From: a virus
Direction: 5' to 3' (one strand)
Length of the DNA stretch: 64,000 nt
Virus record (IMG/VR): IMGVR_UViG_3300005253_000045
Coordinates: 1-64,000 of that record
The notes under the pieces are model-generated. The model was not told the DNA's origin and made no database searches. It was given only the letters and a program-made list of their open reading frames with translations. The position numbers and the translations under genes were made by a program. Positions 1-64,000 of this stretch are shown in pieces. The number at the start of each line of letters is the position of its first letter. Within the stretch, counting starts at the first letter, position 1.

Positions 1-3000
1 CCCCCGTCTACCACCCAAGAGGGGATTGAACCGCCCGTTAGTACTACGCCGGCCCCCGTACCAACACCGCCGGCGCCCACGGCCACACCAACGCCTCCGC
101 CAGAGGCCCCGCAGTTTGACCAGCCCGCAGAAGGGTTTCAATTTCGAGCGTGGCGCCCGGAGCGTCCCTCGAATCACCCTGAGGGACTTTCGTGGGATGC
201 AACAACGGCCGGAAACATTGAGCTCTCTAGGTTCGTTGAGTTCTGGGATTCACTCAACGATAATCTGTCGGGTCTTCCGCCTAATCCGGTAGAGGACATA
301 CATGAGCTCCGTGCTTCGCTGGCAGGCGACAATCCTATGCCCCTTGATGGGAGGCAAGAGGATGTCCTGGATGCTGGCACAGGCCTCTTCCTCACGTATA
401 AGAACCTTGAGGAGCACCTGAGGCAGTACGGGGAGTTCGACCCTAAGGGCATGGAGGAGCTCGAGAGGAATGTTTCTCCGGGAGTACGATTCACCGCGGA
501 GGCTATTGCACGCTCGGGGGCACTCACCCCATGGAGGGCTCTCCTCCGCTCCCTAGAGGTCATCGAGAAGGAACACCCGGACAACTACACGCAGTACCTT
601 GCTTCTGACGCGGGGCGCATTGACCTCTTCAGTAACGCCTTGATGGCGATGTACTCTACGCCAAGAGCGTCGATGAGCATACTTCACCCGGGGCAAGATG
701 CGGGCCATCTCATTGATGAGTACATGCCTGACGTCCCCTTCTTGAAGCAGAGTCTAATCTCCACGGTCGAACTCATAGGAGACCCCCTGTTCATTGGGGC
801 CACCGTACTCTTCCCGCCGGCTGGTATCGCGGCTAAAGCAGCCCTAGGTACTAAAGTAGCCGTGGGAATGGCAGTTGGTGAAGAAGCAGCCGAAGCTGTA
901 GGAGTTCCTCCGATTGTCGGTGCCCTAGCCGGCGGTGTAGCTGGGCCTGGTGTTATTGGGTTTGGTAGGGCGACCTTGCGTAACGCCGTAGCGAAGTCTC
1001 GCTGGCGCCCAGTAGCAGGAGAGCCAGCGACGGAGATGCTCATCTCCGCGGGAGAACTTTCCTCTGGGCGAGGCACAGTGATGTTCCACGGTACTACTCC
1101 TGAGAATGCTAGGAGAATTGTATCAGGGGGTTTCCGCCAGGGGGACGAGTTATTCCTTACCTCTGAGCCCGACCTGGCCGGGCGTTTTGGGGGCCGTCAT
1201 CTTCAACGTAACTTGCTTGTGGATAAGGCCGGAAAAACACCAAAGTCCACTGTACTTGCCATTGAGGTACCCGAAGGTGTTGAGATGGGCGGCAGGGAGG
1301 CTATACGAACCATTAAGGGGGCTGATGCGGGAAAGGTAAGAATCCTGGGCGAGCTCTCAGCGGAGGAAGCCGCACTTACAGGAGAGAAGTTCCTAGCCAG
1401 GATGAACCCCTACTCCCGCAATGCGGCTAATCTTGGATACAAGCCTATCGCTGGTGGCGCCGGCGGGCCTAGTCCCGATGACTTTGCTCTGAAGATAAAG
1501 GTTCACCTCGAGCGCCCGGAGTCCCAGGACTTTCTTCGTAAGGCAGCGAAGATGGTATCAGAGCGAGTTCCGGGGGTTGGACGGCGTACGCAGGAAATCA
1601 TCAACCGTATGGCTGTTGCCGATGACCCGGCCCTGAAGGCTGCGTTTGGCTGGCAGTTCCAGTTGGCCGAAGACCAGGCGGCCCGCTTCATGTCGATGGC
1701 GGCGCTACGCGGTAAGGCACTTCCCTTCGTAGAGAACGAAATCGGGCAGATATGGGTACGGACTGGTACGGAGCTCAAGAGTAAGACCACTGGGCGTGTC
1801 TTCGGTAATCTCTTCCGTCGTGGCGAGGGCGAGTGGATTGCTGGCGGGGATGTGCTGGAGAGCGTGATGGCAGGCAAGAGTAAGTACCTGAAGCGCCTTA
1901 CTGATGAACAAGTGTCCTGGATAAAAGAGGCGGAAGAGATACTGCGGCCATACATCAGCTATGCAGAGAAGGCCGCGAAGCTAACGCTGAGAAAGCGTGA
2001 AACGTGGTGGCCTAGGTTCGCTGTTGACCCCGCGAGGAAAGCCTACAACGTTCGACCGGGCGCCGGCCGCGGAAAGCCTCCAGCCCTCTTCGCCCGTGTA
2101 TTTGAAGAGCAGCAGCAGGCTATCGCAGAGTTCGGCATCAAGTACCGCCCCGGCCTACTGAACCAGTTGGAGGGTGGCATCGAGGGGTTCCAGAAGATTA
2201 CGCGGGACAACCTCATGGGTGGGTACCTCAAGAAGCAGGGTATCATTCGTATGGGACAGCGGCGTCTAGGGGAGACATACGCTACAGACCTTGGTACTAC
2301 TATCAAGGGCATTGTGGGGGAGACTCACGCCCAGGAAATCTTGAACATCATTGGTCCAGGTACGAGGAACCCAGTGATAACTATTCCCGGCCACATCAAT
2401 GACATGATGCGTATGATGCTCACAGGTTCCATGGATGCTGGCTGGGGTTCAATTCAGCTCGTGACTCTCGCTGCAAGTCCTGCCGGTCCCGTTGGATGGG
2501 GTAAGGCGATGGGCCTAGCTTTCTTCACGGCGATGAAAGACCCGAAGTTCTTCCACCGGTACATGCGTAGTAGTGCGGCGGCGCGGCAATACGCGCAGTA
2601 CGGCGGAGACGTCAGCCTTCGGACTGAGATTACACGGGCCGCAGAAGAGGGAGCCTTTGGCCTTCCTCGTGTCCCTGTTGTATCGACAGCTATAGATGTG
2701 GCCACATTTGTCCCCCGTAAAGGTATCGAGCGGCTAACTATAGGATTCGGTTCGGCCCTGGCCTATGGCCGTGTCCTTGCATTTGAGGGAATGGCTCAGT
2801 CTGTAGCGAAACCAGGACTTATGGAGCTGGCGGTTGGGGCCAAGCCTCTTGCCGGTCAGGCCCTCCATGAAGAGATGTTCCGACTTGTCCGCTTCACAGA
2901 GTCCCTGTTGGGTACGCCGCGGCTGGGTGGTGTTATTACGGCATTGCAGCATCAGATAGAATCTGCATTCGTCTGGTTCGCCACTCGTTACACCCGGTCA

Positions 3001-4611
3001 TTCTTTGGCACTGGCGCCTACATGATTGGAAAGGGCGCCACTCCCGCGCAGGCGCGAGCGACTATGGCCCGAATGGTGATAGGCGGTATGTCAATCATGT
3101 CGGGTCTCATCACGGCCAAGGGTATAGCCAATGGGCTAAGCGAGGACTCTATCCTCAAAGAAATCTCTACAGCCCTCAACCCCGCCGCTGGTAAGAAGTT
3201 CATGTCCATGGAAATTGGAGGTAGCTGGTATGGTCTGGGCGGTACGTATCGTTCGCAGATGGCTCTTATCGCAGGAATGGCCAACAAGGACAACTGGGAC
3301 TTCGAGAACTGGGAGGAATCCCTCTACGACAACCCCATAGTCCGCGGCTGGAGAGGACGCGCAGCACCCTTCACAGGCCAGGTCATGAACTTCGGCCCCA
3401 GTCTTGCCGGCCTCCTAACTGGTAACTCCGACGTCTCTGGTTCAGACTACCTTGGGTACGAGGTCAACATATCCGAGATGGTTGATGACCCCCGGGTCCT
3501 GGGGGACTACGCCCTAGACAACTTCGCTCCTATCACTCTCGATGCCCTGCTTCAGGGCCATGAGTGGGACTGGAAGACTAACCTCCCTCGGTTTGCGGCT
3601 GAGTTCATGGGCCTACGAACCTCGCCGGAGACTGCATTTGAGGCGCTCGAGCCTGTGATGAACCGTGTTTCCCAAGACCGGTTTGCTATGAACTACCGCG
3701 ACCTTGAAAACAACCTTCCAGCGCAGGACTATATTCGGAATCATCCTGATGTGGTTGCTGTGACTGAGGGGCAGATTCGCCCTATTCGGGAACGTGAGCA
3801 GTCGAAGTTGTGGCGGAAGTATCGTGAGGGGCGCGACGGTATACGAGACACCCACCTCCAGACGCGGGAGAGGGCCGAGATAGCCTACACTACCAGCCGT
3901 ATAGATGGCTCTGACTACCGGGAACAGTATGGTGAGGCGCAATCGGCTGAGTACTTCGAGCTTCGCGGCTTCAGTGAGGGCATGGGTATCGAGTTTGATG
4001 ATGAAGAGGCCGAAGCCGGTACTGTAAACGCCGCTCTGGACGCCTACTTCAGTGTCAATCTCGACGACTACCGAGATAAGAAAACCCGCGTACCCGACTG
4101 GGAAGCCTTCTACTCCGACAGGGATGCTGCTTTGGCCCTGGTTCCGCGGGAGCATATCCCCCTCGTGGAGCAATGGTTACGGCGCCGAGAGACAGAAGTA
4201 CGCCGCCATATGAGGGTAAGGTTTGGAGAGGTCGTTGAGTCCTCGGGGTACTTCCGGGTTCGAGAAAACGTAGCAGTGAACCTAGGCATCAATCTCAGTG
4301 ACCTTGAGTCAGATATTGTTCGGGGTCTGGTGGGTAGGAATCAACGAGCTACTCCAGGGGACGTCGCCCGGATAGTAGACCAGATACTGAATAGCGTGTT
4401 CTCAGAGGTGAATCCAAACGCTCCCACCATCTCGCAGCTACGGCAGGCTATGAGGGAGGCGAATCCAGAACTTGACGCCGAGCTCTTCCGGCAGGGGTTC
4501 TCTACTACGGTACGCTCTGAGGTGGCTCAAGAGACGCTTAAAGCCTATGCTCAGCGGTGGCCGAATATGGGTTACTTTGAGGCCCCACTCGCAGGCAACA
4601 TCGACGACTAG
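1..4611 (+). CDS. Giant virion-associated/ejection (polyvalent-type) protein, 5'-truncated; contains an ADP-ribosyltransferase-like segment
   Basis: Frame is open from base 1 (PPSTTQEGIEPP...DNP) into the 337 ATG, so the protein is >1530 aa. Segment MFHGTTPENARRIVSGGF...LFLTSEPDLAGRFG (~1078-1200) resembles HYE-clade ART strands 1-2. Lies immediately before scaffold and capsid genes. Confidence 0.6.
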   Translation, partial: PPSTTQEGIEPPVSTTPAPVPTPPAPTATPTPPPEAPQFDQPAEGFQFRAWRPERPSNHPEGLSWDATTAGNIELSRFVEFWDSLNDNLSGLPPNPVEDIHELRASLAGDNPMPLDGRQEDVLDAGTGLFLTYKNLEEHLRQYGEFDPKGMEELERNVSPGVRFTAEAIARSGALTPWRALLRSLEVIEKEHPDNYTQYLASDAGRIDLFSNALMAMYSTPRASMSILHPGQDAGHLIDEYMPDVPFLKQSLISTVELIGDPLFIGATVLFPPAGIAAKAALGTKVAVGMAVGEEAAEAVGVPPIVGALAGGVAGPGVIGFGRATLRNAVAKSRWRPVAGEPATEMLISAGELSSGRGTVMFHGTTPENARRIVSGGFRQGDELFLTSEPDLAGRFGGRHLQRNLLVDKAGKTPKSTVLAIEVPEGVEMGGREAIRTIKGADAGKVRILGELSAEEAALTGEKFLARMNPYSRNAANLGYKPIAGGAGGPSPDDFALKIKVHLERPESQDFLRKAAKMVSERVPGVGRRTQEIINRMAVADDPALKAAFGWQFQLAEDQAARFMSMAALRGKALPFVENEIGQIWVRTGTELKSKTTGRVFGNLFRRGEGEWIAGGDVLESVMAGKSKYLKRLTDEQVSWIKEAEEILRPYISYAEKAAKLTLRKRETWWPRFAVDPARKAYNVRPGAGRGKPPALFARVFEEQQQAIAEFGIKYRPGLLNQLEGGIEGFQKITRDNLMGGYLKKQGIIRMGQRRLGETYATDLGTTIKGIVGETHAQEILNIIGPGTRNPVITIPGHINDMMRMMLTGSMDAGWGSIQLVTLAASPAGPVGWGKAMGLAFFTAMKDPKFFHRYMRSSAAARQYAQYGGDVSLRTEITRAAEEGAFGLPRVPVVSTAIDVATFVPRKGIERLTIGFGSALAYGRVLAFEGMAQSVAKPGLMELAVGAKPLAGQALHEEMFRLVRFTESLLGTPRLGGVITALQHQIESAFVWFATRYTRSFFGTGAYMIGKGATPAQARATMARMVIGGMSIMSGLITAKGIANGLSEDSILKEISTALNPAAGKKFMSMEIGGSWYGLGGTYRSQMALIAGMANKDNWDFENWEESLYDNPIVRGWRGRAAPFTGQVMNFGPSLAGLLTGNSDVSGSDYLGYEVNISEMVDDPRVLGDYALDNFAPITLDALLQGHEWDWKTNLPRFAAEFMGLRTSPETAFEALEPVMNRVSQDRFAMNYRDLENNLPAQDYIRNHPDVVAVTEGQIRPIREREQSKLWRKYREGRDGIRDTHLQTRERAEIAYTTSRIDGSDYREQYGEAQSAEYFELRGFSEGMGIEFDDEEAEAGTVNAALDAYFSVNLDDYRDKKTRVPDWEAFYSDRDAALALVPREHIPLVEQWLRRRETEVRRHMRVRFGEVVESSGYFRVRENVAVNLGINLSDLESDIVRGLVGRNQRATPGDVARIVDQILNSVFSEVNPNAPTISQLRQAMREANPELDAELFRQGFSTTVRSEVAQETLKAYAQRWPNMGYFEAPLAGNIDD

Positions 4612-4624
4612 GAAAAAACCTAGA

Positions 4625-4650
4625 GTCACTGACAATATATTGTGGGTGAC
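4625..4650. promoter_or_regulatory. 26-bp near-palindrome GTCACTGACAATATATTGTGGGTGAC (operator and/or terminator hairpin)
   Basis: 24/26 identical to the perfect palindrome at 48467-48492; abuts the -35 box at 4651. Confidence 0.6.
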
Positions 4651-4680
4651 TTGACATTAGGCATTCTCCACAGCTATAAT
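4651..4680 (+). promoter_or_regulatory. Sigma70-type promoter for the scaffold/capsid operon
   Basis: TTGACA (4651-4656), 18 bp, TATAAT (4675-4680); SD AAAGGAGG before ATG 4710. Confidence 0.85.
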
Positions 4681-4709
4681 GAAGCTAGAGATGAAAGGAG
4701 GGCACATCA

Positions 4710-5735
4710 ATGCCCCCAGATGGAACACAAGCTACGTCAGCAATGGTGAATCAGGTGGGTGGCCTCGAGGAGGCCGAGTTGAACTTGAAGGATGGAACGG
4801 TAAAACCTTTGACGGCCGAGAATCCAGCCGAAACTTCATCTGAGGCTTCTAACGTAGGAGCCGCAGTGGAGCCGGTAGCTCAGCCCGCAGAGGGGACGCC
4901 TCCAGCCCAACCCACAGCAGTACCGCCGGCCGCTCCCATACTTGGGACGACGCCGCCGCCCGTAGAGGTCACTTCTGGCCCGGGGGCGGTAGCTAAGACA
5001 GCAGCTCCAGCCGCGGCCGCGCCAGCCGAGGCAGAACCGAAGGAGAAGCCTTCGGAGGGGCCAACCGAAGCCGAGCGACTCGCAGGTCTAAAGACCTACG
5101 GGGAGGAACAGGCCGAGACGGCGCGAAGAGCAGCGCAGGCAACAGCCGATAAGCGTGCCTCGGTGGTCGACCGTCAGTTGCAGGATGCAAACGAAGCGAC
5201 TAAGGTTCTCAAGAACGATATTCGGGAGCTTCAGGGTCGTGAACTGACGGAGGAGGAGCGTGCTACAGCTCGTGCGAAGTACGAGCAGGATGACCGGTCG
5301 GAAGGACTCGATACCCAGCAAAAGGAATTGCTGGCCTTGCAGCGAGATGTCTATATTGACAGTCTACTGCTCGAGTTCAAGGAGATTGGTGTAACACGCG
5401 AAGCATTGGAGCAGATAGAGACGGCCGAGGAAATGGAACTCTTCTGCGAGCGCCAGACGTCCAGCTCTCTACGGGAGCAGATTAAGAGTGGTACAGAGCC
5501 CCAGCCGGCCGCTGCACCAGAAGAGAAGCCCGCAGAGAAACCTGCTGCAACCACAGAGAAACCCGCGGAGCAACCGAAGCCGCAGGTTCCAATTCCAGCG
5601 GGGGCAAGTGCTCCTAGCGATGTTGGGGGTAGCGGGGCGCCGGTGGATGATAAAGCCTTCAACCAGAAGCAAGACGCGGGCGCAATGCGCGAGAACCTAA
5701 ACAACATGGGCTGGTCGACAGTCCGGTTGCAATAG
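4710..5735 (+). CDS. Capsid scaffolding protein
   Basis: Acidic, Pro/Ala-rich termini with central coiled coil; directly upstream of the major capsid gene. Confidence 0.7.
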   Translation: MPPDGTQATSAMVNQVGGLEEAELNLKDGTVKPLTAENPAETSSEASNVGAAVEPVAQPAEGTPPAQPTAVPPAAPILGTTPPPVEVTSGPGAVAKTAAPAAAAPAEAEPKEKPSEGPTEAERLAGLKTYGEEQAETARRAAQATADKRASVVDRQLQDANEATKVLKNDIRELQGRELTEEERATARAKYEQDDRSEGLDTQQKELLALQRDVYIDSLLLEFKEIGVTREALEQIETAEEMELFCERQTSSSLREQIKSGTEPQPAAAPEEKPAEKPAATTEKPAEQPKPQVPIPAGASAPSDVGGSGAPVDDKAFNQKQDAGAMRENLNNMGWSTVRLQ

Positions 5736-5769
5736 GCCTAGACCTAACACCTTAGGAAGGAACAATTCA

Positions 5770-6990
5770 ATGCCAGGTACAACTGAAACCATGCGTTTCG
5801 CTGGTATGCCAGATAGTGGCTACCCCGCAGAGTTCTTGCTTGACGGTTCTACGTCACTGCGAGTTCGCTGGGTGGCACCGCTTCTGGTAAACATGGCCGA
5901 ACGCTCCACGGACCTGCTAAAGTACACCGGTGGTGTCGAGCAGTTCCAGTACACACACGCTCGAATTGAATGGGTTGAGGACGACCCATGGAACCGTCGC
6001 CCAACTATTGGCTCTCGTAGCGCTGCAAGTGTAGCGAACGAAGTCCAAGACCTAACGGTTACGGGTGCCGCACATAGGTTCCCCGTGGGCACTGTGCTCT
6101 TTAACCGCCAGCGAGACGAGTTCGTCCGCGTTACCGGCCATGTCGATGGCGACACGCTGTCCATCATGCGTGACATCACCGGCCGTATCGACGAGACGTC
6201 TGTTGCGTGGGTTGCCACCGACGAAGTGTTTGTCGCCGGCTTCTCCATGCACGAGAACGACAACTGGGTGTTCCGGCCCACCAGCCTGACCACCATGCCG
6301 TACAACTACTCTCAGGTTCACTCTGTGGGCGTCCAGGCGACGTTCCGCATGATTGAGACTCAGCAGTACGGCCTTCAGGGGAACGACCTGGACAAGCAAG
6401 CTGCCGACACCGTAGCGGAGCAGTTCGTTACGATGGAGCAGGAGTTTGTTCATGGTGACCGGTTCGCCGGTACCTCTGCGATTCCTGCTCTAATGGGCGG
6501 TATCTTCGACTTCATCACGGCCGCGAACGGCGCCCAGGTCACTGACCTGTCTGATGCGGCTCTCGTCCGTAGTGACATTGATGACATACTTCAATCCCTC
6601 TTCTACGAGGTAGGTGGTGACAAGATGGCTAAGACCATCGTATGCGCCGCCTGGCCAAAGAGGAAGCTGTCCAGCTTCTTCAGTGGCGCCGAGCGTCTCG
6701 GCCCGGGTACTGGCCAAACGGCTGGTGTCGTGGTTGACCGCTTGAACACTGACTTTGGTGTCTTGGACATTCTTATGCATACGGCGGTGCGTCAGGACGA
6801 ACTGTACCTCCTCCGGCAGGAAAATCACCGGATGGGTCATCACGGAACGCTTGGCCGGCCTCAGCTACGCCAGCTTCCCCCGTCCTCGACTGGCCCTCGT
6901 ATTCAGCAGGCATTCTACGCGGATGTGAGTGCAATCCACTCCGGCCCGCGTGCTGAGGCCCGCATTCATGGAATGAGCACTACGACCTAA
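5770..6990 (+). CDS. Major capsid protein (SU10/DUF5309-like, HK97 fold)
   Basis: Motifs IEWVEDD, YNYSQVHSVGVQAT, MEQEFVHGDR, LMGGIFDFI, TDFGVLDI typical of SU10-type MCPs; 406 aa; follows scaffold. Confidence 0.8.
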   Translation: MPGTTETMRFAGMPDSGYPAEFLLDGSTSLRVRWVAPLLVNMAERSTDLLKYTGGVEQFQYTHARIEWVEDDPWNRRPTIGSRSAASVANEVQDLTVTGAAHRFPVGTVLFNRQRDEFVRVTGHVDGDTLSIMRDITGRIDETSVAWVATDEVFVAGFSMHENDNWVFRPTSLTTMPYNYSQVHSVGVQATFRMIETQQYGLQGNDLDKQAADTVAEQFVTMEQEFVHGDRFAGTSAIPALMGGIFDFITAANGAQVTDLSDAALVRSDIDDILQSLFYEVGGDKMAKTIVCAAWPKRKLSSFFSGAERLGPGTGQTAGVVVDRLNTDFGVLDILMHTAVRQDELYLLRQENHRMGHHGTLGRPQLRQLPPSSTGPRIQQAFYADVSAIHSGPRAEARIHGMSTTT

Positions 6991-7023
6991 GGGGCGTAGT
7001 GACTAAGGAAGAGAGACGAAACA

Positions 7024-7500
7024 GTGAGTCAAACCTCAACTGAGGGTAGGGAAGTAAGAGACGTCGCTTCAGTGCCAATGGGCCTGAAGGTGGCTAAGTA
7101 CACCATCAACGGCGGAAAGACCCGCAATGGGGACAACCTGTTCCTATCGGATACGACCGTCATCCTTGATGGCCCTCCCCTCATAGCAGGTGACCTAATC
7201 CTGAACGTCGTAACAGACTGTGAAGAGGTATTTGGTGACGCCGATAGTGGCGACAACACAACTCTGAACATTCGCTTCAATGACGGCTCTACGCAAACCG
7301 ACATTGTAGCTGCGACCTCGATTGGTGGCGCCCCGTACAGTACGGTGAGCCGCGTCTTGAGTATCCAGGATTTCGCTACTGCGGGTGACTGGCTCAAACT
7401 GACCCTTCCTACTCGAGTAGAAGTGGTCGTGGGTAATGACCAGAACATTGATGATGGTCTGATGCACGTTTACGTATTCTACGTGAGTCCAAAGGGGTAG
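7024..7500 (+). CDS. Putative capsid decoration/cement protein
   Basis: 158 aa beta-rich protein immediately after MCP, ending in hydrophobic strand VYVFY. Confidence 0.5.
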   Translation: MSQTSTEGREVRDVASVPMGLKVAKYTINGGKTRNGDNLFLSDTTVILDGPPLIAGDLILNVVTDCEEVFGDADSGDNTTLNIRFNDGSTQTDIVAATSIGGAPYSTVSRVLSIQDFATAGDWLKLTLPTRVEVVVGNDQNIDDGLMHVYVFYVSPKG

Positions 7501-7509
7501 GAGAACGAC

Positions 7510-9282
7510 ATGAAAGTAACAGACGCAATCACGTACCGTCTTCAGGACATTCTTCATCGAATCCTGACTAAGGTATCGGGGAGCCAGTCGACCATTAACC
7601 CGGTCTATGGCGATAGCGTCAACCTGCCCGACATCTTCTACGTCGATTCGGGTAACGGCTCTGACACTAACGATGGCCGTGACCCGGCCTTCCCCCTGGC
7701 GACTATTGACGCCGCCATCAACAAGTGTACGGCTAGCCAAGGTGACGTCATCATGGTGCAGCCGGGACACTCTGAAACGCTGACGGCTGCCATTGAACTA
7801 GACGTCATTGGCGTCAGTGTCATTGGTGTTGGCGAAGGTACACTTCGCCCGCAGCTGACACTCGCTGCCGACGACAACGGCATCGAAGTATCTGCTGTCA
7901 ACTGTAAAGTCGAAAACATCTACTGCAACGAGCGAACGACTACGCCGACGAGCAACAACGCTTACGTCGATGTATCGGCCGCGAACTGTAAACTTCTCGA
8001 CCTACATTTCGATGTGGGTGCAGAAGACCTTGACTCCATCACCCTTGCTGCCGGCGCCGACTCGTGCGAGATTGGCCGATGTAAGTGGGTGACAACCGCA
8101 GATGGCCCGGATTCTGCCATCCGTATTGAAGCCATCATCGACCTCCCTCATATTCACCACTGTGTGCTTGACGGCGGTACGGTGGCAAACGCCTTTGACG
8201 AGGGCCACATTGTTTCGGGCTCCGTTCACACGAACTGCCTAGTCGAGTACAACACGCTCCACGCCATTGTCAACAACTTTGGTCTACTCTTCACCGATGC
8301 AGCGACCGGAGTGATTCAGTTTAACACGTTTAGTCTCGGTACGCTAGGCGGTATGCTCGACCCGGGGTCTTGCATGTGCATCGAGAACTACGAGCAGGAT
8401 GCGGTTGATGAGAGCGGGCTTCTAGTCCCGGGAGTCAACCCCGCCGCACCAGGTGTCGGTGGCGCCCATGGTACCCTCAACGACGCCACAACTGATACCC
8501 TTCATGGTAAACTTGGCGAGGACTCTAACTACGGTGACCGCTCCCTCTGGGACCAGATGGAAGGTGACGGTTTTGTTGGTGCTCCTTCTGCAATCTATCC
8601 AGCCATCAATACCAACATACAGGACATCCTTCTGTGGCTGGCAGATGGTCTACGCAAGGGCTCTGGCTCTGCACTTGGTACCAATGAGTCTGTGGCGGAC
8701 GTCTTGTATGGCGCCAACGGTATCGTCGGCTCATGGCCGGCTTCCGGTGCGCCTACTGGTACGGGTGTGTCGATTGCTCAGGCTCTTCGGTACATCTCGG
8801 AAAACATTCGGAACACGACTGGTGCCTTTGCACCTGGTCTTGGTCTGGCTGTTGTTCGAGCTGCTGATAACGTTTTGCATGACGGCGACACGACCGCTGC
8901 GTTTACCATTGCCGGCGGGCGTGTACTTATCACAGCCCTGTTCGCTGAAGTGACCACTGCCGCTATAGCCGGTGGTGCGTCGAACTTCCAGTTTGTCGCT
9001 AACCCGTCTGCGGGCGCCACACAGGATATGTGTGCCAACCTGGATATTGATGGTGATGCTATTGGTACTCAGTATTCCATTGACGGTGTAGCTGCAACGG
9101 CCCTTCTGGTCGCTGAGCAGGGGATGGTACTAGCAATGCCGAATGGTGGACGCGGACAAATCCTCCAGCCCGGTACCATCGACGCAATTTCTGCTACCGA
9201 CAAGACCGCCGGCGGGTCACTGATTCAAGTGACGCTCTACTACATCCCGATGGATTCGGGCGCAACAGTCGTAGCTGCATAA
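7510..9282 (+). CDS. Virion fibre/spike with right-handed beta-helix (pectin-lyase-like) domain
   Basis: IFYVDSGNGSDTNDG...ATIDAAIN...GDVIMVQPG is the typical beta-helix N-cap; followed by Asn/Cys-ladder repeats and a C-terminal beta domain. Confidence 0.65.
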   Translation: MKVTDAITYRLQDILHRILTKVSGSQSTINPVYGDSVNLPDIFYVDSGNGSDTNDGRDPAFPLATIDAAINKCTASQGDVIMVQPGHSETLTAAIELDVIGVSVIGVGEGTLRPQLTLAADDNGIEVSAVNCKVENIYCNERTTTPTSNNAYVDVSAANCKLLDLHFDVGAEDLDSITLAAGADSCEIGRCKWVTTADGPDSAIRIEAIIDLPHIHHCVLDGGTVANAFDEGHIVSGSVHTNCLVEYNTLHAIVNNFGLLFTDAATGVIQFNTFSLGTLGGMLDPGSCMCIENYEQDAVDESGLLVPGVNPAAPGVGGAHGTLNDATTDTLHGKLGEDSNYGDRSLWDQMEGDGFVGAPSAIYPAINTNIQDILLWLADGLRKGSGSALGTNESVADVLYGANGIVGSWPASGAPTGTGVSIAQALRYISENIRNTTGAFAPGLGLAVVRAADNVLHDGDTTAAFTIAGGRVLITALFAEVTTAAIAGGASNFQFVANPSAGATQDMCANLDIDGDAIGTQYSIDGVAATALLVAEQGMVLAMPNGGRGQILQPGTIDAISATDKTAGGSLIQVTLYYIPMDSGATVVAA

Positions 9283-9347
9283 CAGTAAGCGATTAGGCGC
9301 CCTGGGGGGTGGCGCAAGAAGTAACCCCCTAAGAGAGGAAATGAATA

Positions 9348-9776
9348 ATGCCCGGATTTGAACCCCAGACCGATGTAGGCCTTGCCGTAGTGCCGTTTGA
9401 CGCTGCGATGGAGACTACCCCTACGGTCGTTGAGGTGACGCTACTGGCTTGCCCTACGGGGGCGAACGTACGGCTTGAGCTACTCAGCATTGGCTTCCGC
9501 TGCAACACGCTCCCGGTGGACAGCGCCGGTACCGGTACCGTCCTAGTGGACATTGAACATATCGATGACTCCGACTCGGATACTGTGAGCAACATTCGAG
9601 CGGCGTATGACCTTGAGGCTGCTACCGTCCTTGTGTATAACAAGGTATGGAGTGGCAGCAAGATTCTCGACGCCGGCGATGCCATCAACGCGGAAATCGC
9701 GTCTGACGGAACGTTGAATACAGCGTCTGAGGGCGGTGCCTTCATCGTTGAGTATCGAGTGCTGAAGCACTCCTAA
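9348..9776 (+). CDS. Virion structural protein, paralog 1
   Basis: Shares FEPQT, LLACPTG, GFRxNTLP, IDDSDSD, GSKILDAGDAINAE, ASEGxAxIVEYRVL with the next gene. Confidence 0.6.
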   Translation: MPGFEPQTDVGLAVVPFDAAMETTPTVVEVTLLACPTGANVRLELLSIGFRCNTLPVDSAGTGTVLVDIEHIDDSDSDTVSNIRAAYDLEAATVLVYNKVWSGSKILDAGDAINAEIASDGTLNTASEGGAFIVEYRVLKHS

Positions 9777-9788
9777 GGAGGAGCACCG

Positions 9789-10205
9789 ATGTCTTTTGAA
9801 CCACAGACAGCCGTTAGGTTCTGTACCATACCGATTGACGCTGCCTTAGAACAGGGTCCTACTGTTACTGAGGCAACGCTTCTGGCCTGCCCTACTGGGG
9901 AGAATATGCAGCTTGAGCTGCTTGCTGTTGGCTTTCGTGCTAATACACTACCAATAGACGGCAGCAATGACGTTGACGTTGACCTCGAGTTTATCGATGA
10001 CAGCGACAGCGATTCCGTGACCGACTTTATCACGGACTACGACCTTACGGGAGGTACTGTGTTGGTGTATAACTCCATTTGGAGGGGAAGCAAAATCCTC
10101 GATGCGGGTGACGCCATCAACGCAGAGTTCACAGTAACGACCCCAGACACGGCCTCTGAGGGCGCTGCACTCATCGTAGAGTACCGCGTATTGCGGAGGT
10201 CGTAA
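9789..10205 (+). CDS. Virion structural protein, paralog 2
   Basis: Tandem duplicate of 9348-9776; SD TAAGGAGG. Confidence 0.6.
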   Translation: MSFEPQTAVRFCTIPIDAALEQGPTVTEATLLACPTGENMQLELLAVGFRANTLPIDGSNDVDVDLEFIDDSDSDSVTDFITDYDLTGGTVLVYNSIWRGSKILDAGDAINAEFTVTTPDTASEGAALIVEYRVLRRS

Positions 10206-10293
10206 TCAAGATGCGCCTAACGAGCGGTGGGGGGTCATCTCGATGCACCTCCGCCTCCCACCGTTCGTAGGTGAGATGTAAAGGAGAGGAACA

Positions 10294-10905
10294 ATGGGAA
10301 ACGCAGGATTTGGTGACAGTGGCGCCCCGACTGAGGGCGAAGTCACCCCCCAAGCAAAGGCAGAAGTGACAGATGGTATTCAAGGCAGCCAGGCTGCTTC
10401 CTCTGCATTCCAGAAAGAGGAAGAGGTAGCTCCAGTCGATGACGGCTTAGTAGCCTATGTCGCGGCCAAGGAGTTCGCCAATAGCCGCTTCCTCGTCGTC
10501 CACGGCGTGCCCGTCAAGGCCCCCATCGCGGCTGGCGGCTCTGTAGGTATTACCCCACTCATTACCCGTGAGGGCGACGTGTGGGCAAAGTTCGTCAATA
10601 GTGTTCTGGTGACTAATGACCAGAAGGTTATTGAGTGGTGCGACGCGCACACAAAGATTTGTCGCCGCTCAGATGACCCGATGACGAAGAGTTGGGTTAC
10701 TGTGAAGGCCCTTCAGGCCCGCCTCGCAAACCGCGAGCGCCTTCTCGACACGAGTGAGATGGACGCAGATGAGTCCTTCCCGCCGGGTCTAGTGGGTAGC
10801 CTACAAGCACAGGCCGCTCAGCCCAGAAGTGCCGGCAACACCGCTGTCGACAACGCAGAAGCCGCCAAGGAGAGCCTTCAGCAGAACCGTGCTGCCGGAC
10901 AGTAG
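10294..10905 (+). CDS. Hypothetical protein (structural operon)
   Basis: SD AAAGGAG; preceded by an intergenic hairpin (~10215-10272). Confidence 0.6.
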   Translation: MGNAGFGDSGAPTEGEVTPQAKAEVTDGIQGSQAASSAFQKEEEVAPVDDGLVAYVAAKEFANSRFLVVHGVPVKAPIAAGGSVGITPLITREGDVWAKFVNSVLVTNDQKVIEWCDAHTKICRRSDDPMTKSWVTVKALQARLANRERLLDTSEMDADESFPPGLVGSLQAQAAQPRSAGNTAVDNAEAAKESLQQNRAAGQ

Positions 10906-10915
10906 GGGCTAAGCG

Positions 10916-11302
10916 ATGCCTGTACGTATTGCGCAAATAATTGACGCCACTCTTGACGATACCCTTGGCTCTATTGCAGGGACGTGGGATTTCAATGGGG
11001 TATCGCCTAAGCGGGTCTCTTTATATGTAGCGGTAGCGGAGTCTGGCTCTGGCGCCACAGTGACGCTAACTGTGGAACTATCACCGGATGATGGGCAGAC
11101 GCTCATATCGTACGACAAGCTCCTCACACACGATGGCAATGACGCCCCACAGGCGAGCGAAATCTACACTCAGACAGAGGACGACGTACTATCGCTCTCG
11201 CCCGAGGATGTACTGGACTACATTAAGGTAACCCTGACTGGAAACTCGGTGACTGGCGCGAACTACTATGCGTGTGATGTCTGGCTTTGCTACTCCTACT
11301 GA
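10916..11302 (+). CDS. Hypothetical beta-sandwich virion protein
   Basis: Beta-rich 128 aa; operon context. Confidence 0.5.
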   Translation: MPVRIAQIIDATLDDTLGSIAGTWDFNGVSPKRVSLYVAVAESGSGATVTLTVELSPDDGQTLISYDKLLTHDGNDAPQASEIYTQTEDDVLSLSPEDVLDYIKVTLTGNSVTGANYYACDVWLCYSY

Positions 11303-11314
11303 TAGAGGCCCTTT

Positions 11315-11773
11315 ATGGAAAACTCCAAAGAGCGTTACTACCGTCTCAAGGGAGAGGGTAAGTGTGTCAACTGCGGAATCCGCGAACCGTTACGACGGAC
11401 TGTTAAATGCGCTCAGTGTGCCGCCTATCAGGCCAACTATCAGGTACGAACCACGCTACAGCGCCGGACGTACTCCCGTTCTCGCCATCTGAAGCGTAAG
11501 AAGCGGGTACTGGCTGCCTATGGCGGCGAGGAATGCGTTTGCTGCGGTGAGTACCGGTTAGAGCTACTCTCTATCGACCATGAAAGAAGGGACGGCGCCG
11601 AGCATAAGCGGCAGATAGGGCACAACCTCTACTGGTGGTTGGAGAAGGAAGGCTACCCCCAAGACTTAGGGCTGCGTGTCCTCTGCTTCAACTGTAACTG
11701 TTCCCTTGGGTACAACGGCTATTGCCCTCATGAGATAGAGAGACAGTCGGCCTACCTTCGGGAGGTGTCTTAG
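11315..11773 (+). CDS. HNH homing endonuclease with N-terminal Zn finger
   Basis: CVNCG...CAQC, then CVCCGE...SIDH...LRVLCFNCNCSLG.NGYCPH; paralog of 36708-37229. Confidence 0.8.
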   Translation: MENSKERYYRLKGEGKCVNCGIREPLRRTVKCAQCAAYQANYQVRTTLQRRTYSRSRHLKRKKRVLAAYGGEECVCCGEYRLELLSIDHERRDGAEHKRQIGHNLYWWLEKEGYPQDLGLRVLCFNCNCSLGYNGYCPHEIERQSAYLREVS

Positions 11774-11775
11774 CT

Positions 11776-12393
11776 ATGGCCCTCACAGTGGACGAACTCC
11801 GCGACGAGATGTCCCATCATCTCCAAGACCCTGCCCGTCTGCTAGTCAATGACGACCAGCTCCTAGAGTTCATCAACTCCGCGGCGTGGGATGCTGCTAA
11901 CGAGGGCTGGGTAGTCGACCTCGATGAGACCGAAAGTACCACCCTCTCCTCAGGCACCTACGCCTATGATGTTCCAGCCTCGTTTGTCTACGTGCATGAA
12001 CTTATCGTAGCAGACGCGGCCGGCGACTACCCCCTGTCTCAACTCATCCCCTGGAGTAAGTGGCAAATTGTCATGAATGGCGCGACAGTTCAGTTCCTAC
12101 TGAGTAAAGACCGATTCACGATTACAGACGGTAGGGCGGTTAAGGTGCGCGGCCAAGCCCGGCCGACGGCGGAGTACTCAGCCGACGGTAGCATCGACGC
12201 CGGTATGGAGTCATTCATACGCGAGCGTGCTATCATGTATGCTGCTCGGAACCTGTCCCGCCATAGTGGGGGGCACGCTCAGCAGTACGCTCAGTTGATG
12301 GTAGAGGCTAAGGCGACTAGTGACGAGCTATTTACGCGGCAGGCAGAGTTGTTCCAGCCAAAGACCATGAGCAGGGTGGTTCCCTCGAGGTAG
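11776..12393 (+). CDS. Head-tail adaptor / tail ring protein, paralog 1
   Basis: N-terminal helices (LRDEM...LQDP...LLEFINSAA), GTYAYDVP strand, C-terminal FIRERA...SRVVPSR; architecture like podovirus adaptor (T7 gp11/P22 gp4 class). Confidence 0.6.
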   Translation: MALTVDELRDEMSHHLQDPARLLVNDDQLLEFINSAAWDAANEGWVVDLDETESTTLSSGTYAYDVPASFVYVHELIVADAAGDYPLSQLIPWSKWQIVMNGATVQFLLSKDRFTITDGRAVKVRGQARPTAEYSADGSIDAGMESFIRERAIMYAARNLSRHSGGHAQQYAQLMVEAKATSDELFTRQAELFQPKTMSRVVPSR

Positions 12394-12395
12394 CT

Positions 12396-13334
12396 ATGAC
12401 GCTCAACGAAATGTACGAAGCCCTCGCTAACCACCTGCGCGACCCGATGCTGAGGGTGCTCTACCCCCATCAGCTCTTAGAGTTCATCAACTCCGCGGCA
12501 CGAGACGCAGCAGGAGAAGGGTTCTTCATAGCCCTTGAGGACGACGAGTCTCTCAGTCTCGTGACATCAACGTACGACTACGACGTCCCTTCAGACTTCG
12601 CCCTAATCCATGACATCTGGCAGGAGACGACTGCGGGTGGCGGTGTATACGACCTGTGGATTCCGCACAACCACTGGGCGCTCCGCTACAACGGCAGCGC
12701 CCCCCAGATACACTTTGACGATGACCTCTTCAGTATCACCAACGCGAGAGTCCTGAAGATTCTCGGACAGGCTCGGCCCAGCGAGTATAGTCTGGCTCAA
12801 GCCGGCGTCAACGAAGTGCAGCGGGTTAGCCACGACGGTACAGGCGGTACATTCACGCTGACGTTTGCCGGCCAGACTACATCGGCCATTGATTGGGACG
12901 CGACCGCGGCCGCTGTCGACACCATCATGCAGGCTCTATCGAACGTCACGGCCGTAACGATAACGGGTGGAGACCTACCTGTCGCCATAGACATTGAGTT
13001 CACCAACCCCGGCGCACAGAACATCGCAGAGATGACGGCTAACGCCGCTAGCCTCACAGGGGATACAGTAGGCGTAACCATCGCTACGGTGACTCAAGGT
13101 GCTTTAGCTGTCGCCGCCGGCGCCACCAGCATTGACACAGGTCTTGAGGCCTTCATTCGCCAGCGTGCTATCCACTACGCCTCGACCTATATGGCAGTGG
13201 CTGCTGAGGGCGATGAGGTTGCCCTCTATGAGAGAATGGCCGCTAGCGCACTTACAGCAAGCGAGGCCTTCATACAGGCGCAGAGGGCACACTTTGGCCC
13301 GAGGCGCTACTCCCGGCCGGTGCCTTCGAGGTAG
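12396..13334 (+). CDS. Head-tail adaptor / tail ring protein, paralog 2, with ~100-aa inserted beta domain
   Basis: LRDP...LLEFINSAARDA, YDYDVP, GQARP, FIRQRA, SRPVPSR; insertion NEVQRVSHDGTGGTFTLTF...IATVTQG. Confidence 0.6.
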   Translation: MTLNEMYEALANHLRDPMLRVLYPHQLLEFINSAARDAAGEGFFIALEDDESLSLVTSTYDYDVPSDFALIHDIWQETTAGGGVYDLWIPHNHWALRYNGSAPQIHFDDDLFSITNARVLKILGQARPSEYSLAQAGVNEVQRVSHDGTGGTFTLTFAGQTTSAIDWDATAAAVDTIMQALSNVTAVTITGGDLPVAIDIEFTNPGAQNIAEMTANAASLTGDTVGVTIATVTQGALAVAAGATSIDTGLEAFIRQRAIHYASTYMAVAAEGDEVALYERMAASALTASEAFIQAQRAHFGPRRYSRPVPSR

Positions 13335-13337
13335 ACG

Positions 13338-14222
13338 ATGACGACGGTAAACGAGCTTCGAGACGACATCTCATTAAACGTTGGTGACCCAATGATGGAA
13401 CGGGCCAATCGGGACCATGTGCTCGGGTTCATCAACCGTGCTGCCCGCGATGCGCAGAACTCTGGCTGGCTACTTCGAGTTGAGGACGCCGAGAATATCG
13501 GGCTACTCGGCAACGAGTACGAGTACGACGTCCCCGCACGATTTGCCTACGTCAAAATGCTCAAGATTGGTGACAAGAACGTAGACAATGCCTCTACCGT
13601 AGACACCGGTACGGAGTTGGGTGCCGCTATCGCCGACACTACAACGACTGCCATCACGGTAGACGACACTTCCATCTTCGTCGTCAATGACCTCATCCAA
13701 GTAGACAGCGAGATAATGTTCATCACGGCCCTCACGAGCGCCACTGTCCTGGCTGTGACTCGCGGGTATTTTGGAACGACTGCGGCCACACACGACAACG
13801 ATTCTTCTATCCTACGCCCACTTGCGGATGTTGCCTTTGAGTATACCATCCCGCGGGCGTACTGGACGATGAGGCTACAGTCAGGCGGGGCTAACACTAA
13901 AACGGCCGCGCTTGGTTCCCGGCCCCAGTTCGTCTTCAACAGCGACCTCTTCAGCTTCACTGCCGGCACGCCGGTTCAGGTGATTGGACAGCGCCGGCCT
14001 ACTACGGCCTACGTGAGTGGGGATACGATAGACGACCAAACTGAGTCATTTATTGCTGAGCGGGCCACAGCCTACGCCGCCCGCTTTATCTTTGCTCAAG
14101 GGAATGCTCCTGATATGAATCAGGTGTATCTCCAGTCCTGGGCGAACAGTATTGCTTTCCTACGCTCCCATCCCGCCGAGTTTCGAGTTCGACCAAATAG
14201 CACCCGCGTACCAGGACGGTAG
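13338..14222 (+). CDS. Head-tail adaptor / tail ring protein, paralog 3, with ~75-aa inserted beta domain
   Basis: VGDP...LGFINRAARDA, YEYDVP, GQRRP, FIAERA, STRVPGR; insertion ITVDDTSIFVVNDLIQVDSEIMFITA...VTRGYFGTTAATH. Confidence 0.6.
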   Translation: MTTVNELRDDISLNVGDPMMERANRDHVLGFINRAARDAQNSGWLLRVEDAENIGLLGNEYEYDVPARFAYVKMLKIGDKNVDNASTVDTGTELGAAIADTTTTAITVDDTSIFVVNDLIQVDSEIMFITALTSATVLAVTRGYFGTTAATHDNDSSILRPLADVAFEYTIPRAYWTMRLQSGGANTKTAALGSRPQFVFNSDLFSFTAGTPVQVIGQRRPTTAYVSGDTIDDQTESFIAERATAYAARFIFAQGNAPDMNQVYLQSWANSIAFLRSHPAEFRVRPNSTRVPGR

Positions 14223-14224
14223 CT

Positions 14225-16510
14225 ATGAGCGATGCTGTCGCCGATGATGGTGAATATCAGGACGATACAATCACGCTGAATGGCGTGAAGCTAGCCGTCA
14301 ACAGCCCTATACGGGCCGGAATGGTCTCCGAGTTCAGTACGGGCATGAAGGTGGGTAAGGCAACCTATGATGAGCGCCTGCACGCCTTTTGGATAGCTCT
14401 CGATGATTTCTCTGGAGGATTCGGCTTCAGGCAGTTAGACGTCCGAGAAGCGGGCGGAACTCACTTCGACAATGTGGGGGGCGTTGACCTTCGCCGGCCG
14501 CGCCACATCACCCTCCCCGCACGGCGGGACACACTAGACCCTCCGTCCGACCCTGCCCTCAGTACTCTTATTTCCTGGCAGGACTCCATGATTTACAGCG
14601 ACATCTCGGGCGCTGAGCGTCTCTACGTAGCTATCTTGGAGGACATCTTCTACTTAGACATTGAGCGTAGCGTCCTTACCCGGGTCTACGATGGGTCGGC
14701 CGACCCCGACGGTGCTAATGCCCCGCGCTTTGGGCGTATCATAGAAGGGGTGGCGTCAGACGGTACACGCTTCCTCCTAGCCACTGGCGTGGATGCTACC
14801 GGCTCTGAAGAATACGTCCGCACGGAGGATGGGGGTACTTGGGTAAAGAGCTCGGGTATTCCAGCCACACCTGCCGCTAATGCCTCTATGCAGCTCTCAG
14901 ACGCTATCTGGTGGAATGGTCTTGTCATAGCACATGGCGAGGGAGACCAAATTATTGGTTCCTCCGATGGTAAGGCTTGGGACGTTGACGAGGCAGGCCT
15001 TCTCGACCCGCGCTGGCGCACCGGGGGTAGTTTTGTTCGCTTTGTCGGTACTGCTATGGCCCCATGGGGCTATGATGCCCCCTACTTCCTCAGCAAAGGG
15101 CATTTGTGGATACTAGACTGGTATCTTTACAATGCCGTCAAAGTCGAAGACCTGGGCGATAGAAACGTACTACGCGCCGGTGTCGTTTGGAATGGCTCCA
15201 TCATCGTTACAGATGGGTGGAACATTTGGGAGTACAACCCCGGCAACGCCCAGACGGTACGGCGAATTGGTCTCTTTGGAAAAGACGGTCCTCCCCCCAG
15301 CACCAGGTCTGACACCGGACACCCTGGACAAGCCGATAACTACTATATCACTCACTTTATCCCCGGCACATCCGACCTATTTGCTATCTGCCGGAGCCTG
15401 ACTGGCGCCGGCGCCGCGGTAGGGGCACCCTCATGGCGCTTAGCGGTCTACAATGGGGTTGGGTGGAGCTGGTTTGGGTCTGAAGTAACCTCTTCACAGG
15501 CGTACGCAGGGATTATGGGGATATTCCCCTCTGCCCTCTCACTCCAACTACCAACTAGGACTATTGACGTGGTGGCTATCGCGGACCAGAATAGTACCGA
15601 CTGGAACCTGCACACTATCCACCTTCCCCCTGTAGGCGACATCCCAGTCCCCGGCCCAGGCCAGCGCTTTGAAGACGGCCCTCTATCCTTTGAGACGGGA
15701 TGGTTTGATGGCGGGTTCGCCGAGTTGGAAGGAGCACTTCTCCAACTGTCATTCGATGGGTACTCTATGAGTGACACGGAAACTGTACTCGTCGAGTACC
15801 GTCTGAATAATCAGACGGAGGCCACGTATGAAACGCTAGGCACATTCAAGAAGAACAGCCAGAAGATATGGTTCTCCGACGACCACAGGGGGGTACCCTT
15901 TATGTCGGTGCAGTTCCGTATCTCTCTTGACCGTGGTATTGGCGTGAAGTTCTCCGACGCGGGCACAAACGTAAGTGATGCTGCCTTCGATGCAGGAGAC
16001 GTTAGTGTCACAGTTCAGGATAGTTCCCTTTTCCGCATTGGAGACGTCGTGCGCTTTGATGAAGAGCAGTGTCTAATCACCGCCATTACCGCGGCCTCGG
16101 AGCTACTCACCATCACCCGCGGGTACAACAGTACTACCGACGCAGGTCATAGCAATGGTATCGACGTGTACGCCGAGGAGGGCGTAAGTCCCGAGATTAA
16201 GGCTCTCATCCTTGTCTACGACAAGGTACCGAAGATGCGTACCGCCTGGACTATTCGTATCGATGTGAGCAGGATGATAGAACGTCCGTTCAGCATAGAT
16301 GAGGAAACAGCCACTACAGAGAGTATCTGGCAGTTCCTGAAGTCCCTGGTAAACACCCCAACCCTCACAAAGATGGTGGTTCCCTCCATGGAGAGTGGGG
16401 GCGTCAATGTACGAATTACAGACATGCCTGCCACTATCTCCGACTTCCGTACGGCGATGGGCGGCAGAGGTTTCATCGAACTTCAATTGATTGAAACGGT
16501 CGGTGAGTAG
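14225..16510 (+). CDS. Putative tail nozzle / stabilisation protein (beta-propeller)
   Basis: 761 aa beta-rich, DDFSGGFG near N-terminus, SFETGWFD near C-terminus, follows adaptor genes as T7 gp12/P22 gp10 do. Confidence 0.55.
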   Translation: MSDAVADDGEYQDDTITLNGVKLAVNSPIRAGMVSEFSTGMKVGKATYDERLHAFWIALDDFSGGFGFRQLDVREAGGTHFDNVGGVDLRRPRHITLPARRDTLDPPSDPALSTLISWQDSMIYSDISGAERLYVAILEDIFYLDIERSVLTRVYDGSADPDGANAPRFGRIIEGVASDGTRFLLATGVDATGSEEYVRTEDGGTWVKSSGIPATPAANASMQLSDAIWWNGLVIAHGEGDQIIGSSDGKAWDVDEAGLLDPRWRTGGSFVRFVGTAMAPWGYDAPYFLSKGHLWILDWYLYNAVKVEDLGDRNVLRAGVVWNGSIIVTDGWNIWEYNPGNAQTVRRIGLFGKDGPPPSTRSDTGHPGQADNYYITHFIPGTSDLFAICRSLTGAGAAVGAPSWRLAVYNGVGWSWFGSEVTSSQAYAGIMGIFPSALSLQLPTRTIDVVAIADQNSTDWNLHTIHLPPVGDIPVPGPGQRFEDGPLSFETGWFDGGFAELEGALLQLSFDGYSMSDTETVLVEYRLNNQTEATYETLGTFKKNSQKIWFSDDHRGVPFMSVQFRISLDRGIGVKFSDAGTNVSDAAFDAGDVSVTVQDSSLFRIGDVVRFDEEQCLITAITAASELLTITRGYNSTTDAGHSNGIDVYAEEGVSPEIKALILVYDKVPKMRTAWTIRIDVSRMIERPFSIDEETATTESIWQFLKSLVNTPTLTKMVVPSMESGGVNVRITDMPATISDFRTAMGGRGFIELQLIETVGE

Positions 16511-16512
16511 CC

Positions 16513-17079
16513 ATGCCGCGGCGCCCGTCCGAGCTGTCTACACGCAAGCCCCTTGTAGCGCCCAGAACACCTAGGGCACCTGGCCGTAAGGAGGCATTCG
16601 AGCGGGAGGGCGTAGAACTGCGCCCCCTAGCCGGCCCCGCTATTCCTATCCCGCCTGAGCAGGAAGAAGCTCTCCTTGCGCGTTATGAGGGGTGGAAGGC
16701 ACAGTGGAACGGGTCACTGCCAGAGTTCCTCGTCTTCGAGTTTCTCACTATCGAGAAGAACCTCATACCGAACTTCGACTTTGTATTTCAGCACCCGCTC
16801 TTTGGAGGTAGAACACGCTGGGGCGGGTTCATTCTTGACTTCTTTTTCAACATGCGCCAGGAAGGATGGCGTGTAATGGGTGAACGCTACCACCTCGAGC
16901 AGCCGGCCGACCGCGCCCGGGACGCTGTTGCAGCTACCCAACTCATGGCCCAGGGTATCAAAGTCATTGACCTCTGGGAGAGCGACTTGATGACCCGAAG
17001 GGACTTCGTTCTCAACCTAGCCTGGGAGCAGGGGGCCAGTGTCATATCGCGTGCGCCCTTTGGGGCGGGGGCTGTCTAA
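16513..17079 (+). CDS. DUF559/Vsr-like PD-(D/E)xK endonuclease
   Basis: SLPEFLVFEFL...FQHP...ILDFF...GERYH...RARD...GIKVIDLWESD. Confidence 0.65.
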   Translation: MPRRPSELSTRKPLVAPRTPRAPGRKEAFEREGVELRPLAGPAIPIPPEQEEALLARYEGWKAQWNGSLPEFLVFEFLTIEKNLIPNFDFVFQHPLFGGRTRWGGFILDFFFNMRQEGWRVMGERYHLEQPADRARDAVAATQLMAQGIKVIDLWESDLMTRRDFVLNLAWEQGASVISRAPFGAGAV

Positions 17080-20000
17080 TGGCCACCTACCGCGTAGCAG
17101 TGGTCAATGAGCAAAAAAGACCCATTGCCGGCGTGGTGGTCGAGGCCGTATCCCTCAACAACTGGCCTGACGTCACCACTACTGCGGAGACCGGGCGCAA
17201 TGGTACCGTACAATTCACGGGCATCAGCGGCCCTCACTGGTTCCGCCCCCGTACTCGACGCACCTCCACCGCAGTAGGTGGTCGGGTCTACACTGGTGCA
17301 GTGGAAGTACAGGTCGTAAACTCAGGGGGAGAGAAGGTGTGCGTTGACTTCGTTGTTGACTGCGATGGTATGGGCACGCACACCACCCTTGCCGCGGCCA
17401 TCGCTCAGGCTATCACCGACCAAGCTAATCGCGTCATCTTCCTCTGCTGTAGTGTCACAGAGTCCGACATCGAAATCGGTGGGCTGGCTGGCGGCCAGAG
17501 CATTACCATTATCTCGCATCAGAACCGCCGCGCCATCATCACTACTAACTCCGACGAGGATATGTTCAAGCAGACGTCTAATGGCGGAGGGTCGCCTGAC
17601 GGCGGACTGTTCCTCAAGGATATTGGGCTGACGATAACTACAGCAGGCTACGCCGTATTCCTGTGCGACACTGGCACAGAGATAACGAATATCTCGGCGG
17701 AGCGTGTAGACTTCAATGGCGGTTACTTTGTACGGAACGATTCTGCCCAAGACGCGATGGGCAACCTGGACATTCGGATTGTTGAGTGTATAGGGGGGCT
17801 AACAGGCTTCTACCAAAACGAGGGCTCCACCCCCCCTAACGACCTTTACGCCCTCGACAACGATATGACACTGACGCACTGGTGGAAGGAACTGTCTGCC
17901 GGCGCAGAAGGGGCAGAGACCAACGCTGCAAACAGCTCCAATGTGGTTGGGGGGAGCTATACCGTCTCAGAGTGGATGACGATTGCGCTCTCTGGGAACT
18001 TCAATAGGTGGGCATTCAAGGACTTCATCCTAACCAGTGGCTGCTCGGGTGCACACTTCCGCCACAGTGCCACGGATACCAATCACCGCGGGGTACACTA
18101 CTCCGACATCCTGTTCATCGCTACAGCGAATGACACCGACTTTGGTGACTTCCAGGGGCCGGCCGCCAATCCGCAGGATAACCTATACATTGTAGGTATC
18201 CATGGGGTTGCGCAATCGGGCGTGACTCCGAGTGGTACATTCCTCGCAGTAGATACAGACCAAACAAACCCCTATGTCGCGGACATCTGGGCGCCCGCAT
18301 GGCCTACCGTCTACAGTGGCCCCACCATCACGCCCGCAGTACCTCCTGTTATAGACCACGACGACCTAGCCAATGTTACAAGTGACCAGCACCACGCACT
18401 GAGCCATGATATTCTCTCCACCGACCACCCCGACACCCTCGCGGCATCTGTTGTACGGGGCGACCTCCTATTAACCAACGCAACACCAGTGCTAGCACGG
18501 CTACCGATTGGCGCAGCATCCACCTATCTGAAGTCAGACGCTACCGACGCTGCATGGGCCGCTATCCAGGCCGCAGATGTCGGACTGCCTATCATCGGTA
18601 CTCCTACTTATGATAGCGTAGAAGGCCTGAACACCGTCTTCCACTCTGCTGGCTGGATTAGTCCTGGTGGGGTAATTTCTGATGCTGGGGGGGCGACAAT
18701 CAATGTCACTGCCGGTGATGGGATGCTCCGTTCCTCAGATAGCCCAGTGGCTCAACTTAAGTTCATTGAGTGGCCAGCATCGAACGGTCTGGCCATCACC
18801 GCAGATAGCATCCGCTACATCGGAGTAGAACTCAACGACCCTAATGACCCACAGGTCGTCGTCCGCACGACCAACAACTTCAACAACAACACCGACTTCA
18901 TACTCGGCACAGTAGTCAATGACGGAGGCGTGCTACACGTCCAGAACGCACCGTGGGAGGTTGGCGACCATGCCAACTTTATGATTCAGCGGACGCGCGG
19001 GACGGCTCCCATCGCCCGCGACAAAGAGGTCGGCGGCATTATCTTTTCGGAGAGTGGCACGCGACGAGTAGTTGTCAGTGCGGGCCAACTTTGGAGGGGG
19101 CTGACGGCCTTCGTCATAGGTGCCCTTGATACCGACCCTGGCGGCGCTGCCGACACCTTCGATGAATACTCATCACAAGGCAAGGAAAATACCGGCATCG
19201 CTCAGTGGCCAAACACGCTCTATGACAACGGTTCGGGTGGAACCGGCTCGTTGCAAACGATGGGAAACAACAAGTGGGCGAACCTCTGGTGGTACATCGA
19301 ACTGGACACCGAGCTGGTCATGGTCTACGGGACAGCTCAGTATAACACCCGGACCGAGGCTGAGAACGAAGACATTCCTAGTACCTTGCCGGACAGATTG
19401 CAGGTGCATGGCATTCTGGCTGCGAGATTCATCTTCCAGAAGTCTGCGGCTACGGCGGCGGAGATACTGAGCGCCTTCGATACCCCCTTCACGCCGAGCG
19501 GAGTGACGCTCCACGCCGACTTGGGCACTGTTACGTCCGGCCAGCACCACACTCAGGCTCATAAGGACGAGCATGACCCCGAAGACGGAGCTGACGCCCT
19601 AGACACGGCCAACGCCGCAGAGATTAGTGTGGTTGTCGCTGCCGGTACAGGCTCGTCTCACTCCCTTGCCCGCGCAGACCACGTTCACGCCATCGTCCAC
19701 GCTATCACAGACAACCATATCGTCACCATCGACGGTGGTGGCGCGGGTGCTCCTGCCAGTGGGGAGTATGCGAAGTGGACAGCTAGTGGGTTGGAAGGAA
19801 AGAGTGCCGCTGAAGTAGCAGGCGACATCGAGGGGAGTATTGACCACGGTTCTATTGGCGGTCTTGGAGATGATGATCATACGCAGTATGCTCTACTTGC
19901 GGGGCGGACTGGTGGTCAGATTATTTACGGCGGAGAAAATGCTAGTGCATTCTTGGTTCTTCGCTCTACTAGTCATGGGACAAAGGGCGACATTGCACTT

Positions 20001-20402
20001 CAACAGGCCACTATCATTACCTTGACGGCGGATATAGCCGTAGATGTGTATAGTGGGGACAAACATACAATTCAGTGTACGAGTGCCGGACAGGTGTTAC
20101 TTCTTGGAGGTATTAGTACGGGTATCGTCATTGGCGCAGACGTACATCTCTATCGCGCTGAAGCTGATTTGCTGGCCCTCGCCGCAGGAGATAATCTGAA
20201 TCTCGTTCAGGGATACATCCAGCTAGAGGATATGTCAACGCCGTCTAACCCTTCCTTTGATGACATGCACTTCTTCACACGTATAGCAGGAGGCCGCATC
20301 CAATTCATTGGGCAGGGGCCAACAGGTGAGGAGTGCGTAATTTGCGACGTGTCTAACACCGTCGCCCCAGCAAATGTTCTTACACTCAACTGGATTGAAT
20401 AG
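17079..20402 (+). CDS. Tail fibre / receptor-binding protein
   Basis: 1107 aa; beta-helix-like N-half (VVDCDGMGTHTTLAAAI), His-rich fibre motifs (DHDDLANVTSDQHH, HHTQAHKDEH, ARADHVH, DHGSIGGLGDDDHTQY); TAATG coupling. Confidence 0.75.
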   Translation: MATYRVAVVNEQKRPIAGVVVEAVSLNNWPDVTTTAETGRNGTVQFTGISGPHWFRPRTRRTSTAVGGRVYTGAVEVQVVNSGGEKVCVDFVVDCDGMGTHTTLAAAIAQAITDQANRVIFLCCSVTESDIEIGGLAGGQSITIISHQNRRAIITTNSDEDMFKQTSNGGGSPDGGLFLKDIGLTITTAGYAVFLCDTGTEITNISAERVDFNGGYFVRNDSAQDAMGNLDIRIVECIGGLTGFYQNEGSTPPNDLYALDNDMTLTHWWKELSAGAEGAETNAANSSNVVGGSYTVSEWMTIALSGNFNRWAFKDFILTSGCSGAHFRHSATDTNHRGVHYSDILFIATANDTDFGDFQGPAANPQDNLYIVGIHGVAQSGVTPSGTFLAVDTDQTNPYVADIWAPAWPTVYSGPTITPAVPPVIDHDDLANVTSDQHHALSHDILSTDHPDTLAASVVRGDLLLTNATPVLARLPIGAASTYLKSDATDAAWAAIQAADVGLPIIGTPTYDSVEGLNTVFHSAGWISPGGVISDAGGATINVTAGDGMLRSSDSPVAQLKFIEWPASNGLAITADSIRYIGVELNDPNDPQVVVRTTNNFNNNTDFILGTVVNDGGVLHVQNAPWEVGDHANFMIQRTRGTAPIARDKEVGGIIFSESGTRRVVVSAGQLWRGLTAFVIGALDTDPGGAADTFDEYSSQGKENTGIAQWPNTLYDNGSGGTGSLQTMGNNKWANLWWYIELDTELVMVYGTAQYNTRTEAENEDIPSTLPDRLQVHGILAARFIFQKSAATAAEILSAFDTPFTPSGVTLHADLGTVTSGQHHTQAHKDEHDPEDGADALDTANAAEISVVVAAGTGSSHSLARADHVHAIVHAITDNHIVTIDGGGAGAPASGEYAKWTASGLEGKSAAEVAGDIEGSIDHGSIGGLGDDDHTQYALLAGRTGGQIIYGGENASAFLVLRSTSHGTKGDIALQQATIITLTADIAVDVYSGDKHTIQCTSAGQVLLLGGISTGIVIGADVHLYRAEADLLALAAGDNLNLVQGYIQLEDMSTPSNPSFDDMHFFTRIAGGRIQFIGQGPTGEECVICDVSNTVAPANVLTLNWIE

Positions 20403-20455
20403 GGGTTGTTTCTAGCCCTCTGATTGTGTTACCATGAAGTTAACTAAGGAGTAAT

Positions 20456-21424
20456 ATGGCATTTCCAGCAGCACCAACAGAATCGGGCAGCGCTAAACTT
20501 CACTTTCTAACGACTGACGGAAATGTCGCAGCCGGATGGTTCGCCATCGACACAGGCGCTACTGGCACCGGCACAAATACTGTTGGTTTTGCCGCCGTCG
20601 CTACTCATGTCCATGATGACGCCGCGGGTGCCCCTGGTGGTCTAACGACGACCAGTGTTCCGCTGGTACTTGTTGGTGGCGTTCGTGATGATGCTCTTGG
20701 CGGCCTAACACCCGTAGAAGGTGATGCTGTTTATCTTCTGGTGGACGCCAATGGCGCTCTTTGGACGCATGACAACGCACTAGACGCTGCCCTGGCGGGC
20801 ACGGAGCTTCAGGTCGACATCGTGGCCGCATTGCCCGTAGGCGCAAACGCTATCGGCAAGCTCGCAGCCAACTCCGGTGTCGACATCGGTGACGTGGACG
20901 TGACCTCCATCACGGGCCTCACGATGCTTAACGCTGCGGCACAGGTGACAGGTGACGAGGCTCATGATGCGGCCGACGCAGGAAACCCAATCAAGCTGGG
21001 GGGACGCGCACAGACTTCAGAGGCGCAGCCTGACGAAGTAGCAGATGAAGACAGAGTAGATGCACTCTTCGACCGTAGCGGCTATCTCAGAGTGCGAGGA
21101 GACTTCGACCCCAGCTTCGCAGACATCAATGACAGTGCTTCTGGAAACAACACTATCATTGCAGCGCAGGCGGCAGGGAAGCGTATCGCTGTCTGGGCCA
21201 TTCTCATTGTTGCAGACGGGACTGTAGATGTGCGCTGGGAAGATGGCGCAGCCGGTACACCCTTCACCGGACAGGTTCCTCTTCAAGCGCGTGAAGGCTA
21301 CAGTATCAGTGCTGGTGGTATCGTGCCTCTGTTCGTTGGCACCGCCGCTACACTTCTCAATTTGGAACTCTCGGCTAACATCGTTGTTCATGGATTTGTT
21401 AGTTATACAGTAATTGACGATTAG
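20456..21424 (+). CDS. Putative minor structural protein
   Basis: Gly/Ala/Asp-rich, LPVGANAIGKLAANSGVDIGDVDV fibre-like motif; SD TAAGGAG. Confidence 0.5.
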   Translation: MAFPAAPTESGSAKLHFLTTDGNVAAGWFAIDTGATGTGTNTVGFAAVATHVHDDAAGAPGGLTTTSVPLVLVGGVRDDALGGLTPVEGDAVYLLVDANGALWTHDNALDAALAGTELQVDIVAALPVGANAIGKLAANSGVDIGDVDVTSITGLTMLNAAAQVTGDEAHDAADAGNPIKLGGRAQTSEAQPDEVADEDRVDALFDRSGYLRVRGDFDPSFADINDSASGNNTIIAAQAAGKRIAVWAILIVADGTVDVRWEDGAAGTPFTGQVPLQAREGYSISAGGIVPLFVGTAATLLNLELSANIVVHGFVSYTVIDD

Positions 21425-21432
21425 GAGGAAGC

Positions 21433-21642
21433 ATGGCGCTGAAGGACTACAACAAGGCACAGGCCAAGAAGACCAAGAAGGAAACGGCCGCGCAAAGACC
21501 AGCCACACCCACTGGCGTAGCCTGTACCGAGCGACAGTGTGACGGGGAGATGTGCTGGCTGATGCCGCCTCAGAAGCACCCGCAGCTAACGGAATTGGCG
21601 CGGGCAGTATGTAGCGAATGCGGATGGAGGGGTTGGTGCTAA
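21433..21642 (+). CDS. Small Zn-ribbon protein
   Basis: CxxxxC...CxxC; SD AGGAGG. Confidence 0.55.
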   Translation: MALKDYNKAQAKKTKKETAAQRPATPTGVACTERQCDGEMCWLMPPQKHPQLTELARAVCSECGWRGWC

Positions 21643-22139
21643 GAGCCTACCTCGTCCTAGGGCCCGAATCCAGCGGGACTCGCATGATGACCGAGATACT
21701 CATAGCTGCCGGCTGTGTCGGCGACCCTGGGCACGACCAACACTTCGACCAGGAGTTTCCGACCGAGGAGACTATTGTCTGGCGGCGTAGTGTTCCTCAT
21801 GGGGGAGAATGGCCCCCCCTTGACCTGATGATTCATCGCCTCAAGCAATCGGGATACGCGGTCTTTGCTGTTGTGACAATGAGGGACTGGACGGCGATGG
21901 CTCGCTCCCAGGTGGAACACTGGAACCATAGTTTCGATAGCGCCATCAACAACATACGCACAGCCTACCCTTACATTTTCTCCTCGATGCTCAAGTTCCA
22001 GGTGCCCTATATCATGACCAGCTACGAAAGCCTGAAGGAGTACGGTCCGCAGAAAGACCTGTTCTCCGCTATCGGCTTGGAGGCCCCTGCCTTTGAAGTA
22101 CGAGATGAAAACCGAAAGCGACTGGAGGTAATGTCTTGA
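21618..22139 (+). CDS. Sulfotransferase-like P-loop protein
   Basis: LVLGPESSGTRMMTEIL (5'-PSB loop-like), VVTMRDW...S (3'-PB-like), TSYESL. Confidence 0.6.
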   Translation: MRMEGLVLRAYLVLGPESSGTRMMTEILIAAGCVGDPGHDQHFDQEFPTEETIVWRRSVPHGGEWPPLDLMIHRLKQSGYAVFAVVTMRDWTAMARSQVEHWNHSFDSAINNIRTAYPYIFSSMLKFQVPYIMTSYESLKEYGPQKDLFSAIGLEAPAFEVRDENRKRLEVMS

Positions 22140-22603
22140 AGATTCTAAAGGTGCGCATTCACCGGGGCAAAGAGGGCGAGGACATGATGGTGTACCCTAG
22201 CCGGTATCGGGCACAGGAGGTAGACCGCAACGGACTAGGACCGTTGAACGTCAACAAATCCAATGCCTACTCGGGGCATATTGCACGGGGCGGCGACGAG
22301 GCTTGGTGCTTAATCATCCTCGAAGATGAATTGGCCGACGAGTACGCTTTCGATAAGGACATGAAGATTATCACGCCACACGTCGCGGACGCTCTTATGG
22401 AAGAATGGCGTGTGGCGAAGGGCGAATCCGAGGAGGTAGTGCAAAGTCCTGAGCGAATGACGGCCATTGCCGCAAAGCAGGCGGCTGGTCTCTCGTTGTC
22501 GGCTGAGGACTTGCAGGCACTTGACCCAGCGCACCCGATACCCGGCGTGAACAAGAGACTGGCACGGAAAATGGTGGATTTTCTGCCAGCGTTGGGGAAG
22601 TAG
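22136..22603 (+). CDS. Hypothetical protein
   Basis: SD GGAGGT, TTG start overlapping the upstream stop. Confidence 0.6.
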   Translation: MKILKVRIHRGKEGEDMMVYPSRYRAQEVDRNGLGPLNVNKSNAYSGHIARGGDEAWCLIILEDELADEYAFDKDMKIITPHVADALMEEWRVAKGESEEVVQSPERMTAIAAKQAAGLSLSAEDLQALDPAHPIPGVNKRLARKMVDFLPALGK

Positions 22604-22604
22604 G

Positions 22605-23186
22605 ATGCCAAATCGAGTATGTATCTCGATTCCCACTAAGGGAAGTGTGCGGGCGGAGATGATGGAGTGGACACTTCGCGCCTTCGTTGAGTTAGCACCA
22701 GAGGTCGAGGTGCAGATTGTGAATGAGGGCTTGCCGCTAGAGCATGTGCGAAATGTTCAAGCGCAACGCTTTCTTGCCACCAAATGCAGCCATCTCTTCC
22801 TACTCGATGCGGACTGTGTACCGGTGCAAGGGACTATTCAGCGCCTACTATCACATGACCTGCCTATCGTGAGTGCCCCTCACCCGACGCTGAAGGGGCC
22901 TGACCGCGTATTGATGGCACTGACAGCGAGCAATGGCGCTTACACGGAACACCGGCCTCAACAGGGCCTACAGATGGTGGATGCCGTCGGCAGTTCGGGA
23001 CTTCTCATTGAACGAAGCGTATTTGAGAAGCTGCCTCGTCCATGGTTCCGTTGTCAATACGACGAGGATGGATTGTTATACCGAACCGAGGACTTCTACT
23101 TCTGCGAACGAGCAAAGGAGCATGGCTACGACATCTGGGCGGATTACGAGCTCGTGCAGGCGCACATCAAAGCAATGGCTGTCTAA
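22605..23186 (+). CDS. GT-A fold (GT2-like) glycosyltransferase
   Basis: CISIPT, RN, LFLLDADC (DxD), GLLIERSVFEKL.RPWF, TEDFYFC, AHIK. Confidence 0.8.
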   Translation: MPNRVCISIPTKGSVRAEMMEWTLRAFVELAPEVEVQIVNEGLPLEHVRNVQAQRFLATKCSHLFLLDADCVPVQGTIQRLLSHDLPIVSAPHPTLKGPDRVLMALTASNGAYTEHRPQQGLQMVDAVGSSGLLIERSVFEKLPRPWFRCQYDEDGLLYRTEDFYFCERAKEHGYDIWADYELVQAHIKAMAV

Positions 23187-23848
23187 TGGCGAACGTCATC
23201 TCGGGAGACCACGTAGCAGACAAGCACTACCTACACTCAGGATTCTCCGCATCAATCACGAGTAGCTACGCATCTCCTGACTCGCTGACACTAGGTATAA
23301 CTTGGGACGGCACGAATGTCCTCTCAGCAGATAACGTAGCTAAGCACTACCTCCACTCAGGATTCTCGGCATCAATTACGAGCAGCTACGCATCAGTGGC
23401 AAGCCCGACAGGTATTTCCTGGGACAGCGTGAATGTAGTCTCAGCAACGTCTCTAAAACACTATCTCCATTCCGGCTTCTCGGCGACAATCACCAGTAGC
23501 TATTCATCTCCTAGCAGCAACTCTCTTGGTATCACTTGGGATGACACGAACGTCATCTCAGCAGATGCCGCGGCAGACAAGCACTATCTCCATTCAGGAT
23601 TTTCAGCAAGCATCACGAGCAGTTACGCCGCCCCTGCTGCCGACTCGTGGGGTATTAGCTGGGATGGAACGAACGTTGTCTCGGTGGATATTGTTGCAGA
23701 CAAGCACTACCTCCACTCAGGATTCTCGGCATCAATCACGAGTAGCTACACTGCTCAGGGCAATCCGACGGGTATTACATGGGACGGGCGTTATGCGGCG
23801 GTGGCCGCCCTCGCAGCACAGCGCCTAAAGGTTGGGCATGGGCGGTAA
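23186..23848 (+). CDS. Five-repeat beta-propeller-like protein (true start probably ATG 23186, TAATG overlap)
   Basis: Five ~40-aa repeats NV(I/L/V)S...KHYLHSGFSA(S/T)ITSSY...GI(T/S)WD, conserved at DNA level (~120-bp period). Confidence 0.75.
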   Translation: MANVISGDHVADKHYLHSGFSASITSSYASPDSLTLGITWDGTNVLSADNVAKHYLHSGFSASITSSYASVASPTGISWDSVNVVSATSLKHYLHSGFSATITSSYSSPSSNSLGITWDDTNVISADAAADKHYLHSGFSASITSSYAAPAADSWGISWDGTNVVSVDIVADKHYLHSGFSASITSSYTAQGNPTGITWDGRYAAVAALAAQRLKVGHGR

Positions 23849-23860
23849 GAGGGCACAGTC

Positions 23861-23869
23861 TGCTATAAT
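23861..23869 (+). promoter_or_regulatory. Extended -10 promoter, leaderless transcript
   Basis: TGcTATAAT 6 nt before ATG 23876; no SD. Confidence 0.6.
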
Positions 23870-23875
23870 GTAACC

Positions 23876-24097
23876 ATGGGCAAACCAAGCTACTTCCGCA
23901 AGATACTTATCTCTATCGACCAACTCTTCAATACAATCCTGGGGGGTTGGCCGGATGAGACGATTTCCTCGCGCCTAGGAAAGAAGGCACGCGAGGGGAA
24001 CCCCTGGGCGAAGTATGCGTGCTGGCTCATCGGTAAGGTCTTCTTCCACAACACCCGCCACTGCTCTGAGGCGATAGAGGAGGATGAAGGTGACTAG
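23876..24097 (+). CDS. Conserved small phage protein (IDQxxN...PDETISSR...HC family)
   Basis: Motif recurrent in phage tail/lysis regions. Confidence 0.65.
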   Translation: MGKPSYFRKILISIDQLFNTILGGWPDETISSRLGKKAREGNPWAKYACWLIGKVFFHNTRHCSEAIEEDEGD

Positions 24098-24359
24098 TAC
24101 AGAAGCGCGTTTAGATACCATTGACGACGCCCTCGACCAGGTATTCGACAAGGTTGAACACCTAGCTGACTGGACCCACACGCACGATGAGGAGCACGTC
24201 AACGAGGACAAGCGAATGAACCTTCTCCTCACTCAGCTAACAGAGCATGACACCAACCACCACGGGCGGGCTTCAACTATCAAGCAGAGCGGATGGGTTG
24301 CAGGCGCCCTGACTATAGTCTACGTGGTCGCCGAACTTCTCCGGCAGTTCCTAATCTAG
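24084..24359 (+). CDS. Putative holin-like membrane protein (coiled coil + C-terminal TM)
   Basis: C-terminal hydrophobic WVAGALTIVYVVAELL; last gene of the + arm. Confidence 0.45.
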   Translation: MKVTSTEARLDTIDDALDQVFDKVEHLADWTHTHDEEHVNEDKRMNLLLTQLTEHDTNHHGRASTIKQSGWVAGALTIVYVVAELLRQFLI

Positions 24360-24667
24360 TCGACCGTTTCCCCCACCGGAGGCCCCTCTTCCTCAGTTTC
24401 GCCCTCCTCCTCCGAGTTCGTAGGAAGCAGGTGCACCAACTCTTGCTCGAGGGTCTCAGCCCGCTCTTTCCAGTAGTCCCGCTCTAGGGTTAAGGCTCCT
24501 ATACGGGCCATGAGGTCCTGGTTGGTAATCCGGGGCACCGCCCCTCCCATTTTTGTTAGCACTGCCTTTGCCCTCGCCGCGACGTTCGTGGCCTTGGATA
24601 GGGTTCGTGCAGCCATCCGCTCTGTAGCGCGCTTAGACCTGTCGCTATTCGGTTTCTTCTGGCTCAT
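24356..24667 (-). CDS. Hypothetical protein (start MSQKKP)
   Basis: SD GGAGGT before ATG 24667; stop overlaps the convergent + gene. Confidence 0.55.
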   Translation of the reverse strand: MSQKKPNSDRSKRATERMAARTLSKATNVAARAKAVLTKMGGAVPRITNQDLMARIGALTLERDYWKERAETLEQELVHLLPTNSEEEGETEEEGPPVGETVD

Positions 24668-25136
24668 TCGATACCTCCATCTTTCTGTTGTCTTCTCCGA
24701 TGTCCTCATTCTCGTAGACCATGAGGGTGAATGCCTGCCACGCGACGTGAGCCATGTGGGGCAGGCCGGAATCTGGGTCAATGGACTCCCCCGCCCTATA
24801 TGCCTCCACATGCCGCATGAGGGCCGCCAGAATGCGTCTGTAGGTCATTCCCCTCAGGTAATTCACATCGCCGTACTTTGCGGCGCCATGGGTGTAGACC
24901 TTAGCGAGCTGCTCCAGGGCGTACGGTGGGATAAGGTCAAAGCGCAACTTTTCGGAGTCGAACTTAAAACCACTCTTCGCTTCTTCTCTGTGCGCTCCGG
25001 GACAGTCATCTCCAACGTAGTGGGTCTCTCCCTGGTTAGGGGGATGGCAGACGTCACAGCCGCCTCTTCGCGCTGGAACGCCACAGCAGCCTACTGTGTC
25101 GTCATCGCAGTCTGTACAGTGTCGATTGGCGCCCAT
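24645..25136 (-). CDS. dATP/dGTP diphosphohydrolase (DUF5664-like) with Cys-rich N-extension
   Basis: GFKFDSEKLRFDLIP...GAAKYG..NY..G...ALMRH...DPDSGLPHMAHVAW. Confidence 0.85.
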   Translation of the reverse strand: MGANRHCTDCDDDTVGCCGVPARRGGCDVCHPPNQGETHYVGDDCPGAHREEAKSGFKFDSEKLRFDLIPPYALEQLAKVYTHGAAKYGDVNYLRGMTYRRILAALMRHVEAYRAGESIDPDSGLPHMAHVAWQAFTLMVYENEDIGEDNRKMEVSNEPEETE

Positions 25137-26078
25137 CTACTCCCCTCCCCCGATACGAAGCTCGGCTTCGAGTTGGTCTAACAAGTCTGCCATCCTACCT
25201 ATATGCTCCGGGGAGAACCTATCTATTATCGAGCCGGAGGTGTTGTGCTGCTGAATATGGATGGCCAGCGCGTTCTGGGCAGCGGTGGCTGCCTCTCTCA
25301 ACTTCGAGATTCGGGCAGTAGTCGATACGGCGCCGGCCGCATGGTAGCCGCGGTGGAGGAGCTGGTGCAGTGTCACCGGCCCATCGCTGCCATAGATGGG
25401 GACGTTCATCGTCAGGAGCTCCCCCATGATACTCTGGACGGACTGGGTCGGCTCTCCGAATGTCTGGCCATAGACGAGCTCAGGGTTCACGATGGTATTA
25501 CGGTCGACGAACTGCCCACAGATGTGAGTGCCACCAGACCACTGCTCCATGAACACCTGGTCATCCTGCCACCCGCCGTAGCGTAACGTCGGGTAGTCGA
25601 AGTCTGGGTGCTTGTCCCATATAGCGTTCCATAGAGGAGTACCACGGTCAGATACGGCCGAGGAGTTACCGGGTATGACGTAATTCCTCCAGGCGTTGTA
25701 GCTTGTGTATAGGACAGCCCTCTTGCCCAGCTCCTCTACCCAGTCGATGGCCTGAAGGATGTTGGGGATGGCAATACCGCGTAGTTCGACATCGACGGCT
25801 ACGAAATCAAGTGCGTCCCATAAGTCGTTAGGCACCCCGGCGCGTCCGGAGTCAATATGGTAGGCCCCCCCATAAACGTCATTCAGGCTGATATAGCCGG
25901 CTATGGAGAGCCCAGCCTCCTGTGCTGTGCGAAGGCTAAGGACTCGAGGCCCCGGCTGCTCTGTCGCCGTCCATAGGCACTGTACGTAGACAGGCCAGCG
26001 CGCACTCTTGAGGCACTGCGCCTCCTCAAGTGTCAGTTGGTCAAAGCTAGCATCGACCGCTCGTGTGGGTAGTGGCAT
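25137..26078 (-). CDS. Endolysin, GH25/DUF1906-like muramidase
   Basis: AVDAS at N-terminus, VAVDVE, VLYTS...W, LWNAIW, MEQWS...VDRN. Confidence 0.7.
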   Translation of the reverse strand: MPLPTRAVDASFDQLTLEEAQCLKSARWPVYVQCLWTATEQPGPRVLSLRTAQEAGLSIAGYISLNDVYGGAYHIDSGRAGVPNDLWDALDFVAVDVELRGIAIPNILQAIDWVEELGKRAVLYTSYNAWRNYVIPGNSSAVSDRGTPLWNAIWDKHPDFDYPTLRYGGWQDDQVFMEQWSGGTHICGQFVDRNTIVNPELVYGQTFGEPTQSVQSIMGELLTMNVPIYGSDGPVTLHQLLHRGYHAAGAVSTTARISKLREAATAAQNALAIHIQQHNTSGSIIDRFSPEHIGRMADLLDQLEAELRIGGGE

Positions 26079-26338
26079 TACTGGGTTACCTCCTCAGGGT
26101 ATACATCTCCATTGTCTAAGATTTTGCGGTCTTCGTAGGGCGCCGTCACACGCCGGTTGAACTCTGTCAGAGCCCCCATCAGGGCACCATTGATGTCGTT
26201 GATGGTCTGGTAGCAGAGGCCTTGCATAGCTAGGTAGGCCAATACTACCCGAGTGAGCGAATAGTTCAATTCTCCGGGTCGTATGGGGGGCAGTCTCCCA
26301 TCTAACCGCTCTCGTGTTTGTAGGTCAATGTATGGCAT
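26078..26338 (-). CDS. Conserved phage protein (MPYI...PGELNY...EFNRRV..PYED.KI..NGDVY)
   Basis: Recognisable conserved motif set, typical of nucleotide-metabolism regions. Confidence 0.7.
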   Translation of the reverse strand: MPYIDLQTRERLDGRLPPIRPGELNYSLTRVVLAYLAMQGLCYQTINDINGALMGALTEFNRRVTAPYEDRKILDNGDVYPEEVTQ

Positions 26339-26793
26339 TACACCGTCTCCTGCCTCGGCACCATCATGTAGGTGTCGATGAACTCTAGTGCCCCCTCGAG
26401 TGAGTCGGCAATGTAGGTCGAGATGCTGGCGACAAAGGCGTTCTTCCGCCCCTGCTTCCCCGCATCGATGCTAATGATGGGGATACCCAGCGCCCAGGCA
26501 AGACCCACCTCAATACACGACCCGTAGGAGGCCACGTCCGCGGTGAGCCATAGGAGCATGTCACTTATTTCAATACCATGCTTGTCCTTGAGGCAGATGG
26601 TATTGAGGGTCAGCTCGCTTTGGTCGTCTTGGATGTTCCGGCGCCGCTTCAGGGAGTCGTACTCGCCGGCGAGAGGGTCAATGGCGGCCCAGCCATACTC
26701 TGCGAGGGCGGCCGTTGCCTCCTCCCGCTCCTCCCGCATCTCCTTAGTAGAGCGCCCAGTCACCGAGCCACATAGATAGATTCGTAGGCTCAC
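26338..26793 (-). CDS. Nucleoside 2-deoxyribosyltransferase / N-glycosidase family protein
   Basis: IYLCGSV...IDP...D...I..SD...SYGSCIEVGLAWALGIPII. Confidence 0.8.
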   Translation of the reverse strand: MSLRIYLCGSVTGRSTKEMREEREEATAALAEYGWAAIDPLAGEYDSLKRRRNIQDDQSELTLNTICLKDKHGIEISDMLLWLTADVASYGSCIEVGLAWALGIPIISIDAGKQGRKNAFVASISTYIADSLEGALEFIDTYMMVPRQETV

Positions 26794-26883
26794 AGAGTTC
26801 TCCTTAGGAGCTGGAAGACGAAGATAGCGGCCGTGGCCCCGAAGGAACCAACAGCGCCCAGGAAGATAGACTCCTTGATGAGG

Positions 26884-27780
26884 TCAATCATCAGGGGCCT
26901 CCTTTACGCGAATTGCCTTTAGATTTTTCTTCCTTTTACTTACCGGCCATGTGATAGAGACCCCTATTTGGCCGTAATTGTCATTGGAGTCGGCATGTCC
27001 TGTAATGGCGAAGTTATGCGCGTATATACCCCAGGAGCGACGGGAGCCACCGTTACTGGAGAAAATACGGGGGCCTCTATGGGGGCCGGTTCTACGTAAG
27101 GCTTCCCCCTGGGCTTTCCGATATTCATTCGTCTCCTCCTCTGATAATGGGGGCATTCCTGCCTTTACGGGTACCTCGTACCTGTTCTTCAGCGCGTCTA
27201 TAAGACTCTTGGCGGGAATTATCGAAGCCACGTAGTTCTTTCTTGCTGACGGGTTTATCTTGTCGAAAATGTGGACGCACTGTAGTACAATAGTCGGCAC
27301 TTCTGCTGAGCTATTCCACGCTATATAGTCGGTACATTCTCTACGGCAAGTATCAAAATCAAGCCATAAGGACTCTATTCGGGCATGCTGAACCCGCCAT
27401 CCCTCTTCATAAGGGCGTATGGCGCCCCATAGAGTAGTGGAGGCATAGATACTACCAGTTCTCTCTGCTTGTAGGGAAAGTACGTTACGAGCAGCGTAGA
27501 TGCCACATCCACAATTAGTTTGAGGAGCAAGTAAGTGCTTCTCTGCTCTTTTTCTCGTATCTGATAGGTACTCATTGACGAGAGGAAGAGAAATACGGCC
27601 TTCATCATCGCGCCAGCATTGTGAATGTAAAGCCCTTCCAGGTATCCAGCACTCAGCCGTGAGCTCTCGCTGTATCCAATCCGACCAGATTCCTTGTAGT
27701 ACTATTTTATCGTCGGCGTCCTTACAAACGGAAAATGCTCGCCAGCCGGTAATCATTGATGCACCTCCTAGTACATACAA
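26884..27780 (-). CDS. Hypothetical phage protein (GWRAF...CGCGIYAA...LWG...GWR...ARI family)
   Basis: Conserved motif family seen in phages; visibly more AT-rich than neighbours. Confidence 0.6.
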   Translation of the reverse strand: MYVLGGASMITGWRAFSVCKDADDKIVLQGIWSDWIQRELTAECWIPGRALHSQCWRDDEGRISLPLVNEYLSDTRKRAEKHLLAPQTNCGCGIYAARNVLSLQAERTGSIYASTTLWGAIRPYEEGWRVQHARIESLWLDFDTCRRECTDYIAWNSSAEVPTIVLQCVHIFDKINPSARKNYVASIIPAKSLIDALKNRYEVPVKAGMPPLSEEETNEYRKAQGEALRRTGPHRGPRIFSSNGGSRRSWGIYAHNFAITGHADSNDNYGQIGVSITWPVSKRKKNLKAIRVKEAPDD

Positions 27781-27805
27781 CGGCTCGAAGCCGAAAGTGT
27801 TACAC

Positions 27806-28960
27806 CTAGCGCTTAATGATGTTGATGTCCCTCACTTCTTCTGCGGAAGCCAGATGGATTCGGTGGCGGTGGGTAATGCCCTTATCTGGGTGAACGAAGA
27901 ACATCTCTTGACTCGGGCGGTTGGCCCGCGGCCGGCGCATCTTTAGGGCCAGTAGGGACGGGCCAACGAAGCAGCCGTTGCTGATAACGTCGCCATCAAT
28001 CTCTTCCTCGCGCTCTGAGGCGGTGTGGTGGTGACCCAACACCATGTAGTTGAGAACCTGGCCTACGATAGAGTTCATAGCCAACTTGTTCTCTACTACT
28101 CCAGTGTAGGTGGCGTGTAGGTTCACCCCATCTCCATGGCGGAGGTAGAAAGAGTAGCCAAGAATGTCCACTATCTGGAAGAAGGAGGGACTGATGTCGA
28201 ACGTGAACTTGCCCGGCGCCGCCAACTCGCAGCGGGCGGCGATAGTCTGCCACGCCATAAGCTCGATGTTGTCCGGGTCGAACGCATCCTTCTTACTGCC
28301 AGACATACGGCCGTGGTTACCAAACACCTTATACACATGAATCTTCTCGAACCGGGACTGGAGAGAGACGAGGACGTCAGTCATGTCGGCGACGAAACCA
28401 AGGAACTGGAAGTATGGGGACAACTCCATCTCCATCGCCTGGGTGCCATACATATGGCCGTTGCCCTCCATGTCGTCGCCAAGGGCGAGGATGTGGAGAA
28501 CAGGGACGTCTAGAGTCGTTTGCATCATTTGCGTGAAACGTAACACTCCGTCCCGCCAGTCGGTTAGGCGGTAGCGGGCGGTGGCGACGTCGTAACCACC
28601 GATACCCCCAGTCACCTCTGGGTCTACCTTACTTCCAAAGTGGTAGTCAGAGAAGCAGGCAATCGCGTGCTGTGCTGTCTTGAACCCCATATCCTCCACC
28701 TTAGTAGCGAGAATCTTGGCGGGTACAGGGGGTAGGGGGACGCGCTCTGTGAGGAGCTTCGAGGCCCTCTCCTCGAACTCCTCGGTGGTCATGCCCTGCT
28801 CGACCTTGGCTGTAGTGGTCTTGTTCGTCGGGGCGTTCCTATTGGCGTAGGCAAGCTGGGCCGCACGTATGCGGCACTTGTCGCTACAGTATATTGACTT
28901 CTCTCGGGTGGGCGTGGAACACTTGGTGTAGGCGCACTTAGCTTTAACCATGCTATTCAT
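27806..28960 (-). CDS. Calcineurin-like metallophosphoesterase with N-terminal Zn finger
   Basis: SDYHFG, LGDDMEG, GNHG, RHGD, GHHH. Confidence 0.85.
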   Translation of the reverse strand: MNSMVKAKCAYTKCSTPTREKSIYCSDKCRIRAAQLAYANRNAPTNKTTTAKVEQGMTTEEFEERASKLLTERVPLPPVPAKILATKVEDMGFKTAQHAIACFSDYHFGSKVDPEVTGGIGGYDVATARYRLTDWRDGVLRFTQMMQTTLDVPVLHILALGDDMEGNGHMYGTQAMEMELSPYFQFLGFVADMTDVLVSLQSRFEKIHVYKVFGNHGRMSGSKKDAFDPDNIELMAWQTIAARCELAAPGKFTFDISPSFFQIVDILGYSFYLRHGDGVNLHATYTGVVENKLAMNSIVGQVLNYMVLGHHHTASEREEEIDGDVISNGCFVGPSLLALKMRRPRANRPSQEMFFVHPDKGITHRHRIHLASAEEVRDINIIKR

Positions 28961-29384
28961 TATACCCTTTCATACCGGGAAGAAGCAAGTCTGAACCCGG
29001 GCTCTTAGGTACGACTATACCGCTTTCTGTTGTCTTATCGCCAATGAGGGGCTCGTATCGCGGCACTAGGTCTATGTCGATAGCGTTGGGCGTGTCCTCA
29101 GCCGGCTTGATACTGAGGCCGAGGCCCCGCGCTATCACGTCGATGAGTGCCCGCCGTACGTCGTCAGGCAGGCTGTTCAGTGCATCGCCCCAATAGCCAA
29201 CCATCAAGCGCATGTTCTGGTGTGTGAGGGCCAGGAGACTGTCTCTCATCGCCAGCGCCCACGCCTGGAACTCAGTCTCGGCCTTGACCTCTAGCACCTT
29301 GTCCATGTGCGGGTGCCAGGATGTTGCTGGGATGTGCATTGTGACCTTGATGGTCGCCTGTTTGTTCTCACACTTTTTCGTCAT
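28953..29384 (-). CDS. Hypothetical protein
   Basis: ORF in operon with overlapping junctions. Confidence 0.55.
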   Translation of the reverse strand: MTKKCENKQATIKVTMHIPATSWHPHMDKVLEVKAETEFQAWALAMRDSLLALTHQNMRLMVGYWGDALNSLPDDVRRALIDVIARGLGLSIKPAEDTPNAIDIDLVPRYEPLIGDKTTESGIVVPKSPGSDLLLPGMKGYNE

Positions 29385-29386
29385 AG

Positions 29387-29533
29387 CTATCCCTCAGCCC
29401 CGTCGCGCAGTGCGGTAAACTGTAGGCGTAGGTCAGTGATACACTGACTGCAAATCAGTAGTCTTGTCTCCGGCAACTTCACTACAAGCCGCCCACGGGC
29501 ACAAAAATCACAGACTGGTGGTGTGGCTTTCAT
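29387..29533 (-). CDS. 48-aa ClpX-type C4 zinc-finger protein (not in ORF track)
   Basis: MKATPPVCDFCARGRLVVKLPETRLLICSQCITDL...; TAATG overlap upstream and TAGCTATG junction downstream. Confidence 0.55.
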   Translation of the reverse strand: MKATPPVCDFCARGRLVVKLPETRLLICSQCITDLRLQFTALRDGAEG

Positions 29534-30124
29534 TACTGTTCCTCCTCCAAGAACTCTATTTCGTCTCGGTAAAATCGCCAGTGGGTGCCATCCTTAAACT
29601 CTACCACCACCAGCTCAAGGGTAGTATTGATGCGCTCGTGGTTAATCACTTTACCGATAGCCCCGACCTTCACGGCCCGGTAGGGAGACCCTTTGACTAG
29701 TACTCGGGCCATCGTATCCATACTAATTCATGAAGAGAGTGCTGGGTAGGGTAGCACGGTCAGACCCTACTACGCCCCATAGCAGCGCGTAAACATGGGC
29801 CGGAGTGTCCACGGAGGGAGACAGGGACTTCCCAGGATGGGCGCTCCCCTCGACTAAAGCCCGTACCTCGTAGGGTAAGAGGGGGGAAGGCGCGTCCTCG
29901 CCTGGGGCAACAGCAGAGAGGCGGGGGATGCTGACATGCTCCAAGTCGCATTCCTGGCATGTGTGGATGGGGTAGAGCTCCTGAAATCTACTCACGGGCA
30001 TCGTACTTATCTCGCGTTAATAAGTTCACCAACATCTGTTGAAGCCGGGAGTTCTGCTCTCTGAGCATATCGATAACCGCCCAATGCCTAGGGAAGAGTC
30101 TCCGCGCAATGCGTTCTGTTATAC

Positions 30125-31093
30125 TCACGGCAACTCCTTTGGCAGGAACTCCTCGAGCCACTGGTACTTTTGGCGGCAGTTGGGACAGGCCAAAATCACA
30201 ACCTTCTCCTCTTCAAGTTCCTTCTGTCGGGTCTTGTCTATGTCGTCTCTATTCACTAACGACACCCGGGGCTGGTTCATTACATCCCAAGAGGACATAG
30301 ACCCTACGGCTCGGAGCTGTGTGCCGCATCGCTCGCAGTCCATAGCCACCGGCGTGCTATCCTTCAGCAAGTCCCGTTGGTCGGGGTCGGCCTCCTCGCC
30401 CTCGAACTCAATGTTCAGGTATTTCCATCCACTCTCTTCCTCGAGGTAGCCGGGTTCGTGTCCCTCCTTAAACTTGAAGTGCTTATCGATAGCACGGGGG
30501 TCTATGCCGGACTTCTTCTGGCGGTTGTAATCTGCCCAGTTCCTTTCAATCTCCTCCTCGCTCATATCAGCAGGAGCGGGCGCTTCAAAGTGCGAAGGAT
30601 GGCATGAGCCCCCCGCTATCGGGGACATGTACGCTAGCATAGCTAGGTCGCGTTTCGACGTGAGGTAGGGTTGTATCTGCGCACATATCCCTCGCACAAG
30701 TTCCTTGTACTGCACCACCCACTGCCAGCTAGGTTTCTTAGCGAACGCTTGTGCGCCGTTAGGACTTACGTAGTCAGGACGTGGCTCGCGGTAGTACACC
30801 GTCCCACACCCAGTCAGGCGGAGCATAGTGGCGATGGTCTCCACGTCGGTGGAGTAGAAGTCTACCCCCATAGGTGAGATTTGGTCGACATCATCGAGGC
30901 GGTCTCGAGTGTGTGCTCCTATGGGTACCCAAACGCCTGGTTTGAGGCGGCCGCGCAGTCTAATGGAACCTTCCCCTTCTATCATAGCGCCTACCCAGGC
31001 TGCCTCTACATCGGACATGGTGCGAACGGTTTGGTCGGTGCGTTTACCTTTGTACATATTGGCAGTGTACCCTACACACTTGGTGTCTGTCAA
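30125..31093 (-). CDS. LAGLIDADG-like endonuclease domain fused to C-terminal Zn-ribbon region
   Basis: AAWVGAMIEGEGSI, STDVETI...GCGTVY, WQWVV...IQPYLTSKR; C-terminal CERC...CPNC. Confidence 0.65.
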   Translation of the reverse strand: MTDTKCVGYTANMYKGKRTDQTVRTMSDVEAAWVGAMIEGEGSIRLRGRLKPGVWVPIGAHTRDRLDDVDQISPMGVDFYSTDVETIATMLRLTGCGTVYYREPRPDYVSPNGAQAFAKKPSWQWVVQYKELVRGICAQIQPYLTSKRDLAMLAYMSPIAGGSCHPSHFEAPAPADMSEEEIERNWADYNRQKKSGIDPRAIDKHFKFKEGHEPGYLEEESGWKYLNIEFEGEEADPDQRDLLKDSTPVAMDCERCGTQLRAVGSMSSWDVMNQPRVSLVNRDDIDKTRQKELEEEKVVILACPNCRQKYQWLEEFLPKELP

Positions 31094-31314
31094 GAGTATG
31101 ACAGGTCAAGCTACCGATACCTCCACTATCGTTAGAGGGAAGCATTCTAGGGGGCCTTCAAAAGACACCATACCCTTGTCTGAAAATATCGCGCGTACAT
31201 GTGTACACGGACAGAGTGGGTGATTGGGTGAGAAGACGTTGGTGTGTCTAAAAGGTCTGTCCCAACTAGGGCTTGTGTGCTCAATAGTTACCAGGCCTAT
31301 AGGGATGTTCCCGC

Positions 31315-32757
31315 TCATTCCACGCTCACCTTAGGCTCCAGACCTATATCGCCAAGGGGATGGTTCAGAGCCCCAAGCTCCTTGACCTTCTCCTCCCACT
31401 CCATCGGCTCCGCCTCAGTATACCCAACAATACTTGCCCGGAGCCAGCGGTTGTAGCGCGTCCCCCCTTCTGACTCTAGCCAGTGAGCCGTACTCCCCAT
31501 GTTGATGAGTGAGACGACTGCAACGTCTAGTAGGTCATCAACTGAGCCCATGAGGGCAAAATGTAGGAGTTCGGGCGCTGGTAGCCCCCAGGGGGAACGT
31601 CTCCCGTAGAGCGTTGCTGACCGCCGGGCGAGCGTATACTGGTCAGTCAAACGTATGATGCCAAGGCGTAGGTTAGGTAGCTTCTTGTCTATATGCTGCG
31701 CCTTGATAAGCTGGGGGCTCTCCGGCATCGCGGCCGCCCAGTCAGGGTACAGCCAGCTTAGAAGAGCTTCGTCCTCGCCACATACCATCCACAGTAAGAA
31801 GGAGTTGGCCTCCTTAGAGCTGAGCTCCAGATAGCTGCTAAACTCGGCAAGTGGGCTCCTGCCCCCTCGCAACCACCCGGAAATTGTGGGGTCCTTGGTG
31901 TAGTACGCGAGAACCTTGAATAGGAGCCAGTCGTAGGTTAGCTTCCATCGTGTACCCTCCAAGACCTTAGCTTTAGGGAATGTCTCATGGTGCCGTACCA
32001 CGGGGAGCCCCACTTTCCGATAGAAGCTGGGGGCTTCCAGGGCTAGGCCCGGCCCGAGGACAGCGCAGTCTAGTGCGTCTTTGAGGGGGGATAAACCCCG
32101 GGCAACAGGACGTCCTGTGGTGTACTCCAGCACAGTCATGTCGTGGATGATGTTAGGTAGTATTGGATTGAGGTTGTCGTCGGGCGCCTCATCAAACCAA
32201 GAGCTTAGGCCGCGGATGAGCTCCCCCGTGTCTCGAGTAACAAGTGCCGGCGCCACTCGCTCCGCCTTCAGCGCCCGTTCGATGATACCCCGGATGGGGC
32301 CTGTGTACTCATTCTTCGTTACGAACCAGCCTTGAGCCTTAATAGCTAGTGCTATCTCGTTGGCAGTAGCGGAGATGCCTACGGGGGTCTTCTCTACTTC
32401 TGACCCCATCTGTAGTAGCCACTCCCCCAGTGCCCCCATACCCTCCGCATCGTCGACGATGCGATAAGGCCACTCCCCTAATCGCCCTTCGGCCGGCCCA
32501 CTGCCCTGGTCGGACGGTACTGCTCGTACAGACCCCGCCACTCCTTCGTCTGTTTGGGCGTCAGCAGCCGTTCGTTGGTCTTCTCCTCTATTAGGGCGCT
32601 CAGGGCCGTCAGGTTCGCTAGCATCACTAGGAACTTCTGGAGTAGCCACGGGACGTCGTACTCCTCCTTCTTCTGGTAGTTGTTCCGTGCCCAATTCAGA
32701 CGGGAGTTCCACGTCGGCCAGATCTCCGCGGGTCTTTCTTCGTTTCCGTTTTGCCAT
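31315..32757 (-). CDS. Degenerate (catalytically dead) family A DNA polymerase-like protein
   Basis: LTYDWLLFKVLAYYTKD aligns with motif A, TLYGRR and ALMGSVDDLL with conserved PolA segments; catalytic residues missing. Confidence 0.6.
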   Translation of the reverse strand: MAKRKRRKTRGDLADVELPSELGTEQLPEEGGVRRPVATPEVPSDASEPDGPERPNRGEDQRTAADAQTDEGVAGSVRAVPSDQGSGPAEGRLGEWPYRIVDDAEGMGALGEWLLQMGSEVEKTPVGISATANEIALAIKAQGWFVTKNEYTGPIRGIIERALKAERVAPALVTRDTGELIRGLSSWFDEAPDDNLNPILPNIIHDMTVLEYTTGRPVARGLSPLKDALDCAVLGPGLALEAPSFYRKVGLPVVRHHETFPKAKVLEGTRWKLTYDWLLFKVLAYYTKDPTISGWLRGGRSPLAEFSSYLELSSKEANSFLLWMVCGEDEALLSWLYPDWAAAMPESPQLIKAQHIDKKLPNLRLGIIRLTDQYTLARRSATLYGRRSPWGLPAPELLHFALMGSVDDLLDVAVVSLINMGSTAHWLESEGGTRYNRWLRASIVGYTEAEPMEWEEKVKELGALNHPLGDIGLEPKVSVE

Positions 32758-32777
32758 GACATGACTACTCCCTAGGC

Positions 32778-33008
32778 TTAGGCCTGTGCCGCTGGAATCT
32801 TACGGAAGGCGAAGCCTCCCCTTTTCACGAGTGCGCTGAATGCACTACCAATGGAGTCAGCAAACAGGACGTCCAGAACGACCTCATTTGATACGCCATC
32901 GTACTCGTAGAAGCTATCCTCTCCAAACTGGACGACTAGCCTGCCGGTCTCCCGTTCAAACTTGATTGCGGTCATTGCCGCCGATACTACCGGTACGAAC
33001 TTTGCCAT
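32778..33008 (-). CDS. KTSC domain protein
   Basis: SAAMTAIKF...LVVQF...YEYDGV...ADSIGSAF. Confidence 0.75.
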   Translation of the reverse strand: MAKFVPVVSAAMTAIKFERETGRLVVQFGEDSFYEYDGVSNEVVLDVLFADSIGSAFSALVKRGGFAFRKIPAAQA

Positions 33009-33064
33009 GGTGGATTACACCTCCTTCAGTATGTACAACGTTCTTAAACCCACTGTATATCACT

Positions 33065-33796
33065 CTACATTGTTTCTTTCTTCACATCAAGTATCTCGCC
33101 CTCGATTATTTCAGAGCCGTCATACATCTTCAAGCCTTCGAGCATACCCATACTCTCAAGCTCCTTACGCTGTTGAACACTGACGTCCAAGCCACGGCGC
33201 AACTTCTCTAGGGCGATACGCTGGCCAGCCGATAGGTGAGTGATATTGACGTCGCCCTCTATCTTGCGGATGTCCTTGAGATGCCCAGCCGCCTTCATCA
33301 GGTCGGCCCACATGCGCGCCCGTACCGTATCGTTGGTAGTATTAACGTAGATGGTATCCTTGTGGCTACATTTGGAACAGATATTTGTGACTTTGATGGT
33401 CTTGTTGGCCTCGAGAAGTTCCATGGCTATGTCGGGGAGGCGCTCCTGCAACTCCGTAAATCTTGCCGCGGTTGCGTCATGAGCGCTCTGAAAGAACTCC
33501 TCGTGTGCCCGAAGGAAGGCGGGGTCGTCTCGCAGCCACCTAGTTACCTGCGCCGACTTAATGCCCACGCCATCGCAAGCATCCCTCTTAGAGCCGTTAC
33601 GTGATAGAAGGTCGAAGTATCGCCGCTGGGTGGGGAGTAGCCCGTCTTCTCCTCGAGCGCGGGGCCTCCCTATTAGCGCTCTGTCGTTGTTCATGGAGAC
33701 GTCCCTCGAAAAAGAGATGATATAAGTCTCGGTACTTGACCGGTACCGCCGCAGGTAGGGCACTTCGCCCAGTTTCTGCAAAGGGGACTTGGGCAA
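33065..33796 (-). CDS. HTH protein, terminase-small-subunit-like (start possibly ATG 33694)
   Basis: LPTQRRYF...GSKRDACDGVGIKSAQVTRWLRDDPAF helix-turn-helix; CSKC. Confidence 0.5.
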   Translation of the reverse strand: MPKSPLQKLGEVPYLRRYRSSTETYIISFSRDVSMNNDRALIGRPRARGEDGLLPTQRRYFDLLSRNGSKRDACDGVGIKSAQVTRWLRDDPAFLRAHEEFFQSAHDATAARFTELQERLPDIAMELLEANKTIKVTNICSKCSHKDTIYVNTTNDTVRARMWADLMKAAGHLKDIRKIEGDVNITHLSAGQRIALEKLRRGLDVSVQQRKELESMGMLEGLKMYDGSEIIEGEILDVKKETM

Positions 33797-34009
33797 GGAA
33801 CCATAATAGGAGGCCGTCTAAGTGTACCCTCATTCATCTTAGTTCCTTCCGGGGCGGACCCACTGGGCGAGAGTACAGAACTTTGCCCAGATGCGCCGCT
33901 TAAGAGACATGGATTCTTGGTGCCGTACCTTATCGCACCATACGCAGGGGATATTGCGGTAAGTCCTCATAAGAGGTTCCTCTCATTCTATCGTCCTTTC
34001 CCTCGCTTG

Positions 34010-36658
34010 TCAAACCGACTTCAGGCTACCGAAGGACTGACCAATTTGCACATCGACGGGTATCTGCCACCCCAGCTTCTCCCCATTTGTCAGCACGGTG
34101 TTCATTGCTATGTCCTGCCATAGCTCTTTCACTGTGACGGCCGCTTCCTCTAACCGGTCTAGTGGGGCGTACATTGCCAGGCTGTCGTGCATCTCCATGA
34201 TAGGCTCGACCCAGGAGGATAGCTCCCGCTCAGTAGCGATGTGGGCTAAGGAGTGTAGGTCGTGGGCTCCTGACTGCACGGGCATGTTGAACCCCTGACG
34301 GACGACGCCCTCTAGGTCCCCCCGGTACCGCAGGGCTTTGAGGATGGGCACCTCAAGGAATTGCCGGCGCCGGCCAAACTTGTTGCCGATAGACCCCCGC
34401 TGGAACATCTCCTCCCGAACGCGAAGGAAGAAGGGCGCCATGTTTGGAAAGATGTACTGGATGTAGTGCGCGAGGAGTGGAGCAGCCTCTTGTACCGAGC
34501 ACCCAAGGCGTTGTGCCGCGCCCTCTTCAGTCAGGCCATAGTTCATACCGAAGACAAACGTCTTACCGCGGTCACGAATCGTCTTGTACTTAGTCTTCCA
34601 CTCCTCGAGAGAGAGGCCGTCGTCTACGATGTCGGCGGGGAACCTGCTGGAAACTCCCAGCTTACATAGCTCTCGAGCAACGTGAGCATGGATGTCGGCC
34701 CCACTCAACAGAAGATTGAGGAGCACCTCATCCCCAGTCTCGTAGGCCATGACCCAGACCTCGGCCTGGCTCCAGTCAGCATTTATCATCCCAAAACCAG
34801 GAGGCGAACCGAACATATCCCGGACGGCATCGTCCGAGTCAATCCCATACTTCTCGTCGTGGATAGAGATGTCCTTAGGGGGGTTCATGAGGTTAGGATA
34901 CTCGCAGGAGAAGCGTCCTGTTGCTGCTCGAGCGGAGTTCCAGCGGGCGTGAATGCGGCCGTCCTCCCGGATGTGGAACCGGAAACCGCCGTCCTTTCCC
35001 CCGTCCATGTAGGTACCCGAGAACTTCTCAAGGTGGCGAATGTCGACGAGAATGGGTAGTCCCTCATGTTGTACCCGCTCATTCAGCTCTTTCAATTCGT
35101 CGGCGCCCGTCTTCGCGTGTTGGGATGAGCACGGCGCCTGTGCCTTTTTACACTTCTGGCACTCCTTACGCGCACTGTCTATAGGGGTGGCGGTAAGTGG
35201 TAGCCCCCACTCCTCGAAGACGAGCTTCTGCACAGTCTGGTAGTAAGAAGGCTTCTCTACCTCACGGCCTACGAACTCGTTCAGCCTCTCCTTCTCCGTA
35301 TCTAAGCGGTCTCGGTAGTAGAGGCAGAGTTTGTCGAAGTGCTCTTGGTCTATGTATACTCCCCGCTCCTCTAGCTTTGTGGCGCAGCGAATGAGAGGGA
35401 TGCTGATATTATCGTAGACCCACAAGGACTTTTCTTCTTCTACCTGTGAGTGGAGGATGGGAACTAGGGTCTGTACTACGTCGACGTCGGCGCCGGCGTA
35501 CTCCCATAGTTCCTTGTCCGGGACTTCCCACATTTTCGATTTCATGGATTTCAGCCCAGCCTCGTAGTACGGTATGTCCGTATGAAGTGCCGTTAGGAGG
35601 GTGAGGTTGGCTGGAGTAGACTCTGACATGAGCGTCGATAGAAGACGGGTGTCCTGCTGGACATTGTTGACGTGGAACCCAAAGGCGGTAGAGACAGTGA
35701 CCACCTTCTCGTCGACGCTACGCTCCAACATCCTGAGGTCGAAACCAATGTTCTGCCCGGCCTTTGGCTTATCCGAGCGGAGGATTTCGTCGAGGATTTC
35801 TATCACCTCGGGTAGTTCGGTATCCAAGTCCCAGTAGGGTACTGGGCACCACTCTGTCTCAGGAACCTCCTTACGATTCTTCCCCCGCCCCTTCATTTTC
35901 ATGACTGTGCACTCGCCGCGGTGAAGGATAGGGACAGCGTACCCTATGCCCTCATCGGCTGTGAGACTTACGCAGAGCAGCTCTGAGTCCATCCAGCTTA
36001 ACCCCGTCGTCTCAGTATCAACAGAGATGATGGAAACGTCAGGCCCTAACAGGTAGTCTCGCAGGGCTCGAAGGTCTTCTAGGGTCGTGATGCCTGCGTA
36101 TGAGCCGTACTTCTCGGCGACGCCTCCCTGCTCCATGATGCGCTTGGCCTTGCGGAAGTGTGCTAGCACCAAGGCCGCCTCATCCCAGTGCCCACGAGAA
36201 ATATAACTGGGGTGGTAGGTTGGAATCACAGGTATGCCCGGGAGCTCATCGTTATAGAGGGTGAAGCCCATCACCTCCCGTACGCCGACCCCCGGTTTGT
36301 ACAGGGAGCGGATAGCCGGGCCTCCAAGGGCGACGATGACTGAGGGGTTGACGGCCCGCAACTCCTCTATGAGGTAGTCATGGCAGGCGTCTATCTCTGA
36401 AGGCTTCGGGTTTCGCTCGCCCCAGCAGCGCGTGGCGTTTGTGTAGTAGGATAGATGCTGGTTGATACCGGCCGCCCACTCCATGATGCGGAGTACACGG
36501 CCCGCCTTACCCACAAAGGGGCGCCCCTTCTGATTCTCGAAGGCACCTGGGCCCTCACCAACGAAGGCTATCTTAGCGTGTGTTGGCCCTGTGCCGTTGA
36601 CCACACACTTCCGCCCTTGAAGAGCTGGGCAGCGGCTACAGTCCTTAGGAGGAGGCAT
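34010..36658 (-). CDS. polA: DNA polymerase A with N-terminal family-4 uracil-DNA glycosylase and 3'-5' exonuclease
   Basis: UDG: CxxC, VGEGPG, RPFVGKAG, TNATRC, TYHPS. Exo: VDTETTG, NIGFDL, YAGAD. Pol: ADWSQAE, RGKTFVFGMNYG, MHDSL. Confidence 0.92.
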   Translation of the reverse strand: MPPPKDCSRCPALQGRKCVVNGTGPTHAKIAFVGEGPGAFENQKGRPFVGKAGRVLRIMEWAAGINQHLSYYTNATRCWGERNPKPSEIDACHDYLIEELRAVNPSVIVALGGPAIRSLYKPGVGVREVMGFTLYNDELPGIPVIPTYHPSYISRGHWDEAALVLAHFRKAKRIMEQGGVAEKYGSYAGITTLEDLRALRDYLLGPDVSIISVDTETTGLSWMDSELLCVSLTADEGIGYAVPILHRGECTVMKMKGRGKNRKEVPETEWCPVPYWDLDTELPEVIEILDEILRSDKPKAGQNIGFDLRMLERSVDEKVVTVSTAFGFHVNNVQQDTRLLSTLMSESTPANLTLLTALHTDIPYYEAGLKSMKSKMWEVPDKELWEYAGADVDVVQTLVPILHSQVEEEKSLWVYDNISIPLIRCATKLEERGVYIDQEHFDKLCLYYRDRLDTEKERLNEFVGREVEKPSYYQTVQKLVFEEWGLPLTATPIDSARKECQKCKKAQAPCSSQHAKTGADELKELNERVQHEGLPILVDIRHLEKFSGTYMDGGKDGGFRFHIREDGRIHARWNSARAATGRFSCEYPNLMNPPKDISIHDEKYGIDSDDAVRDMFGSPPGFGMINADWSQAEVWVMAYETGDEVLLNLLLSGADIHAHVARELCKLGVSSRFPADIVDDGLSLEEWKTKYKTIRDRGKTFVFGMNYGLTEEGAAQRLGCSVQEAAPLLAHYIQYIFPNMAPFFLRVREEMFQRGSIGNKFGRRRQFLEVPILKALRYRGDLEGVVRQGFNMPVQSGAHDLHSLAHIATERELSSWVEPIMEMHDSLAMYAPLDRLEEAAVTVKELWQDIAMNTVLTNGEKLGWQIPVDVQIGQSFGSLKSV

Positions 36659-36671
36659 TAGGTATGAGCCC

Positions 36672-36701
36672 TTGACAGGACAGTGATTTGTACGGTACTA
36701 T
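36672..36701 (+). promoter_or_regulatory. Sigma70 promoter of the antisense HNH gene (leaderless)
   Basis: TTGACA-18-TACTAT, ATG 6 nt downstream. Confidence 0.7.
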
Positions 36702-36707
36702 GGGTGT

Positions 36708-37229
36708 ATGGAGAACCCACGAGACCGGCGACGTAAACGCCTTCAAGCAGAGGGTTTGTGTGTATCGTGCGGCGCAGAACCCGTAGTGCCTGGGAGAAAA
36801 TGGTATGGGGTAAAATGCCAGCAGGCCAGAACCGACACACATATGAAGAAATGGTATCAGCGAAAAGCTGATGGTTTGTGCGTTTACTGCGGCGTAGCCG
36901 CGCCGGTCGAGGGGAAGCTCCCCTGTGCCCCCTGCCTGAGGGCGCAGAATAGCCGCTCTAAGAAAAGCAAAGAGGCGCTTCGTCAGGAGATGTTTAGTCA
37001 CTACGGTTGGGTTTGTACCTGCTGTAAGGAGCCCCGACAAGAGTTTCTGGCTCTTGACCATATAGATGGTAGCGGGGCACAGCAACGCAGGGAGCACCCT
37101 ACCCGAAAGAGCCCCGGCCTTTATAGCTACTTGAGGACACAGGGGTGGCCGGCTGGGTTTCGGACTCTTTGTCATAACTGTAACTTCAGTTTGGGGGCAC
37201 ATGGCTATTGCCCTCACGATAACGAATGA
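36708..37229 (+). CDS. HNH homing endonuclease, antisense to the replication operon
   Basis: Two CxxCG Zn fingers; CTCCKE...ALDHIDG...RTLCHNCNFSLG.HGYCPH. Confidence 0.8.
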   Translation: MENPRDRRRKRLQAEGLCVSCGAEPVVPGRKWYGVKCQQARTDTHMKKWYQRKADGLCVYCGVAAPVEGKLPCAPCLRAQNSRSKKSKEALRQEMFSHYGWVCTCCKEPRQEFLALDHIDGSGAQQRREHPTRKSPGLYSYLRTQGWPAGFRTLCHNCNFSLGAHGYCPHDNE

Positions 37230-37542
37230 AGTCCCCGACTTCTAATACGACAAATGTTTGGGCTCCATGACCGCGGCCAGGCTTTGTTCGTATGACTAGC
37301 AAGGGCAGGTCATCTGTCCCTTGCGCAGCCTCCTGAATCTGGCGCATTCCTTCGGTAATATAGGTGGATACACCCGACCGCTGTTTTACTTGCGCTACAA
37401 ATCCAGGGCCTGCTACGTCCGCGTCTCCTTTTTTCTTCCACTCCCCAGCATGAAGACGCCGGCCGCCCAGGAGTAGAGCGACGTCCCGCTCTGCCTGTTT
37501 CGATTGCGCTACTGTACTACGCCTGCTCATAGCAACCCTCAT
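37186..37542 (-). CDS. Holliday junction resolvase (Hjc-like PD-(D/E)xK)
   Basis: KQAERDVA...GDADV...VAQVK...PLLVIR. Confidence 0.7.
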   Translation of the reverse strand: MRVAMSRRSTVAQSKQAERDVALLLGGRRLHAGEWKKKGDADVAGPGFVAQVKQRSGVSTYITEGMRQIQEAAQGTDDLPLLVIRTKPGRGHGAQTFVVLEVGDFIRYREGNSHVPPN

Positions 37543-37789
37543 CCTCTGGAGGTACTCTAAAGCCGCGTTGTTCGAGAAAGGCGAAGCATACTGCCGCTAC
37601 TTGGATGGCTTCCTTCACCATTCCTTCCTCGTCCCTCTCGAGGATAGCCTCACAGAGCTCACCGTACTCCTCACCAAGAATGGTGGCCCAAAGCGTGTCA
37701 TCTAAGTGGCGTTGGCTGCCCCACTTGATGTCTTGCCGCTGCCGTTCGGAGTAGACAGCGTGCGTAACTCCTTCAAAGGTAAAGTTCAT
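37517..37789 (-). CDS. MazG-like NTP pyrophosphohydrolase
   Basis: ERQRQDIKWG...ILGEEYGELCEAI...EAIQVAAV. Confidence 0.8.
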   Translation of the reverse strand: MNFTFEGVTHAVYSERQRQDIKWGSQRHLDDTLWATILGEEYGELCEAILERDEEGMVKEAIQVAAVCFAFLEQRGFRVPPEDEGCYEQA

Positions 37790-38436
37790 GACCTATCCTC
37801 CGTTCCAGATTTCAGTGGGGTCAATGTCCCACCGGGGTTCACTAGATACGCCACGTCCGCGGCGTCGAGGACTTCATCCTCATGCGACGAAAATATCAGT
37901 TGGAAGCCTAGGCGCTCCGTTATCTCCTTCACCAGTTGGCAGAGAGCGGGGCGCTGTTCGGTAGCGACCATCGAAAATGGTTCATCGAGTGCCTCCAGCC
38001 GGCGCCACTCGGGGTGCTGCGATGTCGTCATGAAGTGGCGGAGTAGGTAGGCGAGGACCTGCACAACTGAACCCCCGGTGCCACCCTTGAGCCTCACACG
38101 CTTACCGTCCTTGACCAGTATGATGTCAAGGCTAGCCACTCCCCGCTTGATTGTGGACTCAAGGAGCACCTCGTACTCGGCGTCAGTGAAGACAGCGTTG
38201 ATACCCTGCCCGCCTAAGGCGGCAAGGGCCTTCTCGTAGTGACCCCTCCAGGTTTTTTCTAGGGACTGGAGAACTATGAGGGCCTTTGCCTGCACGTCCT
38301 CCTGCTCGAGAGCCGCGGCCTTCTGGTTGTCCAGCTTAGCCTTCTGCCCTTCGAGGAGCTCGCCCTGACCCCGCCATCCAGCACACTGCCTCTGAAAGAA
38401 GTCGAGTTCGGTGCGTAGCTCAGCTACTTCACTCAT
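37786..38436 (-). CDS. Rad50/SbcC C-terminal half (signature, Walker B, H-loop)
   Basis: Coiled coil, then GGTGGSVVQV, LEALDEPF, IFSSH; no Walker A. Confidence 0.75.
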   Translation of the reverse strand: MSEVAELRTELDFFQRQCAGWRGQGELLEGQKAKLDNQKAAALEQEDVQAKALIVLQSLEKTWRGHYEKALAALGGQGINAVFTDAEYEVLLESTIKRGVASLDIILVKDGKRVRLKGGTGGSVVQVLAYLLRHFMTTSQHPEWRRLEALDEPFSMVATEQRPALCQLVKEITERLGFQLIFSSHEDEVLDAADVAYLVNPGGTLTPLKSGTEDRS

Positions 38437-38707
38437 TGCGGGGGATGTCTTTCTCCGTTGTGTCGGGGAGTCCACATCGTACGCCAGCTTTAATGAGCTT
38501 TCGTGCTTCGTCTGTCCTCCCCCATCGGCCGAATAGCAGGGAGGTACGTACTCCGAATGACTCGGCCCTCGTCTCTCTCACTGGTTGAGCTTCGACAATA
38601 AGACCGAAGTCATCTACGCTACGGTTCTGTAAGCTATCAAACGCCTGCCACTGGTCAGACGCCTCGACTATCTCGTCGATGTTCTTACTAGTTAGAAACC
38701 ACTTCAT
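38429..38707 (-). CDS. Hypothetical protein
   Basis: SD AAGGAGG; overlaps both neighbours. Confidence 0.5.
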   Translation of the reverse strand: MKWFLTSKNIDEIVEASDQWQAFDSLQNRSVDDFGLIVEAQPVRETRAESFGVRTSLLFGRWGRTDEARKLIKAGVRCGLPDTTEKDIPRNE

Positions 38708-38957
38708 CGCTCGGCGCCTCCTTCTTTAGTGCCTGTATCTCCTCCCGGACGGCCGTGACAGCGATGTCGACGTCCCCACGTATCTGGGTGGCGGCGCCGG
38801 TAAGGTCGCTAGGGTCTAGGCCCAGCTCAGTAGCCTCGGCCTCGAGCTTAGCCAGCTCCGTCTCCGCACTCTGCTGCTGACCCTCGAGACGGGCCAGGTC
38901 AGTGTGAGCTGAGGCAATATCCTTGCGGAGCTGGTCGACAGTTGGTATCGTGGGCAT
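38688..38957 (-). CDS. Coiled-coil protein (possible third Rad50 fragment)
   Basis: Heptad pattern LRKDIASAHTDLARLEGQQQSAETELAKLE. Confidence 0.55.
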   Translation of the reverse strand: MPTIPTVDQLRKDIASAHTDLARLEGQQQSAETELAKLEAEATELGLDPSDLTGAATQIRGDVDIAVTAVREEIQALKKEAPSDEVVSN

Positions 38958-39181
38958 TATGATGCCTCCTTATCGCAGTTGTGTTCGCACCCACAGACTC
39001 GATTTGAATAGCTCAGACCGAAAGTAGCGCCGTCGCAATGACATGTGGGGCAGGTGTGTACTCTTGTTTCGGTGAACTTCTGGTCGTAGGTACAGTCGCC
39101 GCAGCAGTCGCCTTCGGCCTTGTGGCATACCGCGCAGCCGAAGCAGCTACCACAACCATCCCATCCAATGGCGTGGGGCAT
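38957..39181 (-). CDS. Cys-rich small protein (13 Cys in 74 aa)
   Basis: TAATG coupling on both sides. Confidence 0.6.
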   Translation of the reverse strand: MPHAIGWDGCGSCFGCAVCHKAEGDCCGDCTYDQKFTETRVHTCPTCHCDGATFGLSYSNRVCGCEHNCDKEAS

Positions 39182-40191
39182 TAGGAAGCCTCCTCTAAGT
39201 GACGCTGCACCTCTGCCTTTACCTTTGGCTCGAGGTCTCCGAGCTCCGCCAGCAGCTCGGGTATGGACATCTGGTCTGCGCGTATACCCTGGCCCAGGAG
39301 CTCGACGAAGTTGCTTATCTCATCTGCATCCACGCCCTCTAGCTCCACAGTGTCGTCGGGGCTACGCCGGCCGAACACTTCAAGGGCGGGGAGGACATCG
39401 GGAAGAGGTACCTCCTCAACCGACACCCCATCCTTGTCCACACCTACTAACAAAACCTCTATGGTTCGGGCGTAGCTGGCCAGGTCTCGGCGTGTGCGGG
39501 CCACACTGCCAGGGTTGGCGAAGACGGTAGTACCCACCTGCACCACGCCCAGAGACTCGTGGATATGCCCAGATACCAGCAAATTGTAGTCCTCGAGGCC
39601 CGGTATCTGGCTGACGTCAACAGTGGGGTACTGGCGGCTATCGCCTGGTGCTACAAGGGAGCCGTGGGCCAGGCCAATGACCGGGGCCTTCTGCCCGCGT
39701 ATCTTTTCGTGCTCCTCCTCAGTGAGGGCGTAGTAGGAGGGGTCAGTCACACCGGTGTGGACGCCTTCGGCAACAGCGTTGTAAGGCCGCGGGACAATCC
39801 AGAACTCAGGGTTACCGTCCTTCACCCCAAAGCCCTTCATCTCCATCAACAGTTCGATAGCCCCTGCCTTCTCCAGGGTTCCCAGAGGTTGCCGTGGGAG
39901 ACTATCGATACCCTCGGGGCCGTAGTCATGGTTCCCTGGAACGACATAGACGGGGCAGGGGAAAGCCTTGAAGGCGCCGATGAGCCGTTGCACGAGACCA
40001 TGGCTGACCCTATTGGGCTGCTTTACGTGGTAGATGTCACCTGTAAAGAAGGCATGTTCGACCTTGTGCTTCTTGCAGAGCGCGGTGATACTCTCTAGCT
40101 TACCCAGCATGGTCTCCATGTAGTCATCTACCCGACCGCTAGGGGCCTTGTCTGCAATGTGCAGGTCACCTGCAAAGAGGAGGTTCATCAC
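39181..40191 (-). CDS. Mre11/SbcD nuclease
   Basis: GDLH, GDIYH, GNHD, AHGS, GHIH, NPGS. Confidence 0.9.
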   Translation of the reverse strand: MMNLLFAGDLHIADKAPSGRVDDYMETMLGKLESITALCKKHKVEHAFFTGDIYHVKQPNRVSHGLVQRLIGAFKAFPCPVYVVPGNHDYGPEGIDSLPRQPLGTLEKAGAIELLMEMKGFGVKDGNPEFWIVPRPYNAVAEGVHTGVTDPSYYALTEEEHEKIRGQKAPVIGLAHGSLVAPGDSRQYPTVDVSQIPGLEDYNLLVSGHIHESLGVVQVGTTVFANPGSVARTRRDLASYARTIEVLLVGVDKDGVSVEEVPLPDVLPALEVFGRRSPDDTVELEGVDADEISNFVELLGQGIRADQMSIPELLAELGDLEPKVKAEVQRHLEEAS

Positions 40192-40375
40192 CCCACCAAC
40201 CTTGTCAGTGCCCAGAAGGCACTGCCGGCAAAGAGTCCCGCAAAGCTACCCCCAATAGCACGCTCCGTGATGTCCTTGAGATTGAGGTGTCCCCGCCATC
40301 GGAACGGCCCGAAGCGGCGCTCTGGGGGTATGTTAAATACGGAAGCTATGCCCTGACTGGTACATCTAGCGCACA

Positions 40376-41341
40376 TTACGCACACTCCTTATGGTCAAGG
40401 AGACCACCACACTTCTCGCAGACACCGGCCTCTTCGCAGGCCGCCGCATATTGCTCCTCAAAGCTCTCTAATGCTGCCTTATTGTCGCTTATCCTGCCCT
40501 TCAGCTCGTCGACAGAGCGCTGGGCATCCGGTAGGCGTCGAGTGATTTCCTGCACACTGGCCGCTCTCTCTAGGCCCGCGGCCGCAAGGTCAAGCTGTTC
40601 CCTCAGCGGGGCAACGTCGACCGCCACGGCCCGGGAGCGTACCTCCGCTATCAGGTCATCAAGCTCCTGGGCCCGGCGGACGAGGGTCATACTGTCTTCG
40701 ATTGTTTGGAGGTTCTCGGCTACTGTATCAGCTCGAGCCTCCAGTGCCTCGTAGTCTGGGATAGAGGCCAGGCCCGCCTCTACTCCATCGAGTTCTGATG
40801 ATGCTGTCTCGGCCTCCCTGTGCGCCTGGTCACGTTCCTTCTTGCACGCCATTTGAGCAGTAACAACAGTATCAAGCCGTGTCGCCTTACCCAGGATACG
40901 AGCACGCTTGCTGCCTGTCTCATAGATAATAAAAGGGGCATCAAACTGGTCGGAAAGTTGTGGTGTAATGTCACTAGTAGCATCGATGTTGATAAGACCG
41001 ACGCCGAGCACCGAGGCAATCTCCTCTGGTACATTACCTCCCGTCTTGGTGAACTCTTTCTCCCCAAGGCGATAGCAACCCCCCTGCTTCTGCTTCTTCC
41101 ACCATTCGATAACCGTACCGTCCTCTAGGGTGAGAGCTACCTCTGTCTGTTTCTCCCCATGGCGAATATCCTCGTCGCTGGCATCATTCAAACAGAGGGC
41201 GCGGAAGGCCCGGAGTATGGCGCTTTTTCCCGCATCACCAGGCCCCACCAAAACTGTGAGATGGCCCAACTCAATAGTAGCGTCAGCTACAGATTGGAAG
41301 TTTTTGACTGTGAGTGACTTGACGGGCGAGTAGCTAGGCAC
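40376..41341 (-). CDS. Rad50/SbcC N-terminal half ending at the Zn hook
   Basis: VKNFQS, Walker A GPGDAGKS, Q-loop SDQFDAPF, coiled coil, terminal CEKCGG. Confidence 0.85.
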   Translation of the reverse strand: MPSYSPVKSLTVKNFQSVADATIELGHLTVLVGPGDAGKSAILRAFRALCLNDASDEDIRHGEKQTEVALTLEDGTVIEWWKKQKQGGCYRLGEKEFTKTGGNVPEEIASVLGVGLINIDATSDITPQLSDQFDAPFIIYETGSKRARILGKATRLDTVVTAQMACKKERDQAHREAETASSELDGVEAGLASIPDYEALEARADTVAENLQTIEDSMTLVRRAQELDDLIAEVRSRAVAVDVAPLREQLDLAAAGLERAASVQEITRRLPDAQRSVDELKGRISDNKAALESFEEQYAAACEEAGVCEKCGGLLDHKECA

Positions 41342-42368
41342 TTGGGTGGCCCCCCTTCAAGATTTCCCCGAGGGCGTCTAGTATCTCAGGATGTTCCTCG
41401 AGCTGCGCCTCGAAGTCGTCGCGGCGGAAGGGTTTGTTCTTCTCCCCGAATCGATACCAGCCCCCCGAGTGGGTAATGGCGCCCCGCTCTTGCAGTACGT
41501 CTAGGGCAGACCCAAAGAAGTCGGGGCCAGTCGCATCATAGAAGTCAAACTGTCGGGAGAAATCCTTACGGGTACAGGTCTTACAGTCCGCCACGGTGCA
41601 GCCCGCTATCCGTGTATCAATCAGGGTGGCAAGGATGTGGTGACCAATAGGACTGGTTGGGTCATCCCCAAACTTAGTCTTCTCCTGAAGGCGGATGGTG
41701 GTCATGGCAGCGTGGCCCAACGGGTCTTCCCCCAACCAGCTAGGTGCAGGGGCGCCCCAGGCGCCCAGGTTAATCTTCTGGCGGGGCTGAGTGGTGACCA
41801 CCAGGGCGATACGCTGCCGGTTCACAAGGTTGCTCATGACCCGAAGTTCTCGCTTGATGAGAATGGCCTGGGCGCCTAGCCCCTGCTTCTTACCCTCAAC
41901 TTCCTTCGCCATGGGGGCTCCCGCTATGGAGTCCAGTACGATAACGATACTTTCATCGTCCGTAAACTCATTGCGTGCGGCATGAATCATTGCCTTCACT
42001 CCATCAAAGGCTTCCTCTAGCGTATCGGGTTGGGCAATGATGAGCTTATCGATGTTGACACCTAGCTTCTCCGCCCGGTCGAAGTTGAGCCGGCCTTCTG
42101 TGTCGAAGATAACGGCCTGGCCTCCCGTCGCCTGGGTCTCGGCCAGGATGTTCAGGCAGATGGTACTCTTCCCAGACCCGTAGGCTCCTATGAAGAGCGT
42201 GATGCCCCCCATAGGGATGCCCGGCTTACCAATGAGGTAGTCCAGGGTCGGGTTCCTCGTACTGACGTAACCTGTGGGTTCGGCGATGATAGGACCGTCC
42301 TTGCCCAACTGAACCGTCAGGTCAGCGTCCTCCTGGAGGCGTTTGACTACTGCCTTGGGGTCGGACAC
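41334..42368 (-). CDS. recA: RecA/UvsX recombinase
   Basis: STRNPTLD...GIPMG, GAYGSGKST, FDTEG, VLDSIA. Confidence 0.85.
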   Translation of the reverse strand: MSDPKAVVKRLQEDADLTVQLGKDGPIIAEPTGYVSTRNPTLDYLIGKPGIPMGGITLFIGAYGSGKSTICLNILAETQATGGQAVIFDTEGRLNFDRAEKLGVNIDKLIIAQPDTLEEAFDGVKAMIHAARNEFTDDESIVIVLDSIAGAPMAKEVEGKKQGLGAQAILIKRELRVMSNLVNRQRIALVVTTQPRQKINLGAWGAPAPSWLGEDPLGHAAMTTIRLQEKTKFGDDPTSPIGHHILATLIDTRIAGCTVADCKTCTRKDFSRQFDFYDATGPDFFGSALDVLQERGAITHSGGWYRFGEKNKPFRRDDFEAQLEEHPEILDALGEILKGGHPSA

Positions 42369-42371
42369 TGG

Positions 42372-43400
42372 CTACTCCTTAGCCTGGTTCTTACGAAGGC
42401 GGGCGATAGCGGCCGCCGGGTCACTCTTTGGGGGGATGGTCGAAGCACGGGCGTCGCCTTTTTCTTCCCCCTCATTGGAACCATCATCGATGACGGTGGA
42501 CTCCGGCGGGGCTGACTCCGGCTCGCCGCCCTCCTCCTCTTCTTCCTCTGCACCACCAAAGCGGTTCTGTTCGACCGGCGCCGTTGCAGTCTCGGTAATC
42601 TGAGGGGCTGCTGGCGGTGGCGCGATTGCCACGGCTCCTGTGGCGCGGCCTTCGATAGTAGCCATCATCTCTGTGGGCTCGAGGATTGTCACGACCTCTG
42701 TGAGATTGACCAATCCTTCCTCAAGCAACTTGCTGGTGCCGGGGAATGGACTTGGGTCGGCGACAGAGAACTTGAGATGCTGCACCTCATAGTCCCCCGA
42801 CGTCTCATCCTTGGCCTTAATGAGTAGGTCTCGGCCGGTCACGACATTCGAGATGTCCCCATACTTCCTGAAGAACTCGAACAGCGGGAGCTCACTCTCC
42901 TCGTCAGGGTCGTACTCAACACCTCGCCTACCGAGGAACTGAAGTTGGTTTAACCCCAGGAGATAGACCTTCGCCTCATCCTCGCCCTCTTTGATGACGA
43001 GCTCCCCCTTCTTGTCGATGTGTACGACGTTGAGGAACGTACGGATGGATGCGCGGAGCTGTCGTGACTCTGCCTCGGCGCCCGCGTCATGTAGCTCCCA
43101 GCGGAGAACACAGGCCGGGCACTCACCAATCTGGGCCTCCTTCAAGCACACCACTATGCGGTTGCTCGGGCCTAGGTAGTGGACGGGTACGATTTGGTAA
43201 GGGTTCTCCCACTCCGGGCGCTTCGGGCAGATGCGCCGGAAGTTGAGAATGTACTTCTTGGGGTCTGATTCCAGCTTATCCCAGGCCTTCCCGTCTGCCT
43301 GTAGCTCATTGATGAGCTTCTGGGTAGAATCCAAGTTTATCTCGGAATCCCATGCGCTCAGGTCGTTCACGACTTCTTGAGCCTTAGCCTTAGTTACCAC
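42372..43400 (-). CDS. Single-stranded DNA-binding protein (gp32-like)
   Basis: RICP...VHY...VC...CPAC, GRDLLIK, acidic C-terminal tail; between primase and RecA. Confidence 0.65.
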   Translation of the reverse strand: MVTKAKAQEVVNDLSAWDSEINLDSTQKLINELQADGKAWDKLESDPKKYILNFRRICPKRPEWENPYQIVPVHYLGPSNRIVVCLKEAQIGECPACVLRWELHDAGAEAESRQLRASIRTFLNVVHIDKKGELVIKEGEDEAKVYLLGLNQLQFLGRRGVEYDPDEESELPLFEFFRKYGDISNVVTGRDLLIKAKDETSGDYEVQHLKFSVADPSPFPGTSKLLEEGLVNLTEVVTILEPTEMMATIEGRATGAVAIAPPPAAPQITETATAPVEQNRFGGAEEEEEEGGEPESAPPESTVIDDGSNEGEEKGDARASTIPPKSDPAAAIARLRKNQAKE

Positions 43401-44367
43401 TATGTGCCTCCTTCATTGCCTCTATTCCAAGTTGATGGGTGACAGGACGCGCAGATTGTATTGCGTCCAAAATGTTCGTGTCTGTGGCCGAGTCCGGGTC
43501 GACGCCATCGGGTAGGTTTGCTATCTTCACGTCCAACATCGCCTCACTGAGGGCCTTAGCGTCCTTAATTGCCGCATCGCGTCCAGCATCATCGGCGTCT
43601 CTAAGAAGTACAACGTATCGGGGCTTCAAACGTTTCACTAGATTGCGTTGCAGCTCTGTGACGTGTGCGCCCAACGTAGCTACTGCCTCACCGTACCCCG
43701 CCCTCCACATCCGCATCGCATCGAAGACACCCTCGACAAGTATGATGTCTTGCCAGCGGCTCCTATGAGTGATGAGCTGGTCGTAACCAAACAGCGCCCG
43801 CTCTGCCTGACTACCGGCCGGCATCAATACCTTCTTCTTCGCGTCGTTCAACCATGAGCGGGCGACGAAGGTGCGCATCGCGCCCTGTGTAAACACGGGA
43901 ATGATAACCCTATGCTTGTAGTACCCCGTTAAGCAGAAGCCTATCCCCTCATACACCGCCCGAGTCAAGTCTACTCCCCGACTCTCAAGATACTGAGCCG
44001 CACTAGTGCCCCGACCAGCTAGGTCTGTGGTCAGCGGAAAGAACCCCTTAGGCAGGGAGACAGTCGCCGCCGGCGCCGGGCGGGAGACGATGAGACCAGG
44101 TACCTGCTTCTTCCCCGCCAGAAGGGACATCTCTGTGGGGTACGCCTCATTCGCCGGCATCTCGCAGACGTTGAGGAGGAGGTCACGGAGGCCACCACGT
44201 TCGTCACATTTGAAACACAACCACGCCCCTGTGTCCGCGGCGATGTAGAGCTTCCGCTCTTCGGAGAAGCATAGGGGGCAGGCAACTACCAGCTCCGTCT
44301 CGTTCTCCGCCAAGGCGACACTGAGGTCGTGGTCTTCTAGGATGTCAATGAGCGCCTTAGTGTTCAT
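43390..44367 (-). CDS. DNA primase (Zn finger + TOPRIM)
   Basis: CPLC...CFKC, RVIIPV, LVEGVFDA, DADDAG, DPD. Confidence 0.9.
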   Translation of the reverse strand: MNTKALIDILEDHDLSVALAENETELVVACPLCFSEERKLYIAADTGAWLCFKCDERGGLRDLLLNVCEMPANEAYPTEMSLLAGKKQVPGLIVSRPAPAATVSLPKGFFPLTTDLAGRGTSAAQYLESRGVDLTRAVYEGIGFCLTGYYKHRVIIPVFTQGAMRTFVARSWLNDAKKKVLMPAGSQAERALFGYDQLITHRSRWQDIILVEGVFDAMRMWRAGYGEAVATLGAHVTELQRNLVKRLKPRYVVLLRDADDAGRDAAIKDAKALSEAMLDVKIANLPDGVDPDSATDTNILDAIQSARPVTHQLGIEAMKEAHSGN

Positions 44368-44507
44368 GTGACTCGATTTCCGTATCGTCGTTCATGCTCG
44401 TCTAGGTCGTACGCCATAAATATAGCGCACACTTGTTCGTAGCCTATAATAACAGGGTGCTGGTCTTTCAGACGCCCACAACACTTGCACCATTTGGCGT
44501 ATCTCAT
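44364..44507 (-). CDS. 47-aa hypothetical protein (not in ORF track)
   Basis: MRYAKWCKCCGRLK...; ATGA overlaps with both the helicase stop and the primase start. Confidence 0.55.
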   Translation of the reverse strand: MRYAKWCKCCGRLKDQHPVIIGYEQVCAIFMAYDLDEHERRYGNRVT

Positions 44508-45907
44508 TCGTTAAAGTCATCGAACGACGGGTTGTAGGTGAAGCCAGGCCAACCTCTATTTCCCCTCCCGAACTTCGTAGTGTACCGAGACCACTGCCCC
44601 TTCGACCCATGGACAGTATCTTTCAAAATCCATAGCTTAACTACCGGCCCCAACGGGTCATCGCGTTCGTCGGGGGTCTGACTCATACCAAGGCAGAGGT
44701 GCGCCTTCTGGGCTTTAGCGAATGCGTCACCAATGTACTTGAGGCTAATCTTGGCCTTCTCTACAGCATCCTTATTGAGCTGCACGGTTGTCCAGACAGG
44801 ATAGCCTAGCCCCTGACAGACGTTGATACGAAGGTCTCGGTAGATTTCCTTGTACCCCTCGTAGGACTTAGAGTACTGACGGCTTGGGGACAGGTCATCG
44901 GCTGAGTCAAGTAGCACCAGGTCAATGTCCTCCGTCTCCAGCCGGCGCTCAAGGTCAGCGACAGTATGGATGTTGGAGCCATCATCGATGACAAGGGAGC
45001 CCTTGTCAATCTGCTTCTTCTCCCGGAAAGCCATCAAATCGTCGACGATAGTAGCTGGATTAAGTTCCTGCTTTGGTATCTCAAAGAGTCCGGTCAGGAT
45101 ACGCTCGGCGACTTGGGTCTTAGTCAACTCATACGTGAAGTACAGTACCCTCTTGTTGTGGAAGTAGGCCGATGCTGCGAGGTGGCAGAGGAGCATACTT
45201 TTTCCAAGATTAGTGTCGCCGGCCGCCAGAGCTAGTTCCCCCGGGTAGACCCCACCCTCCCAGGCCGCATCAATTCGTTCTATACCCGTAGGGCAGGCAT
45301 CCTCCTCTGTAGGCCGAGCCGCCAGCAGCTCCCCGAGACGTTCGTCTGCCAGACTGACGGGAGGTTCTGCCTCCGCCTCTCCCGTCACCTCCCGTAGGTT
45401 AAGGAGCTCGGTGAATGCCGACGTCCGGTCGCCGGCGACAAGGGCAGACCGCGCCCGGTCTAGTGCCATGCCGATGTGATAGTCCTGTATCCACTCCTCG
45501 GCCGCGGCCCATGCTGACTCCCGGCTTGAGTCAGTGATAGGGTAGGCCGCTGCGATGTCGCTGTATATCTTGAGGTACTCTTCATGGAGGTCGGGGTCTT
45601 CTACCCCGCTGTCCACCCAGTAGAGAAAAGCCGGGTAGTCCATGAGCTTCTTGTACAGGTCCCAGTGCTCTAGGGCCGCGGCTAACAGGAACCTCAGCGG
45701 GCCCCGGGATAGGGAGGAGGGCACGAGGGTACTCCTCCACTTCTCCAGGAATGTGGAGTCGGAGAGTACTAGGCTCATCGTCCAGAAGAGGCCAGTTATG
45801 AGGATACCCCCGGGGCATCGGCGCAGTACCAGCCGTAGCCACAGTGTTGTGGATGCGCCTTGCTTCGCTGTCGTCGCATCATTACGCTCTCGCTTGGTGT
45901 GCCACAT
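44504..45907 (-). CDS. DnaB-like replicative helicase (true start probably downstream, near 45779)
   Basis: PTGIERID...GG, GDTNLGKS, YFTYEL, LLDSADD, TTVQLNK. Confidence 0.85.
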   Translation of the reverse strand: MWHTKRERNDATTAKQGASTTLWLRLVLRRCPGGILITGLFWTMSLVLSDSTFLEKWRSTLVPSSLSRGPLRFLLAAALEHWDLYKKLMDYPAFLYWVDSGVEDPDLHEEYLKIYSDIAAAYPITDSSRESAWAAAEEWIQDYHIGMALDRARSALVAGDRTSAFTELLNLREVTGEAEAEPPVSLADERLGELLAARPTEEDACPTGIERIDAAWEGGVYPGELALAAGDTNLGKSMLLCHLAASAYFHNKRVLYFTYELTKTQVAERILTGLFEIPKQELNPATIVDDLMAFREKKQIDKGSLVIDDGSNIHTVADLERRLETEDIDLVLLDSADDLSPSRQYSKSYEGYKEIYRDLRINVCQGLGYPVWTTVQLNKDAVEKAKISLKYIGDAFAKAQKAHLCLGMSQTPDERDDPLGPVVKLWILKDTVHGSKGQWSRYTTKFGRGNRGWPGFTYNPSFDDFNE

Positions 45908-48334
45908 TTAGTACAGTTAGACACCTCCATAACAGCCCCACCTGTGTTAGGATAGTCAGTCATAGAGTGTTCGCTGCCATCGGGACATTTATAGTCTCGA
46001 ACAGGTGTTTTCGGTGGCAGGTCAGGCGTTTCGTTTCGCTCTGTACACGCATGTACATGAGATTGTAGCGCGTAGGCGTCGGCTAGTTCCATTACGTCCC
46101 CCCTGCTACCAGTACCAGTAACTTTGGTCACCGTTCTGTCCAGCGCCGCCCGCGCCTCTTCAATCTTGCTCATCGCGCCTCCCCCAATAGGCTCCCGCCC
46201 GATTGCTTCAGCTTGATGGAGAAAAAAATTAGGGAAGATTCGTAGTCCGTCGTTCGGAACTCCTCGCCATGGTCTAGGCGGCAGGCACGGGCCTGAGCCT
46301 TCAACTCACGCACAGTGTACTTCTTAAGAAGCTGCCTCGCTACCCGCATCTCAATAGCTGTCCGTGTGAAGGGTACCCCCATCTTCTCGCACTCCCCCGC
46401 CCAGATGTCGAGGAACTGGAGGTGTGGGGGCTGCTCTCCGGCCCCAGCCTCCGCCACAGCGACGTCCTCGCGGACCCTAAGGCTGAAGCGATGGCCTCCG
46501 TCTGAGACAGTAAGCGTCTTCACACTAGCTCTTCTTAGCTGCCTTGCGTGGCGGAGCCTTCGCCTTTTGGTAGGGGCAGGTACTGTGCTTCTCCCAATCA
46601 GACATCTCGCCGCAGTCGGCGCAGTATATGTGACTGTGTTCCTCTATTGAAGCGGTGTAGATGTCATCACCAGAGTCTTCATCCGCCTCCTGGAAGTAGA
46701 GGTCGGATACCCGGAAGTGCCGCCTGTCCGAGGGGAAGGTATCCCCCTCGGCCTGGACGGTGAAGATGATGTCTGCCTCGGGCTTACATACCAGGCAGTA
46801 GCCCTCATTCCGCCGGTCGGTTACAACAGATACGACATCCCCTGTACGGTCTGTGTAGACCACCACCGTAGGTACACTCGTTAGATACTCGAGTAGGAAG
46901 AGACCGCCGCATCCTGCACAGGATTTACTAGGCGGGGGGGCCGCGATGCCAGTGGGGATGTCACGATAAGAACTCAATGGCTCCGTGATGACAGCTTTTC
47001 TCTTGAGTGGGTTTTTCACGATGCAGTCCTCCTGCTAGTCTCTCAATGCTTGTTCAGTGTACTGTATTTGAGGTCGTCGCGCAAGTACTGCGGCCACATC
47101 AAAATCTCACGCGCTAGGTTGGTCAGTTGTAGTCCGAGCATTAGATGAAAGTCTATAGAAACCCAGACTAGATAGCAAAAGGGTTCATGTTACCAGTCCT
47201 CGCTACACTCTTTGTCCCGATGATTCATCATGCAGTGGTCGGAGCAGATGGGCGTGCCACACAGACATTCGTCTCCGTCGTCCTGGTAGTACTCATCACC
47301 ACACCACCCACAAAGCACTCTGATGTCCTCCTCTGCTCGATGCCATTGAAGTATAACCGTTGGCTCAAACAGGGCGCCAGGCTTATCCCGGCCGCTACAG
47401 CGAGCGAAGCCTTTCTCCTCTAGCGCCCTGAGGGTCACCAACGGCTCTTGTAGCTGGTAGGCAGTCTGCCCCCGCTTCCCGAGCTTGGCCAGTACACGCT
47501 TCTGTGCCTTTGTGAGCTGCATTAGTCCTCCTCCTCTATCCTCAACGTTGTAGCATGGAAAACATTACCCATAGCGTAGTCTCCTTGCTGCCTGGCGGAG
47601 GATGAGAGCCCCGGACAGTAGCATTGGCTTCTCATCCTCCCGAGCATGGTACTCACGGGCTCCAGCCCACACCTCTAGCGTAGTAGCTAGCTCATCTGAT
47701 GTGAGGTCTCTACCAAGGCTGATGTGTGCGGCTTGGTCTAGGGTCAGCACAGTGGCTTGAGCACTCATGGGCAGCAGATGAGGGGGCAGTTGTCGCAGGC
47801 GGCGCAGCAGTGGTTGCAGCCCTCATACAGGCACAGCCAATCGTAAGGACATCCAAACAGGCGATGCCATAGTCTTCTCATCATACCTTCACCTCCAGTA
47901 CTGCTGTTCCCTTCACGAATGCCTTAGGATGGAGTAACGCCCACCAACGCCTCCAAGCCCTGTTATGGCCCTTGCTAGGGCGAGACTGCACATCGTTTTG
48001 GGCCTGCTGCGGTGTAAGGACTTCTGACGTCTGGCTGTGCGGGGGTCAAAGTGTTTCATGGGGCCCCCCATACTAGGAACCCTGTTCCAAAGCCTAGTAT
48101 CCACATGAATACGCCTAAGGTAAGGGTTAGCTGTCCGTCGTCGTCCATTCAGTCTCCCTCCTTGTCTAAGGCATTCTCGAATCTCTCTATCCATTCAGAC
48201 ATGAAGCGTTGGTGTTGGGCCAGGGCTTCAGTTAGGAATGAGCTGGAGTGACGCATAGTCTCGGCGGACGCCTGTATGGAGCTGGCGGCATTCCTAACCT
48301 GCTCTGCTCCAACTAGGTGAACGAAGTTCTCCAT
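45796..48334 (-). other. Cluster of small hypothetical genes (45796-46173, 46170-46523, 46525-47019, 47190-47522, 47565-47768, 47765-47884, 48149-48334), several Cys-rich
   Basis: Co-oriented, SD sites, stop/start overlaps. Confidence 0.55.
47056..47084 (-). promoter_or_regulatory. Sigma70 promoter for the replication operon
   Basis: TTGCGC-17-TACACT on the - strand, upstream of SD AGGAGG for 47019. Confidence 0.55.
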
Positions 48335-48466
48335 CTGTCCTCCTTTATCTGTTGTGGGTTACTCGTGGTTTCCCGCGTCTTTCTGAGCCTAATGACGAGT
48401 GAGTGACTGGGGGTTATAGGGCTACTATACAAGCTCTCTCACACTCAACACCCCCACTAAAGCAAA

Positions 48467-48492
48467 GTCACCCACAATATATTGTGGGTGAC
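48467..48492. promoter_or_regulatory. Perfect 26-bp palindrome GTCACCCACAATATATTGTGGGTGAC
   Basis: Perfect inverted repeat; on the - strand followed by TTTGCTTT (terminator-like); near-identical copy at 4625. Confidence 0.65.
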
Positions 48493-48495
48493 ACC

Positions 48496-48774
48496 CTATT
48501 GTATGGTACACCCGTATTTCCTGCGCTCTGCTGTACGCATACGGTGGCAGTTGGAGCAGACTAGCTCGCATTTCTCGAGCTCCTCTGCTATCTCCTTCCA
48601 AGACGCTATGGGCAGCATCCTTCCGATTGCCTCTCGCTTTCCCCACATATGGTCGAAGTCGAATACCTCTGGGTAGCCTGGGAAGGTAGCCCCACAGTCT
48701 TTACAGGAGCCTCCCATTACTTCCACGGCCATTTTCTTTCGGCGCTGTCGTTTTTGAGTTAGGGTCTCTTCCAT
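48496..48774 (-). CDS. Small HNH endonuclease
   Basis: GGSCKDCG...FDFDH...KCELVCSNCHRMRT. Confidence 0.8.
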   Translation of the reverse strand: MEETLTQKRQRRKKMAVEVMGGSCKDCGATFPGYPEVFDFDHMWGKREAIGRMLPIASWKEIAEELEKCELVCSNCHRMRTAERRKYGCTIQ

Positions 48775-50311
48775 TATACGTTGGGCTCCGGCGTCCCTGT
48801 GTCCTCCGGTATGGTGGGGGGCTCTTCCGCCTCTACCTCTTCTGGCACCCACACGTCTACTGCGGCGAGGCGTTCCCCCGGAGCACTGGCCTTGATGCAG
48901 ACAATACCGCCGGCGTCGATGACACCGCCCTTCTCCAACGCCTCATTGACGGCATCGGAGAGACCAGCGGCGCTGATGTCGCCGGCGAAAAAAATCTCAA
49001 GATTCAGCGTTTGGTCTACTGTCTGGACGTGCTTCATCGGTCTTTCCTTTCTCCTGACAGGCTGTGCAGAACAGCTTGCGTTCAACTAGGTGGCCCGGGC
49101 AGTCGGGAGAGCTCGGGCACCTCACGTACCCCTGACATGAGGGGTCTGTTAGCTCGTCTATGTTGGTGAGTTGCGTGCGCCAGTCCTTGAAGGTTGTTGG
49201 GCACTCATCTGCGGGGACGCCGCATGTTGAGCAGTAGGCGAGGAGCTCTTGTTGCTCTGTCATGCGTCACCTAGTACTGCTACATCCTTGCAGTTCTCGC
49301 AGGCATCTCGGTCGTCTAGGAACTCATCGGTATCCTCTGAGGTTACGTCATCGCTGAGTTCTACTAGCACGTAGCCTACCGGTAGATTGCATAGTGTGAG
49401 CGTCCGGTCGTACTGGTTTTCGGCCCAGTGTAGTGTACTCATTCAGGCGCCTCCAAGCATTCTATCCGACGCATTACCTCGGCCCACGCCGCCGTGAGAA
49501 ACGGGCCTAGGACAAATGCGAAGACCCAGGCGACGGCCGGCAGCTCACTTGGTGCGACGATGAGGGCGGTGATGAGAGCCCCCCAGGTGACGACGAAGGC
49601 TATCTCTGTACCGAAGCATAGCCGGCACGACAGCCCGGCGTAGAAGAGTTTGAAGGCTGAGCCAGCGCCATTCCTGTACTTCTTGAAGAGACGATTTCGT
49701 AGAGGCTCAAACAGCGAGCCGTCGCTGATGACTCGGGTGAGCTGCCACGTCACCATGCCTAGGGCTAGAGTTCCGGCGAAGATAGCTACGAGGTGTTCAA
49801 TCACCTGTTGGTACCTCCTCCTCTAGCGGTACGGGCTCGTACTCCTCGGCTAGCTCCTGCGCAATCATGTCGCCCCCCCAGTACACCTCTAAGCCTGCTT
49901 GGCGGGGCTCGCCCGGCACCTGGCGCAGGCGTCCCAGCATCGACTGGAACTCTGGTACGTACTCTGCTAGCACCCGGTCGCCTGTGATGTCGAACATCTC
50001 ATCGTCGTCATCGGTGAAGTGGCGGGCGGTGAACCATTTGCAGCGGTAGTCCCCGTCTGTGTAGTAGAGGACGGCGACGCCCTGACTGCGCTTGCGCTCG
50101 ACTTCCGATAGTGTTGGTTCGCCTAGTATCATGCTTCCCTCTCATCCTCTCGCCGGATTACCTTATGTTCGATGTAGGTCCAGATGACACTTCCGATGTT
50201 GTGCTCAAGGCAAAGGTCTACCAGAGTGCCTCCGCTGGTTTGTGTGATTATCTGGCAGCCGCATCTTGCCTTGCCGCTTGATTGCGGGAAGAAGATGGTG
50301 TTCATGGGCAA
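48774..50311 (-). other. Small hypothetical genes, including a DUF1360-like membrane protein (49439-49804)
   Basis: 49439-49804: WQLTRVISDGSLFEPLR...LSCRLCFG with TM segments; others overlap ATGA-style. Confidence 0.55.
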
Positions 50312-51732
50312 ACCTCCTCAAACTCGACCTGACTACAAGTGTAGGCCGGCTGACTACTGTACGTTTTCAGTCGCTTCTTAGAGTGTCCCTCCAGGTACTT
50401 CCCTCTATCCATAAAGTCGAAGCAGAAAAGTCTCTCCTTACCCTCTGACAGCCTCATGCCTCTCCCGACTCTCTGAACAGTGAGGTGCGGGGCCTTACCT
50501 CCCCCCGCCATAATCAAGAAGGTTAGGGGCGGTATGTCAAGCCCTTCGTCGGCTATCTTGCTGATTACGAGGAGGTTCAGCTTTCCGGCTCGTACGTCAT
50601 CGTACGCCTGCTGCCGCACTTTGGTTGACTGCTTCCCCGCGATGAATGGGCAGTCCAGCATCTTCGCCAGCTTCGTCCCGTGCTCCAGGCGTTCCACGAG
50701 GATGGCGACGGCGCCGCTCCTACTCTCGTTCAGGCGCCGGGCGAGGTCAACGATGTAGCTGTTGCGTACTGTGTTGCTAATGATACCATATTCGACGGCT
50801 TCCGGCCACTTCTTCCAGCTTATCCGGTTCTTTGGCATTGCTATCATGAAGACATCAACAGCCACTAGATGGCCTTGCTCGGCGAGCTCATCGGCTCCAA
50901 CGTGGTGGATTGTGGGGCCGAGCCAGGAGCAGACTTTGAAGAATGTCTCAAGGTCTTCCTCCTTATACGGGGTCGCGCTGTAGCCGTAGCGCCATTTTGC
51001 AGACCAAAGGTTGGCCATCACCCGCTCGTAGCTCTTGGCGGGGAGGTGATGGGCCTCGTCAACGTGTACCTGCCCTATCTCCTCGCGTAGCCAGGTCTCG
51101 ATGCCCTCTTTCCCCTTGAGGCGGCGGTAGAGGGTCTGGAAAGTGGCGACGGTGAGGACGCGGGGTTCCCACTTGCCGTCACCAATGACGCCTATGACGT
51201 CCTGTTTATCGAAGTCCTCTAGGCCGCGGCCTAAGCCTAGTGTTTTGATAGCACGGTCGGCTGTTTGAGTCATGAGGTCTTTCCGGTGTACCAGTATCAA
51301 CCCCGGCAGACCAATGCGCCGCGCTAGTTCTAAGAGGACTTCCGTTTTGCCTGCCGCCGTTGGGTGCCATACCACGCCCCGCTCTCCCTGTTCCGCCTTT
51401 TCTATGGCCTCCGTCTGGTGTTGGCGGAACACTGTGCTGTTGTGGAGCCCGGCGAGACGGAAGTCCACGGTGGGAGCGGCCGGCCGCTCTTCTACCACCT
51501 CAACGTCGATTCCCTCCGCGTGGAGACGTGCGGCTAGCCAGGGAGTGAGGCCGGCGGCGAATCGGCCGCTCGGCGACATAATTTTTACCCAGCCGTCCCA
51601 GCCCCCGCGCTTGTATGCCCGCGTAAAAATGTATCCCTTCTGTCGATACGACAAGAGGGTACGGGCCTGATAGATATTTGGCCCCTCGAACCGGGCGTGA
51701 GTGTTGGTGACTGTGATGATGTTATGCGCCAC
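50302..51732 (-). CDS. Superfamily 2 DExH helicase (UvsW/D10-like)
   Basis: PTAAGKT, VDEAHH, YSATP, DEGLDIP, QRVGRGMR. Confidence 0.9.
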   Translation of the reverse strand: MAHNIITVTNTHARFEGPNIYQARTLLSYRQKGYIFTRAYKRGGWDGWVKIMSPSGRFAAGLTPWLAARLHAEGIDVEVVEERPAAPTVDFRLAGLHNSTVFRQHQTEAIEKAEQGERGVVWHPTAAGKTEVLLELARRIGLPGLILVHRKDLMTQTADRAIKTLGLGRGLEDFDKQDVIGVIGDGKWEPRVLTVATFQTLYRRLKGKEGIETWLREEIGQVHVDEAHHLPAKSYERVMANLWSAKWRYGYSATPYKEEDLETFFKVCSWLGPTIHHVGADELAEQGHLVAVDVFMIAMPKNRISWKKWPEAVEYGIISNTVRNSYIVDLARRLNESRSGAVAILVERLEHGTKLAKMLDCPFIAGKQSTKVRQQAYDDVRAGKLNLLVISKIADEGLDIPPLTFLIMAGGGKAPHLTVQRVGRGMRLSEGKERLFCFDFMDRGKYLEGHSKKRLKTYSSQPAYTCSQVEFEEVCP

Positions 51733-52865
51733 TACCGCCCGCCTAATCCTATCGCTGCTCTTGTATGGCCCTTCGCTCCAGTGAATCCTTCTGCTGCTGC
51801 GTAGAGTTCTGCTAACGTGTACGCCTTTGTCGCTGTGCCTTCTACTTTATGCTCTGTGAACCAGGCTTGGGCCTCCTCGGTGGTGAGCGGTTTGAACTCT
51901 ACCTCGGCGGCGCAGCGTCCCGGTCTACCCACTGCGGGGTGGAGCTTGCCCAGCGGTTCGTTCGTGGTCACGAGGGCTATGACCCTCATCCCCTGGCCAA
52001 TCATTCCATCGGACAGATTGAGGAATCGGGATAGGGCCTGCCCCTCTCTTTGGCGGGCGTCCTCCGCCAGTAGCTCACCCGCATCCTCTAGTATTAGTAG
52101 CCGCCACTTACCTTGTTCGGCGTTTGGGTGCGGAGAAGCGCGAGGTCTCGTAATGGCCGAGTCTCCGTTGTTCTCGCCCATGACTACACCCATCATGTAG
52201 GCGGCCGAACCGAAGAAAGCCTCAGGGTCAACAATATATTCGGTATTGCACCAGTGTCGCCAGGAGTATGCGAGTGCTCTCAGCGCAAAGGTCTTTCCTG
52301 TCCCTGGAGGGCCATGCCATAGTACAAGCCGCCCTCCGTGCGCGGGTTGAAACTGGGCCATTAGTTCGGTTAGAGGGGCAGCGGCTAGCTGTGAGTAGTT
52401 GCCACTGATGTCTTCCCAGTCAGGGACATCAATACGTCTTGATTGCTCAAGTGCCCCGCTGGGGCCAAGCATCCAGAAGCGAATCTGAATTGTCTTATCG
52501 TCCTTCGGGGTAGCGACTGGAAAGAGCTGTCTAACCTCATTGACGAAGTGTAGATGGGGAGTAGCGGCCAGGTCGGGGAAGGCTGTAACTACTGAAACTC
52601 CCGACCTTTCTACCATCACAAGGCCAATCCCCCCGTCGTCAAGAGTAAGGAATAATGTACCCCTCTGCATGTCCTGGTAGATGACCTTGCCTCTCCCCCC
52701 GTCGAGCTTGATGAGTTTTTCCAGCGGAGACCCAAGGTCGATAGTCCAGTTGGTGGATTGAAGGTAGGGTTTGTTCTGCGCAAGTGCCTCGTTGGTAAAT
52801 AAGTTCCATGGAAGGGCACTTACACTTGTTGAGGCCAGGTCGATTGTTGTGTCAATGGCCTTCAT
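51732..52865 (-). CDS. AAA+ ATPase (DUF5925-like N-terminus)
   Basis: HGPPGTGKT, LILEDAG, LNLSDG, TTN, RPGRC. Confidence 0.85.
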   Translation of the reverse strand: MKAIDTTIDLASTSVSALPWNLFTNEALAQNKPYLQSTNWTIDLGSPLEKLIKLDGGRGKVIYQDMQRGTLFLTLDDGGIGLVMVERSGVSVVTAFPDLAATPHLHFVNEVRQLFPVATPKDDKTIQIRFWMLGPSGALEQSRRIDVPDWEDISGNYSQLAAAPLTELMAQFQPAHGGRLVLWHGPPGTGKTFALRALAYSWRHWCNTEYIVDPEAFFGSAAYMMGVVMGENNGDSAITRPRASPHPNAEQGKWRLLILEDAGELLAEDARQREGQALSRFLNLSDGMIGQGMRVIALVTTNEPLGKLHPAVGRPGRCAAEVEFKPLTTEEAQAWFTEHKVEGTATKAYTLAELYAAAEGFTGAKGHTRAAIGLGGR

Positions 52866-52867
52866 TG

Positions 52868-53038
52868 TTACACCTCCTGCTCGTAGCTTACTAAGCCCTC
52901 GCTAGAGAGTTCGGCGAACGCAGCGCGTACAGCAGTCTTGCTGCTCCTCAGGACGCCAATGAGCTCTTCCATCACCAAGTTGGTACCCTCGGGCTGCGCC
53001 CTCAGGTGCTTGTACAGCGCGTAGGCTATTGGTGAGAT
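52868..53038 (-). CDS. 56-aa winged-HTH protein with apparent ATC start
   Basis: (I/M)SPIAYALYKHL...MEELIGVLRSSKTAVRAAFAELSSEGLV; SD GAGGAGGT 5 nt before ATC; no in-frame ATG/GTG/TTG upstream before a TGA. Confidence 0.55.
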   Translation of the reverse strand: MSPIAYALYKHLRAQPEGTNLVMEELIGVLRSSKTAVRAAFAELSSEGLVSYEQEV

Positions 53039-53057
53039 GCTGCACCTCCTCTGTTTC

Positions 53058-53205
53058 TCATGGTCTCGCGCCTGTTGCCTCTCAACGTGGGCCTCCCGCA
53101 GGAGAACTCACCCGCGTCAGTGGCGTGTACACATTACTCCTCATACCCCACCTACCTGGGAGCACTTGCTACGAGGTAGGGAGAGGCACAGGCGTGAACC
53201 CATGA
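53058..53205 (-). ncRNA. Unknown 148-nt structured RNA immediately 3' of the mini-tmRNA
   Basis: ~25-bp closing stem (53181-53205 with 53058-53083); internal hairpins CCTACCT/AGGTAGG and CGCGGG/CCTGCG. Confidence 0.55.
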
Positions 53206-53287
53206 TGGTGGAGGTGGCCAGTGTCGAACTGGCGTCCGGCCGGCCGCGCCTTAGCGCGTTATCCAACCGTCGAGCCCTCTCACCCCC
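53206..53287 (-). ncRNA. Mini-tmRNA: tRNA-like domain only (82 nt)
   Basis: GGGGGTG/CACCTCC acceptor stem with G3-U70, A73, CCA; stemless D-loop AGAGGGCTCGAC; helix CGGTTGG/CCGGCCG; GAC; T-arm GCCAG-TTCGACA-CTGGC; TATAAT 5 nt upstream. Confidence 0.75.
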
Positions 53288-54900
53288 ATACTATTATAAC
53301 GTATTATCGACGCGAGCGTTTCACCTTGTTACTCCGCGCCTTGCGCCGGCGCCAGCACTTGTCTGCTCCGGTCAGGCAGAGCCATACGTTGTCTCTCCCA
53401 TAGTAACGGCACGCCCGCTCCATCCGGCAGGTAGCGCACCGCTGTAACTGGTCTATGGGCTCTTCGTTTAGGCCGTCGTTGCACTCATCCATGACAGCAC
53501 TTACCCGTAGGGTTGAGCATTTCACGCTTCGCTATCGCGTTCTTTGGTATCTTCTGACGCCACGCCCGGCGACCTTCTACCACCATCTCTAGACCCTCGG
53601 TTAGCAGCCACAGACGCGGCGGGTTTCCAATAGTTATTGCCCCGAACTGCCATAGCCAGGGGGGTGTCGCGTAGACGGTCATGTCCCCACGTTCGTCAGA
53701 GGCGAGAAGGGCGGTCTCCCCGTCGTATAGTGTGTACTTCATTCTGATACCTCCTCAAAGTTGCGGCAGGTTGGGCAGGGCGTACCATACGGCCCTGTGT
53801 CCAGACCCATGACTCTATCACAGGCGAGGACGCTAGTCCATGTACAAGGCAGCCTGCCTTGTGCTCGGCGGGCGCACCTCTCGCAGTATGCTTGTGTTCC
53901 CTTCTCATCCATGAGTATAGCCTCTCCGGGGCACAGGCGCATGGAGCATCCGCCGCGGCCGGCCTTCGACTCCGCAGTGAAGACTCGATGATTGAACGCC
54001 TTTAGTACCACCTTGCGGCGCGGCGGGGTACTGAGAGCCGTGCAGCGAAAGAGGTGGTACATCGGGGCGGTCGGGCAGTATCCCCCGTAGACGATGCGCC
54101 CGGTTCCCCGTTCGTGATTGTGAATGATGCCAGACGGTCGGTTGTTAAGCTGGCGGTCTCCGCGTAGAGCCCGACGTCGTATGTCCTGCGGTATCGGCCC
54201 CATCATGGTGCTCCACTGCCTCGGCATGTCAGCTTTTATTGGAGTCATCGCCCTCTTCCCCCTCTGCGAAGTTCGCCCTCCATTCCCCTGGCTTGATGAG
54301 CGCGAGCAGCGTTATTGCCCGCCGCCACCAGGGGCTAGCCTCGTCATGGGGTCGGGTGAGAAAGAGCCCTACCTCACGATGGTCTTCATCGATAGCGATG
54401 AGGCCCACCATTGACTCTGAGTCGATAGCATCTACGACCCCGCCCCTGTAGCCAATGGCGAGGACGGCGACGGGCTTGGGGTCGCTGTTCGCCACGAGTG
54501 CGATGGTAAACTGGTCTCCGCTCTCATGTATCTCATCGTAGAGATGACCGGCCCCGCAGACATGGCAGTATACGCCCATTTGGTCTATGTCGTATCCTTC
54601 TCGTGTCCATACGCCGTTGCTATCGAGAGGGTACTCGAATGTCTCGCGCATGACGAGCTCCCCGTCGCAGTTCAAGCAGTTCATACGCGATTCTCCGATT
54701 CGGCCTTGTCTATGACATGGCCCTCGAATACAGCCACGACGAAGGCACCCTCGCGGGCCGAGTCTTCGCGAAGTGCCGCCTCAATAGCGTGCTCGACTGT
54801 GGGCGCCTGTACCCATGCAACGTAGGTGTCCTGCTCCCGGCTGTCAATGTAGAAGCCGACGACGGTGTATGGTAGTAGCTTTCTGCTCATCTTGCCCCTC

Positions 54901-55248
54901 CTATCCCCGCCGTATCAGGTAAGTCGTACCGTCGAACTCGACGGAAGTGTAGTCCCTTTGTACGTCTTTGGCCCACCGCTCCCAGTCTATGTAGGATTCC
55001 ATTTGACTGCCGGGGTCAACATATCCTACGTCATAGGCGAAGTCTCGGGCATAGTCCTCGAACTCCTCCTCTGGGATGAGTGTCCTGTCTCCGTGGACGC
55101 TGTCTAGGTCGCCGCCTAGGTCAGTAGTGAGAAGCTTGAGTGCGGCCCAGCGCAAGCTATCCTCTTCGTCAAGTCCCCCATTGGACTCGGCGAGGTCGTT
55201 GAGCTCGTCTAGTTCTTGGGCAAGGTCGTCTAGGTCTAGGTACTCCAT
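54901..55248 (-). CDS. ArdA-like acidic antirestriction (DNA-mimic) protein
   Basis: Very acidic; FEDYARDFAYDVG...SYIDWERWAKD resembles the ArdA C-terminal domain. Confidence 0.55.
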   Translation of the reverse strand: MEYLDLDDLAQELDELNDLAESNGGLDEEDSLRWAALKLLTTDLGGDLDSVHGDRTLIPEEEFEDYARDFAYDVGYVDPGSQMESYIDWERWAKDVQRDYTSVEFDGTTYLIRRG

Positions 55249-56033
55249 GGTAGCCTCCTATCCTGTGTAGTCGAATACGATGTGCCCTATGAGCGCCACG
55301 AATGTGGCAACCTCCCACCATGCCTCTTTGATGCCCGCTCCTACCTGCTTGCAGCGTAGACACCCGAAGCCCACATTCGCTTCGTGGCCTCCACGTGAGT
55401 GCCGGAGCTTGAGCACCTGCACCATGCGGCGGGCATCCGTGAGCAGATGGACAGCGAGGAATGCCAGCGCCACGAGCGCTAGTAGCTCGCTTACCGGCAG
55501 CATGTCTCCCCTACCATGTGCAGCACTGGCCCCGGACGCCCGCAGGGGCAAGGCTCTTCCGAGCTCGCCGCGTTGTCTACGGATACCCACACCCACGCCT
55601 GCACGTAGGCTCCATCTTCGTCGGCATTGTGGCACCGTGCCGAGTCCTCCGGCGGATGGTCGTGAGCGCGGCTAACATTGGCGTCGCTGTCTATCTCTAT
55701 CTCGCCGTCGTGGGCGTATTGACTGCGTGCCAATTCCCTGTACTCTTCGTCGTTCATGTCGTCTCTCCTAGCTTCCTGGGTCGTTTCGCGTTGCGTGCGA
55801 CGCTCTCTCTAAATGGCGAGCGTGCTATTAGCTAGTTCTGTCACGCCCATCCCGTTGCCAAACTCGGTCAAGGTGTCTATGGCCTCTTCGTACTCTTCAT
55901 CCGTGAAGTGCTCGACTTCCTTGTACGTATCATACGTGTTGCTCTCATTGAAGCCGGACAGTACGCGGGTAAGGAACCGTGCTGCGTCTTCCGCCTGTCG
56001 TATCTGGTCGCTAATCATTGCCTTCTCCTCTCT

Positions 56034-56363
56034 CTACGTGATTGCCGGGCCGGTTAGTACCGTGTGGCTGAGATACACGGCCTTTTGGTCTAGCCGTTCC
56101 TTGATTGTATCTCGCCCCGTATCCATAGCGGCGCACAAGGCGACAGACGATTCGTATGCTATCGTATAGATGCGTACGGGCTCGTAAATATCTTTGGTGC
56201 CATCGCACCAGACGCCGCGACCATCGACGACTGTGAATCCGCCGAAGGTAGAGCCGATGAAGTATTCAATCGCCTCTAACCGGCGGGCATATTCGGCTGG
56301 CGCTATCTTACCGCCCTTGTTCGGCATCGATGGTATGACTAGCTTTGCCTCTAGCCACGTCAT
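56034..56363 (-). CDS. Putative SAM lyase / DUF3574-like ferredoxin-fold protein
   Basis: FGGFTVVDGRGVW...YEPV...RLDQKAVY; G-x-W/Y...E...Q-x-x-V pattern like phage SAM lyases. Confidence 0.4.
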   Translation of the reverse strand: MTWLEAKLVIPSMPNKGGKIAPAEYARRLEAIEYFIGSTFGGFTVVDGRGVWCDGTKDIYEPVRIYTIAYESSVALCAAMDTGRDTIKERLDQKAVYLSHTVLTGPAIT

Positions 56364-57183
56364 TGCTCCCGCTCCCATCTGCGCAAGGCGAGTAGTAGTG
56401 GGCCGAGTCCCAGCATAATCAGCAGTAGCGTTCGCATTCTACGCCTCCTCTTCATCGCTTATCTCTGCCCCTATTATCCCGGCCAGGACGGCACACTCTG
56501 CGCATATCTGTATCAGCGCCGCGCTCTCGATGTTGACGCGCTCTTCGTTCTCTTCGTCGCATACGTCACAGTTGAATGTGCCTGATGAGCGATAGATGCC
56601 GGTGTCGTGCCCGATTGTATGTGTCATTTTACGCCTCCTCGTACCCGTCGAACCATACGCCCGCCTTGTGCGTGTCGTCGCGCTGGCAGTGCGCTCGCGC
56701 GTCCGCTAGGAGCAATCTGCGGCGCATTATCTTGCGTCGGCCCGATACCTTGAACATGCGTACTACGTTGTAGCGCTTGGGTGTGCAGTCGCCGCAGCAG
56801 CTACCCTCGCCGTTGTCTTCGGCCTGTGGATTCTCGCACATGGTCTCTCGCTCCTCTCTCGGTTATAAGCCCGTCCCCGCGTCCCTCTAGGGGAGAGACG
56901 CGGGCATCGGCCTACCCCCGGTCGTTTGGGAAAACGGTCTCCTCTCCTGGCCGTAGGCAGTCGTGGTCGGCTGCGAATGGGCCTAATAAGGATATGATAA
57001 TGCCCGCTTCCCCTAGAAGCCGCGCCACACCCTCGATGCCGTGTAGGTCGAAGGCACGGCGTAGACCCTTCACTGTGTCTGCCCGTAGCTCTGCGAGCTC
57101 GCGGGTAGCGGCCCGCTCATTGTCTGCCTGTATCTCTGCTAGTCCTCGCATCTCTGTTCGCCTCCTCTACTACTATTGTCGGT

Positions 57184-57212
57184 ACGTTGACGATATTCTG
57201 AAGGGGCGTCAA
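57184..57212 (-). promoter_or_regulatory. Early promoter
   Basis: TTGACG-17-CAACGT; shares CCCTTCAG spacer and ACCGAnnATAG start region with the 61939-61967 promoter. Confidence 0.5.
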
Positions 57213-57617
57213 TACCTCCTATGTCTAGCTCTCGTAGGACTCCGTCCCGCAGTCCCGACAGCGCCACCATGACAGACTGCCGAGAGTCCCTAGCAGTTCT
57301 AGCCTCTGCCCGTTACAAGCTGGACACATGATGCTCGCTCCTCTCTAATTTAACCAAGCGTCCGATTCTAACCGGGCTGCTGTGCGTATCTCCGGGTTGT
57401 CGTGGTACTCAAGGTCGCTAACGGCGATTCTCCAACGTGGCCATAGGTCGGGGTAGCCGTCGCGGTCGAACGCTGCCCGTGCTGCCGTAACTGCGGCTAT
57501 CACCTTGCGAGGGTCGTCACTGTTCTGCGCCCGCGTTAGTGCGCCTTTTGCTTTCCGATATGCCTTGTTTAGTGCGTCATAATCCATTGTCTCTTCCCCT
57601 CTCTCTACTGATAGTGA

Positions 57618-57745
57618 GAGAGGGTCGCCGGTTGGCACTCAACGGCCCCGCGCACGCCACCGCGCCACGGGCATGACTGGTAGGTGCTGCATTGAGCGCG
57701 TGGGTAAGAGCCATGCGCCCTGGCCATCGTACCGGCGACCCTCTC
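57618..57745 (-). ncRNA. Structured leader or small RNA closed by a 15-bp perfect stem
   Basis: GAGAGGGTCGCCGGT / ACCGGCGACCCTCTC; directly downstream of an AT-rich promoter-like element. Confidence 0.45.
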
Positions 57746-57780
57746 CTACTATATATTGTCGGCACTTTTGGGCAAAACTG

Positions 57781-57812
57781 TACCCCCTACGCCGGTTAGG
57801 ACGTAGGGGGTA
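57781..57812 (-). terminator. Hairpin, probable intrinsic terminator
   Basis: 11-bp stem TACCCCCTACG/CGTAGGGGGTA followed by CAGTTTT on the - strand. Confidence 0.5.
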
Positions 57813-59330
57813 GTCCGTTGCTAGGCGTTCGATACTCTTAACGCCAGGTTGAACGCGGGAGCTCCATCGCCCATACCGGCGAACGGGTGAAACGTCCGTG
57901 ACTCTTGGCAGCCCGCATCCTTACAGACGCCCTCAATGTTTCCGCGTGTTAGGCGCTCTGTGTAGAGCTCGCCGTCATACTCGCCGCCGACAATGCGCCG
58001 GCGAGACTGTAGGCAAGGCTCTAATGCCCATCTGTGTACGTGTGTCATGGCTAGTCGCTCTCCTCCTCTTCCTCGTTTAATGCTCTTGCTTCCGCGCTTG
58101 CTTCCACTTGCGTTGTAGCTAAGCAAACCACTTCCCCGTCGCTTGTGTCTACTACTTCCCAACCGTGTTGGCACGGGAAGCCACCTTCAGCTGCGCGTTG
58201 GTAGGTGAATCGCTCCATTCGGCCACGCCTCCTCTCTGTTGTAGTGTATCCGGCCCTAGTATTGGGTACGCTCTATGAGCCGCCGCTAACCAGTGGGCGC
58301 TAGGGCCGGATACGTTAGGCTATACGCTTGACACTCTTAACCGACGTCGGCCGGCCGTTGCGAGAGTCGAAGTGCAGCAGAGTCTTACGCGCTACCGTCT
58401 GTTCGTCTCGCGTGCCGTCTGCATACTTGATTCTGTAGGTAGGCATAGTCTACTCCTCTGTGGGGACTTCCGATGTACTAGCGGTTATTCGTATGCGTGT
58501 TCTGGTAGACCAGGCGCGAACGTGCGGCCACAGCCGCTATCTATTACGCCTTGCAGCACGTCCTTGCCCCCTTGCCCGCATGTTACCGCCTCTGTAACCG
58601 CCTCAATTTCTGTGTTGATAAGGTTACAGTCGGGGCATATCCAGTCATACCCGCTGGCGATTAGGTCAACTCTATCCATCGTCTGCTCCTCTACCTGCTA
58701 GAATGCCGAACCCGTGACGGGTTCGCATTGATAGAGACGTCCGGTAGCCGCAGGGCTAGCATGGTCGCCTCAGTAGGCGGGTACAAACGTTGGCCCTGTT
58801 GCGTGGTCTCGATGGTCATGCACCGCCTCTTCCAGCGCCTCAAGCGCCCTCATGTGGAGAAGCTCTGAGTCGCTGTAGGGTTCGCCGTGGGCGATTGTGC
58901 CCTCGCGGGGGTCTGTAAACTCCGTTTCGTAGTGTCCCCGCCATTCGCAACGCTGGCAAGCGATGACAACGCCAGCCATACCGTCTGACACTACGCGGAA
59001 CGCCGATTCAAACATGATGATACCCGCTAGCACCGTGGGCACTCCATGCTATCAGGCTCTTGGTTTGGTACAAGCCCTAGCCGTAGCTCGCCAGCATATA
59101 CGGCTTGACTGAATCCTGCGTTGGGCGATTGTAGCTCTTCGTTAGAGTATGGCTCGCCGTTGTCGGACGCCCCCATTACATCCTTGAGTGCAGACGTGGT
59201 CAGTACCAGTGCGGCTCGTAGCTGTTCGTTAGTAGCGTTGGGCATGGTCGTTACTCCTATCTGTTGGCGCTAACCCAGCGGCTACCGGATGTCTCTTGAG
59301 ACCAGCGAAACACGGCGCGTTAGCATGCGG

Positions 59331-59555
59331 TTACTTCGACGGGATGCCGCAGTCTGTACAGTTTTCGGGGCAGCAATTCGGGCAGTGGCCGTCGCTGGGT
59401 GTAACATGTCCTGGCTCCTCGGTGCATTCTCCGGCCACACAGCATTGCGGTTCGGTTAGCTGGACGCAGGGTTCGCAGCTACACACGCAGCTATCCTTAC
59501 CCGTGCAGAATGTATAGGCGTCGTTACAGTGATTGATTGTTTCGTCGTGTGACAT
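59331..59555 (-). CDS. Metallothionein-like Cys-rich protein (14 Cys in 74 aa)
   Basis: SD GAGGAG; enclosed by a perfect 29-bp stem. Confidence 0.6.
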   Translation of the reverse strand: MSHDETINHCNDAYTFCTGKDSCVCSCEPCVQLTEPQCCVAGECTEEPGHVTPSDGHCPNCCPENCTDCGIPSK

Positions 59556-60141
59556 TGCGTGTTGCTCCTCTCTATGCTAACGCGCCGTGTTTCGCTGGTC
59601 TCTTGAGGGGACACAGAGAGCGGGGCGTCATAGTTCCCTAGGCTCTCGCTATTAGCCATTCTATACGTGTCCGTGGGCGCTTCCAGCCTATGCCGTGGCA
59701 TGGCCGGTGCATCTTGTCATGGTCACATGTCGAATTGCAGTCAAGGCAGTATAGGACGCCCTCGCCTTCACAGGTAATACATATGAGCCAGTCGGTATCC
59801 TTGTATCGGAACATGGCGCACTTACTTGACCGCGAATCCGGCAACCTTGCGGGCAATTCTAACATGGCCGGACGTCGTAACGCGGTAGAAGCCTTCAGAC
59901 GGTACAGCGTGACCGCCTACGGTTACTTGCTCGCGGGCCGTGTAGTTGAATACTACCGGTACATTGTTTCGCCATTCCCCGATACAGAGTTCGTACGAAT
60001 GGATTGTCCGGCCGTCTGTATGCATGTGTGCGCTAGCGCCGGCCTGACCGTTTGCCCAGGCTTGCGCTACCTGTTGGTTCGTCATTGGCGTGTCTCTCCC
60101 TTCTCCCTCAAAACCCCTTGTCAGTCACTCCATGTATTCGC

Positions 60142-60456
60142 CTAGCCTTTGTACCGTGGGTTCGGCACGGGTACATAGGCCGGCTCTTCCGTCTCGTAGG
60201 CGTCGCTCCCATCCTCATTCCATACGTCGCAGAAGCCTGTATATGCCATCGCATCCGGCCCGCGTAGCTCTGCTGGTATCAGTAGGACTCGAATCGAGTC
60301 ACTGTATCGCTCCAACGCGTTCCGCCCGAATGGGTTATTGTCGGCATCTACTAGCTCAAGGTATCTGGTCAGCGCCTCTTCTACGTTGTGGAAGGCACCA
60401 GACTGCATCATGTAGCCGCTACCTCGCGGGTGTTGGACGTGTGCGTGGTACAGCAT
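60142..60456 (-). CDS. Hypothetical early protein (loop of stem 60105/60508)
   Basis: SD GGGAG; fits exactly between the stem arms. Confidence 0.7.
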   Translation of the reverse strand: MLYHAHVQHPRGSGYMMQSGAFHNVEEALTRYLELVDADNNPFGRNALERYSDSIRVLLIPAELRGPDAMAYTGFCDVWNEDGSDAYETEEPAYVPVPNPRYKG

Positions 60457-60618
60457 AGTCGTTTACTCCCTTCGGTATTGGGGAGTGACTGGCAAGGGGT
60501 TTCGAGAGTGTGCTACCAGATGCCACCTACAAGGGGTTCCGCGTTGCTGTGTGTTGCTATCCTGCCTTCTGTACCGTTTCAAGACGCTCATAACTTGTTC
60601 GGAATCCCTATTGCTCCC

Positions 60619-60753
60619 CTATTCTCTCAGAGCTGCAATATGCTTTATGAAACACACGCTTAAACCTGCATCTTGCACTAATTCTCGTAACCATGCTTCA
60701 CTGTCTGTTTGTTTCATCCGTAGATAAGCATGGATAATCTCGTGAAGATTCAT
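60619..60753 (-). CDS. 44-aa hypothetical early protein (not in ORF track)
   Basis: MNLHEIIHAYLRMKQTDSEAWLRELV...; SD AGGAGG; inside stem 60512/60805. Confidence 0.55.
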   Translation of the reverse strand: MNLHEIIHAYLRMKQTDSEAWLRELVQDAGLSVCFIKHIAALRE

Positions 60754-60851
60754 GTTTGATTTCCTCCTGTTGGGGCGAAACCCCCTGTAGGTGACACCTG
60801 ATAACGGAGCGTTGCCTCAATACCTAGAGTCAGTCACTCCATGTATTCGCC

Positions 60852-61103
60852 CTAGTTGCCTGTTGCGGCCTTGCGTGGCTGGGCCGCTTCCGTTGTCCCT
60901 AGACGCTCTACCGTCCGTATAGCGTCCGCCCTGTCTACACAAGGTATGGTTTGTATCTGCGAGTTAAGCGGCCCAGCGAACCAACCGTATGGAGTGCTCC
61001 ATACCTGGCCGATGATACGCCCTTCACTGTTACGGATACCGTGTGAGCCGCGCTCAACTGGCGCGTCCGCTTGGAATCTCCCTGTCCGGCTATCTTGTGT
61101 CAT
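60852..61103 (-). CDS. Hypothetical early protein (start MTQDSR)
   Basis: SD GGGAG; inside perfect 26-bp stem. Confidence 0.7.
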   Translation of the reverse strand: MTQDSRTGRFQADAPVERGSHGIRNSEGRIIGQVWSTPYGWFAGPLNSQIQTIPCVDRADAIRTVERLGTTEAAQPRKAATGN

Positions 61104-61197
61104 TGTGCGCTCCCTTCCCAATAGTGGGGAGTGACTGACTCTAGGTATTGAGGGTGTGCTACCAGATGCCGCTGACAAGAGGTTCCCGTGCTGCCTA

Positions 61198-61419
61198 TTA
61201 GACGGTTACGTATATATACTTTCGCGTGTCCGTGTGCTTGAAGCCCCACTCTACATGGCCCCGCCACGGCGTTCCGTGCATCAACATGTATTCTTTGGGG
61301 TTGCGGCCGGTGGCTATGAGTGCTTGCCACACGGCATCCCATTGTGGGCTGTCACGTTCTGCGAATATGTAGCCGTTTGGGTTCGAGTCTACCGTGCCGT
61401 CTGGATTGAACGTAGCCAT
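61198..61419 (-). CDS. Hypothetical early protein
   Basis: SD AGGAG; inside 31-bp stem. Confidence 0.7.
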   Translation of the reverse strand: MATFNPDGTVDSNPNGYIFAERDSPQWDAVWQALIATGRNPKEYMLMHGTPWRGHVEWGFKHTDTRKYIYVTV

Positions 61420-61938
61420 GGTACGCGCTCCTATCCCGGAAACCCCTTGTCAGTGACACCTGATAACGGAGCGTTGCCGTGTGGCGAGTCTGACGTCCCG
61501 CTCTCTGTGTCCCTCTCTATTTATTTACCGAGTGAGCCTCACGAGGTTGCTACCCGTTGCCCCTCTGTCCGCCTCTGCTAGTGCGTTGTCCGTGCGTGCT
61601 AGCTGCGCGGGGGCCGTAGTCACCAACCCCTGTCCGGTATGCTCCTGGCCGGCCATACGGGCCGCTATGCCCTGCCGGCCATTGGAGTGCTGTGTCTTGG
61701 CCTATCTCATCAGATACGGGCGGCCATTCCCGTATGACTACCGCCATAGTTTCGACTGTGCTAGGCGTATCTGCTCTTAGCTTCCGTGCTAACACCTAAC
61801 CAACATCGGGTACATACCCATACGATACCGTTGTACCGTTCAATCTTGCTTCCGCACTCCCCGCACGGGCTTTCGGCGTGTCGCCATGCATATACTCGTG
61901 TCATTGTCGCTACTCCTCCTCTCGCCTCTATCATCGGT

Positions 61939-61967
61939 AGTCTATCATAGACCTGAAGGGCTGTCAA
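61939..61967 (-). promoter_or_regulatory. Strong early sigma70 promoter driving the stem-array transcript
   Basis: TTGACA-17-TAGACT; SD GAGGAGGAG before ATG 61904. Confidence 0.75.
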
Positions 61968-62019
61968 GGGTATGGAGCTAATCAAGGCCAGGGGCAACTG
62001 CGGCTAATGGCGAGTGCCT

Positions 62020-62290
62020 CACTCTAGGTATCAGGGGTATGGGCGGGCTAACCAGGTGTGAGGGACAATGGGTTGTCAGTGACTCGGGGTGCTGGGTGCG
62101 CTAACCAGGTGTCAGTGACTCGGGGTGCTGGGCAGGCATGCGACATCATCTCGCATGATACATCATCCGCACGATACATGTCTAGTCGCGCCATACATCA
62201 TTCGCGCCCGCGCAGGGTCGTCCGTGCTGGTACGGGGGCGTTATGGTGTGTTATGGGAAGGGTGACGTTATGGTGTGGGTGTTGGGAGTG
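62020..62290. repeat. Non-coding short direct-repeat patch
   Basis: TGTCAGTGACTCGGGGTGCTGGG x2, GCTAACCAGGTGT x2, ATACATCAT x2, GTTATGGTGTG x2. Confidence 0.7.
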
Positions 62291-62923
62291 ATAGGTTAGA
62301 CCCCACACACTCTACGCTGAAAATTGGAGAGAAATTGAGAAAACCTGCCGCCACAGGCTGGTTTCACATAGGGGGTGTCGTAAGGAACAGGGCATCACCT
62401 CCTTCGTTTAACGGGTGTAGCCTACTCGTGCTTTACTTGACTTTGGCCCGCTCATTGTGGTGTCGCGCCTCTTCCTCCGCAGCGTCGAGGTCCCAGAGCA
62501 CCCTCCGTACCATGTTGCCGAAGTCGAACTTCCAGCCGGCGCCGCTTTTCGGCAGCAAATTGGCCACCCGTTGCAATTCGGCCCGGTCGATGGCTGTTGT
62601 CATTGACATTTCGCGCCTCCTGCCTCCATTATAGCGCATTTTCGCGTGCTACGCCGGTCCACCCGGTCGAAACAGGCCGCCAGAACCGCTTTCGGCGGCT
62701 TCAGAGTGCCTATCGCGCCACTAATACCTGCCCGAGGGGGATTTCTGGTACTCTGATGTCATTCTCCACCGGTTTAGCCGGCGACGCGGCGTTTCATCGT
62801 ATGAGCCGGGGTGTTCGAGTGAGTGACACCCGATAAATGTTATGGCTGGTGCGCAAAAAAAGAAACGACCGCCACGGATTACGAGAATATACGCGCAATC
62901 GCGTAGGCTAGGGGATTATTCGC

Positions 62924-63682
62924 CTAATCGTCCGGTTCAGACTCTAGTTGGGGGTGCTCGTGTGTGCCTATAGGCTCCCAGCCATCTTCGTCCGTAGCTC
63001 GAATTAAGTCTCGGTGAGCTGCCTCGGCTCGCTCTGCCCTCTCGTTTTCATCGTTGGGGACACACCCGCAGCACTGGCCGTCGTTAAAGGGGTTGATGCA
63101 CCAGTAGTTGCCGTCCATGCAGGGGCCGTCGTCTCGGCGCCACCCTTCCTCCTGGAGGTCTATCTCTACTCCACAGCCCGGACAAGTTGTGTTGGGGGGT
63201 AGGTCATAGTTACGCTCTGCGAGCTCGACGTCGAAGTCGGCCCACTTACGTCTTTCCTTTTCCTCTGCTTCGGCCTCTGCCACCCGTACACGGGCGGCTA
63301 TTTCCTTTTCGCCTGAGTTTTCTAGGGCTGTAGCTAGTTGTTTAAGTGTATCTGCGGCACTCCTCGCGGCCTCTGCTTCCATAATTTCCGTGGCACCCAT
63401 TTCGGCCGGAGGGTCTTCAAGCTCCCACACCTCAGCATAGTCCGAGACGGTCTTGATGAGGCACTTCGTGCATTCCCACCACCAGCAGGTCTCTTCCCGG
63501 TCGACGTCAGCGTAGTACACCTCGTAGTAGGATGCCCAGGGACGGAACGTGTCGCAGGTGTCGCATCTCTTGAAGTACCTGCGTGTGGGCTCCTGAGTCC
63601 AGGCGTTGGCTGTACCGTGTGCGCATCCACCGTGGAGGTCTTGTCCTTTCATTTTGAACACCTTGCTATGTAGAAACTTCAC
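62924..63682 (-). CDS. Hypothetical Cys-rich/acidic protein
   Basis: 252-aa ORF with several CxxC pairs. Confidence 0.55.
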   Translation of the reverse strand: MKFLHSKVFKMKGQDLHGGCAHGTANAWTQEPTRRYFKRCDTCDTFRPWASYYEVYYADVDREETCWWWECTKCLIKTVSDYAEVWELEDPPAEMGATEIMEAEAARSAADTLKQLATALENSGEKEIAARVRVAEAEAEEKERRKWADFDVELAERNYDLPPNTTCPGCGVEIDLQEEGWRRDDGPCMDGNYWCINPFNDGQCCGCVPNDENERAERAEAAHRDLIRATDEDGWEPIGTHEHPQLESEPDD

Positions 63683-63885
63683 CGTGACACCCCCAAGAAC
63701 TCTAGGAGGGCCGTCACCTGCGCCGGCGACAGCAGCACGCGGTCGACGAGTCTTTTGCTCTCTCTGTCGTACTGGTCGATACCGATGTGGCCACGCACCT
63801 TACCCCCCGTAGCGTCGAAACTAACGGGCCATCTGAAGTTGCGCTTGCCGCCAGGTATCTTCTCGCTGTAGACTGTTCGTTCCAT
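63679..63885 (-). CDS. Hypothetical protein
   Basis: SD AGGAGG; GTGA overlap with the next gene. Confidence 0.55.
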   Translation of the reverse strand: MERTVYSEKIPGGKRNFRWPVSFDATGGKVRGHIGIDQYDRESKRLVDRVLLSPAQVTALLEFLGVSR

Positions 63886-64000
63886 CTAATCCTCCTGCTC
63901 CCACGCCTCAATCTCTTCGTCACCCAAGCCGCACATGAAGACATGGTCCTCGTTTGGGTGGGGGGTTGGTAGTAGGCAGCGACTTTGCCCCAGTTCTACC

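Follow-up and report, generated by a model that had tools for sequence, protein, structure and literature searches.

A highly probable phage tmRNA that retains the tRNA-like domain only, in a complete virus genome from marine sediment

Bacteria rescue their ribosomes mainly by trans-translation, which is also a drug target. Several phages carry ssrA genes of their own, often beside tRNA genes; the tmRNAs of the mycobacteriophage Bxz1 group, of Bacillus phage G and of marine phages such as Melnitz (the last in two pieces) keep the tag frame and the pseudoknots and can complete trans-translation, and we found further full-length examples at the IMG/VR locus L046 and in Alcaligenes phage QDWS595. 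At the other extreme are laboratory constructs of the tRNA-like domain (TLD), made for co-crystallization with SmpB and for in vitro assays, in which the 5' and 3' ends of tmRNA are joined by a short P2 loop. The design of the phage element described here is nearly identical to that of these man-made molecules. TLD constructs are reported to accept the peptide in vitro (PMC3895274).

Natural reductions of tmRNA are known from organelles. The mitochondrial tmRNAs of jakobids and other protists (RF02544) and the CDS-less plastid tmRNAs of about 65 nt no longer have the mRNA-like region but retain a TLD of the alanine type that works with SmpB; these molecules belong to the cell's own system, with SmpB encoded in the nucleus, whereas our element is borne by a phage. 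The bacterial Y RNA YrlA is, like the element, a tRNA mimic without an anticodon, but it pairs with Ro60/Rsr and has another architecture.

For phages, the literature that we searched describes a single TLD-only tmRNA, that of Mycobacterium phage DS6A (tmRNA Website tmID 11587; Mao et al. 2009). The DS6A "TLD only" tmRNA is reported to inhibit the endogenous tmRNA in E. coli (PMC4131195; PMC11915505, which cites Mao et al. 2009); the passage in PMC4131195 speaks of strong tmRNA inhibition by a DS6A-like TLD-only molecule, perhaps via SmpB titration. The existence of the DS6A RNA contradicts a premise of the initial annotation of the present locus, namely, that the known phage tmRNAs are full length. 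The kind is already known, if little studied, and the element that we analyze below is a divergent further member.

Structure and class assignment of the element

The element is encoded on the minus strand of the window, that is, the whole stretch of 64,000 nucleotides that was analyzed (Table 1). The letters and segments read from this strand in the initial annotation are exact, including a TATAAT hexamer that precedes G1 by 5 nt.

Table 1. Coordinates of the mini-tmRNA gene, its structural segments and its flanking features in the window
Feature	Position	Strand	Basis or remark
Mini-tmRNA gene, 82 nt	53206..53287	-	RF00023 and model R1 matches; whole tRNA-like domain, without tag reading frame and pseudoknots
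P1 (acceptor stem), 5' strand, GGGGGUG	53281..53287	-	Pairs with 53210-53216 CACCUCC, G3-U included
Stemless D-loop analogue, AGAGGGCUCGAC, 12 nt, GG + UCGAC	53269..53280	-	RF00023 alignment
P2, GGUUGG/CCGGCC (2 G-U pairs), with 19-nt interior	53238..53268	-	Fold, compensatory changes
GGAC linker, P2 to T arm	53234..53237	-	Rfam consensus GGAC matches
T arm, GCCAG-UUCGACA-CUGGC	53217..53233	-	Sequence, RF00023, fold
P1, 3' strand, CACCUCC (U pairs with G3), discriminator A, encoded CCA	53206..53216	-	Sequence, RF00023
TATAAT hexamer	53293-53298	-	Consensus match only; 5 nt (AGUAU) before G1
Second promoter-like pair, GTAACA-18-GATAAT	53303-53332	-	Consensus match only
Imperfect hairpin, no U run	53143..53189	-	17 nt beyond the CCA end; fold

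In RNA numbering, P1 joins G1-G7 with C72-C78, G3 is paired with U76 (equivalent to position 70 of tRNA), and A79, the discriminator, is followed by CCA; the set of AlaRS identity elements (G3-U70, discriminator A73 and the CCA end) is present. The D-loop analogue (A8-C19, with UCGAC at its end) aligns with positions 8-20 of the tmRNA model with one deletion and is 1 nt below the Rfam consensus length. P2 consists of 6 bp (G20-G25 with C45-C50) and encloses an interior (A26-G44) that reads AUAA, then CGCGC-UAAG-GCGCG, a GC hairpin of 5 bp closed by the loop UAAG, and a final G. This interior replaces the pseudoknots and the tag frame, which take up about 300 nt: with just 19 nt inside P2, both the sequence and the RF00023 alignment place the resume codon, the tag frame, the stop codon and PK1-PK4 among the missing parts. 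The linker comprises positions 51-54, and the T arm pairs G55-G59 with C67-C71 around the loop UUCGACA. The centroid structure from thermodynamic folding contains the same three helices, the z-score being only modest (-2.3).

The Rfam tmRNA model RF00023 matches the element with 53 bits, above the gathering score of 47 (E 5e-18 in the 64-kb window). The match extends from model position 1 to 374 and thus includes both termini, with the 306 positions in the middle collapsed to 15 nt, which bears out the earlier reading of a tmRNA reduced to its tRNA-like domain by a large internal deletion. We also built a covariance model, R1, from the elements of nine other phages, excluding the present sequence; it assigns 59 bits (E 1e-10) to the element, 55 bits to the DS6A RNA, and 56 and 51 bits to the copies in the Streptomyces phages Shaeky and LuckySocke, respectively. 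Given the RF00023 match above the cut-off with both termini, the R1 matches and the DS6A-like layout, the element is almost certainly a tmRNA cut down to the tRNA-like domain (TLD-only, or CDS-less) of the DS6A kind.

Other models for tRNA-related molecules fit less well. The initial annotation had proposed a check with Infernal models and ARAGORN, with hits to both tmRNA ends as support; RF00023 gave such hits. The mt-tmRNA model (RF02544) gave no match of the element at E<=1, and the canonical tRNA model (RF00005) none genome-wide at E<=0.001. ARAGORN, a program that requires a tag, reported no tRNA or tmRNA over the window and misses the element. The absence of significant matches to RF00005 and to the Y-RNA families (none for the element at E<=1) also speaks against a better fit to a tRNA or a Y RNA, which had been named as grounds against the assignment. 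A permuted two-piece tmRNA (RF04321, RF01850), with its second piece located downstream, was rejected, in agreement with the original reading, since the order is 5' then 3' and the RF04321 score of 19 bits (E 0.12) lies below the cut-off of 47.

The likeness to the DS6A RNA is one of layout. The two RNAs are of nearly the same length (83 nt in DS6A vs 82 nt here) and share P1 with G3-U70, a D-loop that has no stem and ends in UCGAC, a short P2, an A-rich stretch, a GC hairpin of 4-5 bp and the T arm; the same layout of P2 and the interior recurs in other members of the family described below. In an alignment of five sequences, the conserved TLD positions are common to the DS6A RNA and the element, whereas the interiors differ. 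DS6A has a GCAC linker and an ACUA end, without an encoded CCA, whereas the element has GGAC and encodes CCA; DS6A encodes RtcB and QueC, whereas the marine-sediment carrier has no RtcB gene in its complete genome. Both RNAs are unannotated in their records, and experimental inhibition has been reported for the DS6A type only.

A family of similar elements

We searched for related elements with a loose sequence pattern in which G1-G4, G7, U70, CCA and GGAC were fixed and the T-arm pairs were left free. The pattern matched 29 IMG/VR contigs and at least 120 contigs in metagenomes, whereas the 185,579 species genomes yielded only 6 contigs. The 102 distinct sequences obtained are 71-91 nt long, with a mode of 81 nt. 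P1 is a perfect 7-bp helix in 96 of the 102, and 509 of the 510 T-arm cells are paired even though the pattern left this pairing free. In an alignment of 24 sequences, 98% of the cells are paired, with compensatory changes at 13 of the 17 pairs, including all five modelled pairs of P2; none of 500 shuffles matched this covariation, and slid controls were only 48-57% paired. The UCGAC motif is invariant across the family alignment, and so is the GGAC linker, the latter in part because the pattern demanded it. The family is real and under selection, and most of its members are found in phage sequence.

These observations bear directly on the possibility that the element is a non-functional remnant, either a decayed phage or host ssrA that lost its middle part or an attP-type fragment left after integration and excision. 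Phages often integrate into ssrA and carry its fragments (PMC9004378, PMC4131195), and the nearest relatives of the carrier have no such element. Nevertheless, we consider this origin highly improbable. Independent deletions would not give more than 100 distinct sequences of one narrow length with compensatory changes in every helix, and this covariation largely refutes the remnant reading. The integration variant was rejected on additional grounds: attP fragments contain the 3' part only, whereas both gene ends are present here and perfectly paired, and the complete phage genome encodes no recombinase of either the tyrosine (PF00589) or the serine (PF00239) class.

The members of the family are handled like tRNA genes, judging from their genomic neighborhoods: a tRNA gene lies within 300 nt of 24 of the 102 members, in every case on the same strand and in 13 cases within 5 nt, and copies that lack annotation occur within the tRNA arrays of two cultured Streptomyces phages, Shaeky and LuckySocke. 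The counts indicate that the TLD-only form is common in uncultured phages, although it is unannotated even in DS6A and in the cultured Streptomyces phages, and invisible to ARAGORN.

Within this family, the element is a divergent member. The most similar other member is 76% identical, and none of the metagenome contigs shares its D-loop. A blastn search of the phage isolate collection with 1.1 kb around the element yielded no close relative; for the 82 nt alone, the only matches were to the 3' end.

We considered a stop codon located immediately after the 5' strand of P2 as a tag of zero length. This idea was dropped because only 28 of 103 family sequences have a stop triplet in the 5 nt with which the interior opens; an A-rich stretch inherited from P2 of tmRNA is the better description.

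The carrier phage and its relatives

The carrier is an uncultured phage from marine sediment, represented by an IMG/VR record of 75,628 bp that has direct terminal repeats and is rated complete. No isolate phage has a DNA polymerase that is more than 24% identical to the one encoded here. The element sits in the early/replication gene block as an accessory gene and is the sole tRNA-like gene of the complete genome, so that an element of this kind can stand alone, outside a tRNA set. The complete genome encodes no SmpB and no RF-1/ArfB-type protein either, and the element would thus rely on host factors.

The neighboring genes include a DUF5925-AAA ATPase, with a 63% identical homolog (P0002), and a homolog of the anti-restriction protein ArdA, which is encoded on the same strand as the element and 1.6 kb upstream of it. 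An exact-peptide scan for relatives of the phage via the ATPase found none; alignment retrieved 19 loci, with no mini-tmRNA in any of the near ones. In the two nearest relatives, the element is missing from the syntenic slot although the neighbor genes are conserved, so it is dispensable in that phage lineage. Neither the antisense ORFs that overlie the element (53037-53447, plus strand, 136 aa) nor the small ORFs in its vicinity match Pfam or PHROG families.

This neighborhood would fit a decoy or sponge that acts outside trans-translation, by binding a host factor or defense nuclease that recognizes the shape of tRNA or tmRNA (such as RNase R, AlaRS or defense effectors that cleave tRNA), or by serving as the RNA cofactor of a phage protein. 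The gene block is shared with the ArdA homolog, homologs of the ATPase in other phages adjoin arrays of tRNA genes and, in a single instance, a full tmRNA, and a phage protein that uses t(m)RNA fragments against host nucleases, AcrIIIA1, has been described (PMC11662646). We nonetheless regard a target of this sort as unlikely. The parts conserved across the family, UCGAC, GGAC and P2, are specific to tmRNA rather than generic features of tRNA; the anticodon loop, which is the usual target of tRNA-cleaving effectors, is absent; and no protein partner is conserved in the family, the relatives of the carrier retaining the neighbor genes without the RNA.

Possible function and expression

By analogy with DS6A, the most likely function of the mini-tmRNA is to block or divert trans-translation by sequestering host SmpB. 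Transcription would start at the promoter-like site of the gene or read through from upstream; the RNA would then be trimmed like a tRNA, alanylated by host AlaRS, which would recognize G3-U70 and A73, and bound by host SmpB and EF-Tu. Since the resume codon, the tag frame and the stop codon are all missing, it cannot finish trans-translation; instead, it would keep SmpB from the host tmRNA and possibly occupy stalled ribosomes, such that tmRNA-dependent tagging and rescue would be blocked or diverted during infection. That the element both belongs to the TLD-only class and acts through SmpB in this manner appears, on balance, probable.

A different outcome is conceivable once the charged RNA is bound by SmpB and EF-Tu. 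The alanylated TLD might enter the empty A site together with these host proteins and take over the nascent chain without adding a degradation tag, with the ribosome then resolved by host ArfA/RF2, by ArfB or, after splitting, by peptidyl-tRNA hydrolase. Rescue of this kind has been suggested for jakobid mitochondria, whose tmRNAs are CDS-less; mitochondrial CDS-less tmRNAs persist alongside SmpB and are thought to aid with incomplete mRNAs (PMC11915505). Peptidyl transfer is supported by the TLD alone: as noted in the pertinent passage of PMC3895274 (citing Shimizu and Ueda 2006), it takes the peptide in vitro as a truncated tmRNA. The location of family members in tRNA arrays fits a role on the supply side of translation. 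The strict retention of G3-U70, A73 and CCA, along with the nearly universal perfect P1, would suggest that charging is needed, which pure SmpB titration might not require, but G1-G4, G7, U70 and CCA were set by the search pattern, so that their constancy is not independent evidence. Furthermore, the phage has no gene for SmpB or a release-factor-like protein that would take part in such a process. We therefore view tag-less rescue as a less likely, tentative reading.

Both a decoy and a non-tagging rescue role, the two options raised in the initial annotation, correspond to the inference published for DS6A, and none of our results contradicts it. If the element did work as a minimal rescue or anti-defense RNA that takes the stalled peptide and passes the ribosome on to host release or hydrolase factors, for which we see a rather small chance, ribosomes stalled on mRNAs cut by defense RNases would be cleared without marking phage proteins for ClpXP, and a class of genes in phage "tRNA arrays" would be counter-defense tools directed against translation quality control. 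Under sequestration of SmpB, as under rescue, a natural RNA of about 80 nt that blocks or short-circuits trans-translation would offer a compact tool and would point to phage manipulation of translation quality control.

The flanks of the gene offer some clues to its expression. TATAAT is not enriched in the 64-kb window, with 7 occurrences vs about 12 expected by chance, and it is the position of the hexamer alone, not its frequency, that is suggestive. A 73-aa ORF upstream of the element has its stop codon within the GATAAT of the second promoter-like pair; transcription may therefore equally well read through, with subsequent trimming by RNase P. No intrinsic terminator was predicted downstream of the element. 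The region 53140-53205, which contains the downstream hairpin, folds at -26.6 kcal/mol (z -2.2), and the hairpin is a possible, if weak, candidate for a 3' processing or termination structure.

Sequence and fold of the mini-tmRNA

The mini-tmRNA, an 82-nt gene on the minus strand of the window, carries every sequence and structure feature of the tRNA-like domain (TLD) of tmRNA (see the table for its segments), including a G3 opposite the U equivalent to tRNA U70, an A as the discriminator and a CCA encoded in the gene; the tag frame and the pseudoknots are absent. The transcription in the initial annotation agrees exactly with the minus strand of 53206-53287. The centroid fold comprises the acceptor stem (P1), P2 with an inner hairpin, and the T arm, with a modest z-score of -2.3 against shuffles.

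Features of the mini-tmRNA and its surroundings (window positions)
Feature	Position	Strand	Placement or basis
P1 5' strand GGGGGUG	first segment of 53206-53287	-	sequence read
Stemless D-loop analogue AGAGGGCUCGAC	follows P1 5' strand	-	sequence read
P2 5' strand GGUUGG	follows D-loop analogue	-	sequence read
19-nt interior AUAA-CGCGC-UAAG-GCGCG-G	between P2 strands	-	sequence read
P2 3' strand CCGGCC	follows interior	-	sequence read
Linker GGAC	between P2 3' strand and T arm	-	sequence read
T arm GCCAG-UUCGACA-CUGGC	follows GGAC linker	-	sequence read
P1 3' strand CACCUCC, then ACCA	3' end of element	-	sequence read
TATAAT	53293-53298		5 nt before G1
73-aa ORF	53304-53525		upstream of element
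ArdA-like anti-restriction gene	54901-55248		upstream of element
Imperfect hairpin	53143-53189		downstream of element; fold z -2.2
57-codon ORF	52868-53041	-	between mini-tmRNA and AAA ATPase
DUF5925-AAA ATPase	51732-52865		downstream of element
UvsW-like helicase	50302-51732		downstream of element
Type II hammerhead match (RF02276)	61696-61757	-	block of small early ORFs

In an Rfam scan of the whole window, the single tmRNA match, with the bacterial model RF00023 (53 bits against a gathering score of 47, E = 5e-18), has the coordinates of the element; the alignment spans model positions 1 to 374, with 15 nt replacing 306 central positions, which is the large central gap that the initial annotation had anticipated. 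The covariance model R1, built from the mini-tmRNAs of nine other phages with the window's element left out, yields 59 bits (E = 1e-10). ARAGORN, another of the checks proposed at the outset, calls neither a tRNA nor a tmRNA in the window. Among the alternative readings, a canonical tRNA was rejected, with no match to the tRNA model anywhere in the phage genome; tRNA genes were not found in the whole genome, so that the mini-tmRNA is the sole tRNA-like gene of this phage. The permuted two-piece form, already excluded in the initial annotation, was rejected as well, the permuted model reaching just 19 bits (E = 0.12), and neither the mitochondrial tmRNA model nor any Y-RNA family matches at E<=1. 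Together with the family evidence, the RF00023 and R1 matches and the fold show that the element is real and was correctly interpreted at the outset; it is almost certainly a TLD-only tmRNA.

A family of mini-tmRNAs in phages

A loose pattern that fixed only GGGG..GA, UCGAC, GGAC, UUCGA and UCCACCA, with a middle of 20-50 nt, was found in 29 other IMG/VR contigs, in at least 120 metagenome contigs and, among 185,579 prokaryote species represented by one genome each, in 6 contigs (5 from MAGs and 1 draft-genome scaffold). The matches listed include 102 distinct family sequences of 71-91 nt (mode 81), among which the T arm, where the pattern left the pairs free, is paired in 509 of 510 cells, the outer five P2 pairs in 472 of 510, and P1 is a perfect 7-bp helix in 96 sequences, with a one-base register shift allowed. 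The highest identity of the window's element to other members among these matches is 76%. In an alignment of 24 distinct IMG/VR members, which was fitted to the structural model and in which G1-G4, G7, U70 and CCA were set by the pattern, 98% of the cells are paired and both sides change at 13 of the 17 pairs; the observed covariation was reached by none of 500 shuffles, and sliding the partner by 1-3 columns lowers pairing to 48-57%. The mini-tmRNA family is under structural selection. That the element is a dead remnant or an attP fragment is hardly credible, given this covariation, the presence of both gene ends, and the lack of a recombinase, neither a tyrosine integrase nor a serine recombinase being found in the whole phage genome. 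Three pattern matches of ~89 nt (L054, L055 and L071, from MAG contigs of Casimicrobiaceae and one metagenome contig) contain the tmRNA motif GCUAAGCAUGUAG in the interior, with no P2 pairing and an imperfect P1; these seem to be ssrA forms shortened in a different way and not part of the phage family.

The family behaves as phage tRNA genes do: among the matches listed, a tRNA gene is present within 300 nt at 24 of the 102 distinct loci, invariably on the same strand (24/24) and in 13 cases within 5 nt, and one member lies inside a 27-tRNA array. A Blast search with one member, followed by confirmation with R1, revealed unannotated mini-tmRNAs in the cultured Streptomyces phages Shaeky and LuckySocke; the Shaeky copy (56 bits) is flanked by tRNA-Phe and tRNA-Leu, that of LuckySocke (51 bits) by tRNA-Val and tRNA-Ser. 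In two contigs (L003, 2976-3318; L020, 10275-10670), ARAGORN joins the 3' end of the mini-tmRNA to upstream sequence and thereby reports long 'tmRNA' genes whose tag peptides are implausible; in automated annotations, mini-tmRNAs may be concealed behind calls of this type.

Other tmRNA-like genes were observed in this survey. Alcaligenes phage vB_AfaP_QDWS595 (NC_070849.1) encodes, at 2012-3853, a region without annotation in the RefSeq record, a complete permuted tmRNA of the betaproteobacterial type (RF04321, 111 bits; RF01850, 94 bits), flanked by ~9 tRNA genes. In Gordonia phage GodonK (NC_048176.1, ~1990-2032), a T arm and the 3' strand of an acceptor stem, with a terminal ACCA, lie between annotated tRNA-Val and tRNA-Thr; this piece has 91% identity to the last third of the window's element. 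A tmRNA 5' half to go with it was not recognised (R1, 24 bits, E = 0.012), and the piece may represent half of a molecule or a tRNA-like gene that has diverged strongly.

Relation to DS6A and putative mode of action

The initial view that phage tmRNAs are full length was mistaken: the tmRNA Website papers contain an entry 'Mycobacterium phage DS6A (TLD only)', which a passage in PMC11915505 groups with the CDS-less tmRNAs of mitochondria and some plastids. R1 places the DS6A element at NC_023744 28478-28560 (55 bits), between gp33 and gp34, where the record has no annotation for it. It is built like the window's element, even to the A-rich stretch and the small GC hairpin that come after a short P2; thus, the window's element belongs to the DS6A kind and is a new, divergent member of a kind with one published example. 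Text searches by name returned no paper on the breadth of the phage mini-tmRNA or TLD-only tmRNA family, and the interest of the finding is mainly that phages carry this kind far more often than published work would lead one to expect, and that it goes unannotated.

Passages in PMC4131195 and PMC11915505 report that the DS6A type inhibits tmRNA in vivo, and one in PMC3895274, citing Shimizu and Ueda 2006, that the TLD alone accepts a peptide on the ribosome in vitro. The RNA would be processed as tRNAs are, charged by AlaRS and then bound by host SmpB and EF-Tu; having no resume codon, it would sequester SmpB or come to a dead end on stalled ribosomes, and tagging and rescue by the host tmRNA would thereby be lowered during infection. 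Taken jointly, this mechanism and the identity of the RNA are the favoured reading and appear somewhat probable. SmpB, RtcB and RF-1/ArfB-type domains were not found in the whole phage genome, so that the host must supply any protein partner. That the RNA rescues ribosomes without tagging and is then resolved by release factors of the host, as has been suggested for mitochondria, is an unlikely alternative; that it serves as a decoy for a defence nuclease or for some other factor that binds tRNA-shaped molecules is more doubtful still.

Genomic setting and transcription signals

The window covers the initial 64 kb of an IMG/VR record of 75,628 bp that carries direct terminal repeats and is rated complete; all runs containing the stretch are DNA runs of one marine-sediment metagenome study. 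The genes include a major head protein, tail fibre, DnaB-type helicase, exonuclease and a DNA polymerase that is at most 24% identical to any in the phage isolate collection, by which measure the phage is distant from every isolate. The element sits within a long run of minus-strand genes, and the small ORFs upstream of it have no family matches.

Alignment of the neighbouring AAA ATPase with its homologues yielded 19 viral loci, of which L033 and L034 are the nearest relatives by ATPase protein identity (56% and 46%) and have gene order in common with the window (orf169, orf73, the slot, a small wHTH ORF, AAA ATPase, UvsW helicase). The order in L033 is that of the window, with a hydrophobic 32-codon ORF occupying the slot; in L034, the ATPase directly follows orf73 and the wHTH ORF lies on its opposite side. 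The mini-tmRNA is absent from both and hence is an insert specific to this lineage, in a slot whose content varies, which fits the expectation for an accessory gene. In three distant IMG/VR phages (L042, L046 and L051), homologues of this ATPase lie within ~3 kb of tRNA arrays, and L046 encodes a full-length tmRNA (84 bits) 740 nt upstream of the homologue; this proximity may reflect merely a shared early region or a true link of the ATPase to tRNA-like genes.

The TATAAT reported in the initial annotation is indeed present; this hexamer occurs 7 times in the window, not above chance, so that its position alone favours a promoter role. The upstream 73-aa ORF ends in a stop codon that falls within a GATAAT, which a consensus scan pairs with GTAACA. 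Transcription that reads through from upstream genes, with trimming by RNase P, is no less possible than a separate promoter. No intrinsic terminator was predicted after the element.

The conserved 57-codon ORF shows a weak GntR-type winged-helix match (E = 0.002, below the cut-off) and 62-66% identity to ORFs of L033 and L034. It starts with ATC where L033 has ATG, with AGGAGGTG 6 nt upstream, which suggests either that ATC serves as a non-canonical start or that the start codon has mutated; the ORF escapes ordinary ORF lists. The hammerhead match, on the same minus-strand block of small early ORFs as the mini-tmRNA, scores 39 bits against a gathering score of 37 (E = 2e-4), and both core boxes, CUGAUGA and CGAAAC, are in the alignment.

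What the first reader, a model, noticed from the sequence alone, without database searches (positions are those of the whole stretch)
58733..61513. 'Gene-in-a-loop' architecture: seven long-range RNA stems each loop out early genes
Seen in sequence: on the transcript from the 61967 promoter, small early genes are enclosed by paired arms. These are 31 bp (61437-61467/61158-61188, gene 61198-61419), 26 bp perfect (61128-61153/60815-60840, gene 60852-61103), 31 bp (60775-60805/60512-60542, gene 60619-60753), 27 bp (60482-60508/60105-60131, gene 60142-60456), 29 bp perfect (59574-59602/59298-59326, gene 59331-59555) and 28 bp (59269-59296/58733-58760, two genes). A 23-bp stem (61491-61513/59608-59630) encloses the first four. 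Consecutive stems are separated by only 1-9 nt. In the two 31-bp stems, 12 of 13 arm differences are G-U wobbles on the - (mRNA) strand and would be A-C mismatches on the other, which indicates selection on single-stranded sense-strand structure rather than on DNA repeats. SD and start codons lie in the loops. Established: RNase III excises 16S/23S rRNA from such long-range stems and cuts T7 early mRNA at local hairpins. Inference: a programmed system that dices the early polycistron into end-protected (possibly circularised) monocistronic mRNAs. I do not know this nested form in phages.
Basis: partly seen in the sequence, partly recalled or inferred. Interest (0 to 1): 0.92.

Follow-up and report, generated by a model that had tools for sequence, protein, structure and literature searches.

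The report
Phage early genes enclosed in RNA stems
In the first operon of an uncultured marine-sediment phage, each small gene (or gene pair) sits inside its own 23-31 base-pair RNA helix, as ribosomal RNAs do, and a self-cleaving hammerhead ribozyme precedes the array, so the long early transcript is probably cut into separate messages with clamped ends.

Summary
All seven inverted-repeat pairs lie at the stated coordinates. They are the only long inverted repeats in the 75.6-kb genome: 9 stems with at least 20 Watson-Crick pairs, against 0.03 per shuffle. All seven appear in the minimum-energy fold and have mean pair probabilities of 0.92-1.0.

The mRNA strand is the selected one. G-U versus A-C mismatches run 16:5 here and 17:5 in a syntenic relative (L005), which has its own sense-strand-only long stems, one of them enclosing a gene. 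Paralogous stems carry 9 compensatory double changes.

- a type II hammerhead ribozyme (61696-61757, 39 bits, above Rfam's threshold) 3 nt after the first early gene;
- an eighth stem and a terminator-like hairpin that ends the operon;
- a degenerate arm module upstream of the promoter.

The cargo is exchangeable. Gene 4 occurs in three otherwise unrelated phage contigs without stems, and gene 3 has foreign base composition.

The phage encodes no recognisable RNase III, RNA ligase, RtcB or recombinase.

Best reading (0.58): rRNA-style processing stalks cut by host RNase III, plus ribozyme cutting. Circularisation is unsupported. No RNA data exist, and I found no paper describing this layout. 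Earlier unchecked notes of this scan report it in several other uncultured phages.

The parts
61939..61967 (-). Sigma-70-type early promoter (TTGACA, 17 nt, TG-n-TAGACT); inferred start near 61932
   Evidence: 10 of 12 consensus matches; sequence
61761..61904 (-). g0, the first early ORF (47 aa, two CxxC pairs), with SD GGAGG upstream; it lies outside the stems
   Evidence: frame of ORF 61761-61997, internal ATG at 61904
61696..61757 (-). Type II hammerhead ribozyme, starting 3 nt after the g0 stop codon; predicted cleavage between C61736 and A61735
   Evidence: Rfam RF02276, 39 bits against gathering score 37, E 3.9e-05 to 2e-04. Full core: CUGAUGA, GAAA, GUC. Loop I UGGCC can pair with the 3' tail GGCCA (read from the alignment)
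61491..61517 (-). S7 5' arm (outer stem enclosing S1-S4 plus g5 and g6)
   Evidence: mean pair probability 0.95
59605..59630 (-). S7 3' arm
61158..61467 (-). Cassette 1: S1 arms 61467-61437 and 61188-61158 (31 bp) around g1, 61198-61419 (73 aa)
   Evidence: (dG -49.2 on the - strand, -30.4 on the + strand)
60815..61153 (-). Cassette 2: S2 arms 61153-61128 and 60840-60815 (26 bp, perfect) around g2, 60852-61103 (83 aa)
60512..60805 (-). Cassette 3: S3 arms 60805-60775 and 60542-60512 (31 bp, 6 G-U) around g3, 60619-60753 (44 aa, GC 0.39 against 0.566 for the genome)
60105..60508 (-). Cassette 4: S4 arms 60508-60482 and 60131-60105 (27 bp) around g4, 60142-60456 (104 aa; homologs in other phages)
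59638..60085 (-). g5 (59822-60085, 87 aa) and g6 (within 59638-59865, Cys-rich). They lie inside S7 but have no stem of their own
59298..59602 (-). Cassette 5: S5 arms 59602-59574 and 59326-59298 (29 bp, perfect) around g7, 59331-59555 (74 aa, Cys-rich)
58733..59296 (-). Cassette 6: S6 arms 59296-59269 and 58760-58733 (28 bp) around g8 (59027-59245) and g9 (58770-59042)
62001..62126 (-). Degenerate third copy of the junction module (3'-arm-like element, twice, then a 5'-arm-like element), just upstream of the -35 box; a probable vestige of array growth
   Evidence: (D1, D5, I13, I14)
57780..57812 (-). Terminator-like hairpin (12-bp G+C-rich stem followed by UACAGUUUUG), the probable end of the early operon
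   Evidence: z -3.4; sequence
57611..57752 (-). S8: a 22-bp stem (20 WC) closing a structured 98-nt non-coding insert. It lies beyond the terminator and overlaps a weak promoter match
   Evidence: z -5.7

Best explanation
The arms work as RNA, not as DNA. On the early transcript made by host RNA polymerase from the 61967 promoter, a type II hammerhead cuts itself right after the first gene. The downstream RNA is left with a 5'-hydroxyl end inside a hairpin. Each later translation unit (g1, g2, g3, g4, g7, g8-g9) is then enclosed by a 26-31 bp helix formed between the sequence just before its ribosome-binding site and the sequence just after its stop codon. An outer 23-27 bp helix (S7) closes the first four cassettes plus g5-g6. 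By analogy with the leader-trailer stalks around 16S and 23S rRNA, host RNase III is inferred to make staggered double cuts in each helix. That would release single-gene or two-gene messages whose 5' and 3' ends stay clamped in a half-helix and are shielded from end-dependent decay. The helices also act as standard sockets: they insulate whatever small gene is inserted, which would explain conserved, covarying flanks around unrelated and partly foreign cargo. Shown here: the helices, their sense-strand bias, their covariation, the ribozyme match, and the exchangeability of the cargo. Inferred: cleavage by RNase III, stabilisation, and the socket function.
For: The stems are real and unique to this region. 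All are in the minimum-energy fold and have mean pair probabilities of 0.92-1.0. Sense-strand bias: S1 has dG -49.2 against -30.4 and S3 has -56.0 against -33.7. In a strand-symmetric scan G-U:A-C is 16:5 here and 17:5 in the syntenic relative L005. L005 has four stems of 26-32 bp that pass the G-U-tolerant scan on the sense strand only. One (2613-2639/2874-2900) encloses a 68-aa ORF with its SD, and two are intergenic hairpins with loops of about 44 nt. Paralogous stems show 9 compensatory double changes and 4 pair-keeping single changes against 2 positions that involve a non-pair. Arms never overlap coding sequence, and SD and AUG lie 3-13 nt inside each loop. Every helix is at least 22 bp long, the length at which RNase III makes a double cut leaving 2-nt overhangs (PMC6212723). 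rRNA stalks are the precedent for long-range helices (PMC6582327). The hammerhead in the same transcript scores above Rfam's threshold. Clustered hammerheads that flank single genes in prophage polycistrons are already known to cleave (PMC3088659). Cargo is exchangeable: g4 is 67-75% identical to genes in three otherwise unrelated viral contigs, the homology ends at the ORF, and there are no stems there. g3 has GC 0.39 against 0.566. A low-depth variant contig joins the S5 and S7 arms to different flanks.
Against: There are no RNA data at all, and the host, and so its RNase III, is unknown. No RNase III sequence signature was tested. In this genome the strand bias comes mostly from one paralogous pair (S1/S3), which shares 5 of its 6 G-U positions. 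S2 and S5 are perfect and so say nothing about strand, and S7 is slightly more stable on the + strand. The closest relative with DNA in hand (G001, loci L004/L063) shows no such stems, so the feature is not conserved across the group. Stop codons lie only 4-11 nt from most 3' arms, so terminating ribosomes would open the inner pairs. Full double cuts in perfect duplexes could destabilise the messages rather than protect them.
Confidence: 0.58

Rival explanations
1. The helices form but are not cut. They act as structural clamps: barriers to exonucleases and RNase E scanning, insulators that keep each ribosome-binding site in a constant context, or closed loops that bring the stop codon next to the start for ribosome re-initiation.
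For: This rests on the same structural evidence as the main model. SD and AUG and the stop codon both sit within a few nt of the base of the helix. 5'-3' UTR pairing around an ORF is known in bacteria (icaR, PMC3868564).
Against: Perfect or near-perfect duplexes of 26-31 bp are generic RNase III substrates, and nearly all bacteria have the enzyme. The phage shows no recognisable dsRNA-binding protein that could shield them. The hammerhead shows that this transcript is cut in at least one place.
Confidence: 0.2
2. The arms are primarily DNA-level repeats: recombination scaffolds that shuffle early-gene cassettes (as PeSL motifs do in T4-type phages), or sites for DNA inversion or excision. Any RNA pairing is a by-product.
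For: The flanks are duplicated as a two-cassette scaffold with unrelated cargo. A vestigial module lies upstream of the promoter. A variant contig has different flanks next to the same arms. g4 is laterally mobile, and in L069 it is flanked by direct repeats of about 40 bp. PeSL precedent: PMC2839356, PMC4122927.
Against: The G-U over A-C bias on the sense strand, here and in L005, is not expected for DNA repeats. The arms are inverted, not direct, so recombination between them would invert a gene against its promoter rather than exchange it. The genome has no serine or tyrosine recombinase. Contigs from two runs cross the whole region colinearly with no joints. Compensatory changes keep each pair matched while the paralogs diverge. 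A role in shuffling may coexist with the RNA role.
Confidence: 0.1
3. RNase III or ribozyme ends are ligated to give circular monocistronic mRNAs.
For: The helices hold the 5' and 3' ends of each unit together. A hammerhead produces 5'-OH and 2',3'-cyclic phosphate ends of the kind RtcB joins.
Against: There is only one ribozyme, so no unit has ribozyme ends on both sides. No RtcB or RNA ligase was detected in the phage. RNase III leaves staggered 5'-phosphate/3'-OH ends, not a nick. Perreault et al. looked for circular products from clustered prophage hammerheads and found none (PMC3088659).
Confidence: 0.04
4. The arms are terminal inverted repeats of miniature transposable elements that happen to carry small genes.
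For: Short inverted repeats flank small units, and the arm families are repeated.
Against: Neighbouring units abut with 1-9 nt between them and no target-site duplications. No transposase or recombinase was found. No copies occur elsewhere in the genome or in IMG/VR. There is a sense-strand G-U bias.
Confidence: 0.03

Closest known systems
Leader-trailer processing stalks around 16S and 23S rRNA in bacterial rrn operons (cut by RNase III; PMC6582327, PMC8708148)
   Same: Long-range helices form between the sequences flanking each functional unit of one long transcript. Stalks lie back to back, and each helix is longer than two turns.
   Different: Here the enclosed units are translated mRNAs, 44-104 codons long, with their ribosome-binding sites. 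There are seven or eight of them, one nested around four others, in a phage. No boxA was found, and cleavage is not shown.
RNase III sites of the phage T7 early transcript (R0.3-R1.3; PMC4858673 and references in it)
   Same: A phage early polycistron made by host polymerase is separated into individual messages at double-stranded elements between genes, and the products are stabilised by the remaining structure.
   Different: T7 sites are local hairpins with internal loops that favour single-strand cuts. Here the two strands of each helix lie 232-1860 nt apart, enclose the gene, and are nearly uninterrupted. The relative L005 has both kinds.
Clustered hammerhead ribozymes flanking single genes in prophage transcripts (Perreault et al. 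2011, PMC3088659)
   Same: A hammerhead sits between genes of a phage polycistron, and the logic of cutting the transcript into gene-length messages is the same. This one is a type II hammerhead with a loop I/tail pseudoknot.
   Different: There is only one ribozyme here. The other gene boundaries use long duplexes instead.
PeSL mobile regulatory cassettes of T4-type phages (PMC2839356, PMC4122927)
   Same: Repeated intergenic modules flank small, variable, often orphan early genes, and the flanks stay conserved while the cargo is swapped.
   Different: PeSLs are direct repeats that carry a promoter plus a local stem-loop, and they act through DNA recombination. Here the repeats are inverted pairs with an RNA-strand bias and no promoter in each unit.
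5'-3' UTR pairing of icaR mRNA in Staphylococcus aureus (PMC3868564)
   Same: Long-range pairing between the two ends of one bacterial mRNA encloses the ORF, and the duplex is an RNase III target.
   Different: In icaR the pairing hides the SD and represses a single gene. Here the SD stays in the loop and the design is repeated as an array.

Membership tests
RNase III long-range processing stalk (rRNA type) | Complementary sequences flank the unit and form a helix of about two turns or more on the transcribed strand | tested here: met
   Seven helices of 23-31 bp, dG -46 to -59 kcal/mol, pair probability 0.92-1.0
RNase III long-range processing stalk (rRNA type) | Selection acts on RNA pairing (G-U tolerated on the sense strand, compensatory changes) | tested here: met
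   G-U:A-C is 16:5 here and 17:5 in L005; 9 compensatory double changes between paralogous stems
RNase III long-range processing stalk (rRNA type) | Staggered double cleavage by RNase III leaving 2-nt 3' overhangs | not testable with these tools
   No RNA run holds the sequence; the host is unknown
RNase III long-range processing stalk (rRNA type) | An RNase III enzyme is available | tested here: inconclusive
   None is encoded by the phage (PF00636 and PF00035 absent). It would have to come from the host, which is unidentified
T7-type local RNase III hairpin | Local hairpin with an internal loop between genes | tested here: not met
   The arms lie 232-1860 nt apart and enclose genes; S2, S3 and S5 have no mismatch
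Hammerhead ribozyme, type II (RF02276) | Score above the Rfam gathering threshold | tested here: met
   39 bits against 37 in three searches
Hammerhead ribozyme, type II (RF02276) | Conserved core (CUGAUGA, GAAA, cleavage triplet GUC), closed stems I and III, open stem II | tested here: met
   Alignment: 5-bp stem III with a tetraloop, 7-bp stem I, all core bases present
Hammerhead ribozyme, type II (RF02276) | Tertiary pseudoknot between loop I and the 3' tail | tested here: met
   Loop I UGGCC is complementary to GGCCA in the tail, read from the alignment; this is inspection only
Hammerhead ribozyme, type II (RF02276) | Self-cleavage | not testable with these tools
   Needs an in vitro transcription assay
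PeSL-type mobile regulatory cassette | Direct repeats with an early promoter plus a local stem-loop on each side of the ORF | tested here: not met
   The repeats around each gene are inverted; only one promoter match heads the array
Invertible DNA segment (Hin/Gin/shufflon type) or integron cassette | A cognate serine or tyrosine recombinase | tested here: not met
   PF00239 and PF00589 are absent from the complete genome
Invertible DNA segment (Hin/Gin/shufflon type) or integron cassette | Both orientations, or excised forms, present in the DNA | tested here: inconclusive
   Contigs of two runs are colinear with no joints. A third run's contigs break at the perfect S5 arms, as expected from a de Bruijn graph. 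Contigs drop rare variants

The most novel reading that the evidence does not exclude
The helices, with the ribozyme, form a phage-borne 'plug-in socket' for early genes that does more than allow RNase III cutting. Each message becomes an end-clamped, quasi-circular particle that translates in a closed loop and is invisible to the host's end-dependent RNA decay or RNA-targeting defences. The standard flanks also let the phage capture and express foreign genes at once. Together with the similar arrays that this scan noted in other uncultured phages, this would be a widespread, undescribed principle of phage mRNA organisation.
Probability: 0.2. Interest if true: 0.85.

Novelty: new variant of a known kind. 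Interest (0 to 1): 0.72.

Why it matters
If the helices are cut or act as clamps, this operon is a natural counterpart of what synthetic biologists build with RiboJ-type ribozymes and RNase III or Csy4 sites: a polycistron split into insulated, individually stabilised messages. It would carry the rRNA processing-stalk principle over to protein-coding genes, and show a ribozyme and duplexes working side by side in one transcript. It would also offer a mechanism by which phages can swap orphan early genes without retuning their expression. The question is directly testable, because the 3.3-kb region can be synthesised and expressed in rnc+ and rnc- laboratory hosts. My literature searches found no description of gene-enclosing stem arrays in phages.

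Tried and rejected
- Relatives by DNA: no blastn match in INPHARED. Exact arm motifs found nothing or only chance hits in IMG/VR. A 15-mer from the hammerhead gave 37 chance hits and no related ribozyme.
- Relatives by protein: the single-protein helicase scan gave only remote hits. The AAA/DUF5925 alignment gave 19 loci, of which only L004 and L005 are syntenic. The metagenome scan with A2 gave two short contigs without the early region. The genome-contig scan with P0002 gave nothing.
- The hammerhead is absent from five related or neighbouring records.
- RNA evidence: no RNA holder is listed for this sequence. The only holders are three DNA runs from one marine-sediment study, and these may be the source of the assembly.
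- No boxA-like antitermination signal was found in the leader.
- The early proteins have no Pfam or PHROG family.
- The 175-nt segment between the ribozyme and S7 does not fold better than shuffled sequence (z -1.4).
- A predicted ninth helix, 61628-61594/57665-57630 (dG -59), is not a clear outlier: the next best partner in the genome gives -54.5. Its 3' arm also lies beyond the terminator-like hairpin, so I rated it inconclusive.
- The weak long helices in the L004 fold are chance-level.


Full report
**Source and context.** The window is the first 64 kb of a 75,628-bp single-contig virus record with a 122-bp terminal overlap, which indicates a circular assembly. Three DNA runs from one marine-sediment metagenome study hold it. 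It has no nucleotide relatives in INPHARED, and its capsid protein is only 25-28% identical to any deposited phage. Genes on the - strand run from about 62 kb down to 24 kb and cover the early and replication functions. Structural genes are on the + strand.

- S2 (26 bp) and S5 (29 bp) are perfect.
- S1 and S3 (31 bp each) carry 12 G-U pairs and one A-C between them.
- Gaps between neighbouring stems are 1-9 nt.
- Each loop holds a Shine-Dalgarno sequence, a start codon and a stop codon.

**The stems are far beyond chance.**
- A genome-wide scan puts every inverted repeat of at least 18 bp (within 3 kb) between 57.6 and 62.0 kb.
- With G-U allowed, the - strand has 9 stems with at least 20 Watson-Crick pairs, against a mean of 0.03 in 30 dinucleotide shuffles.
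- 656 kb of unrelated viral loci contain only 2 distinct stems of that kind.
- The minimum-energy fold of the 4561-nt - strand RNA contains all seven.
- In the Boltzmann ensemble of the 3046-nt RNA their mean pair probabilities are 0.92-1.0.

**RNA or DNA?** Three lines of evidence point to selection on the sense-strand RNA.
- S1 and S3 are 19-22 kcal/mol more stable on the - strand than on the + strand. They pass the G-U-tolerant scan as full 31-bp stems on that strand only.
- In a scan that penalises G-U and A-C equally, transition mismatches are 16 G-U to 5 A-C on the sense strand. S1 and S3 share five of these G-U positions, so roughly 11:5 are independent events.
- The syntenic relative L005 (IMG/VR 3300037247_000784; AAA protein 46% and helicase 62% identical) has its own, unrelated long stems with 17 G-U to 5 A-C. 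The stems of 26-32 bp pass on its sense strand only.

One L005 stem (2613-2639/2874-2900) encloses a 68-aa ORF with its SD. Two others are intergenic hairpins with loops of about 44 nt, and a fourth (loop 92 nt) lies in the regulatory region before the early genes. In that phage, local T7-like elements and a gene-in-loop element therefore coexist.

Within this genome, the paralogous stems S1/S3 and S2/S4 differ by 9 compensatory double changes and 4 pair-keeping single changes. Only 2 positions involve a non-pair.

The DNA-level rivals found no support. The genome has no serine or tyrosine recombinase. Contigs from two runs cross the region colinearly without joints. The third run's contigs break exactly at the perfect S5 arms, as a de Bruijn graph would.

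1. Rfam finds a type II hammerhead ribozyme at 61696-61757 on the - strand. It scores 39 bits against a gathering score of 37.
   - It has the complete core, a 5-bp stem III, a 7-bp stem I, and a loop I sequence complementary to the 3' tail.
   - It begins 3 nt after the stop codon of the first early ORF, g0 (61761-61904). The predicted cut is between C61736 and A61735.
   - Other low-depth contigs in the same samples carry a similar stem I and core with a different stem III.
   - Clustered hammerheads that flank single genes in prophage polycistrons, and that cleave in vitro, are on record (PMC3088659).
2. An eighth stem, 57752-57731/57632-57611, closes a structured 98-nt non-coding insert.
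3. A terminator-like hairpin at 57812-57780 probably ends the early operon.
4. A degenerate third copy of the junction module lies at 62001-62126, just upstream of the -35 box. This points to array growth by duplication.

**The cargo is exchangeable.**
- None of the enclosed proteins matches a Pfam or PHROG family.
- g4 has homologs at 67-75% identity in three IMG/VR contigs that share essentially nothing else with this phage. The nucleotide homology stops at the ORF ends, and those copies have no flanking stems.
- In one of those contigs (L069) the g4 homolog sits between direct repeats of about 40 bp, as in T4-type PeSL cassettes (PMC2839356).
- g3 has 39% GC in a 56.6% GC genome.
- A low-depth variant contig joins the S5 and S7 arms to different flanks and apparently lacks g6.
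- The helices therefore belong to this phage lineage's scaffold, not to the genes they enclose.

**Mechanism.**
- *Shown here:* seven very stable, sense-biased, covarying helices that leave each ribosome-binding site in a loop, and a bona fide hammerhead match upstream.
- *From established knowledge:* bacterial RNase III makes staggered double cuts in duplexes of about two helical turns (PMC6212723). It releases 16S and 23S rRNA from long-range stalks (PMC6582327). It also separates and stabilises T7 early messages (PMC4858673).
- *Inferred:* host RNase III cuts each helix and releases g1, g2, g3, g4, g5-g6, g7 and g8-g9 as separate messages whose ends stay clamped. The ribozyme separates g0 and gives the downstream RNA a 5'-OH end.
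- The phage itself encodes no recognisable RNase III, dsRNA-binding domain, RtcB or RNA ligase. Cutting would therefore depend on the host, and circularisation has no support.
- I put this model at 0.58. Uncut structural clamps or insulators get 0.20, a mainly DNA-level role 0.10, and the rest is shared among the minor rivals.

**Caveats.**
- There are no RNA data and the host is unknown.
- The closest relative with DNA in hand (G001, loci L004/L063) lacks such stems.

**Novelty.** My literature searches found no description of arrays of gene-enclosing stems in phages. Earlier notes of this scan report the same layout in several other uncultured phages. Those notes are unchecked leads, not evidence, but they suggest a recurrent design. 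I class this as a new variant of a known kind: the RNase III processing-stalk logic applied to phage mRNAs, here combined with a ribozyme.

Noticed in passing
window 53206-53287 (-): Rfam tmRNA (RF00023) match of 53 bits, above the gathering score of 47, covering only about 80 nt. This fits the tRNA-like-domain-only 'mini-tmRNA' noted by another reader.
   Followed up: partly
window 61594-61628 and 57630-57665 (-): The minimum-energy fold predicts a helix of about 31 pairs (dG -59) spanning 4 kb. Its 3' arm lies inside the S8 loop and beyond the terminator-like hairpin. The next-best partner in the genome gives -54.5, so this may be chance.
   Followed up: partly
window 58245-58313 (-): A perfect 14-bp hairpin with a loop of about 40 nt lies between g11 and g12 (z -4.3). 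It is a local counterpart of the long stems and resembles the intergenic hairpins of L005.
   Followed up: partly
window 62130-62300: Upstream of the early promoter there are tandem imperfect repeats (22 nt at 62229/62256, 20 nt at 62151/62186) and a second promoter-like site at 62184-62155 (-). In run X3 the contig depth rises from about 265 to about 640 at 62130, and contigs end there in Nextera adapter sequence. This could be an origin, a regulatory region or a genome end.
   Followed up: no
window 59578-59631 (run X3, record 8): A low-depth (2.4x) variant contig carries the S5 5' arm/S7 3' arm junction with 3 differences. It is flanked by a different start region on one side and, on the other, directly by a g5-like gene end, so g6 appears to be absent in that strain.
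   Followed up: partly
L005 2001, 2074, 2146, 14448 (+) and 14525 (-): The relative carries five copies of the 13-mer CACAATGGGTTGT. Three are clustered in the regulatory region before its early genes, and two form a 24-bp palindromic hairpin. It is probably an operator or a phage-specific promoter motif.
   Followed up: no
L069 about 5945-5990 and 6350-6395: In an unrelated viral contig the g4 homolog is flanked by direct repeats of about 40 bp that end in the SD. This is a PeSL-like arrangement around the same cargo gene.
   Followed up: partly
window 60619-60753 (-): g3 (44 aa) has GC 0.39 and GC3 0.33 in a genome of GC 0.566. A 76-nt untranslated spacer lies before its 3' arm. It looks like a recent foreign insertion into an existing socket.
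   Followed up: partly
window 51732-52865 (-): A DUF5925 + AAA ATPase gene has nearly 2000 homologs in the large protein collection. Most appear to be cellular, and only a few are on phage-like contigs.
   Followed up: partly
window 61655-61672 (-): A near-copy of hammerhead stem I (GGGCAUAGCGGCCCGUAU) lies 60 nt downstream of the ribozyme, without a catalytic core. It could be a remnant of a second ribozyme or a competing pairing partner.
   Followed up: no

Follow-up and report, generated by a model that had tools for sequence, protein, structure and literature searches.

An uncultured marine-sediment phage with a complete genome of 75.6 kb carries an array of seven long-range helices of 25–32 pairs each, every one of which brackets a ribosome-binding site and one or two small genes. 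The array lies on the minus strand at positions 58733–61517 of the 64 000 nt stretch that was analysed (IMG/VR record IMGVR_UViG_3300005253_000045; referred to below as the window). Upstream of it lie a ribozyme, the first gene and a promoter-like site, which extend the region to about 61967; the whole forms the head of an early operon on the minus strand. Identical flanks surround genes that are unrelated to each other, and so these flanks act like expression slots that can be reused. The explanation that we favour on balance is that the 5′ and 3′ modules pair in the mRNA, are cut by RNase III and double as handles for ORF exchange.

Organization of the operon head

All features described in this section are on the minus strand. 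A candidate σ70-like promoter at 61939–61967 (TTGACA, 17 nt, TAGACT, with TG), assigned by consensus match only (10/12), precedes the first operon gene (61761–61904; SD GGAGGAG). The 47-residue product of this gene is Cys-rich and zinc-ribbon-like and gives a weak, sub-cutoff match to DUF7573. The consensus scan gave 61967–61939 as the single upstream candidate and no promoter-like site between the cassettes. A type II hammerhead ribozyme (61696–61757; Rfam RF02276) begins 3 nt past the stop codon of the 47-residue gene, at the operon head. It scores 39 bits against a gathering score of 37 (E = 2.4e-5), has an intact core (CGAAAC, GUC and CUGAUGA) and is predicted from its sequence to cut after GUC, between 61736 and 61735. 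By inspection, its loop UGGCC is able to pair with the tail GGCCA; a loop–tail pseudoknot is a feature of type II hammerheads (PMC3088659).

The outer, 1.9 kb helix S0 is formed by a 5′ arm at 61491–61517 and a 3′ arm at 59605–59630 (25 Watson–Crick pairs, −49 kcal mol−1, 1860 nt between the arms), and helices S1–S4 are nested within it. In S1 the 5′ arm (61437–61467; scaffold type A) is followed by a 17 nt leader with an SD, an ORF of 73 aa without a Pfam or PHROGs family (61198–61419) and, 9 nt past the stop codon, the 3′ arm (61158–61188), with which it forms 24 Watson–Crick and six G–U pairs. The S2 5′ arm (61128–61154; scaffold type B) and its 24 nt leader with GAAGGGAG precede an 83 aa ORF (60852–61103); the 3′ arm (60814–60840), located by pairing and alignment, comes after a conserved trailer containing the stop codon (CTAGGGCGAATACAT), and its positions 60815–60840 form 26/26 perfect pairs with the 5′ arm. 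S3 is opened by a copy of the type-A arm (60775–60805) with a 21 nt leader, encloses a 44 aa ORF (60619–60753) and is closed by a 3′ arm at 60512–60542 (25 Watson–Crick and six G–U pairs). S4 is opened by a copy of the type-B arm (60482–60508) with a 25 nt leader; its 104 aa ORF (60142–60456) and conserved stop-containing trailer are followed by a 3′ arm at 60105–60131 (24 Watson–Crick and two G–U pairs). Two more genes within S0 (59638–60085; 87 aa and ∼58 aa) have no helix of their own.

Two further helices complete the array. The arms of S5 (59574–59607 and 59293–59326) form 29 contiguous perfect pairs and 32 in total (−62 kcal mol−1) around a Cys-rich 74 aa ORF (59331–59555). Those of S6 (59268–59296 and 58733–58761; 25 Watson–Crick pairs and one G–U pair) surround two overlapping genes of 72 and 87 aa (58770–59245). 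Throughout the array the arms are non-coding and flank each ORF on either side, with 232–1860 nt between them; the leaders between arm and gene measure 17–25 nt, the trailers 4–11 nt with a single exception of 76 nt, and the inter-cassette segments 0–9 nt. Neighbouring helices abut.

A duplicated scaffold with unrelated cargo

An earlier note on this DNA had described a duplicated two-cassette scaffold at 60105–61478. This span is real, and covers just part of the array. The duplication was confirmed, with copies at 60105–60816 and 60814–61478 that hold four unrelated ORFs, and the repeated motifs lie exactly where they had been placed: GACACCTGATAACGGAGCGTTGCC at 60793 and 61455, GTGTGCTACCAGATGCC at 60508 and 61154, GTCAGTCACTCCATGTATTCGCC at 60120 and 60829, and GTCTCTTGAG at 59291 and 59598. 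The scaffold has a period of ∼650–710 nt and its flanks are 80–93% identical between copies. When the two units are aligned in the transcript sense, three near-identical blocks are obtained. The first comprises the type-A 5′ arm together with leader and SD, the second runs from the type-A 3′ arm into the type-B 5′ arm and its leader, and the third consists of the trailer and the type-B 3′ arm. The intervening ORFs align at chance level. A solo third copy of the type-B 5′-arm module (62005–62041, minus strand; direct-repeat family D1, inverted pair I13) lies upstream of the promoter-like site.

That the cargo of equivalent slots is dissimilar was borne out by BLASTP, which gave no alignment between cargo pairs at E ≤ 100, and by the profile–profile comparison of the S2 and S4 cargo families that had been suggested (probability 0.1%). 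Lengths also differ (73 versus 44 aa for S1 and S3, 83 versus 104 aa for S2 and S4), and the composition of the S3 cargo is foreign, with a GC content of 0.39 versus about 0.56 (window 0.53–0.59). The last 12–14 residues of the S2 cargo are missing from its homologues, and thus its frame extends to the scaffold stop codon. The S4 cargo family comprises 40 clusters at 61–83% identity, two of which are sourced as marine sediment metagenome; the closest homologues share 80–83% identity. In phages of other lineages this family has flanks of quite another kind, direct repeats rather than stems; in L033 it is flanked by a direct repeat and a hairpin. The 87 aa protein inside S0 has 116 related clusters. 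Searches of Pfam, PHROGs and the protein atlas for a function of the cargo yielded only uncharacterised phage families.

Stability and covariation of the helices

All seven helices were recovered in the minimum-free-energy fold of the 3.4 kb minus-strand RNA, with energies of −46 to −62 kcal mol−1 per helix. Sub-folds gave z scores of −7.4 and −3.8, and the centroid structures retain the closing helices. Stems of at least 20 Watson–Crick pairs number nine in the early region of this phage versus a mean of 0.03 in shuffles. Four pairs between S1 and S3 and five between S2 and S4 are altered on both sides and yet still paired; the compensating changes described previously are among them (CUGAC/GUCAG in S1 versus CCUAC/GUAGG in S3).

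Several of the helices distinguish between the strands. The full pairing of S1 and S3, with six G–U pairs each, is confined to the transcribed (sense) strand, and these two stems, together with L027 c3 and L030 c4 of the related phages described below, strongly favour it. Over 16 gene-enclosing stems, sense was more stable than antisense in nine versus five, a difference short of significance (Wilcoxon p = 0.13). The ratio of G–U to A–C pairs, 29:11 raw and ∼21:11 after the removal of shared ancestry, is only suggestive. S2 and S5 are perfect inverted repeats, which fits a recent origin or DNA-level homogenization equally well. In run X3, contigs end precisely at the two S5 arms, and contig depth goes from 129 to 221 to 288 across them; these breaks could reflect DNA-level rearrangement.

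Helices in related phages

The same abutting, gene-enclosing organization, with helices of 21–31 bp and different sequences, is found in the related phages L027, L028 and L030, just downstream of a similar operator-rich region. One slot is common to L027 and L028: identity is ∼97% over the 5′ arm, leader and SD and ∼90% over the 3′ arm, whereas the ORFs are unrelated. This slot and the paralogous scaffolds within the genome uphold the view of the flanks as standardized slots for unrelated genes. All three substitutions (3/3) between the L027 and L028 3′ arms preserve sense-strand pairing through wobble. In both phages the stop codon falls within the 3′ arm; terminating ribosomes must therefore melt part of the helix, which is a complication for any simple model of excision.

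Local intergenic hairpins of 30 bp with no gene inside occur in the same operon of relatives (L006 and L027). They are clearly sense-biased, at −59 to −70 kcal mol−1 sense versus −43 to −52 kcal mol−1 antisense and with G–U to A–C ratios of 4:0, 6:1 and 8:1. Matched arm changes (CCAC/GTGG versus CTTC/GAAG) separate the orthologous hairpins at L006 6152–6258 and L027 8189–8295.

The phage itself is remote from isolates: its DNA polymerase shares at most 24% identity with that of any isolated phage, and its closest AAA-protein relative shares 63%. The search for scaffold motifs proposed previously was carried out as exact-motif scans and yielded no other carrier of the scaffold. The 24-mer was unmatched in viral contigs and a 20-mer in JGI metagenomes. 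A 17-mer had two matches in contigs of 36% GC, which we regard as chance because these contigs share nothing else with the array. The leader 19-mer of L027 and L028 matched only the contigs of those two phages. In blastn, the region had no match among 50 697 phage records; the 242 aa neighbour protein used as an anchor gave no relatives, a metagenome scan with anchor A2 gave only two short contigs, and neither scans of genome contigs nor a search of viral contigs with the S2 cargo gave any match.

Proposed mechanism and alternative explanations

The pairing evidence leads us to conclude that the helices most probably act at the RNA level, in the sense transcript. A standard 5′ module (arm, leader and SD) would pair across the gene with a standard 3′ module (stop codon, short trailer and arm), and the resulting helices would be substrates of the double-strand-specific RNase III of the host. 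RNase III cuts the large stems that flank 16S and 23S rRNA (PMC6582327). Cleavage of the phage helices, for which we see the chances as about even, would divide the polycistronic transcript into individual messages; the inner helix that remains would clamp the ends of each message, stabilizing it and insulating it from its neighbours. The hammerhead may likewise sever the first message. No RNase III or dsRBD protein is encoded by the phage. A search for RNA runs that carry the sequence gave none.

The flanks could at the same time act in recombination. As the modules are conserved and the ORFs are not, the modules may serve as homology patches at which phage machinery exchanges ORFs between slots and between co-infecting relatives. 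The phage encodes RecA/UvsX-like and Mre11/Rad50-like proteins, and we rate exchange through homologous recombination as reasonably probable. Several phage lineages possibly use such portable cassettes, with the same element serving RNA processing and gene exchange. Helices that enclose genes in phage mRNAs were not found in a search of the literature, and the dual role is likewise not described for such mRNAs.

The same anatomy would be expected if the helices formed in the mRNA and stayed uncut, clamping each cistron at its 5′ and 3′ ends, much as the 5′ and 3′ ends of hok-type mRNAs engage in long-distance pairing. The clamp could protect against exonucleases, return ribosomes to the start or confine folding, such that a newly acquired ORF would be unable to mask adjacent ribosome-binding sites. 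Stop codons inside the 3′ arm or 4–11 nt from it and leaders of 17–31 nt, which place termination beside initiation, agree with this, as does a phage without an RNase III of its own. However, near-perfect RNA duplexes of 25–31 bp are generic RNase III substrates in almost all bacteria, so that escape from cutting would need explaining, and the geneless 30 bp hairpins of the relatives have nothing to clamp. We consider a purely uncut clamp unlikely, if conceivable. It is distinctly improbable that the inverted repeats instead work in DNA, recombination inverting, deleting or exchanging the enclosed gene with RNA pairing incidental. The perfect repeats of S2 (26/26) and S5 (29/29), the contig breaks and depth steps at the S5 arms, which would be expected if other arrangements share these arms, the RecA-like and Mre11/Rad50-like proteins and the nonsignificant strand-stability test all speak for such a role, but an inverted gene would be antisense to its only apparent promoter and the phage has no invertase or other site-specific recombinase. 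Moreover, the arms differ among cassettes while complementarity is kept by compensatory and wobble changes that would not be needed for identity at the DNA level, S1 and S3 are fully paired on the sense strand only, and an SD and ORF are always enclosed at fixed short distances. A Gin/Hin-type invertible segment was ruled out by the lack of a serine recombinase.

Mobilization of the cassettes by a dedicated enzyme, whether integron-like or as small TIR transposons with a passenger gene, would account for identical flanks around unrelated genes and for the foreign GC content of one cargo. The earlier note had likened the array to an integron and remarked on the lack of an integrase in the window. 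The latter holds for the complete 75.6 kb genome, in which PF00589 had no match at E ≤ 1 (the control search matched in 14/14 genomes) and no tyrosine or serine recombinase, Y1 or rve transposase or reverse transcriptase was found. The analogy itself fails: besides the missing integrase, the arms bracket genes and are not attC-like sites, an anatomy that favours mRNA pairing. No complementarity exists between the adjoining arms of neighbouring cassettes, and hence a local hairpin of the attC kind is lacking. S0, S5 and S6 have arms with no terminal sequence in common with those of S1–S4, so one enzyme could not recognize them all, and the conserved flank includes an SD and a stop codon, the logic of expression and not of transposition. 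A dedicated enzyme is thus very improbable. Barely credible is a tandem duplication of a two-gene unit with paralogues diverged past recognition. The period of the scaffold would fit, but flanks at 80–93% identity enclose ORFs at chance level that BLASTP does not align, the S2 and S4 cargo each have a family of their own with unrelated profiles, and the cargo differs in length and, for S3, in GC content. For the cargo this origin is refuted; a duplication of the scaffold itself is quite plausible. A retron-like reading was ruled out by the lack of a reverse transcriptase, and an archaeal bulge–helix–bulge reading because the helices have no such bulges.

If it is true, the reading with paired, RNase III-cut modules would give phages a mechanism for taking up and immediately expressing foreign ORFans without disturbing their neighbours. 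It would extend rRNA-style RNase III excision to protein-coding phage messages and assign hammerhead ribozymes a further role within phage operons. The slot cargo would then be enriched in candidate genes for counter-defence or host takeover, the helix modules would be naturally occurring equivalents of synthetic-biology insulator parts, and the arms would provide a sequence-independent signature for locating early operons in uncultured phages.

Comparison with known systems

The array shares several traits with the leader–trailer helices of rrn operons (PMC6582327): complementary sequences separated by hundreds to thousands of nucleotides surround a functional unit of a polycistronic transcript, the helix has ∼2–3 turns and helices occur in series. 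All seven helices are built from distant flanks, reach at least 20 bp and surround such a unit. Unlike rrn helices, they enclose small protein cistrons with their own SD, abut and nest, and their arms are reusable modules common to unrelated genes; RNase III cleavage is a proposal only, and no boxA was found. An E. coli-type boxA was found nowhere upstream of the array and only at chance level in the window, a consensus that may not be that of the host. In phage T7, RNase III sites lie between the early genes as local hairpins. There, as proposed for the array, an early polycistronic phage mRNA is processed into single stabilized messages; the T7 hairpins are local and between genes, whereas the two strands of an array helix lie on either side of a gene. 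Local 30 bp hairpins do exist in the relatives L006 and L027.

The PeSLs of T4-type phages consist of a σ70-type promoter and a local terminator stem-loop in direct orientation (PMC2839356, PMC4122927). Like these, the array has conserved short regulatory modules around ORFans in a plastic early region, which offer homology for modular shuffling by phage recombination; the ORF between conserved repeats is replaced both within this genome and between L027 and L028, and the S4 cargo family in L033 has PeSL-like flanks in its direct repeat and hairpin. In contrast to PeSLs, the modules pair across the gene and there are no promoter-like sites between cassettes; a search for terminator-like sites at the arms, such as a PeSL-type local stem-loop, found none. 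Integron arrays likewise have promoterless cassettes in the same orientation, unrelated cargo, structured boundaries and a common promoter, and all cargo of the array is on the minus strand in one orientation, unrelated, promoterless and behind one upstream promoter-like site. The array differs in having no IntI and no attC hairpin after its ORFs, and its boundaries, which contain SD and stop codon, pair with each other across the gene. Terminal repeats common to all copies, as in transposons and MITEs, are absent, the arms of S0, S5 and S6 being unrelated to those of S1–S4, and searches for Y1 and rve transposases, serine recombinases and reverse transcriptases gave no matching enzyme.

The hammerhead candidate resembles phage type II hammerheads (PMC3088659) in scoring above the gathering threshold, in its intact core and possible pseudoknot and in its place between phage genes. 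It differs from them in heading a row of gene-enclosing helices. Synthetic RNA-processing insulators place ribozyme or endonuclease sites between cistrons. These parts are engineered, whereas the array is natural and its mechanism a proposed one, but the concept is alike: a standard, context-independent message for each ORF is obtained by cutting at defined flanks.

Genome and organization of the array

The virus record, assembled from a marine sediment metagenome, is a complete genome of 75,628 bp with terminal repeats, of which the window covers bases 1–64000. The phage encodes an SU10-type capsid protein, a UDG–PolA fusion, a DnaB-like helicase and a primase. In the fusion (34013–36658, minus strand), a uracil-DNA-glycosylase-superfamily domain is joined to the N-terminus of a family A DNA polymerase. 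Isolated phages are very distant (DNA polymerase identity of at most 24%), and a blastn search of phage records with the array region gave no match. Genes lie on the minus strand from ∼64.8 kb down to 24.3 kb, with the array near the head of this block, and the plus strand carries the late genes.

The scaffold repeats are the arms of long-range helices around small (cargo) genes. The outermost helix, S0 (25 Watson–Crick and no G–U pairs, 1860 nt between arms), encloses S1–S4 and two more genes. Within it, S1 (24 Watson–Crick and six G–U pairs, 248 nt) encloses a 73-aa gene, S2 (26 and none, 287 nt) an 83-aa gene, S3 (25 and six, 232 nt) a 44-aa gene and S4 (24 and two, 350 nt) a 104-aa gene. 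S5 (32 and none, 247 nt; a 74-aa gene) and S6 (25 and one, 506 nt; two genes of 72 and 87 aa) follow directly after S0. All seven were recovered in the minimum-free-energy fold of minus-strand RNA 62100–58700, with helix energies of −46 to −62 kcal/mol; sub-folds, at z-scores of −7.4 and −3.8, kept the closing helices in their centroid structures. Nine stems with at least 20 Watson–Crick pairs were counted, compared with 0.03 in shuffles. The arms are all non-coding. Start codons lie 17–25 nt after the 5′ arm, with a ribosome-binding site (SD) in between, and stop codons 4–11 nt before the 3′ arm (76 nt in S3), and successive helices are spaced by 0–9 nt. Another stem, of 22 bp with a 98-nt loop (57611–57752, minus strand), lies downstream of the array, just upstream of an 80-aa gene (57587–57345).

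The earlier note had described a scaffold present twice around dissimilar genes, and this was borne out. Each of its four quoted motifs occurs exactly twice, at the positions claimed, and units 61490–60814 and 60816–60105, aligned in transcript sense, have three near-identical blocks in common (80–93% identity). On the 5′ side the conserved flank spans arm to SD, and on the 3′ side stop codon to arm, inclusive in each case. The ORFs between the blocks align at chance level, and the cargo pairs (73 versus 44 aa and 83 versus 104 aa) gave no BLASTP alignment. The S4 cargo has 40 related clusters (61–83% identity) and the S2 cargo four (∼70%); these two families have unrelated profiles (hhalign probability 0.1%). 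For the genes, this rules out a simple duplication with later divergence.

Shared slots in related contigs

Relatives were located using two conserved neighbours, an AAA/DUF5925 protein and a 169-aa Cys-rich protein, as anchors. Four related IMG/VR contigs were obtained, syntenic with the phage from ∼58.0 kb downwards; no protein is common to the phage and these contigs in the array-equivalent stretch. The same architecture, in other sequences, recurs in three of the four, just downstream of an operator-rich region: L027 has three abutting helices of 27–31 bp, L030 three abutting helices of 21–30 bp and a fourth further on, and L028 one of 27 bp. The fourth contig, L029, lacks strong stems.

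One slot is common to L027 and L028. Its 5′ arm, leader and SD are ∼97% identical over ∼85 nt and its 3′ arm ∼90%; the ORFs inside are unrelated, with no BLASTP match. In this module family the conserved 3′ module takes in the stop codon, which lies inside the arm (motif GGTTAG / CTAAC), and the two codons before it (Glu-Gly). Unrelated cargo proteins at L027 4514–4517, 5055–5061 and 5291–5296 and L028 3758–3761 all end in Glu-Gly, and the 3′ module thus supplies the last codons. In the phage, the S2 cargo carries 12–14 C-terminal residues (60852–60893, minus strand) that are absent from its four homologues; its frame appears to run on to a scaffold-supplied stop codon. This locus gives clear evidence that arms, together with SD and stop codon, serve unrelated ORFs as reusable modules, both inside a single genome and among relatives.

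Predicted hammerhead ribozyme and other small elements

A type II hammerhead ribozyme (RF02276) was predicted at 61696–61757 (minus strand), 3 nt after the stop codon of the first gene and 178 nt ahead of S0. Its score is 39 bits (gathering score 37; E = 2.4e-5), its core is intact, and loop and tail could pair into the pseudoknot reported for type II hammerheads (PMC3088659). None was found in the relatives L005, L006, L027 and L030 or in the rest of the phage genome. The predicted ribozyme suggests that RNA processing is built into the array transcript.

Non-coding DNA upstream of the array holds a repeated operator-like motif, ACAATGGGTTGT, followed by a short palindrome, GTCAGTGAC here and GTGAGTCAC in relatives, where a second site occurs (window 62040–62130; L006 1960–2170 and 14429–14527; L027 3879–4032 and 14013–14141; L030 727–921). 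Words resembling TTGTCAGTGAC are enriched in the window (seven versus 1.1 expected) and recur inside the S1–S4 arms; a palindrome with the TTGTCAGTGAC word itself lies at 4624–4651, between a 1536-aa gene and the next structural gene. A short tmRNA-like element, kept in two or more phages of the clade, matches the Rfam tmRNA model at its tRNA-like ends only (window 53206–53287, minus strand, 53 bits; L030 5747–5819, plus strand, 41 bits, below the gathering score). ARAGORN made no call on the window element.

Proposed cargo exchange

The GC content of the S3 cargo is 0.39, compared with ∼0.56 in its neighbours. Homologues of the S4 cargo occur in phages of 43–46% GC, flanked by a 50-nt direct repeat and local hairpins and without stems. 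In one such phage (L033 3932–4405; 46% GC, 70% identity) the repeat copies are 90% identical, hold leader and SD, and are each preceded by a local hairpin. This arrangement, in place of a bracketing helix, resembles the promoter and stem-loop cassettes (PeSLs) of T4-type phages (PMC2839356).

Contigs of one deep run, X3, end exactly at the two S5 arms, where contig depth also changes in steps, a weak hint of co-occurring variants with common arms but different content. In the same run, depth climbs stepwise from ∼105 at 57 kb to 640–740 at 62.1–63 kb (62130–63000), and sequencing adapter is fused to the contigs ending at 62130, 62458 and 62839; possible explanations are segments that co-occurring relatives have in common and a preferred point of fragment ending.

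An Mre11-like phosphoesterase, a Rad50-like ATPase and a RecA/UvsX-like recombinase are encoded in a row (39184–42368, minus strand), forming a T4-style recombination module. We take these proteins to be equivalents of T4 UvsX and gp46/47. According to the PeSL paper (PMC2839356), the T4 replication/recombination system can use homology patches shorter than 50 bp. The conserved modules would double as homology for ORF exchange, and we lean towards exchange by this route.

Level of action and comparison with known systems

The helices probably act at the RNA level. S1 and S3, with six G–U pairs each, pair fully on the transcribed strand only (duplex energies of −52 and −59 kcal/mol in sense versus −31 and −35 kcal/mol in antisense). 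The compensating arm changes reported in the earlier note are real, four pairs (S1/S3) and five (S2/S4) being altered on both sides yet still paired. Between the orthologous L027 and L028 3′ arms, three of three substitutions keep sense-strand pairing through wobble. Relatives carry local 30-bp hairpins in the same operon whose sense strand folds far more stably than the antisense, and one orthologous pair (L006 6152–6258 and L027 8189–8295) shows matched changes in both arms. Over all 16 gene-enclosing stems the sense-strand preference is not significant (p = 0.13), and the excess of G–U over A–C (29:11 raw, ∼21:11 with shared ancestry removed) is suggestive only. S2 and S5, being perfect repeats, count against an RNA role or leave it undecided. 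Less likely are inversion at the DNA level and the work of a dedicated mobile-element enzyme; the complete genome encodes no tyrosine or serine recombinase, no Y1 or rve transposase and no reverse transcriptase.

RNase III in most bacteria cuts two large stems flanking 16S and 23S rRNA (PMC6582327). Because the helices have the same geometry as these stems and a suitable length, our favoured reading, at about even odds, is that the polycistronic early RNA would be cut into single messages, with the ends staying paired. A search for the boxA signal found none of E. coli type upstream of the array. In the main rival reading, messages stay uncut and are clamped and insulated by the helices; neither RNase III nor a dsRBD protein is encoded in the complete genome.

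Literature searches on gene-enclosing helices in phage mRNAs found no published description. The integron likeness drawn in the earlier note does not hold, as the array lacks an integrase and attC sites; nor is it a PeSL array, having neither promoter nor local terminator. It would work like the processing helices of rrn operons coupled to modular shuffling of the PeSL type. This locus adds reusable arm, SD and stop modules around unrelated ORFs and a predicted ribozyme at the array head.
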